Positions 1 through 64,000 of a stretch of 64,000 bases of DNA are shown piece after piece (positions within the stretch are counted from its first letter, which is position 1; each line of letters starts with the position of its first letter). The DNA comes from an uncultured virus (IMG/VR IMGVR_UViG_3300030708_001952) (lineage: Duplodnaviria > Heunggongvirae > Uroviricota > Caudoviricetes). The notes beneath the pieces are model-generated. The model saw only the letters and a program-made list of their open reading frames with translations, was not told the DNA's origin and did no database searches. The translations under genes and the position numbers were made by a program. The DNA is taken from IMG/VR virus record IMGVR_UViG_3300030708_001952; one strand, 5' to 3'.

Positions 1-684
1 ATGCTCCGCCAGTTTGAACTGGCACGTCTCATCGGAATCAGACCGTACAATGCGATTGCTTTTTCGGGTCCTATTGCCGTATTTGTTAGTGTTTTCCTCA
101 TCTACCCTCTCGGACAATCCAGTTGGTTCTTTGCGCCGTCCTTTGGCGTTGCGGCGATATTCAGATTTCTGCTGTTCCTCCAAGGATTTCATAACTGGAC
201 ACTCAACCCCTTCCATATGATGGGAGTTGCTGGTATACTCGGAGGAGCACTGCTCAGTGCTATTCACGGTGTCACAGTAGAGAACACACTGTATCAAGAT
301 GGAGAACAGGCTAACACTTTCAAGGCGTTCGATTCCACGCAGGAGGAAGAAACGTACAGTATGGTTACTGCTAATCGTTTCTGGTCTCAGATTTTTGGAA
401 TTGCTTTTAGCAATAAGCGCTGGCTTCATTTCTTTATGTTGTTTGTTCCTGTTATGGGTCTTTGGACCAGTTCTATTGGCATTATCGGTCTCGCTCTTAA
501 TCTCCGCGCATACGATTTTGTCAGTCAGGAGATTCGGGCTTCGGAAGATCCTGAGTTTGAAACGTTCTATACAAAGAACATTCTCTTGAACGAAGGTCTT
601 CGTGCCTGGATGGCACCAGTTGACCAACCACACGAACAGTTTGTATTCCCTGAGGAAGTTCTTCCCAGAGGTAATGCTCTCTAA
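1..684 (+). CDS. psbD: Photosystem II D2 protein, 3' part (5' end outside window)
   Basis: D2 motifs [42 protein letters not shown] and C-terminus [10 protein letters not shown]. Confidence 0.99.
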
Positions 685-744
685 ATAAAGTATATCGTCG
701 CCGCTAAAGGTGCTGGCAAAATCCAGTTAACCTGTGCTATACTC

Positions 745-770
745 AGAGGGTCTAACGACCCTCTTTTTTT
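745..770 (+). terminator. Rho-independent terminator after psbD
   Basis: AGAGGGTC-taac-GACCCTCT stem followed by T run. Confidence 0.85.
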
Positions 771-1016
771 GTGGACTATACAACCACCATTTACACAATG
801 AATGGGTGTAAGTATTGCACCCTTGCGAAAGAACTTCTTACTCGTGCTAATATCATTTACGAAGAGGTGTTACTTGATCGTGACATCACTAAAGAAGAAG
901 TGAAACTAGCCCTGCGAATGGATGTAATCACGTTCCCACAGATTGTTCACCAAGGAGAACATCTGGGTGGACTTATGGAGACTGCAAAAGTTTTCAAGGA
1001 GCGTGGTTTAGTGTGA
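771..1016 (+). CDS. Glutaredoxin (NrdC-like)
   Basis: CKYC active site; TFPQI and HLGG glutaredoxin motifs. Confidence 0.9.
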   Translation: MDYTTTIYTMNGCKYCTLAKELLTRANIIYEEVLLDRDITKEEVKLALRMDVITFPQIVHQGEHLGGLMETAKVFKERGLV

Positions 1017-1180
1017 GTCTCCTAATAAATAAAGGCACAGAGTTAATGCTGAGGAGGAACAAGAAGCCAGCAGAGCCCAAGCAGCGTAAGGGGTTCGCTT
1101 TTAACCCCAGTGTCACACTCTTCAAGCGAAAGTTTTCCCTATCCCTAGACTTTCGTTGGGAGAGACTAACTCAGGAGTAG
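1013..1180 (+). CDS. Small basic hypothetical protein (55 aa)
   Basis: GTGA overlap with grx stop; open frame VSLLINKGTELMLRR...WERLTQE exactly fills the gap. Confidence 0.55.
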   Translation: MSLLINKGTELMLRRNKKPAEPKQRKGFAFNPSVTLFKRKFSLSLDFRWERLTQE

Positions 1181-1182
1181 AG

Positions 1183-1404
1183 ATGCCATTATCTATTACA
1201 TTGTTCTTCAGTGCCGTTTCGTGCGTAATCTTTTTTGTTCTCGGCGGCATTATTGGTTGGGTCGGTAACGACTATGTTTTCTCTATGGCAGGAGGAAAGG
1301 ATGAAGAACCCTATGATCACCCCGAGATGTATGATTCTCGTGGACGGGCATTCACAGGAGAACTTCTTTCTCTTCAATTCACTGACGAGGAAGACGAGGA
1401 CTAA
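1183..1404 (+). CDS. Small membrane protein, conserved cyanophage type
   Basis: AGGAG RBS upstream; N-terminal TM helix; HPEMYD motif; acidic tail. Confidence 0.75.
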   Translation: MPLSITLFFSAVSCVIFFVLGGIIGWVGNDYVFSMAGGKDEEPYDHPEMYDSRGRAFTGELLSLQFTDEEDED

Positions 1405-1423
1405 ATACTAAAAACACTTTACT

Positions 1424-1861
1424 ATGGCTGAATTATTAGTATCTGAAGTGCTCCAAAAAGTGAGCAACGCAAAGACCAAAGCGGAGAAAGTAAAACTTCT
1501 CCAGAAACACAACAGCGATGCTCTCAGGAAGGTCTTAATTATCAATTACGATCCCAGCATTGAGTCTGCACTTCCTGAGGGTGACGTCCCATACAAGCCT
1601 AACGAGGCACCAGCAGGGACCGAGCATTCGGTCCTCGCTACAGAGCACAGACTGCTCCACTACTTTGTAAAGGGTGGTGCTGATAACCTGTCTAATCTGA
1701 AGCGAGAGACGATGTTCGTAGGTCTGCTGGAGGCACTACACGAGTCTGAAGCAGAAGTAGTATGCCTAGCCAAAGACAAGAGTCTTAAGAAAAAGTTCAG
1801 GATCACTGAGAACGTAGTCAAGGAAGCGTTTCCCACTGTCCAGTGGGGTAACAGAAAGTAA
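1424..1861 (+). CDS. Conserved T4-like phage hypothetical protein
   Basis: 145-aa ORF with LPEGDVPY and KRETMFVGLLEALH motifs; preceded by CTAAATA late-promoter-like box. Confidence 0.8.
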   Translation: MAELLVSEVLQKVSNAKTKAEKVKLLQKHNSDALRKVLIINYDPSIESALPEGDVPYKPNEAPAGTEHSVLATEHRLLHYFVKGGADNLSNLKRETMFVGLLEALHESEAEVVCLAKDKSLKKKFRITENVVKEAFPTVQWGNRK

Positions 1862-1863
1862 AC

Positions 1864-1879
1864 TGTATCAGCGTATACA
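1864..1879. promoter_or_regulatory. NtcA-type binding box
   Basis: TGTA-tcagcgta-TACA matches the cyanobacterial NtcA consensus GTA-N8-TAC with symmetric flanks. Confidence 0.65.
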
Positions 1880-1886
1880 AACATAC

Positions 1887-1915
1887 TTGACTACATAGAG
1901 CATAGGGTGTATAGT
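1887..1915 (+). promoter_or_regulatory. Sigma70-type promoter
   Basis: TTGACT-17 bp-TATAGT directly upstream of the riboswitch-like RNA. Confidence 0.75.
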
Positions 1916-1933
1916 ACACCCATCGTTCATCCA

Positions 1934-2134
1934 ATGGTTTCTTTACTGTTGGCTTTGACCTTAGCCCATCACGATGACGCCAATCCTTATGGTTGGCATA
2001 TGTCCTGTGAAAGGTTCCTCCAGCGTAGTGTGGAGATTCAAATGGATCCCAACTTAGATCAACGATCTAAATGGAATCTGATTGGATACCTCAAGACAAA
2101 GGTGGATGGTCAATGTGATGGTACTTTAACCTGA
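1934..2134 (+). CDS. Small protein with signal-peptide-like N-terminus, inside riboswitch loop
   Basis: MVSLLLALTLAHH...; two Cys 35 residues apart. Confidence 0.7.
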   Translation: MVSLLLALTLAHHDDANPYGWHMSCERFLQRSVEIQMDPNLDQRSKWNLIGYLKTKVDGQCDGTLT

Positions 2135-2171
2135 GGACGCAAGTAAGTCGCGGAACGGAACGTTCATCCCA

Positions 2172-2333
2172 ATGATTGATCTTTTGCTATACGCTACTAT
2201 GCATTGCACCGATGCTGAGGATATGCTCCGACGTGTCGAAGCAAATGATAGTGTAAATGCAATCATCAAAGCTGAGGTGATTGAGACCGTAAAGGAAGCA
2301 ACACCTGAGTGTAATTGGGACGCAAACGACTGA
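2172..2333 (+). CDS. Small protein (53 aa) inside second riboswitch loop
   Basis: Hand-translated MIDLLLYATMHCTDAEDMLRRVEANDSVNAIIKAEVIETVKEATPECNWDAND*. Confidence 0.7.
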   Translation: MIDLLLYATMHCTDAEDMLRRVEANDSVNAIIKAEVIETVKEATPECNWDAND

Positions 2334-2397
2334 AGGAACGGGGAAACGGATCCACCGAAAGGTGAGAAGGTTAATCACCCACTTCAGGAGTAAACAA

Positions 2398-2565
2398 ATG
2401 AACACACTCAATCTCATTCGCAAGCAGATCGACAAGGCTGCTGCATTGCACGACGCACAGATTACCCACACTGCATATCGTGGTGTTGAGTATGATCAGC
2501 GTTGTGTCGAAAGCAAAGAGTCTCACGGGACTTTCTGCTATCGCGGTCGCACTTACACCAAGTGA
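2398..2565 (+). CDS. DUF4278-like small protein
   Basis: AGGAG RBS at 2386-2390; two YRG motifs (TAYRGVEY, FCYRGRTY). Confidence 0.8.
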   Translation: MNTLNLIRKQIDKAAALHDAQITHTAYRGVEYDQRCVESKESHGTFCYRGRTYTK

Positions 2566-2570
2566 TCGCT

Positions 2571-2666
2571 ATGGAAGCACTACAAGTAGTTGGACTCACG
2601 TCCCTTGGTTGTGCAGCATTCATAGCTATGATCTATGGTGAACTCCTCTTACTACATAAGGTATGA
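2571..2666 (+). CDS. 31-aa hydrophobic peptide
   Basis: MEALQVVGLTSLGCAAFIAMIYGELLLLHKV*; fills gap in operon. Confidence 0.55.
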   Translation: MEALQVVGLTSLGCAAFIAMIYGELLLLHKV

Positions 2667-2675
2667 GGAAGGGCA

Positions 2676-2834
2676 ATGCTGAAGGTTCGGTTTGAATACG
2701 ACCTTCCAGATTATGACCCTGACAAACACGATCCAGATAGAAAGTTCGCTTTCTTAACGTACCGTGGTGTACACTATGCCAAGTGGATTGATTTAAAATC
2801 CCGAGGCAATAAAAACTGGAAGATCAATAACTGA
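2676..2834 (+). CDS. DUF4278-like small protein (52 aa)
   Basis: Contains FLTYRGVHY motif; GAGGAAGG upstream. Confidence 0.7.
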   Translation: MLKVRFEYDLPDYDPDKHDPDRKFAFLTYRGVHYAKWIDLKSRGNKNWKINN

Positions 2835-2859
2835 GGGGGGTTGCGACCCCTCTTTTTTT
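2833..2859 (+). terminator. Rho-independent terminator ending the riboswitch/DUF4278 operon
   Basis: GAGGGG...CCCCTC stem plus T7. Confidence 0.8.
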
Positions 2860-2890
2860 GTGCTACTATATACTTAAACGCGGTGCGCTT

Positions 2891-3112
2891 ATGGAACCCA
2901 ACAGGGAACGACTGAAGTTAATTCTTCAGAATCTCAAGTCACTAGTCAACGCCCTAGAGGCTGAGATCTATTCTGATCCCGAAGCATACCAGGCTCCTAT
3001 TGGTGGTGAAACCAAAGGAACTCCTAGTTACCTTAATGTGAAGTACGAGGACCTCTTCTCCAACACCCTCACTTATAATGAAATCAACGACGATGACGGA
3101 ATCCCAGACTGA
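2891..3112 (+). CDS. Conserved cyanophage hypothetical protein
   Basis: RERLKLILQNLKSLVNALEAEIYSD...DDDGIPD. Confidence 0.75.
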   Translation: MEPNRERLKLILQNLKSLVNALEAEIYSDPEAYQAPIGGETKGTPSYLNVKYEDLFSNTLTYNEINDDDGIPD

Positions 3113-3365
3113 TACTGATTGGCGTTACTCTGAAGAACGTATGAAACTTCGGCAAGAATGTCTTGCTATCTTGCTTAAGAAGTATGGCGGAGCGCCGTCT
3201 CTGGAATTAGAAGGTCTGTCTGAATCTATCTATAGCTGTGTACACGATTGGGTTTCTCAAGGGCACAAAATTTCCTCAGGGATAACTGCATACTACAACG
3301 CCTATTACAATGACCCGTATCAAGGATCAAATCAGACTAGCCAAGATGGCACTGAAACAAGCTAA
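3093..3365 (+). CDS. Hypothetical protein
   Basis: ORF in tight operon; DWRYSEERMKLR and IYSCVHDWVSQG motifs. Confidence 0.65.
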   Translation: MTESQTDTDWRYSEERMKLRQECLAILLKKYGGAPSLELEGLSESIYSCVHDWVSQGHKISSGITAYYNAYYNDPYQGSNQTSQDGTETS

Positions 3366-3489
3366 AGAAAAACCGTGGCTCTACTCTGAAGAAGAGCTGC
3401 TGTATATGAAGAAACAACTTGCCCTTTCTAAGAGAGCATTAGAAAGAAAACGAGCAGAACGATCCAAAGGTTTTAAGAATGCATCTTGA
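3310..3489 (+). CDS. Small basic hypothetical protein (59 aa)
   Basis: Hand-translated MTRIKDQIRLAKMALKQAKEKPWLYSEEELLYMKKQL...SKGFKNAS*. Confidence 0.6.
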   Translation: MTRIKDQIRLAKMALKQAKEKPWLYSEEELLYMKKQLALSKRALERKRAERSKGFKNAS

Positions 3490-4165
3490 AAAAGAATTTT
3501 GTGATGTTGAACGTGTAGGTGTCGAAAACATTTGGCCTACACCTCTCGCCTACTACAAGTATCCAGACGACAAACAGGAAGAGTTCAAAGAAGCAGTCCG
3601 CCGTGCCATTAAAAAGGTAGAGGGTGGTAAGAATGATTGGCAAGATAATATCTGGCACTTCTACCAGCACGCCAATGAGCACCTGCTTAACGACAATAAA
3701 GATGAACCTATCTTTGAACACTTCCACACCTGGCTAAAGTCTTGCTATAAAGACTATGTGATTACATTGCAGAAGTGGGATATGGATCCCAATGCATTTG
3801 TTACTGACTGCTGGGTAAACATCACCAAGAAAGGTGGTGAGCAAGTGATCCATACTCACGCCAATGCATTTGTGTCTGGCACATACTATGTGCGTTTGGA
3901 CCCAGGTGTAGGTGGCATTGCATTTAATAACCCAAACATTATGCCTAATCGTCCTTACATTGGATGTAATGCTGGGGATATGTCAATCTATAATGCTAGT
4001 GGTTGGATGGGTGCACAGAAAGAAGGTGTGCTAATCCTTTGGCCAGGTCACGTTGCACATCACACAGAAAAAACAACCGATGGTACTAGAGTATCGGTTT
4101 CTATGAACTTCACACCTGAGGTGTTCACAGCAGGTGCTTATCGTTATCGTATCGCTCAAGAATGA
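3479..4165 (+). CDS. 2OG-Fe(II) oxygenase (TIGR02466-like)
   Basis: WVN...HTHANAFVSGTYY...LILWPGHVAH...RVSVSMN. Confidence 0.88.
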   Translation: MHLEKEFCDVERVGVENIWPTPLAYYKYPDDKQEEFKEAVRRAIKKVEGGKNDWQDNIWHFYQHANEHLLNDNKDEPIFEHFHTWLKSCYKDYVITLQKWDMDPNAFVTDCWVNITKKGGEQVIHTHANAFVSGTYYVRLDPGVGGIAFNNPNIMPNRPYIGCNAGDMSIYNASGWMGAQKEGVLILWPGHVAHHTEKTTDGTRVSVSMNFTPEVFTAGAYRYRIAQE

Positions 4166-4812
4166 GAGAACACATTGCCCCGTTATTTTCAGTCCCCCTA
4201 GGTATCTACAGGTGGGATGATGATAAGAATAAAGAACTTAAAGAACTGACCCAGAAACTTATTAAGCCTCGTAAGCGTCTGGGTAATGCAATGACACAAG
4301 ACATTTGTCATTTCTATAATGTCTCTGGTGAAAATTTCTTAGATGAAGACTATCCAGTCATCAAAGAGTTTGAGAAGTTCTTATCTGAATCATATGAAGA
4401 CTTCACTCAAAATGTATATGAGTGGGATATGTGTAGAGAACATATCATCACTGATTGCTGGGTCAATGTAACACGTAAGAATGGATGGCAGTTTAAACAT
4501 AGCCACGCCAATGCATTCATCTCTGGTACTTACTACCTTAACTTCCCTGATGGATCACCAGGTCTGACACTGAGTAACTCTACAATTCAGAAGACCTCAC
4601 CTTACCTTGGGGTGAATCCTAAGAAGATGAATCCATATAATTCAGAGACCTTGACTATGATGCCTGATGAAGGTATACTGTTCCTTTGGAGTAGCAATCT
4701 TACTCACGAGACTGGTATCATCGAAGAAGATATTACCCGAGTCTCAATCTCTATGAACTTTGTTCCAGCCGAACTAGACACAGGCGTTTACAGACTAAGA
4801 CTTTCTCGATGA
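4162..4812 (+). CDS. 2OG-Fe(II) oxygenase (TIGR02466-like), paralog of upstream gene
   Basis: TDCWVN...HSHANAFISGTYY...H...RVSISMNF. Confidence 0.88.
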   Translation: MREHIAPLFSVPLGIYRWDDDKNKELKELTQKLIKPRKRLGNAMTQDICHFYNVSGENFLDEDYPVIKEFEKFLSESYEDFTQNVYEWDMCREHIITDCWVNVTRKNGWQFKHSHANAFISGTYYLNFPDGSPGLTLSNSTIQKTSPYLGVNPKKMNPYNSETLTMMPDEGILFLWSSNLTHETGIIEEDITRVSISMNFVPAELDTGVYRLRLSR

Positions 4813-5450
4813 ACACTGCTAAATTGATTTCTGTCACTCCTGATGCTGAAAAGCATATGGGTTATGTGGCACGTGTGAGCAATCCAAACAACCAGGAAAA
4901 CCCTAAGGTTGCTGGTCTTCTTAAATACTGCATCAACCACAACCACTGGTCTGTGTTTGAGCAAGCGTTTATGACTCTGGAACTAGAGACTACCAGAGGG
5001 ATTGCGGCTCAAGTGCTTCGTCACCGTAGCTTCACATATCAAGAGTTTTCCCAGCGGTATGCTGACAGTTCTATGCTGGCAGAGGAGATCCCTATGTTTG
5101 ATCTTCGTCGTCAGGATACAAAGAACCGTCAGAACTCTATTGATGATGTTGATCCTTTCTTGAAACAGGAACTTGAGATTACTATCAAGCGACACTTCGA
5201 GAGTGCTATGGATATCTACAAGCATATGCTTGAGATGGGAATTGCAAAGGAGTGTTCACGTTTTGTGCTTCCCCTCGCCACGCCCACAAAAATCTATATG
5301 ACGGGCTCGTGCAGGTCGTGGATCCATTATATCTCCCTGAGGACTGCTAACGGTACACAGAAGGAGCATATGGATCTGGCAGAGTCCTGTAAGGAGATCT
5401 TTGCTGAACAGTTCCCAATTTGTGCGGAGGCATTAGAATGGAATGGTTGA
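4809..5450 (+). CDS. thyX: FAD-dependent thymidylate synthase
   Basis: HWSVFEQ, QVLRHRSFTYQEFSQRY and TQKEH motifs. Confidence 0.97.
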   Translation: MNTAKLISVTPDAEKHMGYVARVSNPNNQENPKVAGLLKYCINHNHWSVFEQAFMTLELETTRGIAAQVLRHRSFTYQEFSQRYADSSMLAEEIPMFDLRRQDTKNRQNSIDDVDPFLKQELEITIKRHFESAMDIYKHMLEMGIAKECSRFVLPLATPTKIYMTGSCRSWIHYISLRTANGTQKEHMDLAESCKEIFAEQFPICAEALEWNG

Positions 5451-6088
5451 ATGATATTAAAGTCTATGATGACGTTCTTGATCAACCTGAGATTGAGAAC
5501 ATCTATGACTATCTGAAGACTTCTTTTTATACATTGCAGCGTACTAATGACACTGCAATGTTGGAGCGTAGTAAGAAGTTCCTTAAGTATGAACGTACTG
5601 AGCACGAACTCGCAGGGTTTATGGAGACGTTCACTAGAGATCAGATGCGTGATGCACTGACAGACTATGACCTCAAGGCAGAGGAGCTCTATTGGACTCG
5701 TATCCACAAGGGAGCACCCGAGGCTACTAAAGCGGACGAAGAACTTTGTGAGGCGCTCTACGGGGCACTCACAAGCGTCTGTGACGCCCCTCCGTATGAA
5801 GTCCTAGGGAATGTCTATACGAATATGCTGCGCTGTATGGACCGTCCTAAGGCACACATAGACAACATCGATGCTAAGAACCGTACGGTGATGTTCTACA
5901 CCAATAGGGAGTGGCATCGTGACTGGGGTGGTGAGACAGTTTTCTTTGACTACGAAGATAACATTATCAAAGCAATCGCACCTAAGCCTGGTCGTGTAGT
6001 ATCATTTGATGGTCGGATTCCCCACTCTGCACGTGCACCTCAGACGTCTGCTTATGTGCCTAGATATATTACTGTGATGAAATTCTGA
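5438..6088 (+). CDS. 2OG-Fe(II) oxygenase (prolyl-hydroxylase-like)
   Basis: HID...WGGETVF...PKPGRVVSFDGRIPH..R. Confidence 0.88.
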   Translation: MEWLNDIKVYDDVLDQPEIENIYDYLKTSFYTLQRTNDTAMLERSKKFLKYERTEHELAGFMETFTRDQMRDALTDYDLKAEELYWTRIHKGAPEATKADEELCEALYGALTSVCDAPPYEVLGNVYTNMLRCMDRPKAHIDNIDAKNRTVMFYTNREWHRDWGGETVFFDYEDNIIKAIAPKPGRVVSFDGRIPHSARAPQTSAYVPRYITVMKF

Positions 6089-6720
6089 TGCCTCAGTACG
6101 AATTTAACAATAGAGAAACAGGTGAATCTGTTGGTGAACTCTTCCTGTCCCTAGAGGGGCTGGAAGATTTTCTTGCTATGAACCCTAACCTGTGTGTCGC
6201 ACCAGGTAAATTGAGGTATCTGGCTGGGAAGTCTGATGATGCCTTCCCTAGTTATCCTGATATGAATACTCACACCAGGGCAGTGGAGGATAGAGCACCT
6301 GATGCTAAACCTGCTGACCCTGCATCCTGGAGTGACAGTGATGAGAATTCAGGTAAGACTGGGTACAAAGTAACTGACAAGAGAAAGAACAAAGACTACA
6401 GTCACTTTGATGAGGACATTAAAAAGTATGGTAGAATTGTAGGCGCACCTAAGATGTTAGGTGAAGGTAGTGCTACTGATTTTAAGTACGACAAGATCGA
6501 TGTTTCTCATCCCACCTCTGATGCTGAAGAAGAACAGCAGTTTGAAATGATGCAGAAGGACAGAGATGCACGTCGTAAAGCATACGAAAACGACCGAGGT
6601 ATGAAAGGTACTAGCTCCAAGAATGCTATCGATCTCAGTAACCAACAAAAAGGACAATTAAATCCTTGGGAAAAAGGATACGTGGAACAGAACAAGGACC
6701 ATTACAAAGACCTCAAATAA
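6088..6720 (+). CDS. Hypothetical protein with MPxY...TGE N-terminal module
   Basis: 210-aa ORF coupled by TGATG overlap. Confidence 0.7.
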   Translation: MPQYEFNNRETGESVGELFLSLEGLEDFLAMNPNLCVAPGKLRYLAGKSDDAFPSYPDMNTHTRAVEDRAPDAKPADPASWSDSDENSGKTGYKVTDKRKNKDYSHFDEDIKKYGRIVGAPKMLGEGSATDFKYDKIDVSHPTSDAEEEQQFEMMQKDRDARRKAYENDRGMKGTSSKNAIDLSNQQKGQLNPWEKGYVEQNKDHYKDLK

Positions 6721-6726
6721 ATAGCT

Positions 6727-6963
6727 ATGCCGATTTATCCAGTTAAAAATTCAAAAACAGGTGAGACAAAAGAACTAAACCTTACCATTGCTAGCTACGA
6801 GGAATGGAAGAAGGAAAATCCCGACTGGGATAAGGACTGGTCCAAAGGCGTAGCTGGTGCGTGCGAGGTTGGTGATTGGAGGAATAAAACTGACGGAGGT
6901 TGGAATGAAGTCCTCCAGAAAGTCTCACAAGTTCCTGGATCTAACGTCAAACCCTACAAGTAA
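6727..6963 (+). CDS. Conserved cyanophage protein upstream of phoH
   Basis: MPIYPVKNSKTGE...DGGWNEVLQKVSQVPGS. Confidence 0.8.
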   Translation: MPIYPVKNSKTGETKELNLTIASYEEWKKENPDWDKDWSKGVAGACEVGDWRNKTDGGWNEVLQKVSQVPGSNVKPYK

Positions 6964-6975
6964 CCAACGCCACTT

Positions 6976-7725
6976 ATGCCAAGGAAGAAGTCACCAACTA
7001 CTCTTTCTACTAAGCAGATGAAACGATCTAAGCCGATCAACACATCTCTTATGAGGAACATCGAACCTCTGACAGAGAACCAAGAAAAACTCTGGGAAGA
7101 ATATGCTAAGGGACAAAACTTAATTGCCTATGGTGCGGCTGGCACGGGCAAAACATTCTGCCTGGTGTACAACGCATTGAAAGAAGTCCTTTCGGAGGAC
7201 TCACCATATGAAAAGGTTTATCTCGTTCGCTCTCTAGTCGCTACACGAGAGATTGGCTTCCTTCCTGGAACACACGACGACAAATCATTCCTTTATCAGA
7301 TTCCTTACAAGAATATGGTAAAGCATATGTTCTCGATGTATACTGATAAGGAATTTGACACACTCTATGACGACCTCCAACGTCAAGAAACTATCAGCTT
7401 TTGGTCTACTTCTTTTCTTAGGGGTACGACTCTTGATAATGCTATTGTAATTGTTGATGAATTCCAGAACTTGAATTTTCACGAACTTGATAGTATAATC
7501 ACTAGAGTTGGTGAGAACAGCAAAATTATGTTTGCTGGCGACGCCACACAGACAGACCTCCAGAAGGTCACAGAACGCACTGGCATTCTAGATTTTATGC
7601 AAATCCTTGAGGGTATGCCCGAGATGTCGAAGATTGAATTCAACATCGAGGACATCGTAAGGTCTGGTCTTGTTAGATCGTATCTGGTCTCCAAGATCAA
7701 CCAAGGTTACAATGAAAAAATTTGA
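6976..7725 (+). CDS. phoH: PhoH-family ATPase
   Basis: GAAGTGKT Walker A, REIGFLPG, LRGTTL, IVDEFQN, GDATQTDL, IVRSGLV. Confidence 0.97.
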   Translation: MPRKKSPTTLSTKQMKRSKPINTSLMRNIEPLTENQEKLWEEYAKGQNLIAYGAAGTGKTFCLVYNALKEVLSEDSPYEKVYLVRSLVATREIGFLPGTHDDKSFLYQIPYKNMVKHMFSMYTDKEFDTLYDDLQRQETISFWSTSFLRGTTLDNAIVIVDEFQNLNFHELDSIITRVGENSKIMFAGDATQTDLQKVTERTGILDFMQILEGMPEMSKIEFNIEDIVRSGLVRSYLVSKINQGYNEKI

Positions 7726-8395
7726 CCATTCTGAACTTCTAGATTCTGTTACACTCAAGCGTGGTCTTTTCGAGGGGCGGCGGTTGTACTCCGTAGGAGA
7801 CAATCACTACCCCTCTGTTACTACCGTTCTTTCTAATCGTAAACAGAAGAAAGCAGCCATCAACAAATGGCGGAAGCGTGTCGGTGAAGCAGAAGCAACA
7901 CGTACATCTAATCGTGCTGCTAAGCGTGGTACAAACTACCACACTATCACTGAGCACTACATCAAAAACATCTTGGATCTGGATGAACACAAAGATTCGC
8001 CTCTGCCTGTGCAGATGTTTCGTACTTCTAAAGATAGCCTAGATAGAATAGACCGACCACGTTTGATCGAGTCTATGCTCTGGTCTGATAAATTGAAGAT
8101 CGCTGGTCAGGTTGACCTCATTGCTGAGTTCGATGGTGAGTTAGCGGTCATTGATTTTAAGACATCCAAGTCACCGAAGAAGTCATACATCTTGGAAGAT
8201 TACTTTACCCAGATGTGTGCCTACGGTTATATGTTCTATGAACACTACAAAGTGGAAGTGAAAAAGTTCGTTGCTATCATCGCTTGCGAAGATGGTGAGT
8301 GCCAAGTAGCTGAGACCTCTTTGAAAGAACCACACTTCTTAAAGTTGCTTGCTGCAATCAAAGAATACGAGATGTCAAATGCCACAACAACCTGA
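7712..8395 (+). CDS. PD-(D/E)XK exonuclease
   Basis: YPSVTTVL, RGTNYH, AGQVDLIA, VIDFKTS, YFTQMCAY. Confidence 0.9.
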   Translation: MKKFDHSELLDSVTLKRGLFEGRRLYSVGDNHYPSVTTVLSNRKQKKAAINKWRKRVGEAEATRTSNRAAKRGTNYHTITEHYIKNILDLDEHKDSPLPVQMFRTSKDSLDRIDRPRLIESMLWSDKLKIAGQVDLIAEFDGELAVIDFKTSKSPKKSYILEDYFTQMCAYGYMFYEHYKVEVKKFVAIIACEDGECQVAETSLKEPHFLKLLAAIKEYEMSNATTT

Positions 8396-8640
8396 TGGAC
8401 TAGAAGAAAAGTTTATGACTGCATCAAAATTCGCTGGCGAAATTGAAAAGCTGGTGATTGATAACAATGATATGAACTACATCGATGCTNNNNNNNNNNG
8501 TTCATTTTTGTGAAGTGAATGGTATTGAGTTAGATGGGGTAAACAAACTCATCTCCAAGCCACTAAAAGAAAAATTGCGTTACGACGCACAACGTTTGAA
8601 TTTTATTAAAAAGACAAGTCGAGCTAAGTTAGTATTCTGA
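8379..8640 (+). CDS. gp33: Late transcription coactivator gp33 (spans N gap)
   Basis: KFAGEIEKLV...NYIDA[gap]VHFCEVNGIE...KLISKPLKEKL; in frame once the 10 Ns are removed; synteny. Confidence 0.85.
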
Positions 8641-8981
8641 TGGCATTTAGAGATTCCAAATTTGTTCAGAACGAAGTCGCTGTAATCAATCAGCTCCAAG
8701 ACCAACTATCAGAGATGACTCTAGCATTCCCTGCTATGACAGCAGATGAGCGTGAAGAGTACGTTGAGATTGTTGAGAATCTTTTAGAAAGACAAAGAAT
8801 TCTCTGGACAAGAGTGGAATTGTCAAAGAATGATGACGAAACGGCTGCGATGATGAGTAATGAAGTTCGCAAGACTATGGATGCCATTGGTTTCCCCAAA
8901 GACGTGTCTGTGACTGATGTCTTTAGGAATATCGATGAGATGATCGAGACACTTAAGCGTACGATCGCAGACATAGACTGA
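8640..8981 (+). CDS. DUF1825-like protein
   Basis: FRDSKFVQNE...LLERQRILWTRVELS; usual position before gp32. Confidence 0.75.
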   Translation: MAFRDSKFVQNEVAVINQLQDQLSEMTLAFPAMTADEREEYVEIVENLLERQRILWTRVELSKNDDETAAMMSNEVRKTMDAIGFPKDVSVTDVFRNIDEMIETLKRTIADID

Positions 8982-9055
8982 TCTTAACGTTTCCTCCCTA
9001 GACATTATTGTGTCGAAGTGATACAATAAATAAGTATTCGTAGCTCTGTGCTGTA

Positions 9056-9274
9056 ATGGACCCATCTACTATGGGACTATGGGTAGTCGTCACTTTCGTG
9101 GCTATCCTTGTCGCTGTAGCAGGAGTAGAAGAAACACTTCGTCTCTTTGCCTACATTGATCTTCAGCTTCGTTATGCGTGGATCCAGTTCCGTATGGAAA
9201 GGATGCGTCGAAAATTAAAGAAACAGTTAGGAGCTCCGTTCATTACTCCCGAGGAAATTAACAATGGCAGATGA
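9056..9274 (+). CDS. Small membrane protein
   Basis: N-terminal TM segment; RLFAYIDLQLRY; upstream ATAAATA. Confidence 0.7.
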   Translation: MDPSTMGLWVVVTFVAILVAVAGVEETLRLFAYIDLQLRYAWIQFRMERMRRKLKKQLGAPFITPEEINNGR

Positions 9275-9572
9275 ACCTGTCTTTAAGATGGACCGAGTAG
9301 AGTGCCCTAAGTGTGGTGCTGTTTGGCTTAATGGTCAGCACTACTGGTCAGGTACTGGAGCAGAAGGAAACGAGTTCGATCTCGCAGGTCTTGTCTGCAA
9401 TGAGTATGGCAACGAACAGTGTATCAATCCTGCCAAGGGCAGCGATGCGAGTCGAATGTATGGAGACTCCTGGGCAAAGCGTCTGGAAACTATCACTGAA
9501 GGATTTGATGACAAGCACGAAGAGATGACAGCACGCTTCAAGGGAAAGGGAACATCGCTTGACGATCTCTGA
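9264..9572 (+). CDS. Hypothetical Cys-containing protein
   Basis: CPKC...LAGLVCN...CINP; GAGG RBS. Confidence 0.75.
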   Translation: MADEPVFKMDRVECPKCGAVWLNGQHYWSGTGAEGNEFDLAGLVCNEYGNEQCINPAKGSDASRMYGDSWAKRLETITEGFDDKHEEMTARFKGKGTSLDDL

Positions 9573-9587
9573 CCCATAGCCTATAAT
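9559..9587 (+). promoter_or_regulatory. Sigma70-type promoter for tRNA/ncRNA cluster
   Basis: TTGACG-17 bp-TATAAT. Confidence 0.8.
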
Positions 9588-9659
9588 ACCTAAGTCAAGG
9601 GGAGACCCGCGACATACCCCACGGTCCTGAGTACGACCAGAAAAACTGCTCTTTTATAT

Positions 9660-9731
9660 TCCCAAGTAGCTCAGTGGCAGAGCCATCGACTGTTAATCGA
9701 TTGGTCGCTGGTTCAAATCCAGCCTTGGGAG
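9660..9731 (+). tRNA. trnN: tRNA-Asn (GTT)
   Basis: Acceptor TCCCAAG/CTTGGGA; anticodon arm ATCGA-ctGTTaa-TCGAT; T-loop GTTCAAATC. Confidence 0.95.
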
Positions 9732-9733
9732 TA

Positions 9734-9856
9734 ACGGACTGGAATACATCCGTGCTCGCGTCTCCGAGAGAAAAAAGAATCGGAAATCCAACCCACGCGG
9801 GAGAGAGGTGGGACCCCTCTTGAGCCTCCCCTGCTGACGAGCAGGGGATATTCCCC
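9734..9856 (+). ncRNA. Structured RNA between tRNAs (possibly manA-motif-like)
   Basis: Six helices and a GGAATA/TATTCC pseudoknot pairing; see finding. Confidence 0.65.
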
Positions 9857-9858
9857 AC

Positions 9859-9931
9859 GCCTGCCTAGCTCAGCTGGTAGAGCAGGGCTTTTGTAAAGCT
9901 CAGGTCGTCGGTTCAAGTCCGTCGGTAGGCT
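9859..9931 (+). tRNA. trnT: tRNA-Thr (TGT)
   Basis: Acceptor GCCTGCC/GGTAGGC; anticodon arm GGGCT-ttTGTaa-AGCTC; GTTCAAGTC. Confidence 0.95.
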
Positions 9932-9988
9932 TCAGGATCTGCTATAATGATCCTGTAAACCAAATCCAATTCAATCCGAAACAATCCA

Positions 9989-10885
9989 ATGTCTTTTACA
10001 GATCTCAAGCGCCGCTCTGGCAACTCTCTTGAAAAACTCGTTCAAGAGGCAGAGAAGATTAACAAGTCCAAAGGTGGTGCTGATGAACGATTCTGGAAAC
10101 CCGAGCTGGACAAGGCTGGCAACGGGTATGCAGTCATTCGCTTCCTCCCTGCTCCTGACGGCGAAGATATGCCGTGGGCAAAGGTGTACTCCCACGCCTT
10201 CCAAGGTCCTGGTGGTTGGTACATTGAGAACTCTTTGACCACTATCGATCAGAAGGATCCTGTCGGTGAAGTCAACCGCAAACTGTGGAACTCTGGCATC
10301 GATGCTGACAAAGAGACTGCACGTAAGCAGAAGCGTAAGCTCTCTTACTACACCAACATCTATGTTGTGCGTGATCCTGCACACCCCGAGAACGAAGGTA
10401 AGGTCTTCCTCTACAAGTTTGGTAAGAAGATCTACGACAAGATCACTGCAGCAATGCAGCCTGAGTTTGAGGACGAGACTCCTATCAACCCCTTCGATCT
10501 GTGGGAAGGTGCTAACTTCAAACTGAAGATCTGCAAGGTCGCTGGTTACTGGAACTACGACAAGTCTGAGTTCGACAGTCAGTCTGCACTGTCTAAGGAC
10601 GACGACGAACTGGAAGGTATCTGGAAGAAGGAGTACAGCCTCTCTGCATTTACTACTCCTGATCAGTTCAAGACCTATGATGAACTGCAGGCACGTCTGA
10701 GCGAAGTCCTTGGCACCAACAAGCCTCGCGCCACTGCTCCCGTTGTTGATGACGAGGAGTTTGAACCCGTGGTTAGTGCATCAACTGGCGCGTCTAACGA
10801 CTTCAATGCACCTGACATCACTGCTAGCACTTCTACTGATGATGATCAGCTGTCCTACTTCGCTCGCCTTGCTGAGGAAGACTGA
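9989..10885 (+). CDS. gp32: Single-stranded DNA-binding protein
   Basis: DERFWKP, GNGYAVIRFLP, WYIENSLTT, NPFDLWEGANFKLK, acidic tail LSYFARLAEED. Confidence 0.97.
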   Translation: MSFTDLKRRSGNSLEKLVQEAEKINKSKGGADERFWKPELDKAGNGYAVIRFLPAPDGEDMPWAKVYSHAFQGPGGWYIENSLTTIDQKDPVGEVNRKLWNSGIDADKETARKQKRKLSYYTNIYVVRDPAHPENEGKVFLYKFGKKIYDKITAAMQPEFEDETPINPFDLWEGANFKLKICKVAGYWNYDKSEFDSQSALSKDDDELEGIWKKEYSLSAFTTPDQFKTYDELQARLSEVLGTNKPRATAPVVDDEEFEPVVSASTGASNDFNAPDITASTSTDDDQLSYFARLAEED

Positions 10886-11001
10886 TGGACGTTGTGCACG
10901 CTTGGAATTCTATGTCCTACGGAGAAGGGTTTCTCTTCTCCCTCTGGGTCATCGGGATGTACTACATTAAACTCCGTATGGACCGCTACTTTACACGATG
11001 A
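10885..11001 (+). CDS. 38-aa membrane peptide
   Basis: MDVVHAWNSMSYGEGFLFSLWVIGMYYIKLRMDRYFTR*; TGATG and ATGA overlaps on both sides. Confidence 0.65.
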   Translation: MDVVHAWNSMSYGEGFLFSLWVIGMYYIKLRMDRYFTR

Positions 11002-11222
11002 AACTCTTAACTCTTGAAGATTATCAGAAGGCAGGTGAGACCTTTTGGCCAAAGTACTGGTACGTTGCCAAAGAACTTGGTGAAGATGCCAGAGCAGAGG
11101 ACATCCTAAAGATCCTTGAGTCCATCGGTACAGTTGCATTGCGACTGAAGATGGAAGAGAAAGAAGGACCCTTTGGGTTCAACAAAAAAGAAGAAGAAGA
11201 AGTTACAGAGCAGATCTCTTGA
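10998..11222 (+). CDS. Hypothetical protein
   Basis: Coupled ORF, FWPKYWYVAKELG. Confidence 0.7.
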   Translation: MKLLTLEDYQKAGETFWPKYWYVAKELGEDARAEDILKILESIGTVALRLKMEEKEGPFGFNKKEEEEVTEQIS

Positions 11223-13266
11223 GTGTCTTGCTAATGTAATCACCCGACTTCTTATACGGTAGTTGGGTCTTCATCTCCTGGATGAAACGCGAGAGATACC
11301 TCTCTTTGAGGACATATATCTCTCGCTTTTTGTCGTTTATTGCTGTCTCGTAATCGTGGAACGTGACGGCTTTAGCAATACTAAATCCAGTGAGAGTAAC
11401 AATGTTACCATTAGGATCTCTGTAACGGAAACTATCTCTCACCAACTTCTCCCAACCACTAGTATTAGATTCACTACGGTTGAGTTTGTATCTGAAGTAA
11501 TTGTTCTGCTTGTCAACGTAGGTAGGTTCAGACTGATTAGTTGACACTACACTTCTGACTACACCAATGGATGCTCCACTACTAAACACCATATCAGTAC
11601 TGACAGGGTTTTGTGCATTACCTGTAGTAACTTCAATGGTCATATCATTGCCAGTATATGCAGTGACATTTGCTATCACACCATTGCTGAATGTAACCTC
11701 GTCTCCAACGTTGAATGTGTTGGGGCTTTCTGTTGGGATTGCTTGTATCCAACCATTCTGATCTGGGTTACCACCAGTAATAGAGACGCCAATTTGACTG
11801 CCGTCTTCGTATGAACCACCGTTTGTAATGGTTACACCTGCAATACGTTTTCCTAACACCACTGTTGCAGCAGCCCCACCACCTGTGGTATCGAGTGGAT
11901 TGTTTGTAAAGTATACGTTGGAGTCTGTATACTCAGCAGTGGTGTTGATGAAGTTGACTGTAGTAATACCATAGTGGTCATAGTTTGATCCACTATTGCC
12001 AGGTTGATACAACTGGAAGTACACATCCTGAGTTCTTACGTTCGCTGGAACCACAAAGTCATAGTTAGTAAGAACACCAGTGCCACTTCCGTTAGGCACA
12101 GCCTCGATCACAATACCTAGGTTGACCCAGTTCTCCTCAACAGGTGCACCGTCAGTGATCTGATATCTCAGGTAAAGATCTTCTGTACCATTGATGTCAG
12201 GTGTTTCGCCACCGTTACTTCCATTACCACGGACAGCATAGACACGTACAGTGTCAAACGTTGACATATCTACGGGGTTAAGGGTAGCGTAACGGGTTCC
12301 TGGAGAGTCACCGAATCTGAGGTGGGTTCCTCCAACGTCAAAACCACCCGTTGTTCCCACTCCCGTACCATTTTCTGCAATGGTCGTACCGTTACCAAAC
12401 TCGTAGATGTTATCTGCAACAGTAGTATCAAACTTAGTACCATCGAGACGAATCTCCGTTACTTGACCTGCTTCGTTGATCACAGCAGTAGCAGATTCTT
12501 CTGCTAAGCCACCATCGAAAGTAACAATGGGAGGATACGTGTAGTTCTCACCAGGAGATGTAATATCAAAGCGCTTCAGGTATCCTGTGTCAGACATAAC
12601 TGCTGTACCTGTTGCTCTCACTGGTGATAGATCTCCAAGAGAGTCATACGGTGCAGCAAATGTTATCGTAGGTACTGATTCATATCCCCAACCAGTAGTA
12701 GAACTAGGAGTACACACACCTGTATTACAATACAGTAATGTTACACCAGTAACTTCTATCTTTCTTAGAACTGTGAGGTTAGTTTCATTATCTGGCTTGG
12801 GGAAGTCACCAGTAGTCTCATTGAATTCAATCCAGTAGGGTGCGCGGAAGAAACTTTCATCAACGATCTGACCCTCAGGTAAGACTGTTGCACCAGCACT
12901 ATTCTTTACTTCTCTTGTCTCATAGTGTTTTATTTCATATGGTGCAGCATACTTCTGATTGATGTAATCATCTAGGACTGGTTGTGACATTGGCCAGTCA
13001 AAGTATGGGTTGATGACATTGTTTGACATCAGAATCACCCAGTCATAATCAGATGTACCATACACCTTCTGTGATATAACATCTGGGCGATCAGCATCAG
13101 TGACAGTCAGCTTCCTGAAATACATTGCTGTATCAACAGCACTGTCATTGATCTTGAATCTTCTAAAAATATTCTTCGCAACTTTATACTGCTGCTCAGA
13201 CCAGGGAAACTGGATCGGTCTGACAGCAAGTTCAATGTTTGGTAAGTAAGAAAAATAAGATGCCAT
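11203..13266 (-). CDS. gp53: Baseplate wedge protein gp53 with large internal insertion
   Basis: N-term YFSYLPN, RPDVISQKVYG...DWVILMSNN...DWP, HYET; C-term YETAINDKKREIYVLK. Confidence 0.88.
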   Translation of the reverse strand: MASYFSYLPNIELAVRPIQFPWSEQQYKVAKNIFRRFKINDSAVDTAMYFRKLTVTDADRPDVISQKVYGTSDYDWVILMSNNVINPYFDWPMSQPVLDDYINQKYAAPYEIKHYETREVKNSAGATVLPEGQIVDESFFRAPYWIEFNETTGDFPKPDNETNLTVLRKIEVTGVTLLYCNTGVCTPSSTTGWGYESVPTITFAAPYDSLGDLSPVRATGTAVMSDTGYLKRFDITSPGENYTYPPIVTFDGGLAEESATAVINEAGQVTEIRLDGTKFDTTVADNIYEFGNGTTIAENGTGVGTTGGFDVGGTHLRFGDSPGTRYATLNPVDMSTFDTVRVYAVRGNGSNGGETPDINGTEDLYLRYQITDGAPVEENWVNLGIVIEAVPNGSGTGVLTNYDFVVPANVRTQDVYFQLYQPGNSGSNYDHYGITTVNFINTTAEYTDSNVYFTNNPLDTTGGGAAATVVLGKRIAGVTITNGGSYEDGSQIGVSITGGNPDQNGWIQAIPTESPNTFNVGDEVTFSNGVIANVTAYTGNDMTIEVTTGNAQNPVSTDMVFSSGASIGVVRSVVSTNQSEPTYVDKQNNYFRYKLNRSESNTSGWEKLVRDSFRYRDPNGNIVTLTGFSIAKAVTFHDYETAINDKKREIYVLKERYLSRFIQEMKTQLPYKKSGDYISKTLKRSAL

Positions 13267-14225
13267 CAGTACGTCTGTTTAGAATAGCTGAATGAATCGC
13301 CAAAGTCTTCGGAGATGACCATCTTCAACTCCTGGAACTGCAGAGACATTTGTACTGCAGTGGGTGCACCATCTTCTAATGTAGACCACGATCCAGCACC
13401 CGTGTAGCTCACAGCGATTGATTCCAATGCGCAAGCCTTCATCTTATTTAACCAGTGATTGTCACTGCTGCCTCTCTTGTACTGAATTTTAAATACGTGA
13501 GGCACTTTCATAAACCATCCGTCTGCCATCATCGAAGGAGCAGATGCTTTTTTAAATTGCCAGATCATTTCTTTAATGACTCTGGACTCTCTTTCATTTC
13601 TTGGTACTAGTGTCCAATTAAACTGGAACTGTCTCAGTCCAGGCTGATCGAACATAACTTCGAGGTTTGGGTTTGCAATTTGACCAAGCAAACCACCGTA
13701 AGCAATGTTAGGATCGCTAAGACCACCAGCACCTGATGCTGCTTCGACAGCCAACTGCTTCAATGCTGCTTTGCCTTGCTCACCAGGGTTAGTACCCACA
13801 ATGTTCTTCATTGTCTCGGTGACTCTGTTGGCAAACCCACCAGTAGACATACTGCCTTCGCCTGCATTATCTAACACAGTACCAACAGCACGGAGAGCAC
13901 CACGTTGCAGGTTGTTTACCTGCTTGGCACCCCAAGATCTTGTGTGTGCATCTCTAATATCCTCAGGCATATAGAGGATCATCTTTTTATATTCTGTACC
14001 TTCTAGTTCAGAACCAGCACCGAAACCAGTGATGTCATAGTTCTCATACCGAGCACCATAAGTACTGCCACCTGTAGAACCAATGCACTTGGCTTTACGA
14101 TACGGAGGTTGATACTTATAAACTGTAAACTGAACGTAGTCATCATAATCTTCCACCTTATCTACAGGGAACCTGAGAGAAGAAGGTTGATTCAGACCAC
14201 TAGTAAGGTTTGAGAAGAAGCTCAT
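13266..14225 (-). CDS. gp48: Baseplate tail-tube cap
   Basis: ILYMP, NPNLEVMFDQPGLRQFQFNWTLVPRNERES, LQFQEL; synteny. Confidence 0.88.
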   Translation of the reverse strand: MSFFSNLTSGLNQPSSLRFPVDKVEDYDDYVQFTVYKYQPPYRKAKCIGSTGGSTYGARYENYDITGFGAGSELEGTEYKKMILYMPEDIRDAHTRSWGAKQVNNLQRGALRAVGTVLDNAGEGSMSTGGFANRVTETMKNIVGTNPGEQGKAALKQLAVEAASGAGGLSDPNIAYGGLLGQIANPNLEVMFDQPGLRQFQFNWTLVPRNERESRVIKEMIWQFKKASAPSMMADGWFMKVPHVFKIQYKRGSSDNHWLNKMKACALESIAVSYTGAGSWSTLEDGAPTAVQMSLQFQELKMVISEDFGDSFSYSKQTY

Positions 14226-14815
14226 TGAACTTTTCGTTTCGCTCGGAATCTATACTTGGTTAACAGATCATATTTTAACCATACTTTTTTAGCAGTAACA
14301 GGAACTTCAATAGCTCCTACAGCTGACACAAATTGTTCCAATGGAAGATACATTGCAGAGTCCCAATCACTCTCTGCTATCTCTATATAGAGGCGATTCT
14401 GTACATCACTTCGTTTATATTTATGGATGACTCTGCGAGGCACATCTATCTTTCCCTTGGATAGTTGCTCGATAGTTTTTAATCGCTTCTTTGGGCTGAC
14501 ATAGTGTAGGTTTGCCGCCACCATCTCATCCACATTTACATCGAGCACCACACAGAGTGGCATTCGATCATAGTATTGTAATTTTTCTTTGGTTGTCTTT
14601 GCATCATACTCAAACAGTATTAAAGTACCCTGTCTGGGTGTATACCTGACACCATTGCCATCGTCTGTATTAGATCTCTCTCGCTGAATGATCTCTTGCT
14701 TATTTGTTTCTGATATAGTAGAACGCATAGCTACCTTGGCAGCATTACGCCACCAGGATGGTGTCTTTTTCTCACCACCTTGTGCTGCTTCTAGTTTCTC
14801 AAAAACTGATTCCAA
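14222..14815 (-). CDS. gp2: DNA end protector-like protein
   Basis: FEYDAKT...YYDRMPL...NLHY...HKY...LPLEQF. Confidence 0.8.
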   Translation of the reverse strand: MESVFEKLEAAQGGEKKTPSWWRNAAKVAMRSTISETNKQEIIQRERSNTDDGNGVRYTPRQGTLILFEYDAKTTKEKLQYYDRMPLCVVLDVNVDEMVAANLHYVSPKKRLKTIEQLSKGKIDVPRRVIHKYKRSDVQNRLYIEIAESDWDSAMYLPLEQFVSAVGAIEVPVTAKKVWLKYDLLTKYRFRAKRKVQ

Positions 14816-15251
14816 GTTCGTGCTCCGTTAGGATAAGGAATTCCATTCGTCTGTCATCACAATAGTTCTTCGCTGCCTTCCACTTGGCAGTGTTCTTCAT
14901 AAAGGTATTTACCTCAGCCAGATACTTCTTCGTTTGCCTTGACGGTTTCTTTGGAGGTTCTGTTTGTTTACGAGGTTTGATTTCTATGATATACTTCTTA
15001 AGTACGTTATCTTTATCCCTCAACTTCACGTAAAAGTCTGGATAGTATCTGTGAACTCTGCCATCAGTAGGGCAACGGTAAGGAATAACTATCTCCTCAC
15101 TCCCCCACTCTAGGATGTGCTCATTGTTATCACAGTACTTCATAAATCCTAACTCCCAGGATGACCTGTAAAAGATCCTGCGAGGGTCGCCTTTATATTT
15201 TTGGTAGTGCACTGGTTTGTACTGACCCGATAGTACCCGAGTGTACGCCAT
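14799..15251 (-). CDS. gp4: Head completion nuclease
   Basis: KYKGDP..IFYRSSWE, WGSEEIVIPY, HRYYPDF, IEIKP, ILTE. Confidence 0.93.
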   Translation of the reverse strand: MAYTRVLSGQYKPVHYQKYKGDPRRIFYRSSWELGFMKYCDNNEHILEWGSEEIVIPYRCPTDGRVHRYYPDFYVKLRDKDNVLKKYIIEIKPRKQTEPPKKPSRQTKKYLAEVNTFMKNTAKWKAAKNYCDDRRMEFLILTEHELGISF

Positions 15252-15281
15252 AAATAAAATGTAATCCTTTAGCCTATTTAG
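15250..15281. promoter_or_regulatory. Divergent pair of T4-type late promoters
   Basis: ATAAATA (+, 15250-15256) and CTAAATA (-, 15275-15281) at the ends of the 30-bp gap between divergent genes. Confidence 0.7.
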
Positions 15282-16046
15282 ATGGCAAATCTTTATAGTA
15301 AATTACAGAAAGAGATTGCTCGTGGCGGCGGGATCGCAAAGTCGAATCAGTTTCGAGTTGTTTTTCCTCAACTTGGTGGATCTTTCTTCGACAAACTGGC
15401 AGTCAAACCTGATAGAGAGACACTAGAAGTCTTCTGTAATAACGTAAGTCTTCCCAGTGTTCAGGCAGCAACTGGTCAAGTCAACGGCTACTATACAGGT
15501 TCATCGTACAAGTATCCTACGATGAAGATGTATAATGATCTGTCACTGTCGTTTGTTTGCGACGCCAATATGACAGCGTTGAAATTCTTTCACTCTTGGT
15601 TTGATAATATCTTCCAAGACAAGAATCAATTTGATCAAGATGAGCGTATCCCTGATGAGATGTCGCACTATCCTCAACGGAAGCGCAACAGATTTACTCG
15701 TCTAGCCTATCCAGATTCCTATCAGACAACAGTTCTTATCGATAAGTTAGAACCAGGTCCTAGATACAGAGACCAGGGTAGAAGTATGCGGTACTTCCTT
15801 ACCAATGCTTACCCTTACTCCATCGATGCTGTTCCTCTGGATGCAGGCACACAGACTCTCCTAGTTTGTAGTGTTAATATGTTCTATGAAAGATTTGAAG
15901 TGCAGTTTGAAGACGCACGCAAGAACTTGAGGAGTGACTCTAATAACATTAAGTCATCTAGACCACCTACATCTTTGTCTGGTGCATTAGACTCTGTTAA
16001 AGATGCTTTCTCAGGACTCACTGACAGCTTCGGTGGTCTCTTCTAA
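15282..16046 (+). CDS. Tail-tube family / baseplate tube initiator (gp54/gp19-like)
   Basis: GGIAKSNQFRV, CNNVSLPS, FFHSW, NAYPYSI; synteny before gp26. Confidence 0.75.
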   Translation: MANLYSKLQKEIARGGGIAKSNQFRVVFPQLGGSFFDKLAVKPDRETLEVFCNNVSLPSVQAATGQVNGYYTGSSYKYPTMKMYNDLSLSFVCDANMTALKFFHSWFDNIFQDKNQFDQDERIPDEMSHYPQRKRNRFTRLAYPDSYQTTVLIDKLEPGPRYRDQGRSMRYFLTNAYPYSIDAVPLDAGTQTLLVCSVNMFYERFEVQFEDARKNLRSDSNNIKSSRPPTSLSGALDSVKDAFSGLTDSFGGLF

Positions 16047-16069
16047 ATACTATTATTGAACCTTAGACT

Positions 16070-16780
16070 ATGCCTTTACCAAAGATTGATGTGCCAACTT
16101 ATACTTGTGCACTCCCTTCCACTGGGCAGACAATCAAGTATCGCCCGTTCCTAGTTAAAGAAGAGAAAGTTCTTCTGATGGCTATGGAATCTGAAGACGA
16201 GAAACAGATTCAGGATGCCATCGTTAACCTTTTGTCGCACTGCATTACTAGCAGGATCAAAGTCGAAAGGCTGTCGATGTTTGACCTGGAGTATCTGTTC
16301 CTGAAGATTCGTTCTAAGTCTGTGGGTGAGGAACTGAACCTGACTGTAACTTGTCAGGATGATGGAGAAACCAAAGTCGAAACCACCATCGACTTGGAAG
16401 AAGTAGAAGTTAAGATCCCTGATGGACATAGCAAACAGATCTATGTCAGTGACAACATTTCTATTATGATGAAGTATCCATCGATGGAACAGTTCATCAA
16501 AAATAATTTTGGTGGTGAGCAAACCTCTGAAGAGGTGTTTGATATTATCGCTGACTGTATTGATCAAGTCATCGATGGTGATGAAGTACACGAGTCTGCT
16601 AACTGCTCTAAGAAAGAACTCATCACCTTCCTTGAGAGCCTGACGTCCAAGCAATTTGAAAATGTACAGGAGTTCTTCGTCACTATGCCGAAGTTGTCCC
16701 ACACATTTGATGTCATCAATCCCAACACAAAAGAAAGAAACGAGTTCACCCTGGAGGGTCTCGCCGCTTTTTTCGGATGA
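16070..16780 (+). CDS. gp26: Baseplate hub subunit
   Basis: MPLPKI..PTY, YRPFLVKEEKVLL, DLEYLFLKIRSKSVGE, LEGLAAFF. Confidence 0.95.
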   Translation: MPLPKIDVPTYTCALPSTGQTIKYRPFLVKEEKVLLMAMESEDEKQIQDAIVNLLSHCITSRIKVERLSMFDLEYLFLKIRSKSVGEELNLTVTCQDDGETKVETTIDLEEVEVKIPDGHSKQIYVSDNISIMMKYPSMEQFIKNNFGGEQTSEEVFDIIADCIDQVIDGDEVHESANCSKKELITFLESLTSKQFENVQEFFVTMPKLSHTFDVINPNTKERNEFTLEGLAAFFG

Positions 16781-16965
16781 TGATGTCTTACAATAGTTTA
16801 GAGAACTATTTTAAGACAAATTTTGCTTTGATCCAGCATCATAAATATAGTCTAGCAGAGATCGAGAATCAAGTTCCCTGGGAAAGAGAAGTATATATTG
16901 CTCTACTTCTCCAGCATCTTGAGGAAGAGAATCTAAAACAAAAGCAGGCTAACGCAAGTAGGTAA
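16777..16965 (+). CDS. gp51: Baseplate hub assembly catalyst
   Basis: NYFKTNFALIQHHKYSLAEIEN..PWEREVY. Confidence 0.92.
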   Translation: MMMSYNSLENYFKTNFALIQHHKYSLAEIENQVPWEREVYIALLLQHLEEENLKQKQANASR

Positions 16966-19900
16966 TGGCACTGGACACCAGCAAGTTTAAACAGAATCCT
17001 CTTGCCGCAAGCAACGCTTCAATGGTGAAGTTGCAGGCGGAGAGCGTCAAGCAGCAGATGGTTAGTAATCATCTGCTCAGTGACCTTGTTAGTATCCAGT
17101 CTCAGCAACTGAAGCTGCAGAAGCAGCAGATGCTGCTAGACAAAAAGAAAATTCAAGCCTCTAAGTTTAGTAGACAGGAAGCATCCATCGAGAGGATGAG
17201 TTCTGGTGTCTCTAAATCTGTTAAGGGACCAAAAAAGAAAGGTAAAGTAAATCCCAAGGATCTGCTCAAGCTCCTTGGTCTTGGTGCTTTGGTTGGTGGA
17301 ACTGCAGCGATTGCAGCAAACTCTGATGCTATCCTGGGTCTCATTGCAAATACCCTGGACAATGTGGCAGGGTCTATTGATAATGCTGAGAAGAAACTGC
17401 GTGAGTTTGGCGAGCGTGCAAAGAAAACTTACGGACAACTTAGAAATCTAGCAACACCAATCGATGGCTTCAGTGCCTTCGGTATTGGTAATATGGCGAT
17501 GGGTGTGACCACCGCCAAGAAGATGACCGCGCTCAAGGATGGAGCGAAGGTCCGTGCTGCGATTGGTAGAGGTGTAAGCGGTGCAGTCGGTGGCACTTCA
17601 GAACTTATTGGCAAAGGTGTCAGAAAAACTAAAGATGCTATCCAAGGTGGTATAAAATCAGCTACTCCTGGTGTCACCAGAGCTCTGGATAGTGTAGATG
17701 ATCTTGCGAAGACACCTACTGCTGCTACCAAAATAACTCCTGGGCGTATCTTCGGCAGAATCAGAGAAGGATTGCAGCCTATGGGTGTGGATCCTAGCAA
17801 GAGTGTTGCTGCTAGGTTCCAAAGACTTGTGGGTGCTGGTGGTGCTGCTCAAGGTAGAGTTGCGAACACTGCTAATGCTATCAAGCAGCAGAGCCAGTTG
17901 TTTATGCAGGGCATCACTGGTGCCAATAATGCAACTGTTCTCAGCACTGCAGGTCGTCCCTTCCCGAACGTTGCACGTGGTGCTGGTGCTCTTGGAGATG
18001 AAGCAGGTGGTTTCTTCCGTGCTGGTAGAGGCATTAGAACTGGTGTTCAGAACATTGCTTCTGGCAAGGCACTTCGGGATCTGACATCCAACCTGGGTAA
18101 GTTAAAAGCAAAATCAATTACTAGTTTGTCCAATGTTTTCAAGGCATTGCCTGGACAAATTGGTGCTATGGGTAAAGCATCGGCACAACTTGGTAAGAAT
18201 ATCAAGACTGCCATTGCAAACTTTGATCTTGGTAAGGCTGGTGTCCAACTTGGTAAGGTAGCAACCCGAGGTGGTGTTGCTGGTGTAAGAGGTGCTGGTA
18301 AAGTTCTTGGTGCTGCTCCTGGTGCTGTGAAAGCAGTTGGTGGTGCTCTTGGAAAGACTGGTGGTGGTCTAGTAAAAGCAGCGAAGATAGGTGGCGCTGG
18401 TCTGAAGAGGGTTCCTCTCATCGGTTCTCTTCTCTCCGCTGGCTTCGGTGCTATGGAAGCGAACGAGGAAGAGATAGCTCGTTTGATGCAAGAGAATAAT
18501 ATGTCACGAGAGCAAGTCCAGGCTGGTCTTGCTGATGGTAGTCTGCAGAAAGATAAGGGTAAGATTGTTGCTAGATCTGCTGGTGCAGGTATTGGTGCAG
18601 GTGCTGGCGCAGTTGTTGGTGGTATTCTGGGTAGTGCTCTCGGTCCTATCGGTACTGCTCTCGGTGCTGCTGCTGGTTCTTGGTTGGGTGAGAACATCGG
18701 TAAGTTCTTTGCAGAACCATTCGCCAAGATCTTCAAAGGATTTGATTTCGGTAAGACCTTCGGACCTCTTGTCGATACCTTTAAGACTATGACTAGTGGT
18801 ATCGGTGAAGCATTCGGTCAGATCTTTGCAGCCTTTGGTGGCGGAGAAGGTGGAGGAGATAGCGAGGGATTCATTGGAGCAATCAAGAAAGCAGGTGAAG
18901 TTACTGCTGTCCTTGCCAAGTTGTCCTTGAAACTCTTGGTTCCTACTCTTCAGCTTGTGATGAAGGGTATCGAACTTCTGGTTGGTGGCATTAAGAATCT
19001 GATTGTTGGTGCAGTCAATGGTATCAAGGGAATGATCGATGGGGTTATGAATCTCCCCTTCATTGGTGATCAGATTCGTGGAGCCCTAGAACGTGGTGGC
19101 GGATTCCTCAAGGCAATCAATGAGTTTGCTGATCAGGATCTGTCAATTAAGAGTGATGCATTTGGTACAGGTGGTGGGCAGTTACCTGCTACTGGTGTTG
19201 GTGGCGGTGGTGGTAAACCTATCCTGACATCAGGTCGTGGGATGCGTTGGGGTAAGATGCACCAGGGCATCGACATCGGATTCGCTGGTGACAGAGGTGG
19301 TCAACCTATGTACCTGCCTAGAGGTGCTGTTATCACAGACGCACGTGCTGAGGGCAGAGGTGATGCTGGATACGGTAACTCTGTTTACTTCACTACAGAT
19401 GATGGCGTGACCCATCTGTATGCGCATATGCAGAGACCTACTAAGTTGCGCATCGGTCAGTCCTATAAGAAAGGTACCTTCGTTGGTAAGTTGGGCAACA
19501 CAGGTAGAAGTACAGCCCCTCACCTGCATTGGGAGACAAGTAAGAATGAAGCAGACGTGGGTCGCGGCGGTCCTGGTCTCAAAGATCCTCGTAAGTTTGG
19601 ATATAGTCTTAACTCTCCCTTCAGTTCTACTGGTTCTGCTGGTGTGTCAAGCAGTATGAATTATGGTGAGAGATCTGCTCTCACTCCTACTGTTGCCGCT
19701 GCTTCAGGTAATCCTATTAGCAATACCCTTCGTAATATGTCTGGTAGTGTGAGAGGACTGCAAGAACAACTCAACAGACGCACTGGTTTGCAAGGTGATA
19801 CGGGTGACAAGATGGATCTGCAAGCAGAACTACTGAAAGCACTTGGAGTTATGAGTGGTGGCACTACTGCAGCCACCACTGCTAGTGCTAGCAATGCTGG

Positions 19901-19997
19901 TGATGGTGGTACTCCAGTCGCGACTGGTACAGTAGCGATGTTCCCCACTGCATCTCCTGTCAGAGATGGCGGTCACGTATTTGAAGTTGTAAACTGA
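16965..19997 (+). CDS. Tape-measure-like protein with C-terminal M23 peptidase
   Basis: Gly/Ala-rich helical body; HQGIDI, GYGN, YAHM, GNTGRSTAPHLHWE. Confidence 0.8.
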   Translation: MALDTSKFKQNPLAASNASMVKLQAESVKQQMVSNHLLSDLVSIQSQQLKLQKQQMLLDKKKIQASKFSRQEASIERMSSGVSKSVKGPKKKGKVNPKDLLKLLGLGALVGGTAAIAANSDAILGLIANTLDNVAGSIDNAEKKLREFGERAKKTYGQLRNLATPIDGFSAFGIGNMAMGVTTAKKMTALKDGAKVRAAIGRGVSGAVGGTSELIGKGVRKTKDAIQGGIKSATPGVTRALDSVDDLAKTPTAATKITPGRIFGRIREGLQPMGVDPSKSVAARFQRLVGAGGAAQGRVANTANAIKQQSQLFMQGITGANNATVLSTAGRPFPNVARGAGALGDEAGGFFRAGRGIRTGVQNIASGKALRDLTSNLGKLKAKSITSLSNVFKALPGQIGAMGKASAQLGKNIKTAIANFDLGKAGVQLGKVATRGGVAGVRGAGKVLGAAPGAVKAVGGALGKTGGGLVKAAKIGGAGLKRVPLIGSLLSAGFGAMEANEEEIARLMQENNMSREQVQAGLADGSLQKDKGKIVARSAGAGIGAGAGAVVGGILGSALGPIGTALGAAAGSWLGENIGKFFAEPFAKIFKGFDFGKTFGPLVDTFKTMTSGIGEAFGQIFAAFGGGEGGGDSEGFIGAIKKAGEVTAVLAKLSLKLLVPTLQLVMKGIELLVGGIKNLIVGAVNGIKGMIDGVMNLPFIGDQIRGALERGGGFLKAINEFADQDLSIKSDAFGTGGGQLPATGVGGGGGKPILTSGRGMRWGKMHQGIDIGFAGDRGGQPMYLPRGAVITDARAEGRGDAGYGNSVYFTTDDGVTHLYAHMQRPTKLRIGQSYKKGTFVGKLGNTGRSTAPHLHWETSKNEADVGRGGPGLKDPRKFGYSLNSPFSSTGSAGVSSSMNYGERSALTPTVAAASGNPISNTLRNMSGSVRGLQEQLNRRTGLQGDTGDKMDLQAELLKALGVMSGGTTAATTASASNAGDGGTPVATGTVAMFPTASPVRDGGHVFEVVN

Positions 19998-21331
19998 TGA
20001 GCGAATCTCAAGGACAATTAGGTTGGAAACTGATCCAGTGTGAACTTACACTGGGCACTGGTGAGATTGAGAACATCACTAATAAACTCCTCAACTTTAC
20101 TTACTATGAGGATCTAGAGAGGATCAATCCTACTGCTACTGCACAGATCTCTGACCTGGGTGCTCAAGATATGGCACTCACAGGTGGAGAAGCATTCAAA
20201 ATTATTCTGGAGACAGATCAGTCTGATGACAGTGGCGAGAAGCAATATGATTTCATTGTTAGTAAAGTTAATGTAGTATCTAAGACAGATAAAGGTAACA
20301 TCATCTCCTTACATCTGGTCAAGGAAGATAGTAAAAAGATTAGCGAGTTTAAAACTAAGAAAGCATACACTGGCACAGGTGATAAGATCATCGCCAAGTT
20401 GTTTGAAGATGCTGGTGTAGAAGCCAGAGTTATGAGTAGAGATGTACCATTCAACCCACAGAAAATGTTGGGTGAGGGTAGAACTCTTGCGCAGATGGTA
20501 CGCAATGTTTGTATGACATCCATCTCTAATGAGGGGATGAAAGCACAGACGTGTGGGTATTTTTTCTGGGGTACAAAAGATGGATACCACCTAGCATCTA
20601 TTGACAACCTGCTTTCAAATGGTAAAGAGGATAATTATCAAGGTGCTGAGGCAGAGTATACATATTATCAGTCAGTTGCTAACAGTAACGTACCTGCCCA
20701 CCTGATCATTCAAAGTTTTGAGAACAAGACTGATGGTGATCTGAAAACAATGGCTGACAAAGGTGTTTTCGCTGCTATCATACAGATTACCAACACAGAT
20801 ACTCAAGAAGTCAAAGAGGTGAAGTGGATGCTTAAGGATCATTGGGATTCTTGGGCACACATTGGAACACAAAGTGCCTTCCCTGATTGGGCACTGAAAT
20901 GGCTTGATGAGTATCTGCAAGGTAAAACTTCCCGCACTTTTGAAGTTACAGTTAGCAATGAAGCACAGTACGACAAGGATGATCCAGCAGTAAGCACAGA
21001 AGATCAAAGCGAAGACAGGACAGACGGGGCAACAGAGTATCAAGACTGGGGTCCTATGACAAAGTGTCAATACAACGCTAGGCGTGCTACAATGGTGATG
21101 AACGTTTCAAATGTTGTCATCCCAGGCAATGCTAAACTACGTGCTGGTGATAAGATCACATTGAAACTCGCATCTTCTACACCTGATGCTTTCCGAAGAG
21201 CAGATGATGAAGACAAGAGACGCAGTGGTGATTATCTTATCTTCAGGTTGGCGCATAGATATAGTATGGTGCCACGAGAATGCTTTACGGCTGCAACCTT
21301 AGTTAAAGACTCACTGAACAAAAATTGCTAA
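19997..21331 (+). CDS. Putative baseplate hub protein (gp27-like position)
   Basis: YFFWGTKDGYH, IPGNAKLRAGD, SGDYLIFRLAH, LVKDS pattern; synteny. Confidence 0.6.
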   Translation: MSESQGQLGWKLIQCELTLGTGEIENITNKLLNFTYYEDLERINPTATAQISDLGAQDMALTGGEAFKIILETDQSDDSGEKQYDFIVSKVNVVSKTDKGNIISLHLVKEDSKKISEFKTKKAYTGTGDKIIAKLFEDAGVEARVMSRDVPFNPQKMLGEGRTLAQMVRNVCMTSISNEGMKAQTCGYFFWGTKDGYHLASIDNLLSNGKEDNYQGAEAEYTYYQSVANSNVPAHLIIQSFENKTDGDLKTMADKGVFAAIIQITNTDTQEVKEVKWMLKDHWDSWAHIGTQSAFPDWALKWLDEYLQGKTSRTFEVTVSNEAQYDKDDPAVSTEDQSEDRTDGATEYQDWGPMTKCQYNARRATMVMNVSNVVIPGNAKLRAGDKITLKLASSTPDAFRRADDEDKRRSGDYLIFRLAHRYSMVPRECFTAATLVKDSLNKNC

Positions 21332-21334
21332 CCA

Positions 21335-21514
21335 ATGGATAAAGAATTTCTCAAACAGTATCCTCCTCATATGACCCAAGGGTTATATGAAATCCTTTCC
21401 CGTATTGAAACGGAAGAGGAAGAGAGTATGCGTGTCAAACTCTATGGGCAACTAGCCATAGGGTTAGAGGCACTGAAGATGCGGATTGAAAGTCCAGAGT
21501 ATGATCCAAATTAG
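21335..21514 (+). CDS. Hypothetical protein (59 aa)
   Basis: Hand-translated MDKEFLKQYPPHMTQGLYEILSRIE...SPEYDPN*. Confidence 0.5.
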   Translation: MDKEFLKQYPPHMTQGLYEILSRIETEEEESMRVKLYGQLAIGLEALKMRIESPEYDPN

Positions 21515-21533
21515 GATCACGATTCTAAATAAT

Positions 21534-21576
21534 TCGGAAAAAAAACTCCGCCAAAAAATTGTCCCTTTAGGTTTTT
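21534..21576 (+). repeat. A-tract direct repeat, copy 1
   Basis: TCGGAAAAAAAACTCCGCCAA-N11-TTTAGGTTTTT. Confidence 0.85.
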
Positions 21577-21580
21577 CCCT

Positions 21581-21808
21581 ATGGATTCCATCGAACAGCA
21601 CATTGCTAAAGACAAGGAGATTCTTAACAACCCTACGACATCTCCTCAAGCACGTCGTCACATCGAAGAAGAGCTGCACGATTTAGAAGAGTACGTGGAG
21701 CACCACAAGGCAGAGATCGAAGCAGGAGATCACCACGATCCCTCACCGCTCGAACTCTACTGCGATCAAGAACCAGGCGCACCTGAATGTAAGATTCACG
21801 ATAACTAA
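21581..21808 (+). CDS. cp12: CP12 Calvin-cycle inhibitor (phage type)
   Basis: C-terminal PLELYCDQEPGAPECKIHDN with CP12 Cys pair. Confidence 0.9.
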   Translation: MDSIEQHIAKDKEILNNPTTSPQARRHIEEELHDLEEYVEHHKAEIEAGDHHDPSPLELYCDQEPGAPECKIHDN

Positions 21809-24800
21809 TGGAGAATAGTGCAAACGTAGCCAGGATACAAGATCTTTTTGCATTCCAAAAAGGTTTTGTAGAAGACATCACCGACCCGAAGGGGAGCGGT
21901 AGGATTAAGGTACGAATTATCGGAAAGGAGTATCGTCAAGAGGACGATAAAACTATCCCCGAACCTCCTACTGCTGACCTCCCTTGGGCAACGGTGATGA
22001 TGCCCGTTGATAATGCGGGTGGTACGGCTACAGCTGCGTCTACACACAACATCAAAGTTGGTGACATCGTATGGTGTTTCTTCATTAACGGTGACTCTAA
22101 GCAGAGAGTCGTGGTTGGTGTTCAGAATGCTGTTGCAAATGCAAGCACAGAGAAACCTCCCACTGAACCTACAATTCTTGGGCGTTACGTTGCTGTCTCT
22201 GAAAAGGATGGTAACTCTCCTAATCCTAACAGTCATATTGCTGGGAACCAACCAGAGAAGAATAAGAACTTAGGAACCCAAGGTATTGGTGGTCAAGGTT
22301 CCGAGACTGCCAGTAGGTTGGTTAATTCTGCTAAGGATAACAGTAGCATTGCTAATCAAGCAGGTACTACAGAACTTAGAGTTGCTTGTGCCAAGGGTGC
22401 TGGTGAAAACCCTGCATCGCAGTTAGAAAACGTTCTTGCTGAAATGTTTGCTACATTACAGCATACCAATGGTAACATTGGATCTTATTACATCAGTAAA
22501 TATACTGGTGGTCTTTTCAACTACCAAAAAGCTGCGCAAGGCTATATTCAGCGTGCGCAGGCGATTATTAACGCTGCTATCACTAGAGCATTCGGTGAAC
22601 TGATGGCACTCCTCAAGAAAGGAGTTCAGGCACTGATTAAAGCACTTCTGGCACCCATCCCTGGTGTTTTGGGACAGGTTGTCAAGTGGTTTACTACGAT
22701 GCTAGAGAAGTTGGGCTGTACTATGGACAGTCTCATCGATAGGATCTCTAATTTTGTCGAGGGTGTCCTGATGGGATACATCGGCAACGTTGTTAGTTGG
22801 GCTGCTTGTCAGGTTAAGCGTTTCACTGACGCTATCCTCGGACGTGTGCTCGGTGAGATGAGTGGCATCATCAACACAGCATTTGGTGGACTGTCATCTG
22901 TATTAGGTGCACTTGGTAGTGCAGTTGATATGGTTGGCGGAGCTATCTCTAGTGTGATGAGTCTCTTAGGTATTCAGTGCAGCGGCAACGCGAAGTGCAG
23001 TGGAGACACTAAGAAGAAGAGCACAAAGGAAGGAAGTAAGAGCGGTCTGGAAGCAGGCTACAATGATCTGGATGAATTGCTCAACGCACTAGAGTCTGGC
23101 AACCATCTACCGATTGATTCTTATTGTGGTGATGCAACTACAGATCCAGAACCAAAGACAGAAATAAACGTTTGGGGTCCGCAAGTTCCCCCTGGTACAG
23201 GAGGTGGTACAGATGGAGGAGGAGATACAGACAGTCCTTTCGGATCCACAGATGGCACAAACAGTCCTACGGGTATACCGCACGACGAAATTGACAACTC
23301 TGTCTGTGCGAGTAGAAGTTTCCGTGTGGAAGATATCCTGGAAGTCAATGGGGTGAAGGAAGGAGAAGATGCTATTATTACTCTCCGACGTCTTGGAAAC
23401 TCTGAAACGAGTAGTTCTGCTACCTATTACACTGTTGATGGTACTGCTAAGGCTGGCGAAGACTATTGTCCTGTCAATGGATTCGTTGGATGGGGTGTTG
23501 GTGAAACCGAGCGAACAATTACCGTTAAGACTCTCGATGATGGTGTAGAAGACGGTAATAAGTTTTTCTTTGTCAAGATGAATCACGATGGTTGTGGTGA
23601 TCTAGACAAACCTGTCGCTAAGATTTGGATTACTGATAATGGTGTTGGAACACAAGGATCTTTCCCCACTACTGACGTCCCAGATGGATTGGGTGTTGGT
23701 GGTGTACCGTCTACTCTGAACACAGATCAACCTGCATACTTCCTGTCTGTTGACAAGCAAGTTGTATATGAAGGTGAGACTGTGACATTTAACCTCACTA
23801 CATTCAACGTGGCAGATGGAGAAACAGTCAACTACACCATCGGAAGAGAATCAACAGGCATCACAGTCGAAGACATCGCGTACGTGGTTGAGAATGGTGA
23901 TACCGTTTACCCTACTATTCCTTCTGATCTGGGGAGAACTTTTACTGTCCAAGATAACAAGGCTAGCGTCACTATCGCACTGGTAAACGATGGTATCGTA
24001 GAGGATACTAATGAGATTGCAGAGCAACTCTTTGTTACCTTGAATAATCTTGGTGTTAGTGCTGGTGTTTCTGTCTTAGATTCTACAGAGACTAGCAGCA
24101 GTTCTTTCAGTGGCAAAACACTCAACATTACTGCTGATAAAGTCTCAGTATTTGAAGGAGAATCTGTCAAGTTTACGTTGACAGGTACTGGGTTTTCAGA
24201 CAATGAGAAGGTTGCTTATACTATCTTCGGTCCAAACATCAATGAAAGTGATGTCTTGCAACCTTTGGAAGGAACTGTCTTTATGGAAGACAACAAAGCA
24301 GAATTTGTTGTCGATGTTTTAGATGATAACCTGACAGAAGTTCAAGAGAACTTGATCTTTGCTTGTAATGAATTTGGTGCCAGTGCAACTGTTGTTATTC
24401 GGGCTTCTGTAGAAACACCAGCGTTAACTCCTGGTGTTGATAGAGGTGATGATGACGATGATGGTGCGCCAGAGTTTGATGTACCCATCATCGATGCCGA
24501 TGGTAGTATTATTGACATCGAAGTGAAGAAATCTGGACACAGATATCGTTCTGTTCCATTCATATCGATTGATAGTAATGTTGGCTTCGGTGCTATTGTC
24601 GAACCGATATTAAATAGTAATGGATACTTGTCACGTGTTAGAGTTATCCGTGGTGGACAAGGATACCAGGGTAAGACACGACCTACTAATGTTGTTTGTC
24701 AACTAGTTGGATTTACTATGACTAACGTTGGTGGTCTGTATGACACAGCACCTACTGTTTACGTTGATGGTAAGAGTGATATTGCACGTGCAATTCTTAG

Positions 24801-24999
24801 TCCTCAAGGATATGTTGAAGAGATTCAATTACTTGAAGGCGGTCAAAGTTACAACGAAGTACCTGAAGTAATCATCACAGGTGGTGGTGGCTTCGGTGCT
24901 AAAGCAAAAGCAGATCTACAATGTGTACCTGCTGAAGAATCTGAACTCATCCTGCAAGGTCTTGCTAGAGATCCTGCTAACTATGTGGATTGCCCCTAA
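21808..24999 (+). CDS. gp5: gp5-like baseplate hub protein (N-terminal OB fold, Calx-beta/Ig-like domains)
   Basis: VEDITDPKGSGRIKVRIIG...DLPWA...GDIVWCFF; Calx-beta TVDGTAKAGEDY...ITVKTLDD. Confidence 0.8.
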   Translation: MENSANVARIQDLFAFQKGFVEDITDPKGSGRIKVRIIGKEYRQEDDKTIPEPPTADLPWATVMMPVDNAGGTATAASTHNIKVGDIVWCFFINGDSKQRVVVGVQNAVANASTEKPPTEPTILGRYVAVSEKDGNSPNPNSHIAGNQPEKNKNLGTQGIGGQGSETASRLVNSAKDNSSIANQAGTTELRVACAKGAGENPASQLENVLAEMFATLQHTNGNIGSYYISKYTGGLFNYQKAAQGYIQRAQAIINAAITRAFGELMALLKKGVQALIKALLAPIPGVLGQVVKWFTTMLEKLGCTMDSLIDRISNFVEGVLMGYIGNVVSWAACQVKRFTDAILGRVLGEMSGIINTAFGGLSSVLGALGSAVDMVGGAISSVMSLLGIQCSGNAKCSGDTKKKSTKEGSKSGLEAGYNDLDELLNALESGNHLPIDSYCGDATTDPEPKTEINVWGPQVPPGTGGGTDGGGDTDSPFGSTDGTNSPTGIPHDEIDNSVCASRSFRVEDILEVNGVKEGEDAIITLRRLGNSETSSSATYYTVDGTAKAGEDYCPVNGFVGWGVGETERTITVKTLDDGVEDGNKFFFVKMNHDGCGDLDKPVAKIWITDNGVGTQGSFPTTDVPDGLGVGGVPSTLNTDQPAYFLSVDKQVVYEGETVTFNLTTFNVADGETVNYTIGRESTGITVEDIAYVVENGDTVYPTIPSDLGRTFTVQDNKASVTIALVNDGIVEDTNEIAEQLFVTLNNLGVSAGVSVLDSTETSSSSFSGKTLNITADKVSVFEGESVKFTLTGTGFSDNEKVAYTIFGPNINESDVLQPLEGTVFMEDNKAEFVVDVLDDNLTEVQENLIFACNEFGASATVVIRASVETPALTPGVDRGDDDDDGAPEFDVPIIDADGSIIDIEVKKSGHRYRSVPFISIDSNVGFGAIVEPILNSNGYLSRVRVIRGGQGYQGKTRPTNVVCQLVGFTMTNVGGLYDTAPTVYVDGKSDIARAILSPQGYVEEIQLLEGGQSYNEVPEVIITGGGGFGAKAKADLQCVPAEESELILQGLARDPANYVDCP

Positions 25000-25907
25000 T
25001 GTCAAAACAAAAACCTCTCGATAATCCAGTACATTCTAACGTAAGTAGATCGGGTCATCTTTGGCAGGTGGATGACTCTGCTGAGCAAGGATCTATGATG
25101 ATGATGCACAGAGATGGGCATCATTTGTGGCTTCGTGCTGATGGATCAGTTCAAATCAAAGCAGTCAAGGTGCCTGCTGATAACCCTAACTCAGGTAAGT
25201 TGATCATTCACGCTTGGGGTGATGCACTAATCAAGGTCAATCAAGACTGTAACCTTGACATTGGTGGTAAACTGACTGTTATGTGTGATGATGACGTTGA
25301 TGTCCATTCATTAAAAGATCTCAGTCTCAAGGCAGATGGTAACATCAACCTTAATGCTGGTAAGAACATTAACCTGAATGCTGAGCAAGCAATCGGTATG
25401 GCTGCTAAGTCTAAGGTCTCTACAGCAACACCAAAGACTGAGGTTATTGCTGACATCCAAGAGACTACGGTTACTGGTCCTCAGAACGACACCATTATGG
25501 GTGAGAGAACCATTGCAATGGCTGATCCTAGAGGTACATTTAACATTATGAGTAGTGGTCACCTGACTACACAGGTTGCTGGCGATCATTACAAGGCTAT
25601 CCTGGGTAAAGAGATGGAAGTCATTGCAGGCAATAAGTTCGGTGTCCCACTATCTTTCACAGCAGCACAGACTGCTGCTAAAATGTCGATCATCGGTGGT
25701 CCGAGTGTTGGTGGTAGGATTGAGAAGATTGTGACAGGTAATGATGTGTCTACTGTTGTAGTCGGTAACAAAATTACTAATGTGGTTGCTGGTAACAGTG
25801 TGATGACAGCAGGTGCTGGATCCGTTACCATCGCTGCTGGTGTGAACGCTACCGTGACAGCCACGACCAATGTGACAATCGCAGGAGCGTTCGTCTTCCT
25901 CAACTGA
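24999..25907 (+). CDS. gp5 C-terminal spike (beta-helix) protein
   Basis: SRSGHLWQVDDS...HRDG, repetitive beta strands, ends GAFVFLN. Confidence 0.75.
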   Translation: MSKQKPLDNPVHSNVSRSGHLWQVDDSAEQGSMMMMHRDGHHLWLRADGSVQIKAVKVPADNPNSGKLIIHAWGDALIKVNQDCNLDIGGKLTVMCDDDVDVHSLKDLSLKADGNINLNAGKNINLNAEQAIGMAAKSKVSTATPKTEVIADIQETTVTGPQNDTIMGERTIAMADPRGTFNIMSSGHLTTQVAGDHYKAILGKEMEVIAGNKFGVPLSFTAAQTAAKMSIIGGPSVGGRIEKIVTGNDVSTVVVGNKITNVVAGNSVMTAGAGSVTIAAGVNATVTATTNVTIAGAFVFLN

Positions 25908-25917
25908 TCCTTGACAC

Positions 25918-25928
25918 TGTGCTATAAT
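25918..25928 (+). promoter_or_regulatory. Extended -10 promoter
   Basis: TGTGCTATAAT; similar TGCTATA(A/C)T boxes at about 735, 9940 and 61785. Confidence 0.55.
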
Positions 25929-25951
25929 AAGTGGGTAACGAACCAGACTCA

Positions 25952-26161
25952 ATGCCCGAAGCAACTCTAGAGAACGTCGTCGTGGACATCCAGACCCGTG
26001 CTTTCCACCTGTGGTCCAGCGATGATGATTGTCAGACTGTTGACTGTTCCGATAGCTACGAGGATTTCCTGGCATTGCTGGAGATGATTCGAGGTGAGCA
26101 AGACCGTATCCCTAACCCCATCAAGTATGCACCGCCTTCAGACTTTCTAGAGGAAAATTGA
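25952..26161 (+). CDS. Hypothetical acidic protein
   Basis: ORF after promoter; VVVDIQTRAFHLWS. Confidence 0.65.
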   Translation: MPEATLENVVVDIQTRAFHLWSSDDDCQTVDCSDSYEDFLALLEMIRGEQDRIPNPIKYAPPSDFLEEN

Positions 26162-26179
26162 CTTTCCATTACCAAAAAG

Positions 26180-26222
26180 TCGGAAAAAAAACTCCGCCAA
26201 TTTTTCGACTTTTTAGGTTTTT
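26180..26222 (+). repeat. A-tract direct repeat, copy 2
   Basis: Identical 21-mer and TTTAGGTTTTT as at 21534. Confidence 0.85.
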
Positions 26223-26295
26223 GGGAGTGTAGTCCAAAGGCAGAGACAGACGACTTAAAATCGTCACAGTGTGGGTTCGACTCCCACCACTCCTA
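26223..26295 (+). tRNA. trnL: tRNA-Leu (TAA), short variable loop
   Basis: Acceptor GGGAGTG/CACTCCT; GACGA-ctTAAaa-TCGTC; GTTCGACTC. Confidence 0.92.
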
Positions 26296-26360
26296 TTGGG
26301 CAGTTGTAAAAACCGCCCATTTATTGTACAATAAATAGAACGCTTCGTTATAACGTCGTT

Positions 26361-27230
26361 ATGGCACAACAGACCAACAAACAAGACCAATATGGTCTTT
26401 TTTCGGTTTTTCCCAAATTCATCTATCGGGGAAAACTGCAAACACACGAGAAGTGGAAAAATCTCATTGTTCCCATCATTGAGGAACGCTACAAGCTCGA
26501 AAAAGGCAGTAACGCCAACAAAGACGATTCTCCCGCGTGTTGGGAGTGCGACTGCTTCACCACTTTCTTCGATAAGTCCTTGATGGACCATACTTTGGAG
26601 AAAGAGATCGACATTCAGGCTTTGCTTCAGGATCTTTCTACGAATATCCAAGAAGCCATCAAACTCGCTGAGTTCTACCCGCACGCCTTCCTGGTTGCTC
26701 AGCAGTGGTTCAACGCATACGGTCCTGGTCAAAACCAGGAACAGCATAACCACATTCCCTCACACCTCTCTGCAATTTACTACCTGCAGTTTGACCCTAA
26801 GTGCCATAAGGGCACGAGCTTCATCAATGCAGAGAAGATGTATACCGAAGGACCTCGGTATAACAAGCACTTCTATGATCCCGATATGTATGGATATGGG
26901 TGCTACAAGGAAGAGATGACTCTGACTTGTGATGAAGGTGATGTGATCATCTTCCCCTCTCAACTCGATCATATGGTCCACAAGCAACCAGGTATTGAGA
27001 AGAACCCTGATGGTACACTCCGTATCTCATTCTCTTTCAATATCGACCTTGTGAGTGAAAGCGAAGCAAAAGATCGTTTGGGTGATGCAATGGCACAAGC
27101 AGCCTCTGTAAACCCTGATGACAACACTATTCCTCTGGAAATGGTTAAAGAAGGTCAACGTCGCCAAGAAAACCCTGGAGACGTTGGAAGTCAGGAAACC
27201 AAAGAAGAATGGTCATCTGACTGGTTCTAA
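26361..27230 (+). CDS. 2OG-Fe(II) oxygenase (TIGR02466-like)
   Basis: WFNAY...HNH...LSAIYY...EGDVIIFPSQLDH...RISFSFN; upstream ATAAATA at 26331. Confidence 0.88.
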   Translation: MAQQTNKQDQYGLFSVFPKFIYRGKLQTHEKWKNLIVPIIEERYKLEKGSNANKDDSPACWECDCFTTFFDKSLMDHTLEKEIDIQALLQDLSTNIQEAIKLAEFYPHAFLVAQQWFNAYGPGQNQEQHNHIPSHLSAIYYLQFDPKCHKGTSFINAEKMYTEGPRYNKHFYDPDMYGYGCYKEEMTLTCDEGDVIIFPSQLDHMVHKQPGIEKNPDGTLRISFSFNIDLVSESEAKDRLGDAMAQAASVNPDDNTIPLEMVKEGQRRQENPGDVGSQETKEEWSSDWF

Positions 27231-27270
27231 CGCTATAATTAGGAGGTGTAAACCTCCTTTTTTATTGGCT

Positions 27271-27435
27271 ATGCCCCGCAACCAAGTCGAAAGAGCAGAG
27301 TTAGAAGTTCGAGTTCTTAAATTAAAGAACGAATTATATGATGGAACTCATCACGATCGTAGTGGTGAATGGCACGATGGAGCGCATACTATGCTTAACC
27401 GTATACTTGACATCTTGCAAGAATACCATCTATAA
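27271..27435 (+). CDS. Hypothetical protein
   Basis: MPRNQVERAELEVRVLKLKNELY... Confidence 0.7.
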   Translation: MPRNQVERAELEVRVLKLKNELYDGTHHDRSGEWHDGAHTMLNRILDILQEYHL

Positions 27436-27438
27436 TAG

Positions 27439-27654
27439 ATGAAACAACCTATTATTATGCACTACAAACCCTATTCCCCTGAGTGGCACAGATATAGGTA
27501 TTTGAAAGAAGCGCTCGATAAATACCTAGACGACTATGTTGAGAATGACGTCATTCGTGATGACATTCTCAGCATTCTAGAATCCCGCTCTGAATCAGCA
27601 ATGGCTGAATTCAACAGAATCTCTGAATTAGAAGCAAAACTGCGAAACGACTAA
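27439..27654 (+). CDS. Hypothetical protein
   Basis: YKPYSPEWHRYRYLKEALDKYLDD. Confidence 0.7.
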   Translation: MKQPIIMHYKPYSPEWHRYRYLKEALDKYLDDYVENDVIRDDILSILESRSESAMAEFNRISELEAKLRND

Positions 27655-27969
27655 ATGCTCTCTACTGCCTATCGACTCCGATTGGAGTTTATCTGTAAAA
27701 AGATTGCTAACAAAGAAGAAGTCAAATTGGAGGATATGATTTGGGCAGAAAAACTTGCTAAGAGACATACTACTGCCCGTGATTGGTTAAACCAGGCACG
27801 AAGACAGGCTGCTCTCGATATCGAAGAGGGCACTATTGATGATTTTATGAACAAGATGGGTTTAGGTGATCCTGACCCATCAAACTACAAAACAGGATTT
27901 GACGGTGCAGATGACATCAACGAATGGTTCGGAAGAGACAAACCAGACGACTGGCGTCAGCGTGACTAA
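27655..27969 (+). CDS. Conserved cyanophage hypothetical protein
   Basis: MLSTAYRLRLEFIC...GLGDPDPSNY...DWRQRD. Confidence 0.8.
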   Translation: MLSTAYRLRLEFICKKIANKEEVKLEDMIWAEKLAKRHTTARDWLNQARRQAALDIEEGTIDDFMNKMGLGDPDPSNYKTGFDGADDINEWFGRDKPDDWRQRD

Positions 27970-27970
27970 T

Positions 27971-28114
27971 ATGAACATCGCCAAAAATCTCCTAGAGAAG
28001 GTTGGCGAGTTACTAGACGCTGAAGTACAATACGTTGTCTGTTGCGACAAAAAAACCCAACACAAGAAAATCGTAATTGAGTATGACCACGGCAGTAATC
28101 TACACAAACGGTAG
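27971..28114 (+). CDS. Hypothetical protein
   Basis: Short ORF in operon, HKKIVIEY. Confidence 0.55.
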   Translation: MNIAKNLLEKVGELLDAEVQYVVCCDKKTQHKKIVIEYDHGSNLHKR

Positions 28115-28328
28115 TCAAGAGTGTGAGCGTATGGCATCTCTCCTAGCAAGTTTGGATGATGTCAGCGAATTTTTAGAATATCGTCTCGATAAGCATTTTA
28201 ATCAATCTGCGTTTTTGGACGAATTCGGAGCAGAGGCTACATATCCCCAAGTTGCTTTCGGAAACCAGCATATTGGGGATATGAAGACCACACTACGGTT
28301 TTTATCTGATAAGGGAATGTTCGTCTGA
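28083..28328 (+). CDS. Glutaredoxin-like protein (single Cys)
   Basis: SQEC, ATYPQV, HIG. Confidence 0.8.
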   Translation: MTTAVIYTNGSQECERMASLLASLDDVSEFLEYRLDKHFNQSAFLDEFGAEATYPQVAFGNQHIGDMKTTLRFLSDKGMFV

Positions 28329-28334
28329 TAAATA
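28328..28334 (+). promoter_or_regulatory. T4-type late promoter
   Basis: ATAAATA 35 bp before the large structural gene; same box at 41391 and 54969. Confidence 0.7.
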
Positions 28335-28369
28335 CCAAACAGGATATCCACCACATAATATTTTAGGTA

Positions 28370-31300
28370 ATGGCACTTACCAGACTAGAGAATCTAATTT
28401 CCAGTAAGACTGGACGTTTTGTTTATGTGTCACCTGATGACTTTAATGCGTCAGATGATGTAAACAACAGGGGTAACTCCCCAACACGCCCTTTTAAGAG
28501 TATTCAGCGTGCTTTCCTAGAAGTAGCTAGATTCTCCTATAAATCGGGTCCTGATAATGACCGATTTGACGAGTTTACAGTTGTGTTGTCTCCTGGAGAC
28601 CACTACATTGATAACCGTCCTGGTGTTGCAAGTGCCTCTCAGATTCCTGATTTTAACACCAACGTGAACTTCGATCTGGGTAACTCCCAGAACGACTTGT
28701 ATAAGTTCAACTCTACGACTGGTGGTGTTATCGTACCTCGTGGTACATCCTTGGTGGGTATGGACCTTCGTAAGACGAAGATCCGTCCTTTGTTCGTGCC
28801 GAACCCAACTGACAATAGTATCCCAAGTACGTCAATCTTCAATGTGACGGGTGGATGTTATTTCTGGCAGTTTTCAATCTTTGATGGTAAGCAGCGCGTA
28901 TACTTCGACAACTCGGGTAACAAGGCTAACCCGACGTTCTCTCACCACAAGATTACAATCTTCGAGTTCGCAGATGCAGAGGATCTGACTCTCTACTACG
29001 ACAAGATAGGCGACGCCTATGAAAATCTGGTTACAGATATCAACGTCGATCAAGCCATCGAAGAAACGGACCTTGAGAACCGCATTGTGGGTCCGCTATC
29101 TGATAAGAAGGTCATTGAATCGATCACGCCACAAGCTCTTGGAGGCAATGCCACCGAGATTCGCGTTAAGACTAAAGCGCCTCACGGCTATTTCGTGGGT
29201 CAGTTTGTTACTATTGATGATACTGGTCTTACAAACGACTTACACGGTTCTTTCCTAATCACACGTCTTGATCCAGCAGATAACACTCTGCTGTATTATC
29301 GTGTCAATACTTCTATTACATCTCTGATCTCTGGTCAGACATATACTACAGCATCACTTCCTCCCAACAGACTGAACGAAAACGCTGTTGTTCAGGCTGA
29401 GATTGATACTGTTGACTCTGCGTCTCCTTATATCTTTAACCTGTCGATCCGTTCGACCTGGGGTCTGTGCGGTATGCACGCCAATGGTTCTAAGGTTACT
29501 GGTTTCAAGTCGATGGTGTGCGCCCAGTATACGGGTGTGTCACTGCAGAAGGATGACCGCGCATTTACCAAGTTCAACGAAGAAACAGCACAATTTGAAT
29601 CTGCCTGGAATGGCGTTGCTGTTACTGACCCTGAAGAACTGGCAACAGGATCATTCGCTACCACTCCCTACCACACTGATGGTAGAGCATACTTTAAGAA
29701 CGAGTGGAGAAACGCTCACGTCAGACTGTCGAACGATGCGTTCATTCAGGCTGTGTCCATCTTCGCGGTGGGTTTCGCAGATCACTTCCTGATTGAGTCT
29801 GGTGCTGACATCTCTATCACCAACTCTAACTCTAACTTCGGTAACACCGCTCTGGATGCTATCGGATTTAAGGGATTTGCATTCTTCCAAGATAAGCACG
29901 GTTTCATTACCGATATTATCCCGCCTCAAACCATTGATATCGAGGATACTGCACAACCTCCTTATTATGGTATTGATATTCTTTCATCGAAAGAACCTTC
30001 TGGTACAACACGTGTCTATCTGGCAGGTGAGCCTGAAGAAGTTGCTGATCCTGATAACACTCCGACTTATATCCTGCAGGATTATAAGATTGGTGGTAAG
30101 AGAAATGATAGGATCTTCGCTAAGTTGGATCCCGACATTCAGTCTGGTGAATCTGGTCCCCAGGAGAAGTCTGCACAACTTTTCCCCTCAGGATTTGACG
30201 ATTTCACTATCAACACTCTGTCCACTGCAACACAGTCGGTACAGAATGCTCAAGGTGAAACGATCACCTATCGTGCAACAATCTTTACCTGCCCTGAAGC
30301 ACACGGTCTCTACACTGGTACACCAGTTCGTCTGGTGCCTTTCAGAACCAACAGCAATGTTACTGACGATCTAGTCAGACTGCCTAAGGGTCTGGATCCC
30401 AATACTGTCTATTATGTGATCTCTGCGGGTCGTCACACCGCTCCTGTGCCACCTGATCAGACTTTCCCGACAGAGGACCTCAACACACTGCTTTTGGCAG
30501 CATCTGAGGACGATGCCGCTGCTGGTAACGCTATCTACGTTCCTGAGGCTCTGAACTCTGGTGTTCAGATCAGAATGCAGCAGTACATCTTCGATGTGAA
30601 CCCGACTCCGTTTAAGTACAAGGTCACCAATGCTGACCCTGCTACTAACGAATTCACCCTGGAGTCTGCTCACGTCTTTGATAAGGGTTTCGCTACTAAA
30701 GCAGCAACCCCTGTGTTCTTCCGTGCTAAGCCTGGTTCCCAGTTGCCTGGTGGTATCAATGCCAACACAATGTATTATGTCATCTATGACAATACAAACG
30801 GCAACATCAATAAATTCAAGGTTGCAACTACTGCAGCACTTGCTATCCAAGGTGGTGGTGTTCCTTACTCCTTCAACTCTAGCGGTACCGTTGGTGTCTC
30901 TGGTCAGGATGAAGTTTATGTGTACTCCTGCAATACCAGACACCCGCTGAGATATGACCCTGAGATGACTGCATCTCCTGGTCGCAATGGTCAGTGGTAT
31001 CTGAATGTGTTGAACACTGGTTCTCAACCCAACCAGATTTACACTCGTGTTTCTACGCTGGATGAATATGTCAATGAAGAAGTCATCACAACCGCAAACA
31101 CCTACATCAAGCGTATCAACGATCGCCGTAGGGAAGATGACCGTATCTACAGATTCAGATACGTTGTTCCCAAGGAAACCGATAACGTGCGAGAGCCGCT
31201 GCTCGGTTATGTCCTTAAAGTCAGAACAGACGAAAATAGAAGACTGAGACCTCAGAAGATCGTCCTGGCTGCAGTTGACGGTACATCTGACCTGCCTGTA

Positions 31301-34300
31301 TTCTATGGCGCATCTCCTACAGTTGATGCTAATGGTAACAACCAAGAGATTCAGGAAGACCTGAACTATGATCCATATCTCTCTGGTAACCTGAAGTCGC
31401 TGGTTTCTGACGCTGGTATTAAGTTCACCATTCAGTCTGCACGACAGAAGATGGTTAGCGGCGCTAACCGTATTGAACTTACAGTCTTTGACCACACTAT
31501 CAATAGCAATATCGCTGCTGGTACTGCACTTCCTTCTGGTACTATTCTGACTGAAGTCAAACTCAGTAGTGTTACTGGATCTTTCCAAGAGGGTCTTGCT
31601 GTTGCTTGGTCTGGATTCTCTAGCAGCACTTCTATCAGTGGTAGCCTGCCTACCGTCCATAAGATCTTCACAGAATCTGGTGTTACTCGCCTGGTCCTGA
31701 GATCTGACTTCTCTCTGCTGCCGTATCTGAAGTATGACGACGGCACTTCTACTATTCTTGCTAGCGGATCTGCTACAGGTATTCTTGCTGAGAAGCCTAA
31801 CGGTGGTCGCGACGACTTCACCAAGTTCGATGATGACCTTGGTAGACAGTATGTTATCCGTAATGCTCCTGCTTACACTCTGACTCCTGGCGACTTTGTT
31901 CGTGACGAAGCAGATGGTAACCAGAAAGACTATAAGATCCTGAGTGTTGAGGATGTTGATGAGATCGATAACACATACTATGTGTATCGTGTCAAGACTC
32001 TGCGCCGCAGAATCTACAACCAGCAGGATGGTATCTACTACCTGACTTGCCTGCGTGGTGACTTCTCTCCTTCTGTTACTGAGTTCAACAGCTTTAAGTT
32101 CGGTCACCCGACTGAGAGACTGTATCCTGAACTGTTTGCTGATGATCCGCTGTGGTTCGACGTCGATGGTGATGGTTCTACCACACCTGACGCACCTGCA
32201 ACAATCTCTACCGCTGATAACTATATTCACGGTTTGGTGCAGGCTGACGATAACAAGAACAGCATCACCAAGGAAGCAATCGGTAACTTCCTGACAAATA
32301 TCGGGAGATCATCTACTATCACACTGTCTGCTAGAGATGGTAAGGCAGTTGCTTCACGTGAAGATCGTAGAATCCCGATCGAAGGTAGCAGCACCGATGT
32401 TGCCGATAAGCGTGTGTATGTGGAACTCCGTCGTCCTTCTCAGGCACGTTCTGGTAACCACACCTTTGAATACACTGGTTTCGGTCCTGGTAACTACTCC
32501 ACCGCATTCCCCTCTAGACAGGAGTATGTGCTCTCTGACGATGAAGTCCTGTTCTCACAGGCTAAGCGTCAAGACGGCGGTGTGGTCTTCTACTCTGGTC
32601 TGAACGCCAACGGTGACCTGTTCGTGGGTAACCAGCGTATTAACGCTATCTCTGGTGAAGAGACCAAGATTGATGACTCTGTGCTGCGAGTTGCTGGTGA
32701 GAACGTCGATGAAGAGGAGAACACCACTGACCTCACAATCGATACTCTGACGGTTACAAACAAAGTTAAGTTTGACCTGAACACCAGTTTCGAGGTTTCT
32801 GCTCCTGACGGTACCTTCTTCTCCACCCCTGTTACGATTGAGGTGGGCGATCAGTTCGCTGATGATAGCGCTGATCCTCCGTCCCTGAAGATCGTCTCGG
32901 TTGCTAACACTGGCGTCTCTGGTGTTGACCCTGTTCTGGTTGAGACTGACATCAATGTCAATCCTCCGTTCAAGCCCAACACTATTGAGTTTGCTGTCTG
33001 GCGTATCAACCCCAGAAACATCTCTTCTGGTGTCCAGTATGAGATCAAGGCATCTAAGGACAAGACTGTCCCCATCTCTGACAACTTCAAAGGTGAGGGT
33101 ACTATCCAACTGCGTGGTACTCAGACTGTTGGTGAGGCACATAGAATCTCCAATGTCAACTACAACACCTCTCTTGGTTGGATCTGGTGTCAGATCGGTG
33201 GATTCCAATCTGGTGAAACTCCCTCCTATGGCTGGAGAGAGTGGGGTCTGATCGGTACCGATGCTCTGACCACCTACACCACTGGTGCTGGTTCTAGTGC
33301 TGGTTCTACAGGCGACGATATGCGCCTGGGCATCAACCTCAAGAACAAGCGTACTACAAATAGTGGTGTCATTCCTGCTCAGACACTGGATGTAGAAGGT
33401 TCTGCAGTTATCAGCAACTCCCTGTGGGTTGGTGGTGACAATCAAAATACCGCTGGTATTCACACCTTCCGCGTCTTCGATGACGATAACAACGGTATCG
33501 GTCGTGTCTCGATCAACGTCGGTGACACTGCTGAAGTGACTGGTATGACTGGTCTGTTCGTTGGCGGTGACGTCATCGTTCGTGCTGGTGCAGTTGGCGC
33601 TGCTCCGTCTGAAGCCGTTGGTGGTGGTCAGTCAAATGGCAACCTGACAATCGATGGTGACCTCACCGTTCTGGGTGGTGGTGACAGCGAGATCGTTGGT
33701 GACCTGACTGTTACACAAGATCTGTTCGTCCGTGGCGGCAACGCTAAGATGTTCAGAGTCGATAGCGGTACTGGCTCTGACAACCTGCGTTCTGACATCA
33801 AACAAGATGATGCAGATGCAGCAAACAACTATGTGACCTATCACGGTCAGAACTTCGTTGTTGGTGAAGAGGATTATAACGCTGATGTGTTTGCTGATGA
33901 TTCCACCGCTAAGTTGGTGATCAAGGCAAATGGTTCTGCAAGAATTGGTGATGCCGATGGTGGCATCCAGATGGATCAGAACAGCAACGTTTCTATCAAC
34001 CTTGCTTCTCCTGAGGCTAACTACAGACTGAGTGTCAACGGTTCTACCCGTATTGACATCGAAGGTGGTGAGGTTATTAAGGTTACTGACGGCGATGACT
34101 CCAGATTGGTGATGCAACCGACTGGACTGATTAAGTTTGTTGGTAGTGGTACAGAGACTGATCCTAGAGCACAGATGGGTGCTGCTGGTGATCTGACTCT
34201 GGGTAGTGATCTTCTGATTAAGAAGCTCCACATCAATGATGACACCACATTCTATGTTGATTCTGCTAACGGTAACACGATTATTGGTAATGATACCGAT

Positions 34301-34855
34301 AACAGTGGTACTTTGAGAGTCCACAGCAACACACAATCTACTAGCTACGCTAATGGTGCTGCCATCATTGATGGCGGTCTGGGTGTTGATGGCAATATCA
34401 ATAGCAACGGTAACATTACTGCTACAGGTAATGCTGAGTTTGAAGGTGGTACACTCGACGTTAATGATAATGGTACTAACCGCTTCAAGGTTAATACCGA
34501 CGGTAACATTGATGTTGCTGGTGTTACTGGATACTTCACACCGACTGGTGGTCGTAAGTGGGTTGCTGTTACTACAAACACCACTCTCGTTAGCAACACT
34601 AACTACTATGTGACTGCTGTTACTGGTTCTCAGGTAACGTTGACTCTACCTGCTTCTCCTGCAACTGGTGATCAGATTCGCGTCCTGGATGTGACTGATA
34701 TCTTGACTTATAACAAGTCTATTCTGATTTCGGCACCTGGATCTACTCCGATTCAAGGTGACAGTGCAGGTGACTTGTTAATTCAAACACCTGGTGCAGG
34801 TCTTGGTCTGCTTTATATCAACGCTCTCTATGGTTGGCGTCTAATCGAACTCTGA
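28370..34855 (+). CDS. Large virion structural / tail-fibre protein (2161 aa)
   Basis: MALTRLENL...RPFKSIQRA, GGVIVPRGTSLVGMDLRKT, GHTFEYTGFGPGNYST; beta-rich fibre C-terminus TLPASPATGD...GWRLIEL. Confidence 0.85.
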   Translation: MALTRLENLISSKTGRFVYVSPDDFNASDDVNNRGNSPTRPFKSIQRAFLEVARFSYKSGPDNDRFDEFTVVLSPGDHYIDNRPGVASASQIPDFNTNVNFDLGNSQNDLYKFNSTTGGVIVPRGTSLVGMDLRKTKIRPLFVPNPTDNSIPSTSIFNVTGGCYFWQFSIFDGKQRVYFDNSGNKANPTFSHHKITIFEFADAEDLTLYYDKIGDAYENLVTDINVDQAIEETDLENRIVGPLSDKKVIESITPQALGGNATEIRVKTKAPHGYFVGQFVTIDDTGLTNDLHGSFLITRLDPADNTLLYYRVNTSITSLISGQTYTTASLPPNRLNENAVVQAEIDTVDSASPYIFNLSIRSTWGLCGMHANGSKVTGFKSMVCAQYTGVSLQKDDRAFTKFNEETAQFESAWNGVAVTDPEELATGSFATTPYHTDGRAYFKNEWRNAHVRLSNDAFIQAVSIFAVGFADHFLIESGADISITNSNSNFGNTALDAIGFKGFAFFQDKHGFITDIIPPQTIDIEDTAQPPYYGIDILSSKEPSGTTRVYLAGEPEEVADPDNTPTYILQDYKIGGKRNDRIFAKLDPDIQSGESGPQEKSAQLFPSGFDDFTINTLSTATQSVQNAQGETITYRATIFTCPEAHGLYTGTPVRLVPFRTNSNVTDDLVRLPKGLDPNTVYYVISAGRHTAPVPPDQTFPTEDLNTLLLAASEDDAAAGNAIYVPEALNSGVQIRMQQYIFDVNPTPFKYKVTNADPATNEFTLESAHVFDKGFATKAATPVFFRAKPGSQLPGGINANTMYYVIYDNTNGNINKFKVATTAALAIQGGGVPYSFNSSGTVGVSGQDEVYVYSCNTRHPLRYDPEMTASPGRNGQWYLNVLNTGSQPNQIYTRVSTLDEYVNEEVITTANTYIKRINDRRREDDRIYRFRYVVPKETDNVREPLLGYVLKVRTDENRRLRPQKIVLAAVDGTSDLPVFYGASPTVDANGNNQEIQEDLNYDPYLSGNLKSLVSDAGIKFTIQSARQKMVSGANRIELTVFDHTINSNIAAGTALPSGTILTEVKLSSVTGSFQEGLAVAWSGFSSSTSISGSLPTVHKIFTESGVTRLVLRSDFSLLPYLKYDDGTSTILASGSATGILAEKPNGGRDDFTKFDDDLGRQYVIRNAPAYTLTPGDFVRDEADGNQKDYKILSVEDVDEIDNTYYVYRVKTLRRRIYNQQDGIYYLTCLRGDFSPSVTEFNSFKFGHPTERLYPELFADDPLWFDVDGDGSTTPDAPATISTADNYIHGLVQADDNKNSITKEAIGNFLTNIGRSSTITLSARDGKAVASREDRRIPIEGSSTDVADKRVYVELRRPSQARSGNHTFEYTGFGPGNYSTAFPSRQEYVLSDDEVLFSQAKRQDGGVVFYSGLNANGDLFVGNQRINAISGEETKIDDSVLRVAGENVDEEENTTDLTIDTLTVTNKVKFDLNTSFEVSAPDGTFFSTPVTIEVGDQFADDSADPPSLKIVSVANTGVSGVDPVLVETDINVNPPFKPNTIEFAVWRINPRNISSGVQYEIKASKDKTVPISDNFKGEGTIQLRGTQTVGEAHRISNVNYNTSLGWIWCQIGGFQSGETPSYGWREWGLIGTDALTTYTTGAGSSAGSTGDDMRLGINLKNKRTTNSGVIPAQTLDVEGSAVISNSLWVGGDNQNTAGIHTFRVFDDDNNGIGRVSINVGDTAEVTGMTGLFVGGDVIVRAGAVGAAPSEAVGGGQSNGNLTIDGDLTVLGGGDSEIVGDLTVTQDLFVRGGNAKMFRVDSGTGSDNLRSDIKQDDADAANNYVTYHGQNFVVGEEDYNADVFADDSTAKLVIKANGSARIGDADGGIQMDQNSNVSINLASPEANYRLSVNGSTRIDIEGGEVIKVTDGDDSRLVMQPTGLIKFVGSGTETDPRAQMGAAGDLTLGSDLLIKKLHINDDTTFYVDSANGNTIIGNDTDNSGTLRVHSNTQSTSYANGAAIIDGGLGVDGNINSNGNITATGNAEFEGGTLDVNDNGTNRFKVNTDGNIDVAGVTGYFTPTGGRKWVAVTTNTTLVSNTNYYVTAVTGSQVTLTLPASPATGDQIRVLDVTDILTYNKSILISAPGSTPIQGDSAGDLLIQTPGAGLGLLYINALYGWRLIEL

Positions 34856-35634
34856 TGAAAAATCTAGCACAAATTCGCGGCTTTAAAAATGCCGCGATCG
34901 GTACAATTATGGCGTGGTCGGGATCCAGTAGTGATATTCCTCACGGATGGCTGTCTTGCGATGGATCTGGTTTTCCGAATGATAGATATCCTCTTTTAAA
35001 AGATCTCCTGGGTTATACCTATGGTGGGTCTGATAATGCTGGCACTTTTAATATTCCTAATTTGAACAATAATAGAGTGCCTGTTCATAAGGGAAGTACA
35101 TACACTTCTCAAGGTGGATCTTCATCAGGAAACGTTGGGTTGTATGCTAGTTGGAGTATTTCTGGTAGACCGAATAAAACCGTCTCTTTCGGTGCAATGC
35201 AGATGACAAACTCTAATGCAATGTGGAGTAGAGATGCGTATATTCAACCTAGAATGCTTTCTAGAGAGAATATCCCCAGTCACAGTCATAATGAAACCAT
35301 TGAGAGATGTAATTCCCAGATCCACGGTGGTAACAAAACTGCTGAAACTGGTAGTGAGAAAAATAGAGACTTTGCGACTGGAAACTCAGGAGTGAGTCTT
35401 TCGCGAGCTGGTGGTCCTAATGATGTAGAGGCTCCACGTCAAAATAACTCTTCAGGGCATACTCACGGATCGATTACATATACTGTGAATAAAGGAAGTA
35501 TGGGTGCTGCTTCTTATCAACAGCAGTATTCCAGTGACAATCTCTCCCTAAATAATAATCCTGGTGCTGGTTCTGCCACGCTTCAGTTGACACCACCTTA
35601 TCAGACAGCAGTTTATATAATCAAAGCATTCTAA
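34855..35634 (+). CDS. Tail collar domain protein
   Basis: IGTIMAWSG...PHGWLSCDG...YPLL...YGG...FNIPNL; YIIKAF end. Confidence 0.88.
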   Translation: MKNLAQIRGFKNAAIGTIMAWSGSSSDIPHGWLSCDGSGFPNDRYPLLKDLLGYTYGGSDNAGTFNIPNLNNNRVPVHKGSTYTSQGGSSSGNVGLYASWSISGRPNKTVSFGAMQMTNSNAMWSRDAYIQPRMLSRENIPSHSHNETIERCNSQIHGGNKTAETGSEKNRDFATGNSGVSLSRAGGPNDVEAPRQNNSSGHTHGSITYTVNKGSMGAASYQQQYSSDNLSLNNNPGAGSATLQLTPPYQTAVYIIKAF

Positions 35635-36524
35635 TGGCTAGAGTATATTCATCAGCAAGGGGGAATCAGGGTGTTGCACCTGGGATGATTTTCCCTTTTT
35701 CACGAGAATGTCAAACTGTAAGCGTTAAGAATGAGCGTGTTCCTGGTGGATACTTGCGCTGTGATGGCTCTATCTATCAAGCAAGGGACTATCCTGAACT
35801 TGCGAGAGTTATTGGCGTTGGAAATAGTGGTGGCGGAGGTGTCAGTGCTTGTAGGTATCCTACTGGCGTTGCTGGAGGAACCCTTCTGAATCCTACTTTT
35901 GATTCAGAAAATAACTTTATTAACGGTACTTTCGCAGTTCCGAATTTAGGTGCGAAAGTTCTGGTACCATCTGCCACTGCTGGTCAGCAATTTATGGGTA
36001 ATACCCGTATGGATGGTAATGGAACATATGAAAGGGCTGGTATTGGATATCAAGCAACTATTCAAAACACAGTTTATAGTTCGTTCAATGGATATGTGAC
36101 TACTCCTGGTAGAACTAACGAATCTCTTGAAGGTACACCAATTTTACAGTTGAGTTCGACAACTACAACACCAACTTCTATTGATACTTCATTTACTGCT
36201 GGTCACACTCACGGTGGTGCAGACTTTAGCGTAACAAATACCGTAAATATGGGTATTGACACCGATATGCAGGATAGTAAAGATATCCGCATCGAAGGTG
36301 TTAATATTAACACTAAAACTATCGATAGTTCTGCAGCATCATTTTCCCATAACCACCAAATATCGGGATATGGTTGTACAAATAACTTAGAATATACCCA
36401 TCCCCCGCAGAATATCTCTTTTGCAGGAACATCTGCTCAAGCGATGGTTACTGCAGATCCAAGAGAAGCTTTGGATCACGTGACCACTCCTTATATGATC
36501 TTAGAGTACATCATCAAATTCTAA
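35634..36524 (+). CDS. Tail collar domain protein
   Basis: PGMIFPF, PGGYLRCDGS, YPELARVIG, FAVPNL, YIIKF. Confidence 0.88.
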   Translation: MARVYSSARGNQGVAPGMIFPFSRECQTVSVKNERVPGGYLRCDGSIYQARDYPELARVIGVGNSGGGGVSACRYPTGVAGGTLLNPTFDSENNFINGTFAVPNLGAKVLVPSATAGQQFMGNTRMDGNGTYERAGIGYQATIQNTVYSSFNGYVTTPGRTNESLEGTPILQLSSTTTTPTSIDTSFTAGHTHGGADFSVTNTVNMGIDTDMQDSKDIRIEGVNINTKTIDSSAASFSHNHQISGYGCTNNLEYTHPPQNISFAGTSAQAMVTADPREALDHVTTPYMILEYIIKF

Positions 36525-39385
36525 TGGCAAAGTATTACTCACAACTCGGACCATCCTGGAGTGGTGTACAAGTCGGTACCATTTGTATGATGCCGAAGGA
36601 TGAGAATGGCGATTATTATGCGCCTGATGGATGGCAAGAATGTAATGGTAGAAGCTTGAATCCTAATGAGTTCTTGGCTTTGTATCAGATCATTGGTAAT
36701 ACCTATGGTGGTAATGCTAGTGCAGAGAATAATTACCCTAGCATCACTGGTACCTTCAAAGTCCCAGACTTGAGAGATAGAAGACCTATTGGTACTGGTA
36801 GACTAAGACCTGATGGTAGTTCTCCTCAACTAATTGATCACGATAGTGGTGATTCTGATACTTGTGGATCAAAAGGTGGACAAAATATCCTAACACTTGC
36901 TGACGTTGCTCCTAGAGTCCAAGTGCAAGAGGGTAGTGTTCAAATTGCATATAATACTAGTAGAACTGCTACGATTTATGGTAATCTTTCTGGTGGTACC
37001 TTAGATGTTACTACTGGTGCTTTGTCAAATCACACAGCACCTAACCAACCTGCTCACTCTCACGGTACATTCAAAAGCGTTTCACCTAGAGGTGGAACGT
37101 TCCAAGCTGACCGTACATCTCCTGGTAATGGTGATAGTGGCATTAAAAGTGGTGCATCAGCTGCAAGTGATCATAATTTTGAGGCAGCATCACCCCCGTC
37201 TGGTACACAACCTCATTCCCACTGGATGAGTTTTAGATCTGCTATCTCTGGTACTTGTTCTTATCACAAAGGCTATGGTGATGCTGTTGGTGCGAGATTC
37301 CAAAACACTAATGGTAACGTTGGTAATGGCTGGTATAACGACTTCTGTAAAGAATCTAATGTGAATATGAACACTCAAGGTGCTTGTCGCCTTGGTTCTC
37401 CATATGATAATGGATCTGCAGGTCACGCTTTAATTAAACCAAAATATAATCAACTTTCATATCAGCTGTCTAACGTTGATGTTAACGGCACCGCTATTGG
37501 ATTTGAATTAGATGTTGACTTGGGTCTTGACAATAACCCTGACATCAAACCTGAATTCCAAGAGACTGCCTATATGATCTATATGGGTGTGAATAGTACT
37601 GTTTACGCTGCACCCCCACCGCCTACTGATACAGGTGATAACACCCCAGATACTCCTGCTAACCAAGTAGTTACCACCAGTACTGCTAGTGGTCTTGCAT
37701 CAACATCTATTACTCTGTCTGGTGCTGATCTTGTATATTCTTTCACTGTTCAGGTTACTAAGACTGGCGGTCAGAATGTCGGTTCTACACCTATCAATGT
37801 GAATGGTCAAGGTGCTGGCGTATCTGGTAGCGCTACTAATGTTATTTCTGGCGATACTGTCAATATGACCCTTGAGGGTCCTGCTGAGGGTGGTGCTAGT
37901 GTTATCTACACTGTCAAGATTTTCTATGGTACAGAACTTAAGACAACCAGCACAATTACTGTTACTTATGCGGCTGCTCCTGCTCTGACTCTTAGCGCTT
38001 CTCCTGAATCTGTTACCTCTGGATCTGCTTCTACTATTACTTGGAGTTCTCCTGGTGCTACTAGTATCACGGCTGTTAGTATTCCTGGTGTTACGACAAG
38101 TTCTACTGCTACAGGTGGAAGTGTAGTCGTCAACCCAACTACTGCTACCACATATTCTATGACGGTGGCTAACACGTATGGAAGTACAACATCTAGTGTT
38201 AGCGTTGGAATACTGGGTCAGGATCCTCCAACAGCATTCGTGACGATCTTCCCGTCCACGATTACAATAGGAGAGTCCGCTATTGTTCAGTACAATGCTA
38301 CTGACGCTACTACGTTTGTTTCTTCTAACATTCCTGGTGCATCTAGCGCTGTTACTCATTCTGTTTCGGTTACACCCACAACCTCTGGTACAATCACATA
38401 TAATGTAGTTGTGAGTAATGCGTATGGAAATACAACAGCTACTGCTGATCTAGTTGTTGATCCTCTGCCGTTGCCTACAGTTTCTCTGTCTGCATCGCCA
38501 TCTTCTTACAACATTAGTGATCCAGATCCTGCTACTGTTACTTGGAGCACTCAGAATGGTGAAACGGCAGTATTTACTTCCAGTCCCACTGATGCAGGAT
38601 GGGATGCTCAGACTACATTGAATGGTTCGTATAGTACAGATGGTATTACTGCCACTACTACTTACACCCTTGCAGTTACTAACTCCACGGGTACTACGAC
38701 ACAGCAGACAACTGTTTCTATTACACAGTTGCCAGTTGTAACGATGACACTGAACCCAACCACTCTGGCTATTGGTAGTGGTGAGTCTAACCCTGTTACA
38801 TCTTCTACTCTTACCTGGAGTTCGACAGATGCAACTACAGTTACTGCGTCGAACTTCAATGCTAGTACTGTCAGTGGTAGTACAACTGTGAGTCCGACAG
38901 AGACCACGACATATAGTTTGACTGTACAGGGTCCTGCTGGTTCTACTACAGAAACTGCTGAGTTGACTGTTAACTGTACTGCTGGTACAGGTACTACAAC
39001 AGCTGGATATGGTACTGGTGTTATTGGTTACCTGGAGTATAATGATGGTACTACAACCAGCAATGAACTTTATGTGACTGGATTTGTGAGTTCTTGGCTC
39101 ACTCAGACTGCTAAGGGATCTATCACCTATCAGCAACTGTTTGATCAGATTGTGACCTCTTACGATAATATCTTGTCTCGTAAGCCTGATGGAAATGCAT
39201 TTGATGGTTGGACTACTGAGTTCATCAACAATGCAAACCTCACAACCTTGACAGACCTCAACACTGCAATCTATAATGATGCGAACGGTCTGGTTCCTGG
39301 AGCAAGTAATGAACTTGGTCAACGTGCTCTGTACAACGGACTGCTGGGCAACTTTAACGAATGCGGTGTAGCAATTTATCCTTGA
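36524..39385 (+). CDS. Tail collar protein with Ser/Thr-rich Ig-like repeats
   Basis: VGTICM, PDGWQECNG, LYQIIGNTYGG, FKVPDLR; repeated P..T.S.SP.....TW(S)...TTY.LTV units. Confidence 0.85.
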   Translation: MAKYYSQLGPSWSGVQVGTICMMPKDENGDYYAPDGWQECNGRSLNPNEFLALYQIIGNTYGGNASAENNYPSITGTFKVPDLRDRRPIGTGRLRPDGSSPQLIDHDSGDSDTCGSKGGQNILTLADVAPRVQVQEGSVQIAYNTSRTATIYGNLSGGTLDVTTGALSNHTAPNQPAHSHGTFKSVSPRGGTFQADRTSPGNGDSGIKSGASAASDHNFEAASPPSGTQPHSHWMSFRSAISGTCSYHKGYGDAVGARFQNTNGNVGNGWYNDFCKESNVNMNTQGACRLGSPYDNGSAGHALIKPKYNQLSYQLSNVDVNGTAIGFELDVDLGLDNNPDIKPEFQETAYMIYMGVNSTVYAAPPPPTDTGDNTPDTPANQVVTTSTASGLASTSITLSGADLVYSFTVQVTKTGGQNVGSTPINVNGQGAGVSGSATNVISGDTVNMTLEGPAEGGASVIYTVKIFYGTELKTTSTITVTYAAAPALTLSASPESVTSGSASTITWSSPGATSITAVSIPGVTTSSTATGGSVVVNPTTATTYSMTVANTYGSTTSSVSVGILGQDPPTAFVTIFPSTITIGESAIVQYNATDATTFVSSNIPGASSAVTHSVSVTPTTSGTITYNVVVSNAYGNTTATADLVVDPLPLPTVSLSASPSSYNISDPDPATVTWSTQNGETAVFTSSPTDAGWDAQTTLNGSYSTDGITATTTYTLAVTNSTGTTTQQTTVSITQLPVVTMTLNPTTLAIGSGESNPVTSSTLTWSSTDATTVTASNFNASTVSGSTTVSPTETTTYSLTVQGPAGSTTETAELTVNCTAGTGTTTAGYGTGVIGYLEYNDGTTTSNELYVTGFVSSWLTQTAKGSITYQQLFDQIVTSYDNILSRKPDGNAFDGWTTEFINNANLTTLTDLNTAIYNDANGLVPGASNELGQRALYNGLLGNFNECGVAIYP

Positions 39386-39388
39386 TTT

Positions 39389-40054
39389 ATGGAAAATAAT
39401 GGAGTGACTCCCATCCGTCCTCTCGAACTGATGATGGATGAGAAGTTGACTAATTTTGATTTTACCGATCACATTGGGGTATGGAAAAACTTTATGCCAG
39501 AGAATGAATGTAAGAAGTTCATTCACTGGTATAAGGCTGCATATCAAAATGCTAGTGTCAAATTCGGTGATGAACTGAACGAACAAAACATCTCAACTGG
39601 TGACTGGCAGTTTCCTGATACCCATCTCGGTAGAAAGGATAAACAGATTATGATTCACCATAATAATCCTGAATTAGCACAGACGTGTGCACAGTATTTG
39701 CAGTCTTGTCTTAATCATTACGTTCATCGGTATGGTCAGTTAATGACACAGCATATGGCTAGTGTTGTTGCTAAGTTTCAACATACTGAAAAAGGTGGTG
39801 GATATCATAAGTGGCACTATGAATCGATGGGGCTGGACCACTCTCATCGTGTTATCGTTTGGACAATCTACTTAAATGATGTTCCTCCTGAATATGGTGG
39901 CGAGACTGAATTTTTAGATCAGTGTCGTCGCGTTCCTCCCACTACTGGCACAGTTGTTATGTGGCCAGCTGGTTATACACACCCTCACAGAGGGAACACG
40001 CTTCTGTCTGGCGATAAATATATTCTGACAGGCTGGTACTATCTCAATTCGTAA
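39389..40054 (+). CDS. 2OG-Fe(II) oxygenase
   Basis: GGGYHKWHYE, IYLNDV, GGETEF, WPAGYTHPHRG, KYILTGW. Confidence 0.9.
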   Translation: MENNGVTPIRPLELMMDEKLTNFDFTDHIGVWKNFMPENECKKFIHWYKAAYQNASVKFGDELNEQNISTGDWQFPDTHLGRKDKQIMIHHNNPELAQTCAQYLQSCLNHYVHRYGQLMTQHMASVVAKFQHTEKGGGYHKWHYESMGLDHSHRVIVWTIYLNDVPPEYGGETEFLDQCRRVPPTTGTVVMWPAGYTHPHRGNTLLSGDKYILTGWYYLNS

Positions 40055-40055
40055 A

Positions 40056-40715
40056 ATGTCGGCACTCAATTTTTCAACAGCACATTTCTATATCAATTCT
40101 TACCAGAAGATGCTGGGCTCCTTCAATAGTGGAGTGCAAGATGTGCAGTGCTTCTATGTAACTGATGATGAATGGGATAACACAGTTCTGCCAGCCCTTA
40201 ATGACATCAACGTCCCTGGTGTTGATGATATGAATATCCTGTGGTATTGGACACCAGCAACAGGATCTGCAGAACTACCATATTATTTGATTGAGAAAAC
40301 TGATAGAACTGGTCAGTTTCCAAATAATTACAACCACACACCTGACACTGGTGGTCCAGTAACTGCAAACATTACTGCTATTGTTGATGCTTTGTATCCT
40401 CTCTTTGAAGCAAAAAGAGATGAGTGGATTGCACAACAGGCAGAAGCAGCGGCTGCAGCAGCAGCGCAAGCGGCGTATGTTGAGACAATGGTCCCTGCTA
40501 ATATGACTACACTGCGTGCAGATCGTGACATTCGTCTGACTAATTGTGACTGGACACAACTTCCTGACTGTCAACTGTCTGATGAAGAAAAAGCAAATTG
40601 GGCAACATACAGACAGAGATTGAGAGATTTTCCTTCTACATTTCCTGAGGACTATAGTCCTGCAGATTGGACTGATTGGCCAGTTACACCTGAATCTTCT
40701 AGTTTCGTTCCCTGA
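40056..40715 (+). CDS. Tail-fibre assembly chaperone-like protein
   Basis: LRADRDIRLTNCDWTQLPD...WATYRQRLRDFP...WP. Confidence 0.85.
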   Translation: MSALNFSTAHFYINSYQKMLGSFNSGVQDVQCFYVTDDEWDNTVLPALNDINVPGVDDMNILWYWTPATGSAELPYYLIEKTDRTGQFPNNYNHTPDTGGPVTANITAIVDALYPLFEAKRDEWIAQQAEAAAAAAAQAAYVETMVPANMTTLRADRDIRLTNCDWTQLPDCQLSDEEKANWATYRQRLRDFPSTFPEDYSPADWTDWPVTPESSSFVP

Positions 40716-40717
40716 TT

Positions 40718-41398
40718 ATGCTTTTTAATTATGAGTTATTGAATGAAGTTCAACTTAATCACGTTGCGAACTTCTATGATATTAGTGAATTTGAAGATGG
40801 TGAAAAAACTGGTTCTGATCATAAAGAACTAAAGCACAATATGCAGATGTTACCTGAGCAAGCAGATGCTTGCTGGAACATCATTCAACAGGCTTTTGAA
40901 CTGACTGATGAGTGTCGGTACTTTATGCAGTTGACGAGAAATACTGTCGGTCTCTTCTGTAGATACACAGAAGGGATGCATTACGACTGGCACGTTGATT
41001 CTGCAGAGATGGATATCAGAAATGACATTAGCACTACATTATTTCTGAATGATCCTAGTGAGTATGAAGGTGGAGAATTGGTACTAAGATATGGTACCGA
41101 ACATCTTTATTTTAAGTTACCTGCTGGTCACGCAATCAGTTATCCAACAGGAACTCCACATAAAGTGATGCCTGTCACCAAGGGAGAGCGTAGAGTTTCT
41201 GTGTTTTGGTCTGAATCTATGTTCAGGAAACAGGCTGACAGGAATTTTATGTTCAATCACTACCAAATGATGTGCTCTGTGTGCAAAGCATTTGGGTGTG
41301 TTCCTGATGATATTGATCCTAATCACCCATTATGGGAAACATTTCAGCACTACGATGCTATCCGCCACGACTTCATAAGGTCCTATGCTGATAAATAA
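40718..41398 (+). CDS. PKHD-type (PiuC/YbiX-like) hydroxylase
   Basis: YDWHVD, DISTTLFLNDPSEYEGGEL, KLPAG, HKVMPVTKGERRV..W. Confidence 0.9.
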   Translation: MLFNYELLNEVQLNHVANFYDISEFEDGEKTGSDHKELKHNMQMLPEQADACWNIIQQAFELTDECRYFMQLTRNTVGLFCRYTEGMHYDWHVDSAEMDIRNDISTTLFLNDPSEYEGGELVLRYGTEHLYFKLPAGHAISYPTGTPHKVMPVTKGERRVSVFWSESMFRKQADRNFMFNHYQMMCSVCKAFGCVPDDIDPNHPLWETFQHYDAIRHDFIRSYADK

Positions 41399-41431
41399 CC
41401 TCTAGGGTAAGTACTGTATCGTTTTCGGATA

Positions 41432-44400
41432 ATGAGCAATAGAATTATTGCAAGGATTTCTAAAGAAAATCAAGCAGCTGCTGTAATCGAGAGAGCAAAG
41501 CAGCGTTTTACGACTCTGGAGAGTTTCCAAGATCTTTCTAGAATTAAGACAATCTTCTTGGATTTCTCGTCGAAAGACGATAACTTCATCAATATCCTTA
41601 AGGGTGATGATTTTCCAGAGGTGCATTCTGCTATCTGGGATAGAGAAACAACTATTACTGGTGTCTATGAAGACACACAGATTGCTAATAATCTGAATGA
41701 TAGTGATGTTCTCCCTATTGAGACCGATCGTTTAGCCGTTGCTACTGCTCTGGCTACCGAAAATGATGATCCTGACCTGCTTGCCCAACAGATCAGTCCT
41801 CAAGCATACGGTAACGTTATCCCTTACAGCGTTGGTGCTGGTACTAATTATGAAATCGATGTTACTATCACCAATACTACTGCTGGTCCGAAGTACTTTG
41901 CAGAGGTAATTTACGAGTGCCCTCAGCTGACATTCCTGATGCCAGGACATACGCTGATTCTCGATGTCTCTGATCCGTCAAACTTTAACTATACTCCTGC
42001 GTTCTCTACCACTCCTGATGGTACACACAATGGTGGTACTGAGTATAATGTTGGTGTGACCCGTGTTGGTACACCTGGTACCGCTGGTGCGCAGATTAGT
42101 CTTACTTACACCCAGACAACACCAAAGCAGATTTACATTTACGCCCAAGAAACACCCAAGGTGGGTGTGCGTGGCAGTGAATTTACTGCTCCTACAGTTC
42201 ACTTCAGAGCCACAATGTTCTGTAAGTGGTATCTGGCAAGAATTTCTCAGCAGACTAATGGTCTTGACTATGGTCTGTACTCCTACACCGAAGATGGTGA
42301 TGGTGTTGACCTGTATGTGATTGACGCTGGTGTGCGTGGTGCGTCACGTCCTGTCAACGCAACTGGTGCTAACCTCCACCCTGAACTGTATCACCCTGAT
42401 CACGTTGCTGACCTGAACGGTGCTACTGAGCAGGCAAACTATCGTGTTTATGAAGTTCCTGGATTTAATTCTGGGTATACTGTTAATGGTGAGGCAAACT
42501 CTAACGAAGATGACAATGGTCACGGTACAAACTGTGCCATCTGTGCTACTGGTTTGCAGCACGGTGTCTCTAGAAAAACTAGGATCTATGCTCTGAAGAC
42601 TCAGGGTAGTAATGGTAGTGGACTGTTGTCCAGTTATGTGAATGCTATCCTTGCTATTATCAACCATAACGATCCTAGCCATCCAAACTGGAAGGGTAAC
42701 AACAGACCTGCTGTGATCAACGCATCTGTTGGTGTTAACATTCCTTCCGAGAACTATCGTTTCGTTCCTCAGAACGAACCTGGATTTGACAGTGGTGCCT
42801 ATGAGGCAGACACTGCAATGGACGACTACGAGAAGTCAGCAAGTGATGCTGGTATTGTGTTCGTTCGTTCCGCTGGTAACGGTTTCGGTTACAACGTTCA
42901 GTATGGTGGTTACCAGGCTAAGTTCAACCCTGGTCCTCGTACTGCTGGTCCTCAAGACTATCAGTACAATATGGAAGGTATTTGTGACAAGATCTCTGTG
43001 GGTGCAACCACGATGATCGATACCTTCACCACGTTCTCTAACTACGGTACTGGTGTTACCACTAGTGCACCTGGTGAGTCTATTTACGTTCCTCTGTATT
43101 ACTGGAACAGCAACAGTGCATACAATACTGTTACTTCTAGTTATTACGGTTGTATTCAAGGTACATCCTTCTCTGGTCCTCTGACTGCTGGTGTGGTCTG
43201 TCAGTACCTGGGTGTGAAGGGCTATCAGAACAGAGCAACCTATGAAGGCAAATCTGTGCCTGCAATGGCAAAAGAATGGTTGCGCAGAAACATTGATTGG
43301 GACTACGAGAGAGCATATAATGGATCTACCACTGCTCCTGTGGGTCAAGAATTTGGTGGCGGCACTGTCAGTCAGTATCCTTACAATGATCTCGATGAGA
43401 TCACATTAGATGGTGTCAACTCTTTTGTTGGTACTGGTGCTGCATCTAACGTTATTAGTATCACACTGGGTAGTGAATACGCTCGCTTTAATCCTACTCT
43501 GGGTGACAAAATTCAGTTCCGTGTTCCGCGTGCTGCTCCCGCAGAAGACATCATTACTGATGTGTGGGTGAGCAGTGGTTCATCTGCTACTGCTGCATAC
43601 TATGTGGCTGGTGGTCTGCTGAATATGGTCACTGACAACAATCCTTCTCCTGGTCTTGTCGGTACCTTCCCCTCTGGTGGTACATCTGGTTACATCTCTA
43701 ACCTGACTGTGCAGAACCAAGGTTCTGGTTACACCTTGACACCTGGTGTTTCGTTCACTGGTGGCGGTGGATCTGATGCAACTGCAACTGCACAGATCAC
43801 ACTAACTGGTGGTGCTGTGACTAGCATCAACGTTGATCAACCTGGTTCTGGATACACTACTGTACCTACAGTTGAGATTACTGGTGATGGTCAAGGTGCA
43901 ACTGCTACAGCACAGATCTCACTGACTGGTGGTGGTGTTACTGCTATCACCATTACTAACGGTGGTTCTGGTTACAACCCACTGAACCTGCCTGCTATCA
44001 CCTTCGGTGGTGGCGGTGGTCAAGGTGCTGCTGCAACTGCCATCGTGACTGATGGTGTTGTGACTGGTGCTAATATCTCTAACCCTGGTTCTGGATATTC
44101 TGAGGCACCTACTGTCACGATTGCTCCATCTGCTCCACCTAACCAAGGTGCTGTCAACTGGGCACCCGACTCTAGTTTTGTTAGCGGTGGTGGATCTACT
44201 ACATCTGTGTCTCTGAACCAGACCACACGTGCACTGACTGCAGTTTCTGACAACCTGCCTCAGCCTGCATTGTATGGTAACTTCCCTAATGCTAACAACT
44301 CTAACGGCATTACTGGTCAGTCCTACAACCACACCTGGATCTACCGTGGTGGTAGAAACCTTGCTGATGCGACACCTATGCTGTCTACAGCAGAACCTAG

Positions 44401-47400
44401 TGTTGGTCTGGCACTTAATGGTATTCAACTGCGTCACTATTCGCACGGTCTTAATACTGACCTGCCTGATGGTACTGGTTGCCCAACTGGATATACATTC
44501 AACACCGTCTTCAACTCTGCGAAGTTTGGTGCTGACAATGGTGGTGGTGCCACTGATTCTAATGGTGCATACTACTACAACAATGCTAAGTTCCTTCTCA
44601 ATACTTGGAAAGGTTCTACTACAACATATACAGTCACAGTCAGTGCTTCTAAGTATTATCTGAATGCTGGCTTGACTCCTAACATCATTCTGACTGAAGG
44701 TAACACTTACTTCTTCGATCAGTCTGATTCTTCTAACACTGGTTATCCCTTCCGTCTCTCTGCTACTCAAGACGGTATCCACACTCAAGGTGGTGTTGAG
44801 TATGAAGTTGGTATCCGCTATCAGGGTACACCTGGTGACGGTCAGGCTGGAACTGGTACATATCTGCAACTGCAACCTAACAGCCCCAACCTTTTCTACT
44901 ATTGCTCTCTGTATTCTGGATACGGTAACGCTGCATCTGTTACAACTAGTGCTAACACTGCTGCATTGCCTTCTCATACTACGAGAGATATTACTGAAGC
45001 AACTGTTCACTCTCCGATCATTGGTTATGCATATGATGGATATCCCATCTATGGTCCCATTGGTTACGCTAGCCCTGCATCGCCAACTACACTGGCGAGA
45101 ATGACATCTTCTTACGCACTAAGAAGTTCACGTCCTGGTGATCAGTATGCTGGTTCTACTTACAACTGGAGTGTTACCGCAGATGATTCGCTGGACTATG
45201 ATTTCACGGGGCAATCGGCAGGTACTGACGTTGCAATTACTGCTAATGTTGGTGATAACCTTGTGTTCAATGTTAACGCTTCTTACACCACTGGTGGCGG
45301 CGGCGGTAGCACACCGAATACCTACAACTTAGTTGTTACTGCATCTAGCTCTAGTGACTACACTGTCTCTGGTTCCGACAGAACTGGTAACATCAATGGT
45401 GCTGACCCTGCACTGACATTCTACGAAGGTGATACTATCAACTTCACGGTGTCTGCATCTGGTCACCCGTTCTACCTGAAGACACAGGCTGGTACTGGTA
45501 CTGGTAATCAGATCTCTGGTGTTACTAACCAAGGTACCGAATCTGGTACTGTATCCTGGACTCCTGGTTCTGGTGATGCTGGTACTTACTACTATCAGTG
45601 TGAGTATCACGGTGGTATGGTCGGTACGATCACTATCCAATCTGCTGGTGGCGGCGGTGGTACAACTGTGACCCACCCGATGTGGATCCAGACTGTTCCT
45701 GCTCCTTACAACCCGACTCAGGTTGTTGCTTCTGTGACGAACAATGGTAGTCACAACGCTACTATTCTGTGGAACACAACAACTGCTGCAGCAGGTACCT
45801 ATTACTATGTGTCTGAGAATGCTCAGGCAATGACGGGTACGATCACACTCTCTGAGCCACAAGGTTATGCACCTTCTACAACTGCATATCCGATGGGTTC
45901 TTTCGTGGAAGACTATGAATATGTGGGAACTGGTTCTCTTGACCGTCGCAACGGTAGATTCGGTATCACACCTGAGTTCCCTGGTGGTACTTACGCTTAC
46001 TTTATGACGGTTGATGCATCTAACAACCCTGCATTCCCGTACATTCTGGGTGATCAATACTATGGTGAAGCAGTTACTGAGGCAATGAATGCACCTCAGA
46101 ACCCTGTCTTCGAGCAACCTGCATCTGCTGGTTGTACCATTGGTACACAGATTGGTGTTGTGTCTGGCGTCACAGTGGATGAAGCTGGTGTTGGTTACAC
46201 CTACGCTAACGTGGCATTTAGTGGTGGCGGTGGTGTTGGTGCTGCTGCAACTGCAAACCTGTCGGTGCTGGATGGTTATGTGTCTGGTCTGACGATTGTT
46301 GATGCTGGTAGTGGATACAACCTGGCACCTACAGTTGTTATTGATCCTCCGAACGTTGCTGGTGGTATTCAGGCTACTGGTGTTGCCACGATTGCTATTA
46401 CATCTGGTAACCCGAATAGCGTTGGTAGTCATTCATTCAACCAGAACTTTAACTGGAGAGGTGGTACCAACTATGGTACTACTGTTAGAACAGAGAAACC
46501 TCTTCGTAGTAACAACCCCTTCGGTCTTACTACCACTGGTGTTCTGATGTATCACTACAGTAAGGAAGAAGGACCGACTCCTGGTTGGACTTACAACAGC
46601 GTGACTAATGGTAACTTGGTCGGTGAAGATGCTTACGGTGGTTTCCCCAACGCTGCGAATGTTTATGGTTACAACAGCAGTAAACTGCTCGCTGCATATG
46701 GTACATCTGCTATCACTGCATCTAGTTACCTGAGTTCTACTTACTTCGATCTGGGTTATAGAACTGTCAACTATGTGGTTACTGTGGCTGATAAGGAGTC
46801 TGGTGATCCATACTTCGGTACTGGTTCTGATGAACAGTTCGTGATCCGTGGTGATGAGTTCACGACTCCTACTGCTGCTCCTACGATTAACTTCACCAGA
46901 GGCAACACATATATCTTTAACCAGAACGACTCTACCAACACTGGCAACCCCATCTATCTGTCAACTACAGACGATGGTGTGCATAATGGTGGTGTGAAGT
47001 ATAGCAGTGGCGTCACATATCGTCTTAATGGCGCTGCTGTAGACGCTGTGACCTATGCAAACTCCTTCGCGACTGCATCTGAGCGTACGGTAACGATTGT
47101 CGTCCCTCAGGACGCTCCTAACACCCTCTACTATGTCGGTACAGGCATCAGAATGGGTAACACTGTGAACGTCAACAGCAACGTTCAGGGTGATTATAAG
47201 CGTCATACAAATGGTCACTCTAAGATCTTGGGTATGTCCTTCGATGGCTATCCGATCTATGGTCCATATGGATACTCTGATGCTTTAGATGCATCGTCTG
47301 CTGTCATTCGTATGAAGACTGCATATGAACTGAAGCTGCCAAACAGAGTGCCTGATATGTTTGGTTCACGTCCTGATGTCAACACCTATCCTTATGGTGC

Positions 47401-50400
47401 ATTTGTTGAGGATTATGAGTATCAAGGCAACATCGATCAAGATGCATTAGAAACTACATTTACTGTTCAGGTTTCTAGTGCTACCAATACTGGTTCTGGT
47501 GGTCGTTATTACATCTCTGGTGGTGGTCTGACAGGTAACGAAGAGAAGCCTGCATTTAACTTCCGTAAAGGTTGTAAGTATATCTTTAATCAGAGTGATG
47601 CTTCCAACACCAGCCACGCTATGTTGTTCTCTACTTATGGTGAAGCAACAGCACAAGGTTGGCACGTGTCTGGTCAGACTGTTGGTGATGTGAACGCTGT
47701 CTATCAGGATGGTATCGTTTACAAACTGGAGAACGTTGCTGTTACCTATGCAGAATACGCTGCTGGTTTCGATACTGCTACACAGAGATCTATTGAGATC
47801 ACACCTACAAGCAGTGCACCGAAGATCCTGTACTACTTCTGCTATAACCATTCTAATATGGCAGAGCGTATTATCATTGGTGACCTGGATAGCAGAAACG
47901 GTCGCTACTGTAAGACTCCTGACTATCCGAATGGTACCTATGCATACTTCATCACTGAAGATGACAATGGTAATCCCGCATATCCTTACATCTTAGGTAA
48001 CGAGTTCTACTCTGATCCTGTGTTCCCTGGTAGCACTCCTGCACCTGGTAGCTCCTATGTCTATGACATTGGTGGTATCGAGTTCAACATTATGGAGAAC
48101 TACTGGCACACCATCACTGATGTGGATCCTGGCAACAATCGTATTGAGATTGAGCCCAACGCTGCACAGTTTACTGCTGCTTACTCTGAGCAAGGTGGCA
48201 ACCTTCTTAAGGTTGCTAACCTGGAAGGCACAAAGCAGCGTAGTGATGGTATCCAACGTTGGATGGATCTGAATCCTGTTGGTAACAAACTGTACTTCCA
48301 GACTGAAGCACAGGAAGATGCTGGTCAAGGTCAAGGTACCGAGATTGTATACCTGCCTGTTGATACTGGTGTTGACACTGGTGTGATGAGTGGTGTTGTT
48401 TCTCCGTTCATCAACCTGTTGACTACCTGGTATACAGCCGCTGGCGCACTGGGTACATTCAACATTGGTGATACTGTCAACCTGCAACTGGGTGTCTCTT
48501 TCCTGAGAACCTATGCTAACGAGACAATCCTTGACAGAGATTACACTCTGTCTGGTGATTCTATTGCAGGAACTGGTCTCTCATTCGATACTGAGACTGG
48601 TGTTCTGAGTGGTGTCTTGACTAACACCACAACGCTGGACCTGACACTTACAGTTGAAGAAAATATTTCTGGGCAAACTCAGACCTATACGATTCAACTT
48701 ACTAACACTACAGTTACTGTTCAGAACATTGAGATCAAGTTTGGTGGTGTCAATAGAACTATCGACTATGATGCTGTTACCAAGCAATACGGACAACCTC
48801 AAGATAATGCTCTCTGGGCAACAAATGAGTGGTATTCACGTCCTCTGACTTATAAGTCTTTCAGAATCATTGCATATCAGACTGGATATGACAATGCAAG
48901 GTTTGAGTATCTGCCTCAGTGGCAAATCTATGCTACTAGAGATGGTAACACTGATTGGCACAACATTAACGAGTACTCGACTGGTAACACTACAGCTGCT
49001 ACATCCTGTGATCAGGAAGGTGCTGACCTCTGGACAAATAATGTCAGTGCCCGTAACTACTTCTACTCTTACATTGAGAGATTTGAAGATGTCACTGGTC
49101 ACGAACTGGCTATCTGTAACCTGATCGTGAATAAGTGGTGGAACCTGGATCAACAGTTGTTCCGCTGTAAACTGCGCTATCGCGTGACGTTTGACCTGGT
49201 GGCATCTGGTACAGACTACGCTACCGTCGTGAACCAGTCTGGTTCTACTGTGTTTGAAGTTGCTAAGGGTGCTACCTATCGCTTCGATGTCAGTGATCCT
49301 TCCTGGGCTGGTAAGGATCTGGAACTGCGTTCCTCTGCTATCGGCAACACTATCACTGGTTCTAAGGTTCGCCGTTATGGCACACCTGGTACCGCTGGTG
49401 CATTTGTTGATTACATTGCACTTGAGACTGAACCACTGTCCAGCATCTACTTCGGTCAAAGTGGTGGTAGCACATTTGCATCGCAGCACCTGGACTTCAC
49501 GAGCACATATAATGCTCTGCTCTCCAACACTCTGCAGTTGACTGTTGCTAACAGACCTGCTCTGCCTGCACAGCCTAACCTCACGATGTATGCTGGTGCT
49601 ACAGCAATTTCTGGTAACACTTACTCTGTTAACACAGAGTACGGTCAGTTGACACACTATCCCAACACTCTTCCTTATCAGTCCTCTGGTAGATTGCCTA
49701 ACTTGGGTCGCTATCCTGTGGAACTGAACTGCAGTGACCAGATGATTGAATATCTCTGGTACAAGAAACTGTATAGCTACAACACCACAACTGGTGCTAA
49801 GTCTTACAACTGGGATACACTTTCAAATACCTATCCTACTTACATTCCTCTTAACTCTCCTCACTTCAGATNNNNNNNNNNACTATGGTAACGATGAAAC
49901 CGCATACCATAGCTCCTGTACTCTGGACGGTGCTAGCATCTACAGAGAGAACTATATCTCGTTCGATGAAGAGTTCCCGCTGCGTGTTGACTACAGTGGA
50001 TCTTATATTGAGATTCCTGTTCAGTCCTCCTCTCAGCTGCTGCCCCCGCTAGACAACGCTGGTGTTCCTATCCGTAACACTGACTTGCCTTGTAAGGGTG
50101 TTCCTCACGGTGAGAACGATCCCAACACTTACTATGTTGTTCTTGGCAATGGTGATGCATACTCCTCTGTCTCTAACGAGATCAGCGTGATTGCTAACCC
50201 GCCTGAACTGGGTATGTGGTGGTATGAATACGACAACGGTTGGACTGGTACCGTTTCTAACGGTTATCTGCGTCACGATCAAGGCTTCGTTGATACTACT
50301 CTGACCTGTGGTGATTACTTCGGTAACGTTCTGGTTCGCTCCTTCGTTATTGACGTGGGTCCTGCACCTCTTAGTGCACTGCCTTACATTGACATCAACA

Positions 50401-51116
50401 CACTGCAAATTCAGGATTACTATAAGGGTGCACAGAACTTCACTGTCACCAACAATGGTACACAAGATGTGACCTGCTCGTACACTATCGATGCTGGTCA
50501 ATTTACCTGGAGACTGCGTTTGATTAACGAGTTCCCGTATATGGCAACCACCACTGGTGGTACGAGAACTGTCTTCACACTGAATGACGCTAATATGGCT
50601 AACGGTCCTACCGTAGTCAACACTGGTGACTTCAGCACCTACAGTGGACAACTGGCTACTGCAACTGGTCTGCTCCGCGATTGCCCGTTCCGTGGTGATA
50701 CAAGCATCAACCTGCCTGTGGATTTCGCAGTTAAGAATGACATTCAACCTGCTATCTTCCCTGCACGTGGTACTCAGAAGGTCTACACATTGTGGGTCGA
50801 ACTGGTTGAGTCGCCGTTCGATCTGGTTGACCTGATCAACCTGACTGCTGTTGCTGATCCTTGCCAGGATCACACTTACGACTTTGCATACACCTCTAAC
50901 GGTGCTTGCATTACTCCGTCGAACGACTACTTCTGTAACTTTATCAAACCGTTGCGTGATCGCGGTCACGCTGAACAACCGATCATCGGTATGAAGGGTG
51001 TGGCACAGATTAAAGTGACTGACGGCATTTCGCCAAGATCCCTGGACTTCCAAGTCCCTGCTCCTTGGCCAGTTCTGTTCAGCTACTTGGGTGACTGTAA
51101 CCCCACTTGCGCATAA
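41432..51116 (+). CDS. Giant mosaic protein: S8 subtilase plus YHYH-like and cupredoxin-like modules (about 3224 aa; spans N gap)
   Basis: Triad LYVIDAGV / NGHGTNCA / QGTSFSGP; GYAYDGYPIYGP; YYYQCEYHGGM; removing 10 Ns gives in-frame PHFR-YYGNDE joining ORFs 41432 and 49746. Confidence 0.8.
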
Positions 51117-51140
51117 ATTACTGTATAGGTACAAAGTAAA

Positions 51141-53102
51141 ATGGCACTAATCTACCCACCCGCACTGGGCAGTATTCCGTCGCCAGCGTCTTTGACACCA
51201 ACCATCTTCTCCACTACATTCAGTGGAGAGACTGGGGTTGGTGCTCACCAGTCAACTGACTGGCAGATTGCAACAGCGGATACTTTCGGCTCTAGTGAAC
51301 TGGTATACAACCAAAACGACACGGTTAATAAAACGTCGTTGACAATTCCTGCATCAACACTGCAGAGTAATACACATTATTATATTAGAATTAGGCATCG
51401 TGACGATGCAACTCCCGATGCAAATATCTCAAACTGGTCGAAGGTCGCTGAATTTAATACTGGTTTACCTATTCAGACCCCAACGGTTACGATAGCATCG
51501 CCCACGGCGTTGATTCCCGTGATCATATCATCTGCTTACAGTGGTAGTAACACACACGCTAGAACTGATTGGCAGATTGCAACAGATTTTCTCTTCACTA
51601 ATATCCACGAAGAACTGCTGGATACATCATCTAGCCTGACACAGTTTACGCCACAAACTTTGGCGTATAATACACTGTACTTCGTTAGAGTAAGATACAG
51701 GGATAATACTGGTACTAACTCTGAGTATAGTGCACCTGTATCATTCTATACTGATACACAGACTAACGTTAGTCCTAAGATCAATCGTCCTAGCATCACA
51801 GCACCTGTGAATGCCGCGACGAATGTTACTCTGACACCCACCATTTCTGGTTCTGGTTTCTCTGGTGTCAATGGTGCTACTCACGTGTCATCTACCTGGC
51901 AGATTGCACTGACTCCTACTTTTGGTAGTGATGCTGGTCTTGCTCCTCTGGCTGGTGGATACACAGCAACATCACAGATTAGTAACACTAGTGGTCTAAT
52001 CTATGAGTCTGCTAATGATATTAACAACAAAACATCTATCACTATTGCTAGTGGTATTTTAGAAGAGGACAGAACATATTACGTTCGTGTCCGTTATCAG
52101 TATGTTGACCTTCAGAGTGCTAACTGGTACTCCGAATGGTCAGAACCTATTTACTTTGCAACATCTGCTGTTCCTGCTGAACTGCAGTGCCCTGCAATTA
52201 CTAGTGTTGTAGAGTCTAACATTTACGATAGACTTGACGTTACATCTAGTGCATTTGTTGCTACACCTGCTGCGGCTCAGACACACGTACATAGTGACTG
52301 GGAGGTTGCAACTGATGCTGGGTTCACCAATAAAGTGATTGTTGCGTCTATTGACACTACAAATAGAACTACATTCCCAATTCCGACAGATTCTATCCGT
52401 CCTTCTACACAATACTATGTGAGAGTACGGTATAATAACGGTGCAATTAACTCTGTATTTTCTGCAGGGTATTCGTTTATGTCACCGTCCACTGCAACTG
52501 GTACGCTGCAGGACTTCACCCGAGTCCAGACAGATACCTTGGACGACCTGTCGGTGTCTACAACTAAAATTATTAACTTGTCTGTCACCAATCCTAAGTT
52601 GGCAGACGGAGCAGTGACTACAGCCAAGATTGCCCCAGGTGCTGTGGACGCTGATACTGCACTGACTGACGATTCTGTCACCAGTGCTAAACTTAATAGC
52701 ACAGGTGGTTCTGAAGCAGTTACCACTGATGTCATCAGAAACTTGAATGTGACCACTGCTAAGTTAGCTGCTGGTTCTGCAACTTCTGAAAAGATTGATA
52801 TCACTGGTGCTACTGATCCTGTATCCCCTGTCAATGGTCAAATTTTTTACAATACTAGCCAGAATACATTCAAAACGTATAATGGTGTTAACTGGAAAGA
52901 AAGTGGGGACGCTGGTGACTACTATATCATCAGAAAACCCCAACCAGGTACAACTAATTTGACTATTGTGTACGCTGGTAGACAGACAAATATCTCATAT
53001 GATGAGTATTCGTCACCTTTGAACACACACCAGTTCTTCGCACCAAGCGGTCTGGAATTCAATATAGATAGTAATGGGCATCTCGTCGTCACAGTAAGGT
53101 AA
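51141..53102 (+). CDS. Virion protein with four FN3-like repeats
   Basis: Four repeats H..(T/S)(D/T)W(Q/E)(I/V)A...Y(Y/F)(I/V)R(I/V)R; AVTTAKI-type stalk repeats. Confidence 0.8.
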   Translation: MALIYPPALGSIPSPASLTPTIFSTTFSGETGVGAHQSTDWQIATADTFGSSELVYNQNDTVNKTSLTIPASTLQSNTHYYIRIRHRDDATPDANISNWSKVAEFNTGLPIQTPTVTIASPTALIPVIISSAYSGSNTHARTDWQIATDFLFTNIHEELLDTSSSLTQFTPQTLAYNTLYFVRVRYRDNTGTNSEYSAPVSFYTDTQTNVSPKINRPSITAPVNAATNVTLTPTISGSGFSGVNGATHVSSTWQIALTPTFGSDAGLAPLAGGYTATSQISNTSGLIYESANDINNKTSITIASGILEEDRTYYVRVRYQYVDLQSANWYSEWSEPIYFATSAVPAELQCPAITSVVESNIYDRLDVTSSAFVATPAAAQTHVHSDWEVATDAGFTNKVIVASIDTTNRTTFPIPTDSIRPSTQYYVRVRYNNGAINSVFSAGYSFMSPSTATGTLQDFTRVQTDTLDDLSVSTTKIINLSVTNPKLADGAVTTAKIAPGAVDADTALTDDSVTSAKLNSTGGSEAVTTDVIRNLNVTTAKLAAGSATSEKIDITGATDPVSPVNGQIFYNTSQNTFKTYNGVNWKESGDAGDYYIIRKPQPGTTNLTIVYAGRQTNISYDEYSSPLNTHQFFAPSGLEFNIDSNGHLVVTVR

Positions 53103-54361
53103 TGTCACAATTTTTCATCGATGTAGGTAAGATTAAACTTACCTGGCAAGGAAACTGGTCAAACTCCACCGCATATGTGGTGGATGATCTAGTATGGTTT
53201 GACGACGGATCCACCGTCAGCACGTACATTTGCGTGGCTGATAACACAAATCAATCACCATCTGCCACTGGTACAGTAAACACTACTTACTGGAATCTGT
53301 TTGCTGGTGGTGGTCTCGCTGGTGGTTTGCAACCTGGTGGTACAGGATCTAATCAGATTCAAATCAGATCAGGCTTAGCACTTGGTGGTGAAGCAGCATT
53401 TACATATGATCCTGCAACTGACGTTATGTCAGTTCCTGCTATCGCTGTAACTGGTGGCGCTGCAGGTTCACCCACACGTGACGTTGACATTACTGGTAGC
53501 ATTCGCGCTACTGAAATCTATGAAGGATCGAACAGACTCACTTACAACATTGGTGGGGGACAAATTACATCGGGCACGGTTAACAATGACCGTTTGCCTG
53601 CTAGTATTAACGTCACTGACCTTAGTGCCACTACCTCCCTTACTATTAAAACTAGTGGTCTTAAATTTGATTCTAGTACTGACCGTGTTGGTATTGGTAC
53701 TGCAGTGCCTGGAACTAGGCTTGATGTCCGATCCGTGGCGTTATCAACGGAAGACGATGTAGTTGCTAGATTCAGATCAGATCACACAAACAACCACGCT
53801 ACTCTTATTGAGGTTCAACCCAATACATCACAGGCATCTAAGTCTGGTATTGTATTGCATAAGAACTCCACTAGAGTTGATGGATGTAGAATTATCAATG
53901 ACAATGGTACTATTACCATTGACAACCAAGATACTGCTGCTCCTAAGTTCAACGTTGACTTAGGTGGTACAAATAGATTGATGCTCACTGGTACACAAGT
54001 GATCGTCAACAATCCTCTGGTGGTAAATGGCTGCTTTGATGAGAACTATCTGACTCCTAACATTACATCTAATACATTGACACTGGATGCTACTCAAGCA
54101 TCTGTGTTTGGTATTACATTGAACCAGATTGTTAATACATTGAACATCACTTTGCCTGCTAACTCGCGTGCGGTGTCTGTTACAATGATTATTACATCTA
54201 ATGGTAGTTACAGTATTGCTTGGCCAGCAAATACTAGATGGGCTGGTGGTAACATTCCTACTCTATCTCAGGTTGCTGGTAGAATTGATGTTATTACACT
54301 CACTACTACAAACCAGGGTGCTACTTGGTTAGGTTTCGTTGGAGGCACAGAGTTTCAATGA
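53102..54361 (+). CDS. Fibre/adaptor structural protein A
   Basis: IDVGKIK..WQG.W...AY..DD.V; RVGIGTAVP; C-term WAGGNIPTLS...D...GFVGG. Confidence 0.75.
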   Translation: MSQFFIDVGKIKLTWQGNWSNSTAYVVDDLVWFDDGSTVSTYICVADNTNQSPSATGTVNTTYWNLFAGGGLAGGLQPGGTGSNQIQIRSGLALGGEAAFTYDPATDVMSVPAIAVTGGAAGSPTRDVDITGSIRATEIYEGSNRLTYNIGGGQITSGTVNNDRLPASINVTDLSATTSLTIKTSGLKFDSSTDRVGIGTAVPGTRLDVRSVALSTEDDVVARFRSDHTNNHATLIEVQPNTSQASKSGIVLHKNSTRVDGCRIINDNGTITIDNQDTAAPKFNVDLGGTNRLMLTGTQVIVNNPLVVNGCFDENYLTPNITSNTLTLDATQASVFGITLNQIVNTLNITLPANSRAVSVTMIITSNGSYSIAWPANTRWAGGNIPTLSQVAGRIDVITLTTTNQGATWLGFVGGTEFQ

Positions 54362-54969
54362 GTCCTGTTGGTATTTCAAAAGCCGTCCTTACATCAGGTG
54401 GCGGCAGTCTTCTACAAGCAGAGTGGAATTACGAAGACAATGATGCTTTCCCGACATATAATACGGGAACTAGTGTAAACTTGGTTATTGCTACTGGTGT
54501 TGAGACATATCGTCTTACCAATAATTTGCTTGGTGGACTGTCACTATCTGTTAATGGTAGTAACGAGTTAGTGTTGTCTGGTACTCTTGCACAGTTTGGA
54601 TATGCAGCTGTACAGGTGAATGAAGGTAATAGTTATACATTACGTGCATCAGACTATGGTGTCACTAGAGAGTTTGTTATCACTGTTAATGGTGAGGCTA
54701 GAACATTTACTCACAGACAGATTGGTAATACTCTTATCTCTAAGCAGTATGAATCGTATGGTACACCTAACGCAACTTGGCAAGGTTTAGAGAGTCAGCA
54801 ACTCGATGCAACCCAGAGTGTCTCTGCTAGTAATGGTGGATGTCATTCTGGTACACAACGATTGTCTAGTGGTGGTGTAACATCAGTTACCATCAACTCT
54901 AACAATGGTAACTATGGTGATCCTTGTGTGGGTACATACAAGCGTGTCTTCACCTATTATACTATCTGA
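54358..54969 (+). CDS. Putative fibre-tip/adhesin partner of protein A
   Basis: ATGA overlap; MSPVGISKAVLTSGGG; ends GDPCVGTYK (galactose-lectin-like motif). Confidence 0.65.
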   Translation: MSPVGISKAVLTSGGGSLLQAEWNYEDNDAFPTYNTGTSVNLVIATGVETYRLTNNLLGGLSLSVNGSNELVLSGTLAQFGYAAVQVNEGNSYTLRASDYGVTREFVITVNGEARTFTHRQIGNTLISKQYESYGTPNATWQGLESQQLDATQSVSASNGGCHSGTQRLSSGGVTSVTINSNNGNYGDPCVGTYKRVFTYYTI

Positions 54970-55005
54970 TAAATAAACAAAGGAACAAGAACCCAATAAA
55001 GATCG

Positions 55006-55923
55006 ATGGCTCTAACTATTGATGTTGGCAAGATTAAAATTAAGTGGCGTGGTACATACGACCCCGCAACAGCATATGAAATTGATGATGCTGTAAGTTT
55101 TTATGACGGTGCCACGACCTCTGCATACATCTGTATCGCTAACAGTACAGGTAATGCTCCGTCTAATAACAATGTCCTTCACGCTAGTTGGAACTACTTA
55201 GCACGTGGTACTGAATCTGCCTCTGGTGGTAGTGCCGATGGGCAAATTCAATATAAATCTGGTACAGGATTCGCAGGTGAGACAGGCTTTAGTTACGACG
55301 CTGGGACTGATACGCTTACTGCCCCCAACGCTACTATTACTGGCGACCTTACTGTACAGGGGACTACGACTACAGTCGCAACAACAAACACCAGCATCAA
55401 CGATAACACCATCGTCCTCAACGCTGGTGAAAGTGGTGCTGGTGTGCAGCACGCTGATGGCACTGCTGGTATTGAGATCGAGCGCGGTACTGAACTGAAC
55501 ACTAAACTGTTATGGAATGAGACTTCTGATTACTTCCAATTCCTGACAGGATCATCACCTGCAAGACTTCACGTTCCTACGTATTCTGAAAATGTTAGAG
55601 CAGAGTCAATATCAACTGGTCTTGTTACTATTGATCTTACACAATCGGCAATTTTTACAGTCTCTCTGACTGAGAATGTTACTGGTTTCACTGTTTCTGG
55701 TGAGCAGGCAGGTGCATCCACCTCATTCATTCTTGTTCTGACGCAAGACTCAACAGGTGGTAGAACTGTTGACCTAAGTAACTTTGTGGGTCGTACAGTT
55801 AAGTGGGCTGGTAGTGTGGTCCCCACAGTTTCTACTAACCCGAATGCAACAGATATTTTCCTGTTCACTACATTTAACGGCGGTACAATCTACTACGGGT
55901 TCACATCTGGTCAGGAGTTCTGA
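55006..55923 (+). CDS. Fibre/adaptor structural protein B (paralog of A)
   Basis: IDVGKIKIKWRG; AGIEIERG; C-term WAGSVVPTVS...D...GFTSGQEF. Confidence 0.75.
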   Translation: MALTIDVGKIKIKWRGTYDPATAYEIDDAVSFYDGATTSAYICIANSTGNAPSNNNVLHASWNYLARGTESASGGSADGQIQYKSGTGFAGETGFSYDAGTDTLTAPNATITGDLTVQGTTTTVATTNTSINDNTIVLNAGESGAGVQHADGTAGIEIERGTELNTKLLWNETSDYFQFLTGSSPARLHVPTYSENVRAESISTGLVTIDLTQSAIFTVSLTENVTGFTVSGEQAGASTSFILVLTQDSTGGRTVDLSNFVGRTVKWAGSVVPTVSTNPNATDIFLFTTFNGGTIYYGFTSGQEF

Positions 55924-55926
55924 TAA

Positions 55927-58900
55927 ATGCCATTATTTGCAGCGAAAGGTATGTCCGCCACTGGTGGTGGCGGTGCCTTCTACACTCTCCTAGAGAGTAA
56001 ACAAGACACGGCGGATAACTCTAGTTACCGTCAACCATCAGGTATGTTTGACGTTGCCACGTCATCATCTGGTGAAGTCTACACATTGAATGGTGAGCGT
56101 AATGTTCTCACTGGATTATATAACGTTGTAGTTGCGAAGATCGGTGCCATTGGTGCTGTGTCTTGGCAGTACACTCTTTCTGCTGCAAGTAATATCTACC
56201 CACAAGCACTGGCTTGTGACACTAGAGACAACAGCATTATTATTTGTTGTATGAAGACTACCACCCTTAGTGGTGTTGGTAACTATAGTAATAAAAAGAC
56301 TGAGGATGGTAACGCTGGTTATGCAGATAACACCAATGATGCTCAGTATCACGTAATTAAGTTTAGTTCTTCTGGTACCAGACTTTGGGAGAATACCTGG
56401 AGTTCTGCCAACCCTACGAACTATCCTGTTGCTATTTGTAAGCGTACACCAAGTGGTTCATTCCAGTACGCTAATACATTTGAGAATAGAAACGAAGGAA
56501 CAAGTGAAGTATATTGGAGCAAGCAAGGTGCACCTGACCTGAAGCTTATGAAGGTGCGCTCTGATAGAGGTAAAGACTTTAATGGTTTCCAGTCTCCATA
56601 TATGGAGTCTGTGCACGAGACTAGTGGTGGTCAAGGTCGTTCGACACTTCAGTCAGATACATTTAGAGTACTGGGTCAAGATTTTACTGGTGAGCAAGAA
56701 GTTCACCAAGCATTTGCATTGGATGGTCCACTCTTTGGTGGACGTCCTCAGTCTACATCTAACCTTGTCATTGATCAGTCTAATGACTACTGGTATATGA
56801 TGGTGGCTGCTAATGCTACGACTGATGATCTGTCTAGATCTCGTAGCACATTCCAAGTCCTGCGTGGTACTGTCAACGGCACATCTGTCAACGCTAAGGA
56901 GATGGTATATCCTGGTGGTTGGGATCAGAATGCTAGGATTGCATTAGACAGTAGTAATAACCTGCTGATTCCCTGGACTGGTACTAATAAAGAGAGACTG
57001 TATAGAGCACAGACACTTAACGACTACTCACAACTGTGTGACGTTGGTGATACTGCACATCACGTTGATATTTCTAACACTGCTGCTAACATCAGATTAG
57101 ATTGGGATAATGATGAGTTTGATCTCACATATTATTCTTTGAATGGTAATGCACCGTGTAAAGTTTGTAAGGTTGAAGCAGATGCTGATGGTGGTACAAC
57201 GTATGAATATGTCACCACTGCTGGTCTCACACCTGCACCTAACATTGGCTTAGGTATGCAGACTGCATCGAGAGTTAACTCTCGCATTGCTGATGGTGCT
57301 AACAGATCTTATATGTTGGGTAGATACACCAATTTGGTGCAACTACACAAGCGTAACAAGGCAACTAATGCTCTTGATTGGATCAAGACATTCTTTGCTA
57401 TTCCACGTGGTCCTACTAGAGATGCTAACGCCACTCAAAACAGTGGATCTAATACTGATTGGAAGGGTGGATTAGGTACACCTGACATCTCTGTTGCTGA
57501 TAGTAAAGTGCACCCCAGTGGTGTTTACTATCTTGGTAACGTTGTGATGCCACAAGAGGGTATTGAGCACACTTCTACTCCTTTTACCAGTAAACTGTCC
57601 TACTTTGGATTTGTTGCCAAGGTATCACACGATGGTGAAGTAGAATATATCCGTGAGATTAGAGGTTTAGATACTCTTGATCAGGCTGGATCTCCTAGCA
57701 CTAAACCACCTCATCATTGGGCAGCCCGTGAAGATGGTGGTGTGTTGTTGGATAGTATCAACTTCGATGCATTTAACAATATGATTGTTACTGGTCGTAG
57801 TATTGATGCACAACAGGTTGGTAACGTTGGTACCTGGGTTAATAACGTTATCTTCAAACTGCCTCACAATGGTGACTTGATTGGTCCTATTGAGATCAAT
57901 GATGATTATAACCAGCAAGTCCAACGCTTCACATACACTCCTGCTGTGTGTGTTAGATGTTGGGAAGATGTGAAGTATGATACACAGGTTGCCTATGGAT
58001 CTGGTATGGAGACATTCAAACTGCTCCGTACTTGTGCTCTGTGGAATACAACTAACCAAGCACCTACATCACCCACATCACTGGGTTCTGTGACCACACA
58101 GGCTAACTACGAAGCATTCCTTGGTAGTAATCCATCACGACTGGTGCAGATTGACACTGGTACATACACCTCTCGTATGTTGTGGCAGACACCTGCAACT
58201 AACCTGCAGTTAGATACTACACAGAATAGACAGTTTGATCGTGCTAAGCGTAGAAGTTCTTCCTCTGTGTTCTTGCAAGTATATGAAGAGACTGCTGAGG
58301 CTTCAAGAATTGAAGCAGTGAGATCCTGCCCTGCATATTTGTATGTTGATCAGGCTGTCAACACTGACAATGCACGTTCTGACTATGATGTTTCTAACTA
58401 CACGAAACCACACGCTGAAGGTGACATCCAAGATACACAAGAGATTAAGAAGCAGGAAGCACCTAATGGTATGATCACAGTGTCCCAGTACTGGGATGGT
58501 GATACTGGACTGCGCAAACAGTTACTGACACGTCACAGTCCTACTGGTGGTGTTGAGGCACGTCTCTACGATATGGGAGTCAACACCTATCCGAAGGATG
58601 TATGTATCGATGAGATCGGTAACATCTACACTGTGGGTTGGGCTGCTAGTACTCTTGGTGGCAACACATATGGTGTAGGATATATCACTGCATATGATAA
58701 GAACCTGGTGTTCTTGTGGGATGCACAGTATGTCAACACTGACTCTAGTTCACTTGGTGATGCTCCTGAGAACTATCAGATTCACTGTTGTGCTGTCACG
58801 ATGACATCAGCAAACACTGCTAAGTTGTTCATTGGCGGTCATCATACAACTGTTAGTAGCAATACACCATCACAACTAGCATCCATCAATGTGATTCCGA

Positions 58901-60129
58901 TGGACATCACAAATGGTCTGCCTGCATACACTGGTATGAGTGTCAGTGGTGCTAACTTTAGTATGGGTGGTGGTCATCCAAACCAACAAATTGATGGTAT
59001 CTTTGGTCTGGATGTATTCCAGGCTGATGGTGGTGATGGAAACAACTGCTATGTTGGATACGCTGGTAAAACATATGACACCACTGGTACTACCACTCGT
59101 GGTATGTACGGCATCATCAGATACAATGGCAACTCACCTTTGACTGGTTCTGGTGATAAGTGGGGATATGTGACTGGTGATGACCTTGAACTGTCATCGT
59201 TTGCATTCTGTAAGGGTCTTGACGCTTATCATAGTGCTAGAAATAGTCACAATGCATTTAAGTATGCTGTGGGTGGTAGTGATACTGCTGCTGGTACTAC
59301 AAATGGTGTCGTTATTGTTGCAACCAGCCTTCGCACCACTGGTGGATCGATCTCTAATCAGAATGATCAACCATATAGTTTCACATCATTGAAGATCAAC
59401 AACTCTAACGGTGCTGACATCGTGAGAGATCTACGTTGGGGTTATGTTGAGCAACCTGGTCTTGCTATCCGTGGTAGTACAGACAATAGAGCTGGTGATG
59501 CAGGTGGTAATGAAGCTGAGGATCAAGCACTAGACTTCATTCCTCTGTCACTCGCTGAAGATAGACTATTTGTTGCCTGTTCTATCACCAACCAGTTCTC
59601 TCAGATTGACTCATATATGATTGAGATCACATCTGCTAGTAACTCATATCAGTCTGGCATTACTGGTAACAGAATTGCTGATGGTATTAACATCACTCGT
59701 GTTGGTAAGGTGTCTACCTCTGGTATCACTGATCCTGCTGGTATTGTGGCTCTTGGACCTGCATATGGTACGGTGATGATGAGTTGCAATGCTGCTCAGT
59801 CTGGTACACCTAATGATCGTCAACTGTTGACTGTCAAAGTACCATTTGATATGTCTAAGAAGCGTAGTCTGTACCATAATGTTGGTTCGTTGTCAATCAA
59901 CTGGTCACAACCTGACTTCTCGTTTGCTGTTAATGGTATCTCCTCTTATCCTGGAGCCCTGGGTGCATATGCTACCGCAGCTAACAACGATGGCACACGC
60001 TTCTACCACGGCACCACATCATTTATTGGTGGATGGGCTGCTGGTGGTGGCACAAACGTAACTGATGTTAGTACTGCTGGTACCTTCACAGTTCTTACAC
60101 AAGACTTGCAGCAATTCAAGCAGTCGTGA
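55927..60129 (+). CDS. Large putative beta-propeller virion/adhesin protein (1400 aa)
   Basis: MPLFAAKGMSATGGGG; repeated K....G...W and D..GNIY.VG blade-like motifs. Confidence 0.7.
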   Translation: MPLFAAKGMSATGGGGAFYTLLESKQDTADNSSYRQPSGMFDVATSSSGEVYTLNGERNVLTGLYNVVVAKIGAIGAVSWQYTLSAASNIYPQALACDTRDNSIIICCMKTTTLSGVGNYSNKKTEDGNAGYADNTNDAQYHVIKFSSSGTRLWENTWSSANPTNYPVAICKRTPSGSFQYANTFENRNEGTSEVYWSKQGAPDLKLMKVRSDRGKDFNGFQSPYMESVHETSGGQGRSTLQSDTFRVLGQDFTGEQEVHQAFALDGPLFGGRPQSTSNLVIDQSNDYWYMMVAANATTDDLSRSRSTFQVLRGTVNGTSVNAKEMVYPGGWDQNARIALDSSNNLLIPWTGTNKERLYRAQTLNDYSQLCDVGDTAHHVDISNTAANIRLDWDNDEFDLTYYSLNGNAPCKVCKVEADADGGTTYEYVTTAGLTPAPNIGLGMQTASRVNSRIADGANRSYMLGRYTNLVQLHKRNKATNALDWIKTFFAIPRGPTRDANATQNSGSNTDWKGGLGTPDISVADSKVHPSGVYYLGNVVMPQEGIEHTSTPFTSKLSYFGFVAKVSHDGEVEYIREIRGLDTLDQAGSPSTKPPHHWAAREDGGVLLDSINFDAFNNMIVTGRSIDAQQVGNVGTWVNNVIFKLPHNGDLIGPIEINDDYNQQVQRFTYTPAVCVRCWEDVKYDTQVAYGSGMETFKLLRTCALWNTTNQAPTSPTSLGSVTTQANYEAFLGSNPSRLVQIDTGTYTSRMLWQTPATNLQLDTTQNRQFDRAKRRSSSSVFLQVYEETAEASRIEAVRSCPAYLYVDQAVNTDNARSDYDVSNYTKPHAEGDIQDTQEIKKQEAPNGMITVSQYWDGDTGLRKQLLTRHSPTGGVEARLYDMGVNTYPKDVCIDEIGNIYTVGWAASTLGGNTYGVGYITAYDKNLVFLWDAQYVNTDSSSLGDAPENYQIHCCAVTMTSANTAKLFIGGHHTTVSSNTPSQLASINVIPMDITNGLPAYTGMSVSGANFSMGGGHPNQQIDGIFGLDVFQADGGDGNNCYVGYAGKTYDTTGTTTRGMYGIIRYNGNSPLTGSGDKWGYVTGDDLELSSFAFCKGLDAYHSARNSHNAFKYAVGGSDTAAGTTNGVVIVATSLRTTGGSISNQNDQPYSFTSLKINNSNGADIVRDLRWGYVEQPGLAIRGSTDNRAGDAGGNEAEDQALDFIPLSLAEDRLFVACSITNQFSQIDSYMIEITSASNSYQSGITGNRIADGINITRVGKVSTSGITDPAGIVALGPAYGTVMMSCNAAQSGTPNDRQLLTVKVPFDMSKKRSLYHNVGSLSINWSQPDFSFAVNGISSYPGALGAYATAANNDGTRFYHGTTSFIGGWAAGGGTNVTDVSTAGTFTVLTQDLQQFKQS

Positions 60130-60159
60130 TATAATCCGTGAGCGGTTAATAAAGGCACA

Positions 60160-60408
60160 ATGGGCGCTCACTCAATTCCACAATCAACAACCGTTGACGT
60201 TACGGTATATCGTGACGTTACACTCACTCTCGAAGAAAGAGGATATTTGAAGGAAATGTTGCACACATATAAACGTATGTTTGCAGAACAAATGACTTCT
60301 CTTAAATTCTCAAATACTACAGATATGCAAAAACGTGAATTTTTCAGAAAACACCAATTAAGTATTGGCGATAATCTCCTGAAAAAAATTGTCGAGAGTG
60401 ACAGCTAG
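60160..60408 (+). CDS. Hypothetical protein
   Basis: 82-aa ORF after TGATATAAT box. Confidence 0.6.
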   Translation: MGAHSIPQSTTVDVTVYRDVTLTLEERGYLKEMLHTYKRMFAEQMTSLKFSNTTDMQKREFFRKHQLSIGDNLLKKIVESDS

Positions 60409-60455
60409 GAAACTGGCATACGACCCCCTTCACAGGGGGTTTTCTCATCTATAAT
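60398..60455 (+). promoter_or_regulatory. Early promoter with upstream palindrome (copy A)
   Basis: CAG-N8-CTG, 34 bp, TATAAT. Confidence 0.65.
60423..60443 (+). terminator. Rho-independent terminator
   Basis: ACCCCCT-tcac-AGGGGGT then TTT. Confidence 0.75.
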
Positions 60456-60475
60456 ATGAGCATTGACAAATTCCA

Positions 60476-60730
60476 ATGCAAGGTACACTTCCATCTCGTC
60501 TGACACTGAGTGTCAAAGATGCTGCTGCTCTTGAGCCATTCTACCGTGCACAACGTCCGCACGATGATGTGCTGAGTTGGCGTGAAATGCGTGCTCGTGG
60601 TGCACAACCCAAGCCCAAAGAAGATCCTTCACTTAAGTTTATTTGCGATGCATTTAATACTACCTACAACGAAGATCTAAACTATGATAAAGTTAAACAA
60701 GATCCCGATCTTTCCGATAATGGTGTATGA
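60476..60730 (+). CDS. Hypothetical protein
   Basis: ORF directly after promoter copy A. Confidence 0.65.
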   Translation: MQGTLPSRLTLSVKDAAALEPFYRAQRPHDDVLSWREMRARGAQPKPKEDPSLKFICDAFNTTYNEDLNYDKVKQDPDLSDNGV

Positions 60731-61301
60731 AATTGATGTACCCCAAGAGATATACTTACCTCTCTTGCAGTGGGCACCATCATTAGATTACCATTGGGGT
60801 GATACTAATGCACGTAAATTTACTGACGTGTTTGGTCAACCTGAAGCAGAGCCAGTGTGTAACTGGATCAATGAAACTATTGTAGAGATCTATAATGATT
60901 TGTTCACCAATCCATTTGCTTACCAGATGGAAGTATGTGCGATGTGGATGAACAAAGCAGAGCGCGGTGATTATACACACGAACACATACATCCCTGGTC
61001 CGTTATCAGTGGCATCATCTATCTCGCTGGTAGTGGTGGTAGAACTGTGTTCAGTAGGAAAAATCCATACGATAATATAATGGGTATGCCTATCTCTGAC
61101 AGGTTTATGAACAGAGAAGCATACACACCAACGCCAGGTAAGATGATCTTATTTCCATCTAACCTAGAGCATAGTGTGGAGATCAATGATGAGGATACCA
61201 CACGATACACTCTATCATTCAACACGTTCCCTGGTGTGGTGAACAAGGACCCCACGGTCCACTTGGATAAGTGTCCATACCAACCCAAACCACGCCCATA
61301 G
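60684..61301 (+). CDS. 2OG-Fe(II) oxygenase (TIGR02466-like)
   Basis: WMN...HEHIHPWSVISGIIY...PGKMILFPSNLEH...RYTLSFN. Confidence 0.88.
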   Translation: MIKLNKIPIFPIMVYEIDVPQEIYLPLLQWAPSLDYHWGDTNARKFTDVFGQPEAEPVCNWINETIVEIYNDLFTNPFAYQMEVCAMWMNKAERGDYTHEHIHPWSVISGIIYLAGSGGRTVFSRKNPYDNIMGMPISDRFMNREAYTPTPGKMILFPSNLEHSVEINDEDTTRYTLSFNTFPGVVNKDPTVHLDKCPYQPKPRP

Positions 61302-61312
61302 GGCTGTATAAT
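61256..61312 (+). promoter_or_regulatory. Early promoter with upstream palindrome (copy B)
   Basis: CAC-N8-GTG, 33 bp, TATAAT. Confidence 0.65.
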
Positions 61313-61335
61313 ACTAAGGTAATCAAGGGACAGCA

Positions 61336-61782
61336 ATGACCGCCACTCAATCCTTCGCTGACTTCTGCGCCACCGCTGATGCACGCAACACCATTGAACT
61401 GAACGTCCGCAAGTGGTGCCTGATGCTCTGTGAGGCACTCCAAGACGATTTCCTTGAAGAGTCTATCCGTCGTCAGAAGTTCTTCGCTGCATCTGATGAC
61501 AATCCTGAGTATCACAACGCTCGCATTCAGGAACTTAAGGAAGGTAAGAACCTCTATGAGTTTTCTATCGAGACTGGTCGCAAGTACCACAAGATTGTGA
61601 TGGAAACTGAAACACAGTCCAAGAGTGTGCACTGCTTCGTTGACAAGAAGACTGGTGAAGTGTACAAAGCCGCATCATACAAAGCACCTGCCAAAGGTGT
61701 TCGCTTTGACCTCCGTCTCATCTCTGATCGTGAGTTTGTTCTCAAGAATTGTGACTGGGCAGGTGGTTACCTGTACAAGTGA
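61336..61782 (+). CDS. Conserved cyanophage early hypothetical protein
   Basis: GRKYHKI...SVHCFVDKKTGEVYKAASYKAPAKGVRF...DWAGGYLY. Confidence 0.85.
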   Translation: MTATQSFADFCATADARNTIELNVRKWCLMLCEALQDDFLEESIRRQKFFAASDDNPEYHNARIQELKEGKNLYEFSIETGRKYHKIVMETETQSKSVHCFVDKKTGEVYKAASYKAPAKGVRFDLRLISDREFVLKNCDWAGGYLYK

Positions 61783-61813
61783 TCTGCTATACTAACACCA
61801 TTGTTGCCATCCT

Positions 61814-62047
61814 ATGACAAAAACTATCATCGAGAAGAACGGATTTCGATTCGTTACAGCTGGTACACTAGAGAACGGTCAACCTGATTATCGCTTGCAA
61901 GAACAGGATGAGTACACTAAACGATGGCGTGATGTGTACTATTTTGACAATGAGATGCAATTCTCGCTCGCAATCGAAGATAACGAGTATCCTAAATGGT
62001 TAACGGGCAAGCCCTGTTACATCAAAGACACCGTATCTCGTCGCTAA
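61814..62047 (+). CDS. Hypothetical protein
   Basis: NGQPDYRLQ...YYFDNEMQ. Confidence 0.7.
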   Translation: MTKTIIEKNGFRFVTAGTLENGQPDYRLQEQDEYTKRWRDVYYFDNEMQFSLAIEDNEYPKWLTGKPCYIKDTVSRR

Positions 62048-62051
62048 GCTT

Positions 62052-62351
62052 ATGTTTGAACTAGGAGATTGGGTAACCGTACCACACGCTAACATTTCGG
62101 GGGCAGTGTGGTTCATAGATGACCAATACATCACGGTTACAATCAAATGTGATCTCCAAGACCATCACGCACGCTGTCCATATGACATAACGTGCGTAGT
62201 TGTACCGCGTGAAAAATGGTCATCTATCGTGGTACACCCCGAAAAAAAGATTCATTCACTCGATCACTTACGCTCGGTCTATGCTGGTACCTCAGAAAAG
62301 CGAATTGCTACATTTAAAACTTCAGGCAGCCCTCAGAGAACACCAGTTTGA
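62052..62351 (+). CDS. Hypothetical protein
   Basis: MFELGDWV...FIDDQYITV. Confidence 0.6.
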   Translation: MFELGDWVTVPHANISGAVWFIDDQYITVTIKCDLQDHHARCPYDITCVVVPREKWSSIVVHPEKKIHSLDHLRSVYAGTSEKRIATFKTSGSPQRTPV

Positions 62352-62478
62352 TGAGAACGAACTCAAGTACCTTGGTGTACGTGAGGTAGAAGAAGGTGCT
62401 GGTAATCATTACTATTTGATTGCTGGTGAGTATGAGGTTTGTGTTGACCAGATCGAAGACTTTGAAAGAGTGAACTGA
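62281..62478 (+). CDS. Hypothetical protein
   Basis: MLVPQKSELLHLKLQAALRE...YLIAGEYEV. Confidence 0.6.
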   Translation: MLVPQKSELLHLKLQAALREHQFDENELKYLGVREVEEGAGNHYYLIAGEYEVCVDQIEDFERVN

Positions 62479-62514
62479 GACACCTCTACAACGTCCTACA
62501 ATGCCTCTTAAACT

Positions 62515-63015
62515 ATGTTTGGTACATCCACATCAGTCGCACTCATTTGTGCCCTCTGTAGTCCCTCAGAGCAGGTAGTATTAAATGAGTTACAAAAAGA
62601 TGGCATCACAGATAAAAATGCAGTTGCTGTTATTCTTGCTAACATTAAACAAGAATCAGGGTTCAATCCGTTAGCGTGTGAAGGATATTATCCGCGTTCA
62701 GCCACAGGATACTGGGACTGTTACAACAACACACGCGGAGGATTTGGGCTCATTCAGTGGACATCAGAGCAACGGATCAAGGGTCTTAATGACTTCTGCT
62801 CCAAGTACAAGTGTGATGCCAACACTATCAAGGGACAAATGCGCTACCTATTGAATGAATATGACTTCACAAAGGTGCGTTCCGTGTTTGAAACACCTGG
62901 ACTTCCGCTCCATTCGTATAAAGACGCAGCTTTTGCGTGGATTCGTTGGGGCATCACGGGGAACAGGTGGTCTTATGCAAATGAATATATCAATAAAATC
63001 ACTGTTGTAGAGTGA
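62515..63015 (+). CDS. Phage tail-type lysozyme-like / cell-wall hydrolase
   Basis: ILANIKQESGFNP, GFGLIQWT, QMRYLLNE. Confidence 0.8.
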   Translation: MFGTSTSVALICALCSPSEQVVLNELQKDGITDKNAVAVILANIKQESGFNPLACEGYYPRSATGYWDCYNNTRGGFGLIQWTSEQRIKGLNDFCSKYKCDANTIKGQMRYLLNEYDFTKVRSVFETPGLPLHSYKDAAFAWIRWGITGNRWSYANEYINKITVVE

Positions 63016-63018
63016 TTG

Positions 63019-63076
63019 CAACCAGTTCTAGAGCTGGCACAGAGCCCCTGCCGCATCGCGGTGGGGGCATTATAAT
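63019..63076 (+). promoter_or_regulatory. Early promoter with upstream palindrome (copy C)
   Basis: CAG-N8-CTG, 34 bp, TATAAT. Confidence 0.65.
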
Positions 63077-63103
63077 AGGTACATACCAAACGAGGGAGAC
63101 TCG

Positions 63104-63355
63104 ATGACCACCACCGTCGTGAAGCACTGCTACTACAAGATCGAGATCGACACCGTGGACGCTCCCCAGCACCCCATCGTGTACTTCCGCAAGTGTGGCA
63201 AGTGCACCACAGCCAAGGGCGCTGACCGTCAGCACAATCGCATCGTGAACGAGACTGTCGATGCCTGGCGTCAATTCTCTCAGCAGATCCGTCGCTACAC
63301 CATCTCCCGTGTGCCAGCTGACGTAGTGGTCAAAGGTGAGATCCGCAACGCCTGA
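63104..63355 (+). CDS. Early hypothetical protein
   Basis: GAGGGAG RBS; follows promoter C. Confidence 0.75.
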   Translation: MTTTVVKHCYYKIEIDTVDAPQHPIVYFRKCGKCTTAKGADRQHNRIVNETVDAWRQFSQQIRRYTISRVPADVVVKGEIRNA

Positions 63356-63363
63356 TCACTGCT

Positions 63364-63573
63364 ATGATTGAACAGTTCGATTCACCTGAAGCATACGGTT
63401 CCTGGACAATGATGACCAAAGTTCAACAGCACCTCTCCATCCCTGAGAATCGCATCGATTATGCTTTTTACTTTCTTGATAACTTCAACCACGAGTTTGT
63501 AGACTTCAAGAAGTGCTACGATGCTATAGCAAAGTGGTCCGACGCACTGGACACCTCCGAGTGCCACTACTAG
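63364..63573 (+). CDS. Early hypothetical protein
   Basis: 69-aa ORF in cassette. Confidence 0.6.
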   Translation: MIEQFDSPEAYGSWTMMTKVQQHLSIPENRIDYAFYFLDNFNHEFVDFKKCYDAIAKWSDALDTSECHY

Positions 63574-63618
63574 GAGTGTCCACTCAGCCCCTGACACTGC
63601 TCCCGTTGGCAGTATAAT
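63561..63618 (+). promoter_or_regulatory. Early promoter with upstream palindrome (copy D)
   Basis: CAC-N8-GTG, 34 bp, TATAAT. Confidence 0.65.
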
Positions 63619-63640
63619 AAGCACATAAGCGAAACACCCA

Positions 63641-63880
63641 ATGCAACTCCTCACCTCCGCCACTCAAGTTGACTACTATCCCGTCACTCCGTCTGGCACC
63701 CGCTTTGTGCGCCGCGTGACCTGGCATCCTGGTGCTGAGTCTGAGATGGTCACATTCTCCACCATCGTCAAGTCTGAGATGATGTATGATGCTAACCAGC
63801 ACATCGCCAACGGTGCTCAGGTTACAGACTTCAACATCCACTGCTACAACGGTCCCGACTACACTCCCCTCGCCTGCTGA
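63641..63880 (+). CDS. Early hypothetical protein
   Basis: MQLLTSATQVDYYP...RFVRRVTW; follows promoter D. Confidence 0.75.
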   Translation: MQLLTSATQVDYYPVTPSGTRFVRRVTWHPGAESEMVTFSTIVKSEMMYDANQHIANGAQVTDFNIHCYNGPDYTPLAC

Positions 63881-63940
63881 TCCTGAGGGTCTATGTAATT
63901 GTGTCTCCAGCCGCGAGACCTCCCCTCACCTATTTTCATT

Positions 63941-64000
63941 ATGCTCAAAGCCACCATTGTCAAGACGATCCGCGAGTGCTGCGAAGGCACTGCACTAACC
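63941..64000 (+). CDS. Hypothetical protein, 5' fragment
   Basis: ATG with open frame MLKATIVKTIRECC... to the window edge. Confidence 0.45.
   Translation, partial: MLKATIVKTIRECCEGTALT

Follow-up and report, generated by a model that had tools for sequence, protein, structure and literature searches.

The glutamine riboswitch is described as an ON switch for gifB/IF17, and as a rule it is associated with DUF4278 genes (PMC6212724); its ligand is reported to be contacted by CGUUC/GAACG, CGC and a C:G closing pair (PMC6698751). In the glutamine-I class (RF01739), as described for the Synechocystis gifB/IF17 leader (PMC6212724), a P1 helix of CGUUC and GAACG is followed by a hairpin P2, by a junction whose last bases are AAGUA, by a helix P3 and by GAAG before the 3' strand of P1; the aptamer stands at the 5' end of the transcript for a DUF4278 protein, and the duplex between its 3' strand and the ribosome-binding site fits an ON switch. 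The glutamine-II class (the Downstream-peptide motif, RF01704), as presented in PMC6698751, has CGUUCA, a hairpin, a CGCA linker and GGAACGG with the C:G closing pair, and a helix 3' of its core extends to the ribosome-binding site; it precedes small DUF4278 genes in marine picocyanobacteria. Features of both classes recur in an element that lies in a 64,000-nucleotide stretch of DNA (the window; IMG/VR record IMGVR_UViG_3300030708_001952) from a marine T4-like cyanophage. We estimate a probability of about 0.7 that positions 1924-2341 specify a glutamine-riboswitch-type RNA with two small protein genes in its hairpin loops, upstream of a DUF4278/IF17-like gene; it is probably a sensor of the glnA (glutamine-I) kind, at the extreme 5' end of a transcript from an early phage operon.

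The phage RNA differs from glutamine-I in that its loops, 202 and 146 nt long, contain whole genes, in that a second, permuted junction is inserted in P3, and in the base after GAACG, which is G rather than C and gives the closing pair its glutamine-II form. Its junction also has CGC where glutamine-I has CGG, and is thus a hybrid with glutamine-II. Hairpin P2 follows directly after CGUUCA, as in glutamine-I, and compared with the CGGAAGUA plus GAAG E-loop around P3 of that class, CGCAAGUA (2138-2145) plus GAAG (2332-2335) differs by one base (C for G). The contact bases C1, G2, CGC and GGAACGG listed in PMC6698751 are all present. The difference from glutamine-II is that the proposed nested fold needs no pseudoknot and has an E-loop and P3.

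Other known systems share single aspects of this arrangement. Tandem riboswitches, for example the glycine riboswitch, are known, and group I and II self-splicing introns hold protein genes in peripheral loops, for example the phage T4 td intron with I-TevI. Such introns resemble the phage element in having a whole ORF in a loop of a functional RNA, a conflict between folding and translation, and coexisting ORF-less forms, but they are ribozymes with mobility genes, whereas the phage element is a predicted metabolite sensor whose microproteins have no nuclease features. Tandem glnA RNAs, as reported in PMC2864571, likewise have two ligand-binding units per leader that probably communicate; in the proposed phage fold the two units are not consecutive: one is inserted in a helix of the other, and that helix is common to both. 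In Mycobacterium tuberculosis, translated upstream ORFs have been described in riboswitch expression platforms, and there too small-ORF translation is part of a riboswitch leader, but those ORFs lie downstream of the aptamer and not inside its hairpins.

Organization of the locus

All features given here are on the + strand. A sigma-70-type promoter (TTGACT, 17 nt, TATAGT; 10 of 12 matches) occupies 1887-1915, and upstream of its -35 element is a GTA-N8-TAC box (1865-1878) which we take to resemble the NtcA-type consensus. Of 153 distinct upstream 110-mers from related loci, 120 have the same GTAN8TAC motif, in most cases with its centre 50-53 nt ahead of CGTTCA, and 129 of 152 distinct relatives have a similar promoter that ends 7-10 nt ahead of CGTTCA. 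Metatranscriptome contigs, which show neither strand, start nor level, end at 1920, 1922 and 1913 and so hint weakly at a start near there, and the bins without RNA contig cover (1700-1875 and 2800-3000) are a similarly weak hint of transcript ends. The predicted regulated gene, ORF3 (2398-2565, 55 aa, a homologue of syn9 gp198), is DUF4278/IF17-like: it matches phrog_545 at E 2.5e-35, and the PF14105 profile of Pfam at E 1.8e-4 and 22.2 bits, just under the cut-off of 25.3. The sensor is located in its 5' leader. A hydrophobic 31-aa ORF (2571-2666) and a 52-aa ORF with a YRG motif (2676-2834, phrog_6192) belong to the same operon, which ends at an intrinsic terminator (2833-2861). A literature search for syn9 gp196-198 found nothing relevant.

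Direct reading of the sequence bore out every element that the first-pass annotation of this DNA had placed here (P1, P2, junction, P3, GAA and two ORFs). The 5' strand of the outer P1, CGUUC (1924-1928), is followed by the 5' strand of P2a (1930-1939; UCC 1930-1932 and GGUU 1936-1939), which contains the ORF1 start codon (1934-1936); the 3' strand of P2a (2128-2137; AACC 2128-2131 and GGA 2135-2137) contains the ORF1 stop codon (2132-2134). Then come the outer junction CGCAAGUA (2138-2145, CGCAAGTA in DNA), consisting of the CGC linker and the AGUA half of the E-loop, and the P3 5' strand AGUCG (2146-2150). Inside P3 lie GGAACGG (2152-2158) of unit 1, the inner P1 hairpin (GAACG 2153-2157, a GAA loop and CGUUC 2161-2165; 2152-2165 together), the P2b 5' strand UCCCAAU (2167-2173), which overlaps the ORF2 start codon (2172-2174), the P2b 3' strand AUUGGGA (2314-2320) and the inner junction CGCAAA (2321-2326). 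The P3 3' strand CGACU (2327-2331) and the segment 2332-2341 complete the element; the latter comprises GAA (2332-2334), the other E-loop half, and GGAACGG (2335-2341), with the outer P1 3' strand GAACG at 2336-2340. Identical motifs in identical order were found in all 84 of the related loci with which we began (4 from isolate records and 80 from IMG/VR), and the 41-nt centre (2132-2172) occurs in one copy each in 430 sequenced cyanophage records.

Between the element and ORF3 is an optional stem-loop module (2343-2375; AAC 2345-2347 with GUU 2370-2372, and CACC 2353-2356 and GGUG 2361-2364 around GAAA), present or absent among relatives, whose inner stem covaries. A second hairpin, GGUGA/UCACC within 2361-2379, was dropped as it is not conserved (syn9 is without it).

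The proteins predicted from the loop ORFs

ORF1 (1934-2134) has 66 codons, runs from ATG 1934 to TGA 2132-2134 and fills the P2 loop, as had been claimed. It matches phrog_6471 over the full length of the profile (E 4.1e-38) and is a homologue of syn9 gp196. ORF2 (2172-2333), a homologue of syn9 gp197, matches phrog_504 in the same manner (E 2.9e-22); its 53 codons inside P3 stand as first described, and its position can now be refined to the P2b hairpin of an inner aptamer-like unit. Alignments of the two families show two invariant cysteines in each, and ORF1 and ORF2 are by hhalign (95%, E 4e-8) distant paralogues. An AF2 model of ORF1 is a helical hairpin, a generic two-helix fold, for which Foldseek gave no match in the PDB at E ≤ 0.001. 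Both genes are under purifying selection, with dN/dS of 0.118 for ORF1 (69 CDS) and 0.35 for ORF2 (114 CDS, of lengths differing by whole codons); a lack of such selection, which had been named as grounds against genes in the loops, is contradicted by these values. The paralogy of the two ORFs and the second, circularly permuted aptamer-like junction within P3 had both been overlooked in the first-pass annotation.

The coding and structural roles of this DNA overlap. ORF2 ends TGG GAC GCA AAC GAC TGA, and these last six codons double as the P2b 3' strand, CGCAAA and the P3 3' strand, so that the proposal that its end is the aptamer core holds. S-CAM1-type relatives have an ORF2 that ends earlier, and there this 25-nt core, although non-coding, is unchanged. 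Across 65 distinct ORF/ORF loci core identity is 97-100%, compared with 63% at ORF1 third codon positions.

Are the two genes simply passengers, settled in loops that tolerate length as homing-endonuclease genes have settled in intron loops, with the riboswitch governing the DUF4278 gene only and ORF translation neither regulated by the sensor nor regulating it? We consider this somewhat unlikely. The hairpin loops of the aptamer are freely variable in length, and the P2a loop of S-RIM2 holds a decayed ORF1 remnant (ATG changed to ATT, and an internal deletion) on an intact stem. Presence and absence of the loop ORFs among relatives also speak for passengers: an ORF-blind pattern scan gave 120 loci, 83 of them classifiable, among which the states of the first and second unit were hairpin/ORF in 41, ORF/ORF in 14, hairpin/hairpin in 13 and ORF/hairpin in 8, and ORF2-less forms (with TTCG and CTAG loops) were found in marine RNA libraries from three studies. 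Since all four states coexist, the switch is evidently workable without ORFs, which makes an essential role for the coupling harder to argue. Against passengers is the placement of the genes, however. The P2 stem of relatives includes the start codon, which in most haplotypes pairs with the stop-codon region; most relatives have seven continuous P2a pairs that include both codons, and the window has a weak variant (three pairs, a 3 x 3 internal loop, then GGTT 1936-1939 with AACC 2128-2131). A ribosome that terminates on ORF2 would have to open the sensor, because the stop codon of this ORF lies within P3 and the E-loop. The ORF family occupies one site per genome in 202 phage records, and in the three isolate records opened (S-SKS1, P-RSM1 and S-RIM2) that site is the riboswitch locus. 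Finally, neither ORF has a strong Shine-Dalgarno sequence of its own, whereas ORF3 has AGGAG. The earlier statement that neither has an obvious one needs a small amendment, in that ORF2 is preceded by a weak GGAA (2157-2160) 11 nt before its ATG, where most relatives have GGAG.

Two junctions in a proposed nested fold

The RNA would form two three-way junctions, one within the other, with P3 in common. The outer junction would have the canonical order (P1 1924-1928/2336-2340, P2a, CGCAAGUA, P3 2146-2150/2327-2331, GAA), and the inner one would be this design circularly permuted, with P1 capped as a hairpin (2153-2157/2161-2165) and followed by P2b and CGCAAA, and with P3 open. In DNA the inner unit reads GGAACGG 2152-2158, CGTTCA 2161-2166, the hairpin strands TCCCAAT 2167-2173 and ATTGGGA 2314-2320, and CGCAAA 2321-2326, and each junction has the full set of glutamine-contacting bases of the solved structures (CGUUC, CGC and GGAACGG).

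The two P2 stems covary across the ORFs that separate their strands (35 haplotypes for P2a and 58 for P2b); none of 1000 partner shuffles gave a mean stem length as great as that observed, and cognate partners form 5.1 pairs compared with 4.1 for swapped partners in P2a, and 5.6 compared with 2.5 in P2b. P3 also covaries and pairs in a single register (5.64 of 8 pairs, versus 0.7-2.5 when slid; 39 combinations, 182 loci), and in the second sequence class it retains two A.C mismatches. When the nested structure is imposed on 20 compact loci, 96% of its cells are paired and 11 pairs show changes on both sides; shuffled alignments gave 5.5 such pairs, and none of 500 equalled the observed number. 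Covariation in homologous loci, which the first-pass annotation had offered as a check on all three helices, was thus found for P2 and P3 and was absent from P1, the strands of which are invariant. An aptamer folded locally and in permuted form from the ORF1-ORF2 spacer alone (GGA 2135-2137 with UCC 2167-2169) was rejected because relatives have UCUCAUG/CAUGAGA in unit 1 and UCCC/GGGA in unit 2, each 5' strand matching across its own ORF.

Invariance of both P1 strands means that covariation cannot tell which CGUUC pairs with which GAACG, so are the units nested, or are they two ordinary aptamers side by side, each with one ORF in its hairpin? In the side-by-side arrangement CGUUC 1924-1928 would pair with GAACG 2153-2157 and CGUUC 2161-2165 with GAACG 2336-2340, and AGUCG/CGACU would be a kissing contact. 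CGUUC, CGC and GGAACGG are indeed all present in each unit, tandem glnA RNAs have precedent (PMC2864571), and single units of compact relatives reach 30.9-38.1 bits on RF01739; the best Rfam alignment falls on a single unit and not on the nested span in 8 of 13 compact loci. We nevertheless judge two consecutive aptamers to be unlikely. Neither unit has the whole E-loop, as AAGUA belongs to unit 1 (172 of 174 loci) and does not occur in unit 2, and RAA is in unit 2 only (173 of 174), a split that, on the sequence evidence, only the nested fold appears to explain. In a consecutive arrangement the junction strands would run into and out of P3 on one and the same strand, which is not how the solved three-way junction is built, and class-1 compact alleles score 38-44 bits when nested, compared with at most 34 bits for their single units. 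RNAalifold on the compact alleles favours the nested fold, independently predicting the outer P1 and the inner hairpin, and RNAfold gives the local inner P1 hairpin (2153-2157/2161-2165) a pair probability of 0.85-0.97. RNAfold also gives P2b a probability of 0.78-0.94; on the window it leaves P2a (0.01), P3 and the outer P1 near 0. In relatives the outer P1 has a probability of at most 0.04 in 18 of the 18 ORF/ORF loci folded, and P2 folds with a probability of at least 0.7 in 14 of 18 hand-picked ORF/ORF relatives.

Compact alleles and covariance models

No glutamine family was found by Rfam in the window at the gathering threshold (35 bits for RF01739) or at E ≤ 10, nor, with E ≤ 1 as the limit, in four isolates that have the ORFs, and a family search of five records gave none above cut-off. 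The window itself therefore does not reach 35 bits, which is likely a limit of the model with 202- and 146-nt loops rather than absence of the aptamer. Natural alleles exist in which hairpin loops of 4-13 nt replace the ORFs. One of these, L122, has the same promoter and downstream gene as the window and is identical to it at 71 of 74 core positions. Aligned to RF01739 in nested form, with the outer P1 in place and a 38-46-nt insert in P3, L122 and L134 (identical in sequence) score 43.6 bits, L200 40.3, L160 39.6 and L180 38.4; these 38-44-bit alignments agree with the original proposal of a single glnA-type aptamer that extends over some 420 nt. Nine of 13 fully compact loci reach at least 35 bits, and P-TIM68 scores 35.4 bits. 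On RF01704 compact relatives score 25.5-34.0 bits, and L180 is the only locus to pass its cut-off of 33. A search of bacterial and archaeal genomes with the pattern GGAACGGN{1,8}CGTTCAT found the full motif in 0 of the 120 matches listed, which were unrelated bacteria and not host cyanobacteria.

That the motifs are coding, promoter or terminator signals which resemble a glnA core by chance is highly improbable: the window has no Rfam match and part of the core is translated as the ORF2 C-terminus WDAND, but the 25-nt core is conserved where it is non-coding, ORF-free alleles exceed the Rfam cut-off, four helices covary, and the element precedes a DUF4278 gene, as in cyanobacteria.

A predicted ON switch gated by translation

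The 3' strand of the aptamer can also pair downstream. CUGAAG (2330-2335), which overlaps P3 and the E-loop, is complementary to CUUCAG (2382-2387), which overlaps the Shine-Dalgarno sequence AGGAG of ORF3 (2386-2390; 2382-2390 together), and RNAfold gives this helix a probability of 0.96-0.99. Among relatives CUAAAG is paired with CUUUAG in 19 of 19 cases, and CUGAAG faces C (57) or U (33) at the opposing position. A covarying helix between the 3' side of the aptamer and the region around the Shine-Dalgarno of the DUF4278 gene is, as a sequence prediction, what is expected for an ON switch, and it supports the tie to that gene that had been proposed. We also examined this helix as part of a glutamine-II pseudoknot, in which GGAACGG, placed in a second hairpin loop, pairs with the 5' CGUUC; it encloses GGAACGG (2335-2341) but overlaps P3 and the E-loop, and it may read better as an OFF-state duplex.

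Without glutamine, CUGAAG would pair with CUUCAG and mask the Shine-Dalgarno of the DUF4278/IF17-like gene. Glutamine, the presumed ligand, would stabilize the outer P1, the E-loop and P3, and as these use bases of the anti-Shine-Dalgarno helix, the Shine-Dalgarno would be freed and translation turned ON. The start and stop codons of both ORFs lie within or adjoin the P2 stems (and the ORF2 stop codon within P3 and the E-loop), so ribosomes on either ORF should have to open the sensor, and the folded sensor should hide the ORF starts. The outputs would be reciprocal, microproteins at low glutamine and the IF17-like protein at high glutamine. A possible but still tentative reading is thus a translation-gated nested double riboswitch, with two glutamine sites round a common helix and with ribosome traffic and ligand folding mutually exclusive, by which one promoter would yield two-cysteine microproteins at low glutamine and an IF17-like inhibitor of the host glutamine synthetase at high glutamine. 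We infer the binding of glutamine, the translation of the ORFs, the gating of their initiation by ligand and the competition between folding and translation; the first-pass interpretation as a whole is partly supported.

Implications

In the literature searched we found no paper that describes this arrangement; Ames and Breaker (2011) or the additional files of Weinberg (2010) may mention long hairpin inserts. A 2017 survey of riboswitch distribution reported no more than two glutamine aptamers, from two cyanophage genomes, and drew the conclusion that riboswitches are rare in phages (PMC5473149); a table of 2023 has two phages (PMC9964418, Table S7). The central core is in 430 phage records, in most of which gene-sized loops conceal it, and because such loops probably defeat covariance-model searches, phage riboswitches may be far commoner than reported. 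This gives a concrete reason for searches that tolerate long inserts for other riboswitches as well. If the fold is right, aptamer hairpins can tolerate whole genes, and two binding sites can nest round one helix. Nitrogen sensing and translation of the loop genes should then, as the sequence predicts, compete on the same RNA, and the virus may couple the sensing of host nitrogen status to a decision on which of two small-protein sets is made, one being related to glutamine synthetase inhibitors.

Elements of the RNA and ORF-less alleles

The elements that the first-pass annotation assigned to a glutamine-riboswitch-like RNA at 1922-2342 are all present by direct reading: helix P1 as CGTTC (1924-28) and GAACG (2336-40), P2 as TCC (1930-32) and GGA (2135-37), the junction CGCAAGTA (2138-45), P3 as AGTCG (2146-50) and CGACT (2327-31), and the E-loop partner GAA (2332-34). 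Its two ORFs are likewise as described, ORF1 at 1934-2134 (66 codons) and ORF2 at 2172-2333 (53 codons, with letters of the RNA core forming its end). This confirms the observation; the data also support its structural interpretation, and make the predicted regulatory coupling of sensor and ORFs plausible. Inside P3 lies a second unit composed of GGAACGG (2152-58), a 3-nt loop, CGUUCA (2161-66), the hairpin P2b (2167-73/2314-20) and CGCAAA (2321-26). Followed round its junction, it repeats the three-way design, except that here P1 has a cap and P3 is the open helix. This inner unit carries CGUUC, CGC and GGAACGG and is a putative second glutamine site; the solved glutamine-II structure and a comparison of it with glutamine-I place all ligand contacts and the closing C:G pair in these three motifs (PMC6698751).

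Rfam reported no glutamine family for the window, either with its gathering threshold or with the limit relaxed to E<=10, and none for four ORF-bearing isolates at E<=1. Among 80 IMG/VR loci collected with the ORF1 protein as query, three have a UUCG-capped or 13-nt-looped hairpin in place of ORF2, and such loci score 32.7 and 30.1 bits with RF01739 (glutamine-I, cut-off 35 bits). Phage P-TIM68, in which both hairpins are short, scores 35.4 bits; a 2023 list of phages with a glnA hit names it and just one other (PMC9964418, Table S7). An ORF-independent pattern scan gave at least 120 loci. Of 120 that were sorted, 37 lacked the junction motif and were set aside as unclassifiable; all four states of presence and absence of the loop ORFs occur among the remaining 83: hairpin/ORF 41, ORF/ORF 14, hairpin/hairpin 13 and ORF/hairpin 8, with 7 incomplete. 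Nine of the 13 fully compact loci are at or above the RF01739 cut-off, the best five being L122 and L134 (identical in sequence, 43.6 bits), L200 (40.3), L160 (39.6) and L180 (38.4). L122 represents this locus in its empty form: its promoter and gp198-type gene are the same as in the window, 71 of 74 core positions are shared, and its loops are 8 and 4 nt long versus 202 and 146 nt in the window.

Nested or side by side?

Tandem glnA RNAs are already known (PMC2864571). Are the two units here arranged side by side or one inside the other? In the best five compact loci the RF01739 alignment spans 87-97 nt and matches exactly the nested fold that had been drawn, with the hairpins where the window has its ORFs: P1 joins the first CGUUC to the last GAACG, the first hairpin serves as P2 and leads into ACGCAAGUA, and P3 is AGU...ACU around an insert of 38-46 nt, with GAAG after it. 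Each of the remaining eight compact loci was aligned on a single unit (30.9-37.7 bits). RNAalifold on 20 compact loci independently predicts the outer P1 and the inner hairpin GAACG/CGUUC; on that alignment 96.0% of cells pair under the nested structure (slid controls 33-57%), and 11 pairs show double-sided changes versus 5.5 +/- 1.4 after shuffling (0/500 as high). P3 has a single pairing register (5.64 of 8 pairs versus 0.7-2.5 when slid; 39 combinations, 182 loci) with compensatory types that include AGUCG/CGACU, AGUCA/UGACU, GG../..CC and CAACU/AGUUG; a second sequence class keeps two A.C mismatches in P3. Both P1 strands are invariant, and covariation therefore cannot decide the P1 partners. 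The strongest argument for nesting is the E-loop. Its halves are split between the two units as they follow each other along the sequence, unit 1 (CGUUC 1924-28 to GAACG 2153-57 in the window) and unit 2 (CGUUC 2161-65 to GAACG 2336-40), and only the nested fold joins them. Of 174 loci, 172 have the AAGUA half in unit 1 and none has it in unit 2; the RAA half before GGAACGG belongs to unit 2 in 173 of these loci and to unit 1 in none.

The ORFs in their hairpins

Comparison of relatives indicates that the ORFs sit in true hairpin loops. The 5' strand of P2a (the unit-1 hairpin) is mostly UCUCAUG or UCUUAUG and its 3' strand CAUGAGA or CAUAAGA, and therefore the start codon pairs with bases at the stop codon; UGA/UAA stop changes are compensated. 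The mean stem length of 35 P2a and 58 P2b haplotypes was matched by none of 1000 partner shuffles, and in both units the 5' P2 strand is a better match for the 3' strand of its own hairpin than for the 3' strand of the other. When 18 loci, picked by hand from the 85 ORF/ORF loci, were folded thermodynamically, P2a closed with a probability >=0.7 in 14 and P2b with >=0.66 in 15; in the window itself P2a is weak (0.01) and P2b reaches 0.66-0.94. The RNA cores of 65 distinct ORF/ORF loci are 97-100% identical, versus 63% for ORF1 third codon positions, and in S-CAM1-type relatives, where ORF2 stops earlier, the 25-nt core is non-coding and still unchanged. In S-RIM2 (L214, 374-425) the P2a loop resembles a decayed ORF1 (ATG changed to ATT, most of the ORF deleted) within an intact stem UCUCAC/GUGAGA, which points to loss rather than gain of ORF1 in that lineage.

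Both ORFs have the marks of real genes. They are under purifying selection, with a median dN/dS of 0.118 for ORF1 (69 distinct CDS, 2003 pairs) and 0.35 for ORF2 (114 CDS, 49-66 aa, length differences always whole codons), and match phrog_6471 and phrog_504, respectively, both families of unknown function. Each family has two invariant cysteines, and the two are paralogues, because profile comparison aligns them cysteine to cysteine (probability 95%, E 4e-8). The AlphaFold models (pLDDT 80 and 82) have two helices each, with cysteines at the start of the first and after the second, and a search with the ORF1 model matched no PDB structure at E<=0.001. Relatives of ORF2 were found in 202 phage records, each from a cyanophage and each with a single copy per genome; in the three isolate records examined (S-SKS1, P-RSM1, S-RIM2) the sole copy lies in the unit-2 hairpin of the riboswitch locus. 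The unit-1 loop ORFs of L151, L167, L174 and L177 form a divergent branch that ends at the second cysteine and has a longer hydrophobic N-terminus (MTKALLLLAWVPLLS...), which looks like a signal peptide.

Phage, locus and transcript

The window's start interrupts psbA, and its gene content is typical of T4-like cyanomyoviruses; 424 cyanophage records match 1400-2900, and in phage syn9 the homologues gp196, gp197 and gp198 sit between nrdB and talC. The transcript is clearly delimited: a sigma-70-type promoter (1887-1915; TTGACT, 17 nt, TATAGT) ends 8 nt before CGTTC, and 2833-2861 form an intrinsic terminator. Of 152 distinct relatives, 129 have a similar promoter, its end 7-10 nt ahead of CGTTCA. 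Marine RNA libraries contain contigs with ends at 1920, 1922 and 1913 and none over 1700-1875 or 2800-3000; such ends, though no proof of a start, are a hint of a transcript that starts with the P1 strand. Summed contig depth in libraries X1, X2 and X6 peaks sharply at both conserved cores (bins 2140-2183 and 2316-2359), likely because the cores are common to many phage strains; without raw reads the peaks should not be taken for small stable RNAs. Upstream of the -35 lies a GTA-N8-TAC box (1865-1878), the NtcA consensus; related loci have it too, in 120 of 153 distinct sequences from their upstream side, its centre mostly 50-53 nt before CGTTCA, which suggests that the host nitrogen regulator may add a transcriptional input on top of the riboswitch.

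The same operon contains a 31-aa hydrophobic peptide (2571-2666) and a 52-aa protein with a YRG motif (2676-2834, phrog_6192), which Pfam did not assign to DUF4278; Syn19, S-CAM1 and S-SCSM2R contain similar sequences. Many public phage records with the 41-nt core have a 'hypothetical protein' annotated across the non-coding core between both ORFs, and none of those examined has an RNA feature at this locus.

Proposed switching and relation to known riboswitches

P3 and the E-loop share bases with CUGAAG (2330-35). Its complement, CUUCAG (2382-87), runs into the Shine-Dalgarno AGGAG (2386-90) of ORF3, a downstream gene for a DUF4278/IF17-like protein, and the helix between the two has an RNAfold probability of 0.96-0.99. 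Among 27 CUAAAG haplotypes the partner was identifiable in 19, and is CUUUAG in 19/19; in CUGAAG haplotypes the facing position is C (57) or U (33). The cyanobacterial glutamine riboswitch is an ON switch for DUF4278/IF17-like genes, in which the proposed effect of the bound ligand is to open an inhibitory duplex at the ribosome-binding site (PMC6212724). By analogy, glutamine here would stabilise the outer P1, the E-loop and P3 and so free the ORF3 Shine-Dalgarno. Between aptamer and Shine-Dalgarno the window has a 33-nt module (2343-2375) that some relatives share and others lack. It is closed by the stem AAC/GUU, for which relatives have ACAC/GUGU or CUC/GAG, and it also has an internal loop, GGAUC/AGAAG, and a hairpin that covaries and carries a GAAA cap.

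Because the start and stop codons of ORF1 and ORF2 lie in or beside the P2 stems, and the ORF2 stop (2331-33) falls within P3 and the E-loop, translation of either ORF would have to open the sensor, and the folded sensor would mask the ORF starts. Reciprocal expression would be the likeliest logic of such a switch. The ORFs could also be passengers in the loops of a riboswitch, a reading that we keep alive: all four ORF states coexist, and therefore the switch needs no ORFs.

The element shares its architecture (three-way junction, E-loop, P3) with glutamine-I and the form of its linker and closing pair (CGC...GAACGG) with glutamine-II, and is a hybrid of the two. A 2017 survey gives only two glutamine aptamers in phages (PMC5473149), compared with 430 phage records that contain the 41-nt centre here. 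Neither a nested aptamer pair with a shared helix nor genes inside aptamer hairpins turned up in the open-licence literature on glutamine riboswitches in tandem or in phages and on coding sequences within riboswitch aptamers; the nearest concept is the ORF within the loop of a self-splicing intron. The riboswitch kind itself is known, and the element is a new form of it, nested and with genes in its hairpins.

Follow-up and report, generated by a model that had tools for sequence, protein, structure and literature searches.

According to the accessible parts of the literature, both known classes of glutamine riboswitches are ON switches on DUF4278 genes (PMC6212724). The contacts of glutamine-II are C1, G40, C39, G18, the long-range pair C19:G41 and a triple with G35, and their glutamine-I equivalents are G59, C58 and G22 (PMC6698751). 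In a glutamine-II crystal dimer (PDB 6QN3) the strands are swapped, so that two hybrid pockets result, and glutamine is also bound when this RNA is assembled from two pieces (PMC6698751). A review of tandem riboswitches lists 157 glutamine doublets and 4 triplets, classed as pseudo-cooperative, and describes two-site riboswitches built either as a single aptamer (c-di-AMP, THF-I, preQ1-I) or as dual aptamers (glycine, guanidine-II); the terms 'nested' and 'interlock' are absent from its accessible text (Sherlock 2022, PMC9481103). Phage glnA matches are mentioned without their architecture in PMC9964418 and PMC9004378, and the accessible parts of PMC12379486, PMC12452182 and PMC9971707 contain nothing further on a nested layout. 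No paper on a nested glutamine riboswitch was listed by our literature search, the scope of which did not extend to Ames and Breaker 2011, Ren 2015 or three of the Additional files (1, 3, 7) of Weinberg 2010.

The element described here is located in a T4-like marine cyanophage, within a stretch of 64,000 nucleotides that was analysed as a whole and is called the window, and it forms the leader RNA of a small operon. The window begins within a gene for a photosystem II reaction-centre protein, which we take from its translation to be psbD. A search with 1880-2850 matched 427 phage records, every one named Synechococcus, Prochlorococcus or Cyanophage. Bases 1922-2341 read as a glutamine-I (glnA-type) aptamer, the P3 loop of which contains a second, circularly permuted core (2151-2326). 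We refer to these as the outer and the inner head, the helices of the latter being P1' and P2', and to the following features:

1887..1915, plus strand: sigma-70-type promoter (TTGACT, 17 nt, TATAGT; 10/12 matches; expected start at about 1922)
1924..1928, plus strand: outer P1 5' strand CGUUC, pairing with GAACG 2336-2340
1930..2137, plus strand: outer P2, a 3-bp closing stem (1930-32/2135-37) with ORF1 as its loop
1934..2134, plus strand: ORF1 in the outer P2 loop (66 aa, phrog_6471; pN/pS 0.17 over 90 homologs)
2138..2145, plus strand: outer junction strand CGCA and E-loop 5' half AGUA (2142-45); C2140 is the long-range partner of G2341
2146..2150, plus strand: 5' strand AGUCG of the shared P3, pairing with CGACU 2327-2331
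2151..2166, plus strand: inner permuted core with G2152, P1' (GAACG 2153-57/CGUUC 2161-65), the closing loop GAA 2158-60, in which G2158 is the long-range partner of C2323, and A2166
2167..2320, plus strand: inner P2', a 7-bp stem (UCCCAAU 2167-73/AUUGGGA 2314-20) with most of ORF2 as its loop
2172..2333, plus strand: ORF2 (53 aa, phrog_504; pN/pS 0.45 over 37 homologs), beginning in P2' and crossing the inner CGCA and P3
2321..2326, plus strand: inner junction strand CGCAAA (CGCA-AA), without E-loop
2327..2341, plus strand: P3 3' strand (2327-31), E-loop 3' half (2332-35), outer P1 3' strand (2336-40) and G2341
2382..2390, plus strand: CUUCAG (2382-87), ligand-free partner of CUGAAG 2330-35, overlapping the ribosome-binding site AGGAG (2386-90)
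2398..2565, plus strand: the regulated gene, encoding a 55-aa DUF4278-like (IF17-like) protein, phrog_545
2571-2666 and 2676-2834: two further small ORFs of the operon
2833..2854, plus strand: intrinsic-terminator-like hairpin downstream of these two ORFs

Each coordinate of the initial annotation, including those of GAACG 2153-57, CGUUC 2161-65 and CGCAAA 2321-26, agrees with the sequence. The promoter search returned 2 sites compared with 2.0 in shuffles, i.e. not above chance by itself; in the homologs a promoter is likewise placed directly 5' of the element. The -10 box is centred in an inverted repeat (1905-1921; a similar one lies near 27407-27445), and among 337 distinct stretches upstream of homologs, 238 have such a repeat with arms of at least 6, compared with 25 after shuffling; the arm sequences differ. 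As the 3' arm stops just 5' of the expected start, the repeat may be a DNA-level promoter feature. The regulated gene matches PF14105 with an E value of 1.8e-4 and 22.2 bits, below the cut-off of 25.3, and 325 of 343 parsed downstream ORFs of homologs carry a YRG or YKG motif. The element lies 5' of a DUF4278-like gene in 73/73 loci with at least 684 nt upstream, the other 7 of 80 loci being too short. The ORF 2676-2834 of the same operon has a TYRG motif and belongs to phrog_6192, without a Pfam match. Contigs from four marine metatranscriptome runs cover the bins 1910-2824, with just one 37-nt piece elsewhere in 1300-3100; as contig ends and strand are not visible and much of the cover comes from relatives, this indicates presence in RNA libraries and not transcription.

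Homologous loci were gathered via three proteins and six sequence patterns and parsed with four of the five letters per P1 strand fixed and pair 5 left free. Of 768 loci, 623 contained the junction, which gave 430 elements that are complete and distinct; 100 junction matches without both flanks and 95 duplicates were discarded. In fifteen of the 216 loci of the protein-found set, one of the halves did not fall within tolerance: the linker is longer by 1 nt in three, a gene is inserted in one and the rest are apparently cut off. Both P2 loops are short in 38 of the 430 elements (the compact homologs), only the inner loop is long in 252, only the outer in 9 and both in 131. The window contains the junction pattern a single time, and 100 first-order Markov copies of it not at all.

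Rfam gave no riboswitch in the window even at E 10 and, at the gathering threshold, three tRNAs only (tRNA genes are located at 9660-9731, 9859-9931 and 26223-26295); five sub-threshold matches near the element are all unrelated. Compact homologs did match: 8 of 14 scanned loci reach 35 bits with RF01739, four with one half and four over the whole outer aptamer (38.4-43.6 bits, with a P3-loop insert of 38-46 nt), and 2 of the 14 gave no match at E 0.05. The window was thus probably missed because of the small conserved genes in both P2 loops. The threshold of the glutamine-II model RF01704 was reached in one of the 14 loci.

The scores of compact homologs across the whole outer aptamer indicate that the outer head is a glutamine-I aptamer, and by structure it belongs to RF01739. 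The three-way junction of P1, P2 and P3 is present, with covariation in each helix, and an E-loop is found at the base of P3, formed by AGUA 2142-45 with GAA 2332-34 (in 30 of 150 homologs the first G is replaced by A, and in 2 by C). Outer P2 covaries strongly in the compact homologs, and in 9 of the 430 elements a change in the outer P1 strand is matched by one in the 3'-most strand; one further sequence type missed by the parser (L716/L746/L747) has G-C as outer P1 pair, a fourth kind of change. In the protein-found elements, the outer junction strand 2138-2145 is invariant (150/150), as is each pocket base scored in this head (G2139, C2339 and G2340; 150/150). The long-range C-G pair is possible in the outer head of 429 and the inner head of all 430 elements, figures which are partly imposed by the search patterns; in the protein-found loci, C2140, G2341 and G2158 are conserved in 150/150 and C2323 in 149/150. 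Since this pair shows no covariation here, the pairing itself is inferred from the family.

The glutamine-I leader of Synechocystis gifB (PMC6212724) resembles the outer head in P1, P2, P3, E-loop, long-range pair and pocket; it lies 5' of a DUF4278-type gene, the present element 5' of a DUF4278-like one, and it acts as a translational ON switch, a function predicted for the present element. In the gifB model the masking strand consists of nucleotides after P1, whereas in the present element it is the P3/E-loop strand. Compared with RF01739, the P3 loop of the window's element holds a permuted second core, its P2 loops can house whole genes, and the long-range pair is C-G instead of the G-C of the Rfam consensus.

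In the inner head, the same core would be permuted, with its former 3' and 5' ends joined by a linker of 2-4 nt and its chain opened at the place where a P3 loop would sit. The linker measures 2 nt in 293, 3 nt in 129 and 4 nt in 8 of the 430 elements (parser ceiling 5), and in the protein-found set the strand lies within 12 nt in 149/150. Partition function calculations for the window gave probabilities of 0.95 for P1' and 0.90 for P2'. P2' covaries in the homologs, the pair 2153/2165 shows compensatory change in 71 elements, and a looser scan of 423 distinct junction contexts found P1' non-complementary in none. AA 2325-26 and CG 2151-52 occupy the place of an E-loop, and the inner head is a permuted core outside RF01739 in this respect.

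Counterparts of the glutamine contacts in the inner head are C2161, G2157, C2156, G2322, C2323:G2158 and G2152, which are invariant in the 150 protein-found elements except for C2323 (149), C2161 being scored in 149. In the inner junction strand of the same set, C2321, G2322 and A2324 are invariant and C2323 is retained in 149/150. Although C2321, A2324 and C2327 fall on third positions of ORF2 codons, they do not vary, compared with a pS of 0.41 in the ORF2 body. This conserved pocket makes a second glutamine-binding site at the inner head probable. Alternatively, glutamine might be bound by the outer head of the nested fold only, the inner core serving as a structural cap which holds P3 or times folding; we consider this unlikely. 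The lack of an E-loop would fit such a cap, as would the prediction that P1' and P2' form without ligand and a possible distortion of the pocket by the tight loop; in this loop of 3-5 nt the first G must also serve in the long-range pair. In L032, L033 and L421 the inner P1' is interrupted by a gene; the insert, in the inner 5' strand, is presumably an endonuclease-like ORF, judged by its YIG motif. In L157 and L343, an ORF which we take from its motif to be HNH-like is inserted after outer P1, at the 3' end of the element. A cap, however, needs no unpaired pocket bases, yet G2152, a position left free by the parser, is G in 430/430 elements and G2322, A2324 and G2158 are conserved in 150/150, and variation in P1' is confined to pair 5 just as in the outer head. 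Moreover, glutamine-II (RF01704) has a nearly identical pocket, likewise with CGCA and GAACGG, and binds glutamine through it without an E-loop (PMC6698751). The inner head lacks the pseudoknot of RF01704 with its start-proximal 3' strand; the strand following CGCA pairs instead with the P3 strand of the other half.

The two heads share P3, and the conserved complementarity of AGUCG and CGACU which the initial annotation required is borne out by the homologs: across 303 elements with the window's type of P3, 1514 of 1515 cells are paired, including 3 compensatory changes (G-C to A-U) and 14 wobble pairs. Other P3 sequences exist, with matching partner strands. In a type from Prochlorococcus phages (114 elements), near-identical 8-mers on each side pair with two C-A mismatches, and a third type of twelve elements has a different 6-bp helix, fully paired in three. 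None of the 114 elements shows a discriminating P1 change; one element of the type (L757) carries a compensatory change compatible with the nested reading only, and two have a UUCG loop suiting a local hairpin. Nesting is likely also in this Prochlorococcus-phage type, with less support than in that of the window. The identical, nearly self-complementary strands suggest that one aptamer was duplicated and that the two copies then exchanged strands.

In 358 of the 430 elements, including the window, the P1 strands are identical and nested and tandem registers are both pairable, so that these sequences would equally accommodate two ordinary tandem aptamers (1924 with 2153 and 2161 with 2336), possibly kissing via AGUCG/CGACU or exchanging with the nested fold. 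The remaining 72 elements are informative. In all of them the two nested helices are Watson-Crick paired, whereas the tandem register fails, with both of its helices broken in 68 elements and a single one in 4; they comprise an inner C-G (60), an inner C-G with an outer U-A (8), an inner A-U (3) and an outer U-A alone (1). As three of the pattern searches deliberately enriched variants, 72/430 is no frequency; the unselected figure is 4/150. Co-change of the tandem type was found in none of the elements parsed. In a one-sided search with the inner 3' strand fixed as CAACG, CGUUG occurred at the inner position in 31 of 32 real loci, and the single exception carries a gene inserted at this position. 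Judged by its YIG motif, this gene is presumably endonuclease-like. Of 120 rows of this search 88 failed the P3 filter, one of which (L429) is real and compatible with nesting.

When changes were mapped on a tree built from 325 rows of the downstream gene, the inner positions changed together in 15/15 independent pairs, compared with 1.4/15 for the tandem partners; the outer pair did so in 3/3, too few for significance (p 0.25). Because only 12 nt separate the inner positions, which travel jointly in recombination, the number of origins is uncertain; the tree was built with FastTree from 150 nt of recombining phages, which probably overcounts origins and leaves the four kinds of substitution alone as certain. 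RNAalifold applied to the 38 compact homologs predicted both nested P1 helices, and pair counts in this alignment, from which P3 was excluded because its three types do not align, exceeded those of 500/500 shuffles and of all slid controls, chiefly owing to P2 and P2'. By partition function, nesting of the inner helix was favoured over the tandem alternative in 38/38 compact homologs, where the tandem pairing reached a probability of at most 0.20, and of at most 0.005 in the window.

For the window's type of element the nested fold is, on this comparative evidence, very probable. The claim of a nested, circularly permuted second core sharing P3 has therefore held, together with the argument from the split E-loop, AGUA 2142-45 being present in the first half only and GAAG 2332-35 in the second half only. 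The accompanying idea that nested and tandem folds compete is unsupported, since all 72 informative elements are nested. Two tandem aptamers would gain some plausibility from a constrained energy in the window only 2.3 kcal/mol above that of the nested fold, from single halves of the Prochlorococcus-phage type which score at or above the Rfam threshold, and from two loci with a third core upstream which need some other fold. With either half left with half an E-loop and the register broken wherever it can be judged, the tandem arrangement is already contradicted for the window's type and highly improbable overall. In the two loci mentioned (L497, about 475-800, and L219), an extra first-half core precedes a complete nested pair at its 5' side; such three-core elements may correspond to the published triplets.

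The real competitor of the aptamer fold, which the initial annotation missed, is a masking helix over the ribosome-binding site of the DUF4278-like gene. The window's minimum-energy fold without ligand retains P1' and P2' and pairs CUGAAG 2330-35 with CUUCAG 2382-87 (probability 0.98-0.99), which covers the start of AGGAG; outer P1 and P3 then have probabilities of at most 0.004. The nested fold was calculated at -136.7 compared with -150.1 for this minimum, a gap of 13.4 kcal/mol in an energy model which ignores ligand, E-loop and ribosomes. Homologs support the helix: among 415 elements with a located site its third letter and the partner of this letter are A-U in 102, A-C in 2, G-U in 131, G-C in 148 and others in 32, and on the tree 0 of 12 independent pairs were contrary (median p 0.016, range 0.002-0.125). 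It is weaker in the Prochlorococcus-phage type (90/114) and in the third type (6/12), both counted in folds without the P3 partner. A subset of homologs has an additional, optional hairpin block with a covarying stem, located between the aptamer and the ribosome-binding site (2344-2381 in the window).

As 2330-35 is shared by P3/E-loop and masking helix, aptamer and mask are mutually exclusive and glutamine should free the ribosome-binding site; a glutamine-ON switch, in agreement with the behaviour of both known classes, is thus predicted as likely. A single transcript starting at about 1922 would adopt a pseudo-two-fold shape in which either end of the shared P3 carries a glutamine pocket, the outer head being a canonical glutamine-I three-way junction with P1 formed from the two ends of the element, P2 and the E-loop. 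Without glutamine, P1' and P2' would form and CUGAAG, part of the P3 3' strand and E-loop, would pair with CUUCAG and hide the ribosome-binding site of the DUF4278-like gene. Glutamine would steady the outer head, and probably also the inner one, so that P3 forms, the mask opens and the gene is translated, the product of which might inhibit host glutamine synthetase like IF17. The comparison of homologs supports the nested register, the pairing of P2, P2' and P3, the conserved pocket bases and the masking helix, and a nested two-pocket RNA exerting glutamine-ON control of the DUF4278-like gene is the best explanation overall, which we rate as reasonably probable. Both heads rest on P3, which offers a physical route to coupling; true cooperativity is a tentative prediction, to which we give somewhat less than even weight.

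Both P2 loops of the window's element contain genes. ORF1 and ORF2 belong to unnamed families only in Pfam, PHROGs and Atlas. Their products share a hydrophobic N-terminus, a central cysteine and a second cysteine close to the C-terminal end, and other loop families are alike; such proteins are possibly exported disulfide-bonded peptides of common origin. Most loop ORFs end at or just beyond the other side of the stem, some families occur in either loop, and an AUG is located within 14 nt of the stem in 140/140 long outer and 381/383 long inner loops. P2' had been described as a 7-bp stem sequestering the AU of the ORF2 start codon (2172), which is correct for the window; the length of 7 bp, however, is particular to this copy. 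A stem of 5 bp is commonest (197 of 383 ORF-bearing loops), and in most cases (317/381) the fifth stem position is where the AUG starts, so that as a rule its A alone is paired. A GGAG that might serve ORF2 as ribosome-binding site occurs in the inner loop of 240 of 293 ORF-bearing window-type elements and in 0 of 10 without ORF; the window has GGAA.

Translation of the loop genes must open P2, P2' or P3, so that sensing and their translation compete on one RNA. One could therefore speculate that in ORF-bearing copies the switch is largely overridden, translation of ORF2 opening the mask and coupling to the downstream gene with only a minor role for glutamine. The ORF2 stop codon (2331-33) indeed falls inside the switching strand CUGAAG, a stop at such a place is found in 278 of 381 ORF-bearing inner loops, and the computed penalty of the nested fold in the window is large. 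Pockets and closing stems are, however, just as strictly conserved in ORF-bearing elements, which indicates continued selection on the aptamer and makes an overridden switch very improbable compared with the glutamine-ON switch proposed above.

Published 'tandem' glutamine riboswitches are partly the same RNAs. On one alignment page of Weinberg 2010 (PMC2864571), the part of this source compared, 20 of 26 rows are halves of such phage elements (19 first halves and one second half), all of them aligned with a forced P3 of 2 bp; one such row comes from phage P-SSM2, the genome of which has the complete layout. The inner-loop ORF of P-SSM2 (L768, 663-814) is without annotation in its record. In Syn9, gp196-198 show the layout as well; a listing searched for transcription-start data on Syn9 gave none. 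In the published doublets, as far as their accessible description goes, each half is a separate aptamer, whereas here the halves complete each other, as indicated by covariation, and have one expression platform. Nor does the element resemble a pseudo-cooperative tandem of independent aptamers with their own platforms, as 72/72 informative elements break the tandem register and a single masking helix was found, downstream of the entire element. Like the two-site riboswitches in the accessible part of PMC9481103, it combines two (here putative) pockets for one ligand with one expression platform; unlike these, it is neither one indivisible aptamer nor two complete neighbours, but a duplicated core with one copy permuted inside the other. 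The strand swap in 6QN3 is intermolecular and presumed non-physiological, whereas here it would be intrachain and is fixed by covariation.

The nested element would thus add an architecture, an aptamer circularly permuted inside another, that is absent from the accessible text of the tandem-riboswitch review, and would be the in-chain version of a strand-swapped dimer hitherto seen in a crystal. It offers a new reading of published phage 'tandem' glnA entries and predicts true, not pseudo-, cooperativity on natural RNAs of about 85 nt, with protein genes sitting in riboswitch loops as exchangeable cassettes. A far-reaching and rather doubtful extension would be a single-chain domain-swapped dimer which binds two glutamines cooperatively via P3 and acts as a selector, turning the IF17-like gene on while the start of the inner-loop gene is buried; T4-like cyanophages might then read host nitrogen sharply and adjust glutamine synthetase, and many published doublets would be alike. 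The leader is common in T4-like cyanophages but escaped Rfam here, so that phage nitrogen sensors of this kind, placed over an IF17-like gene, are probably more numerous than current counts show.

A search of genome_contigs with one strict pattern gave 12 matches, two of which resemble chance, and no evidence of a host chromosomal copy. The seven inspected have either the promoter or the downstream gene of the phage type, and in four with ORFs examined the neighbours resemble the window's phage genes. In one further locus (L500), a manA RNA with 174.9 bits is located at 29-226, about 220 nt downstream of a compact element.
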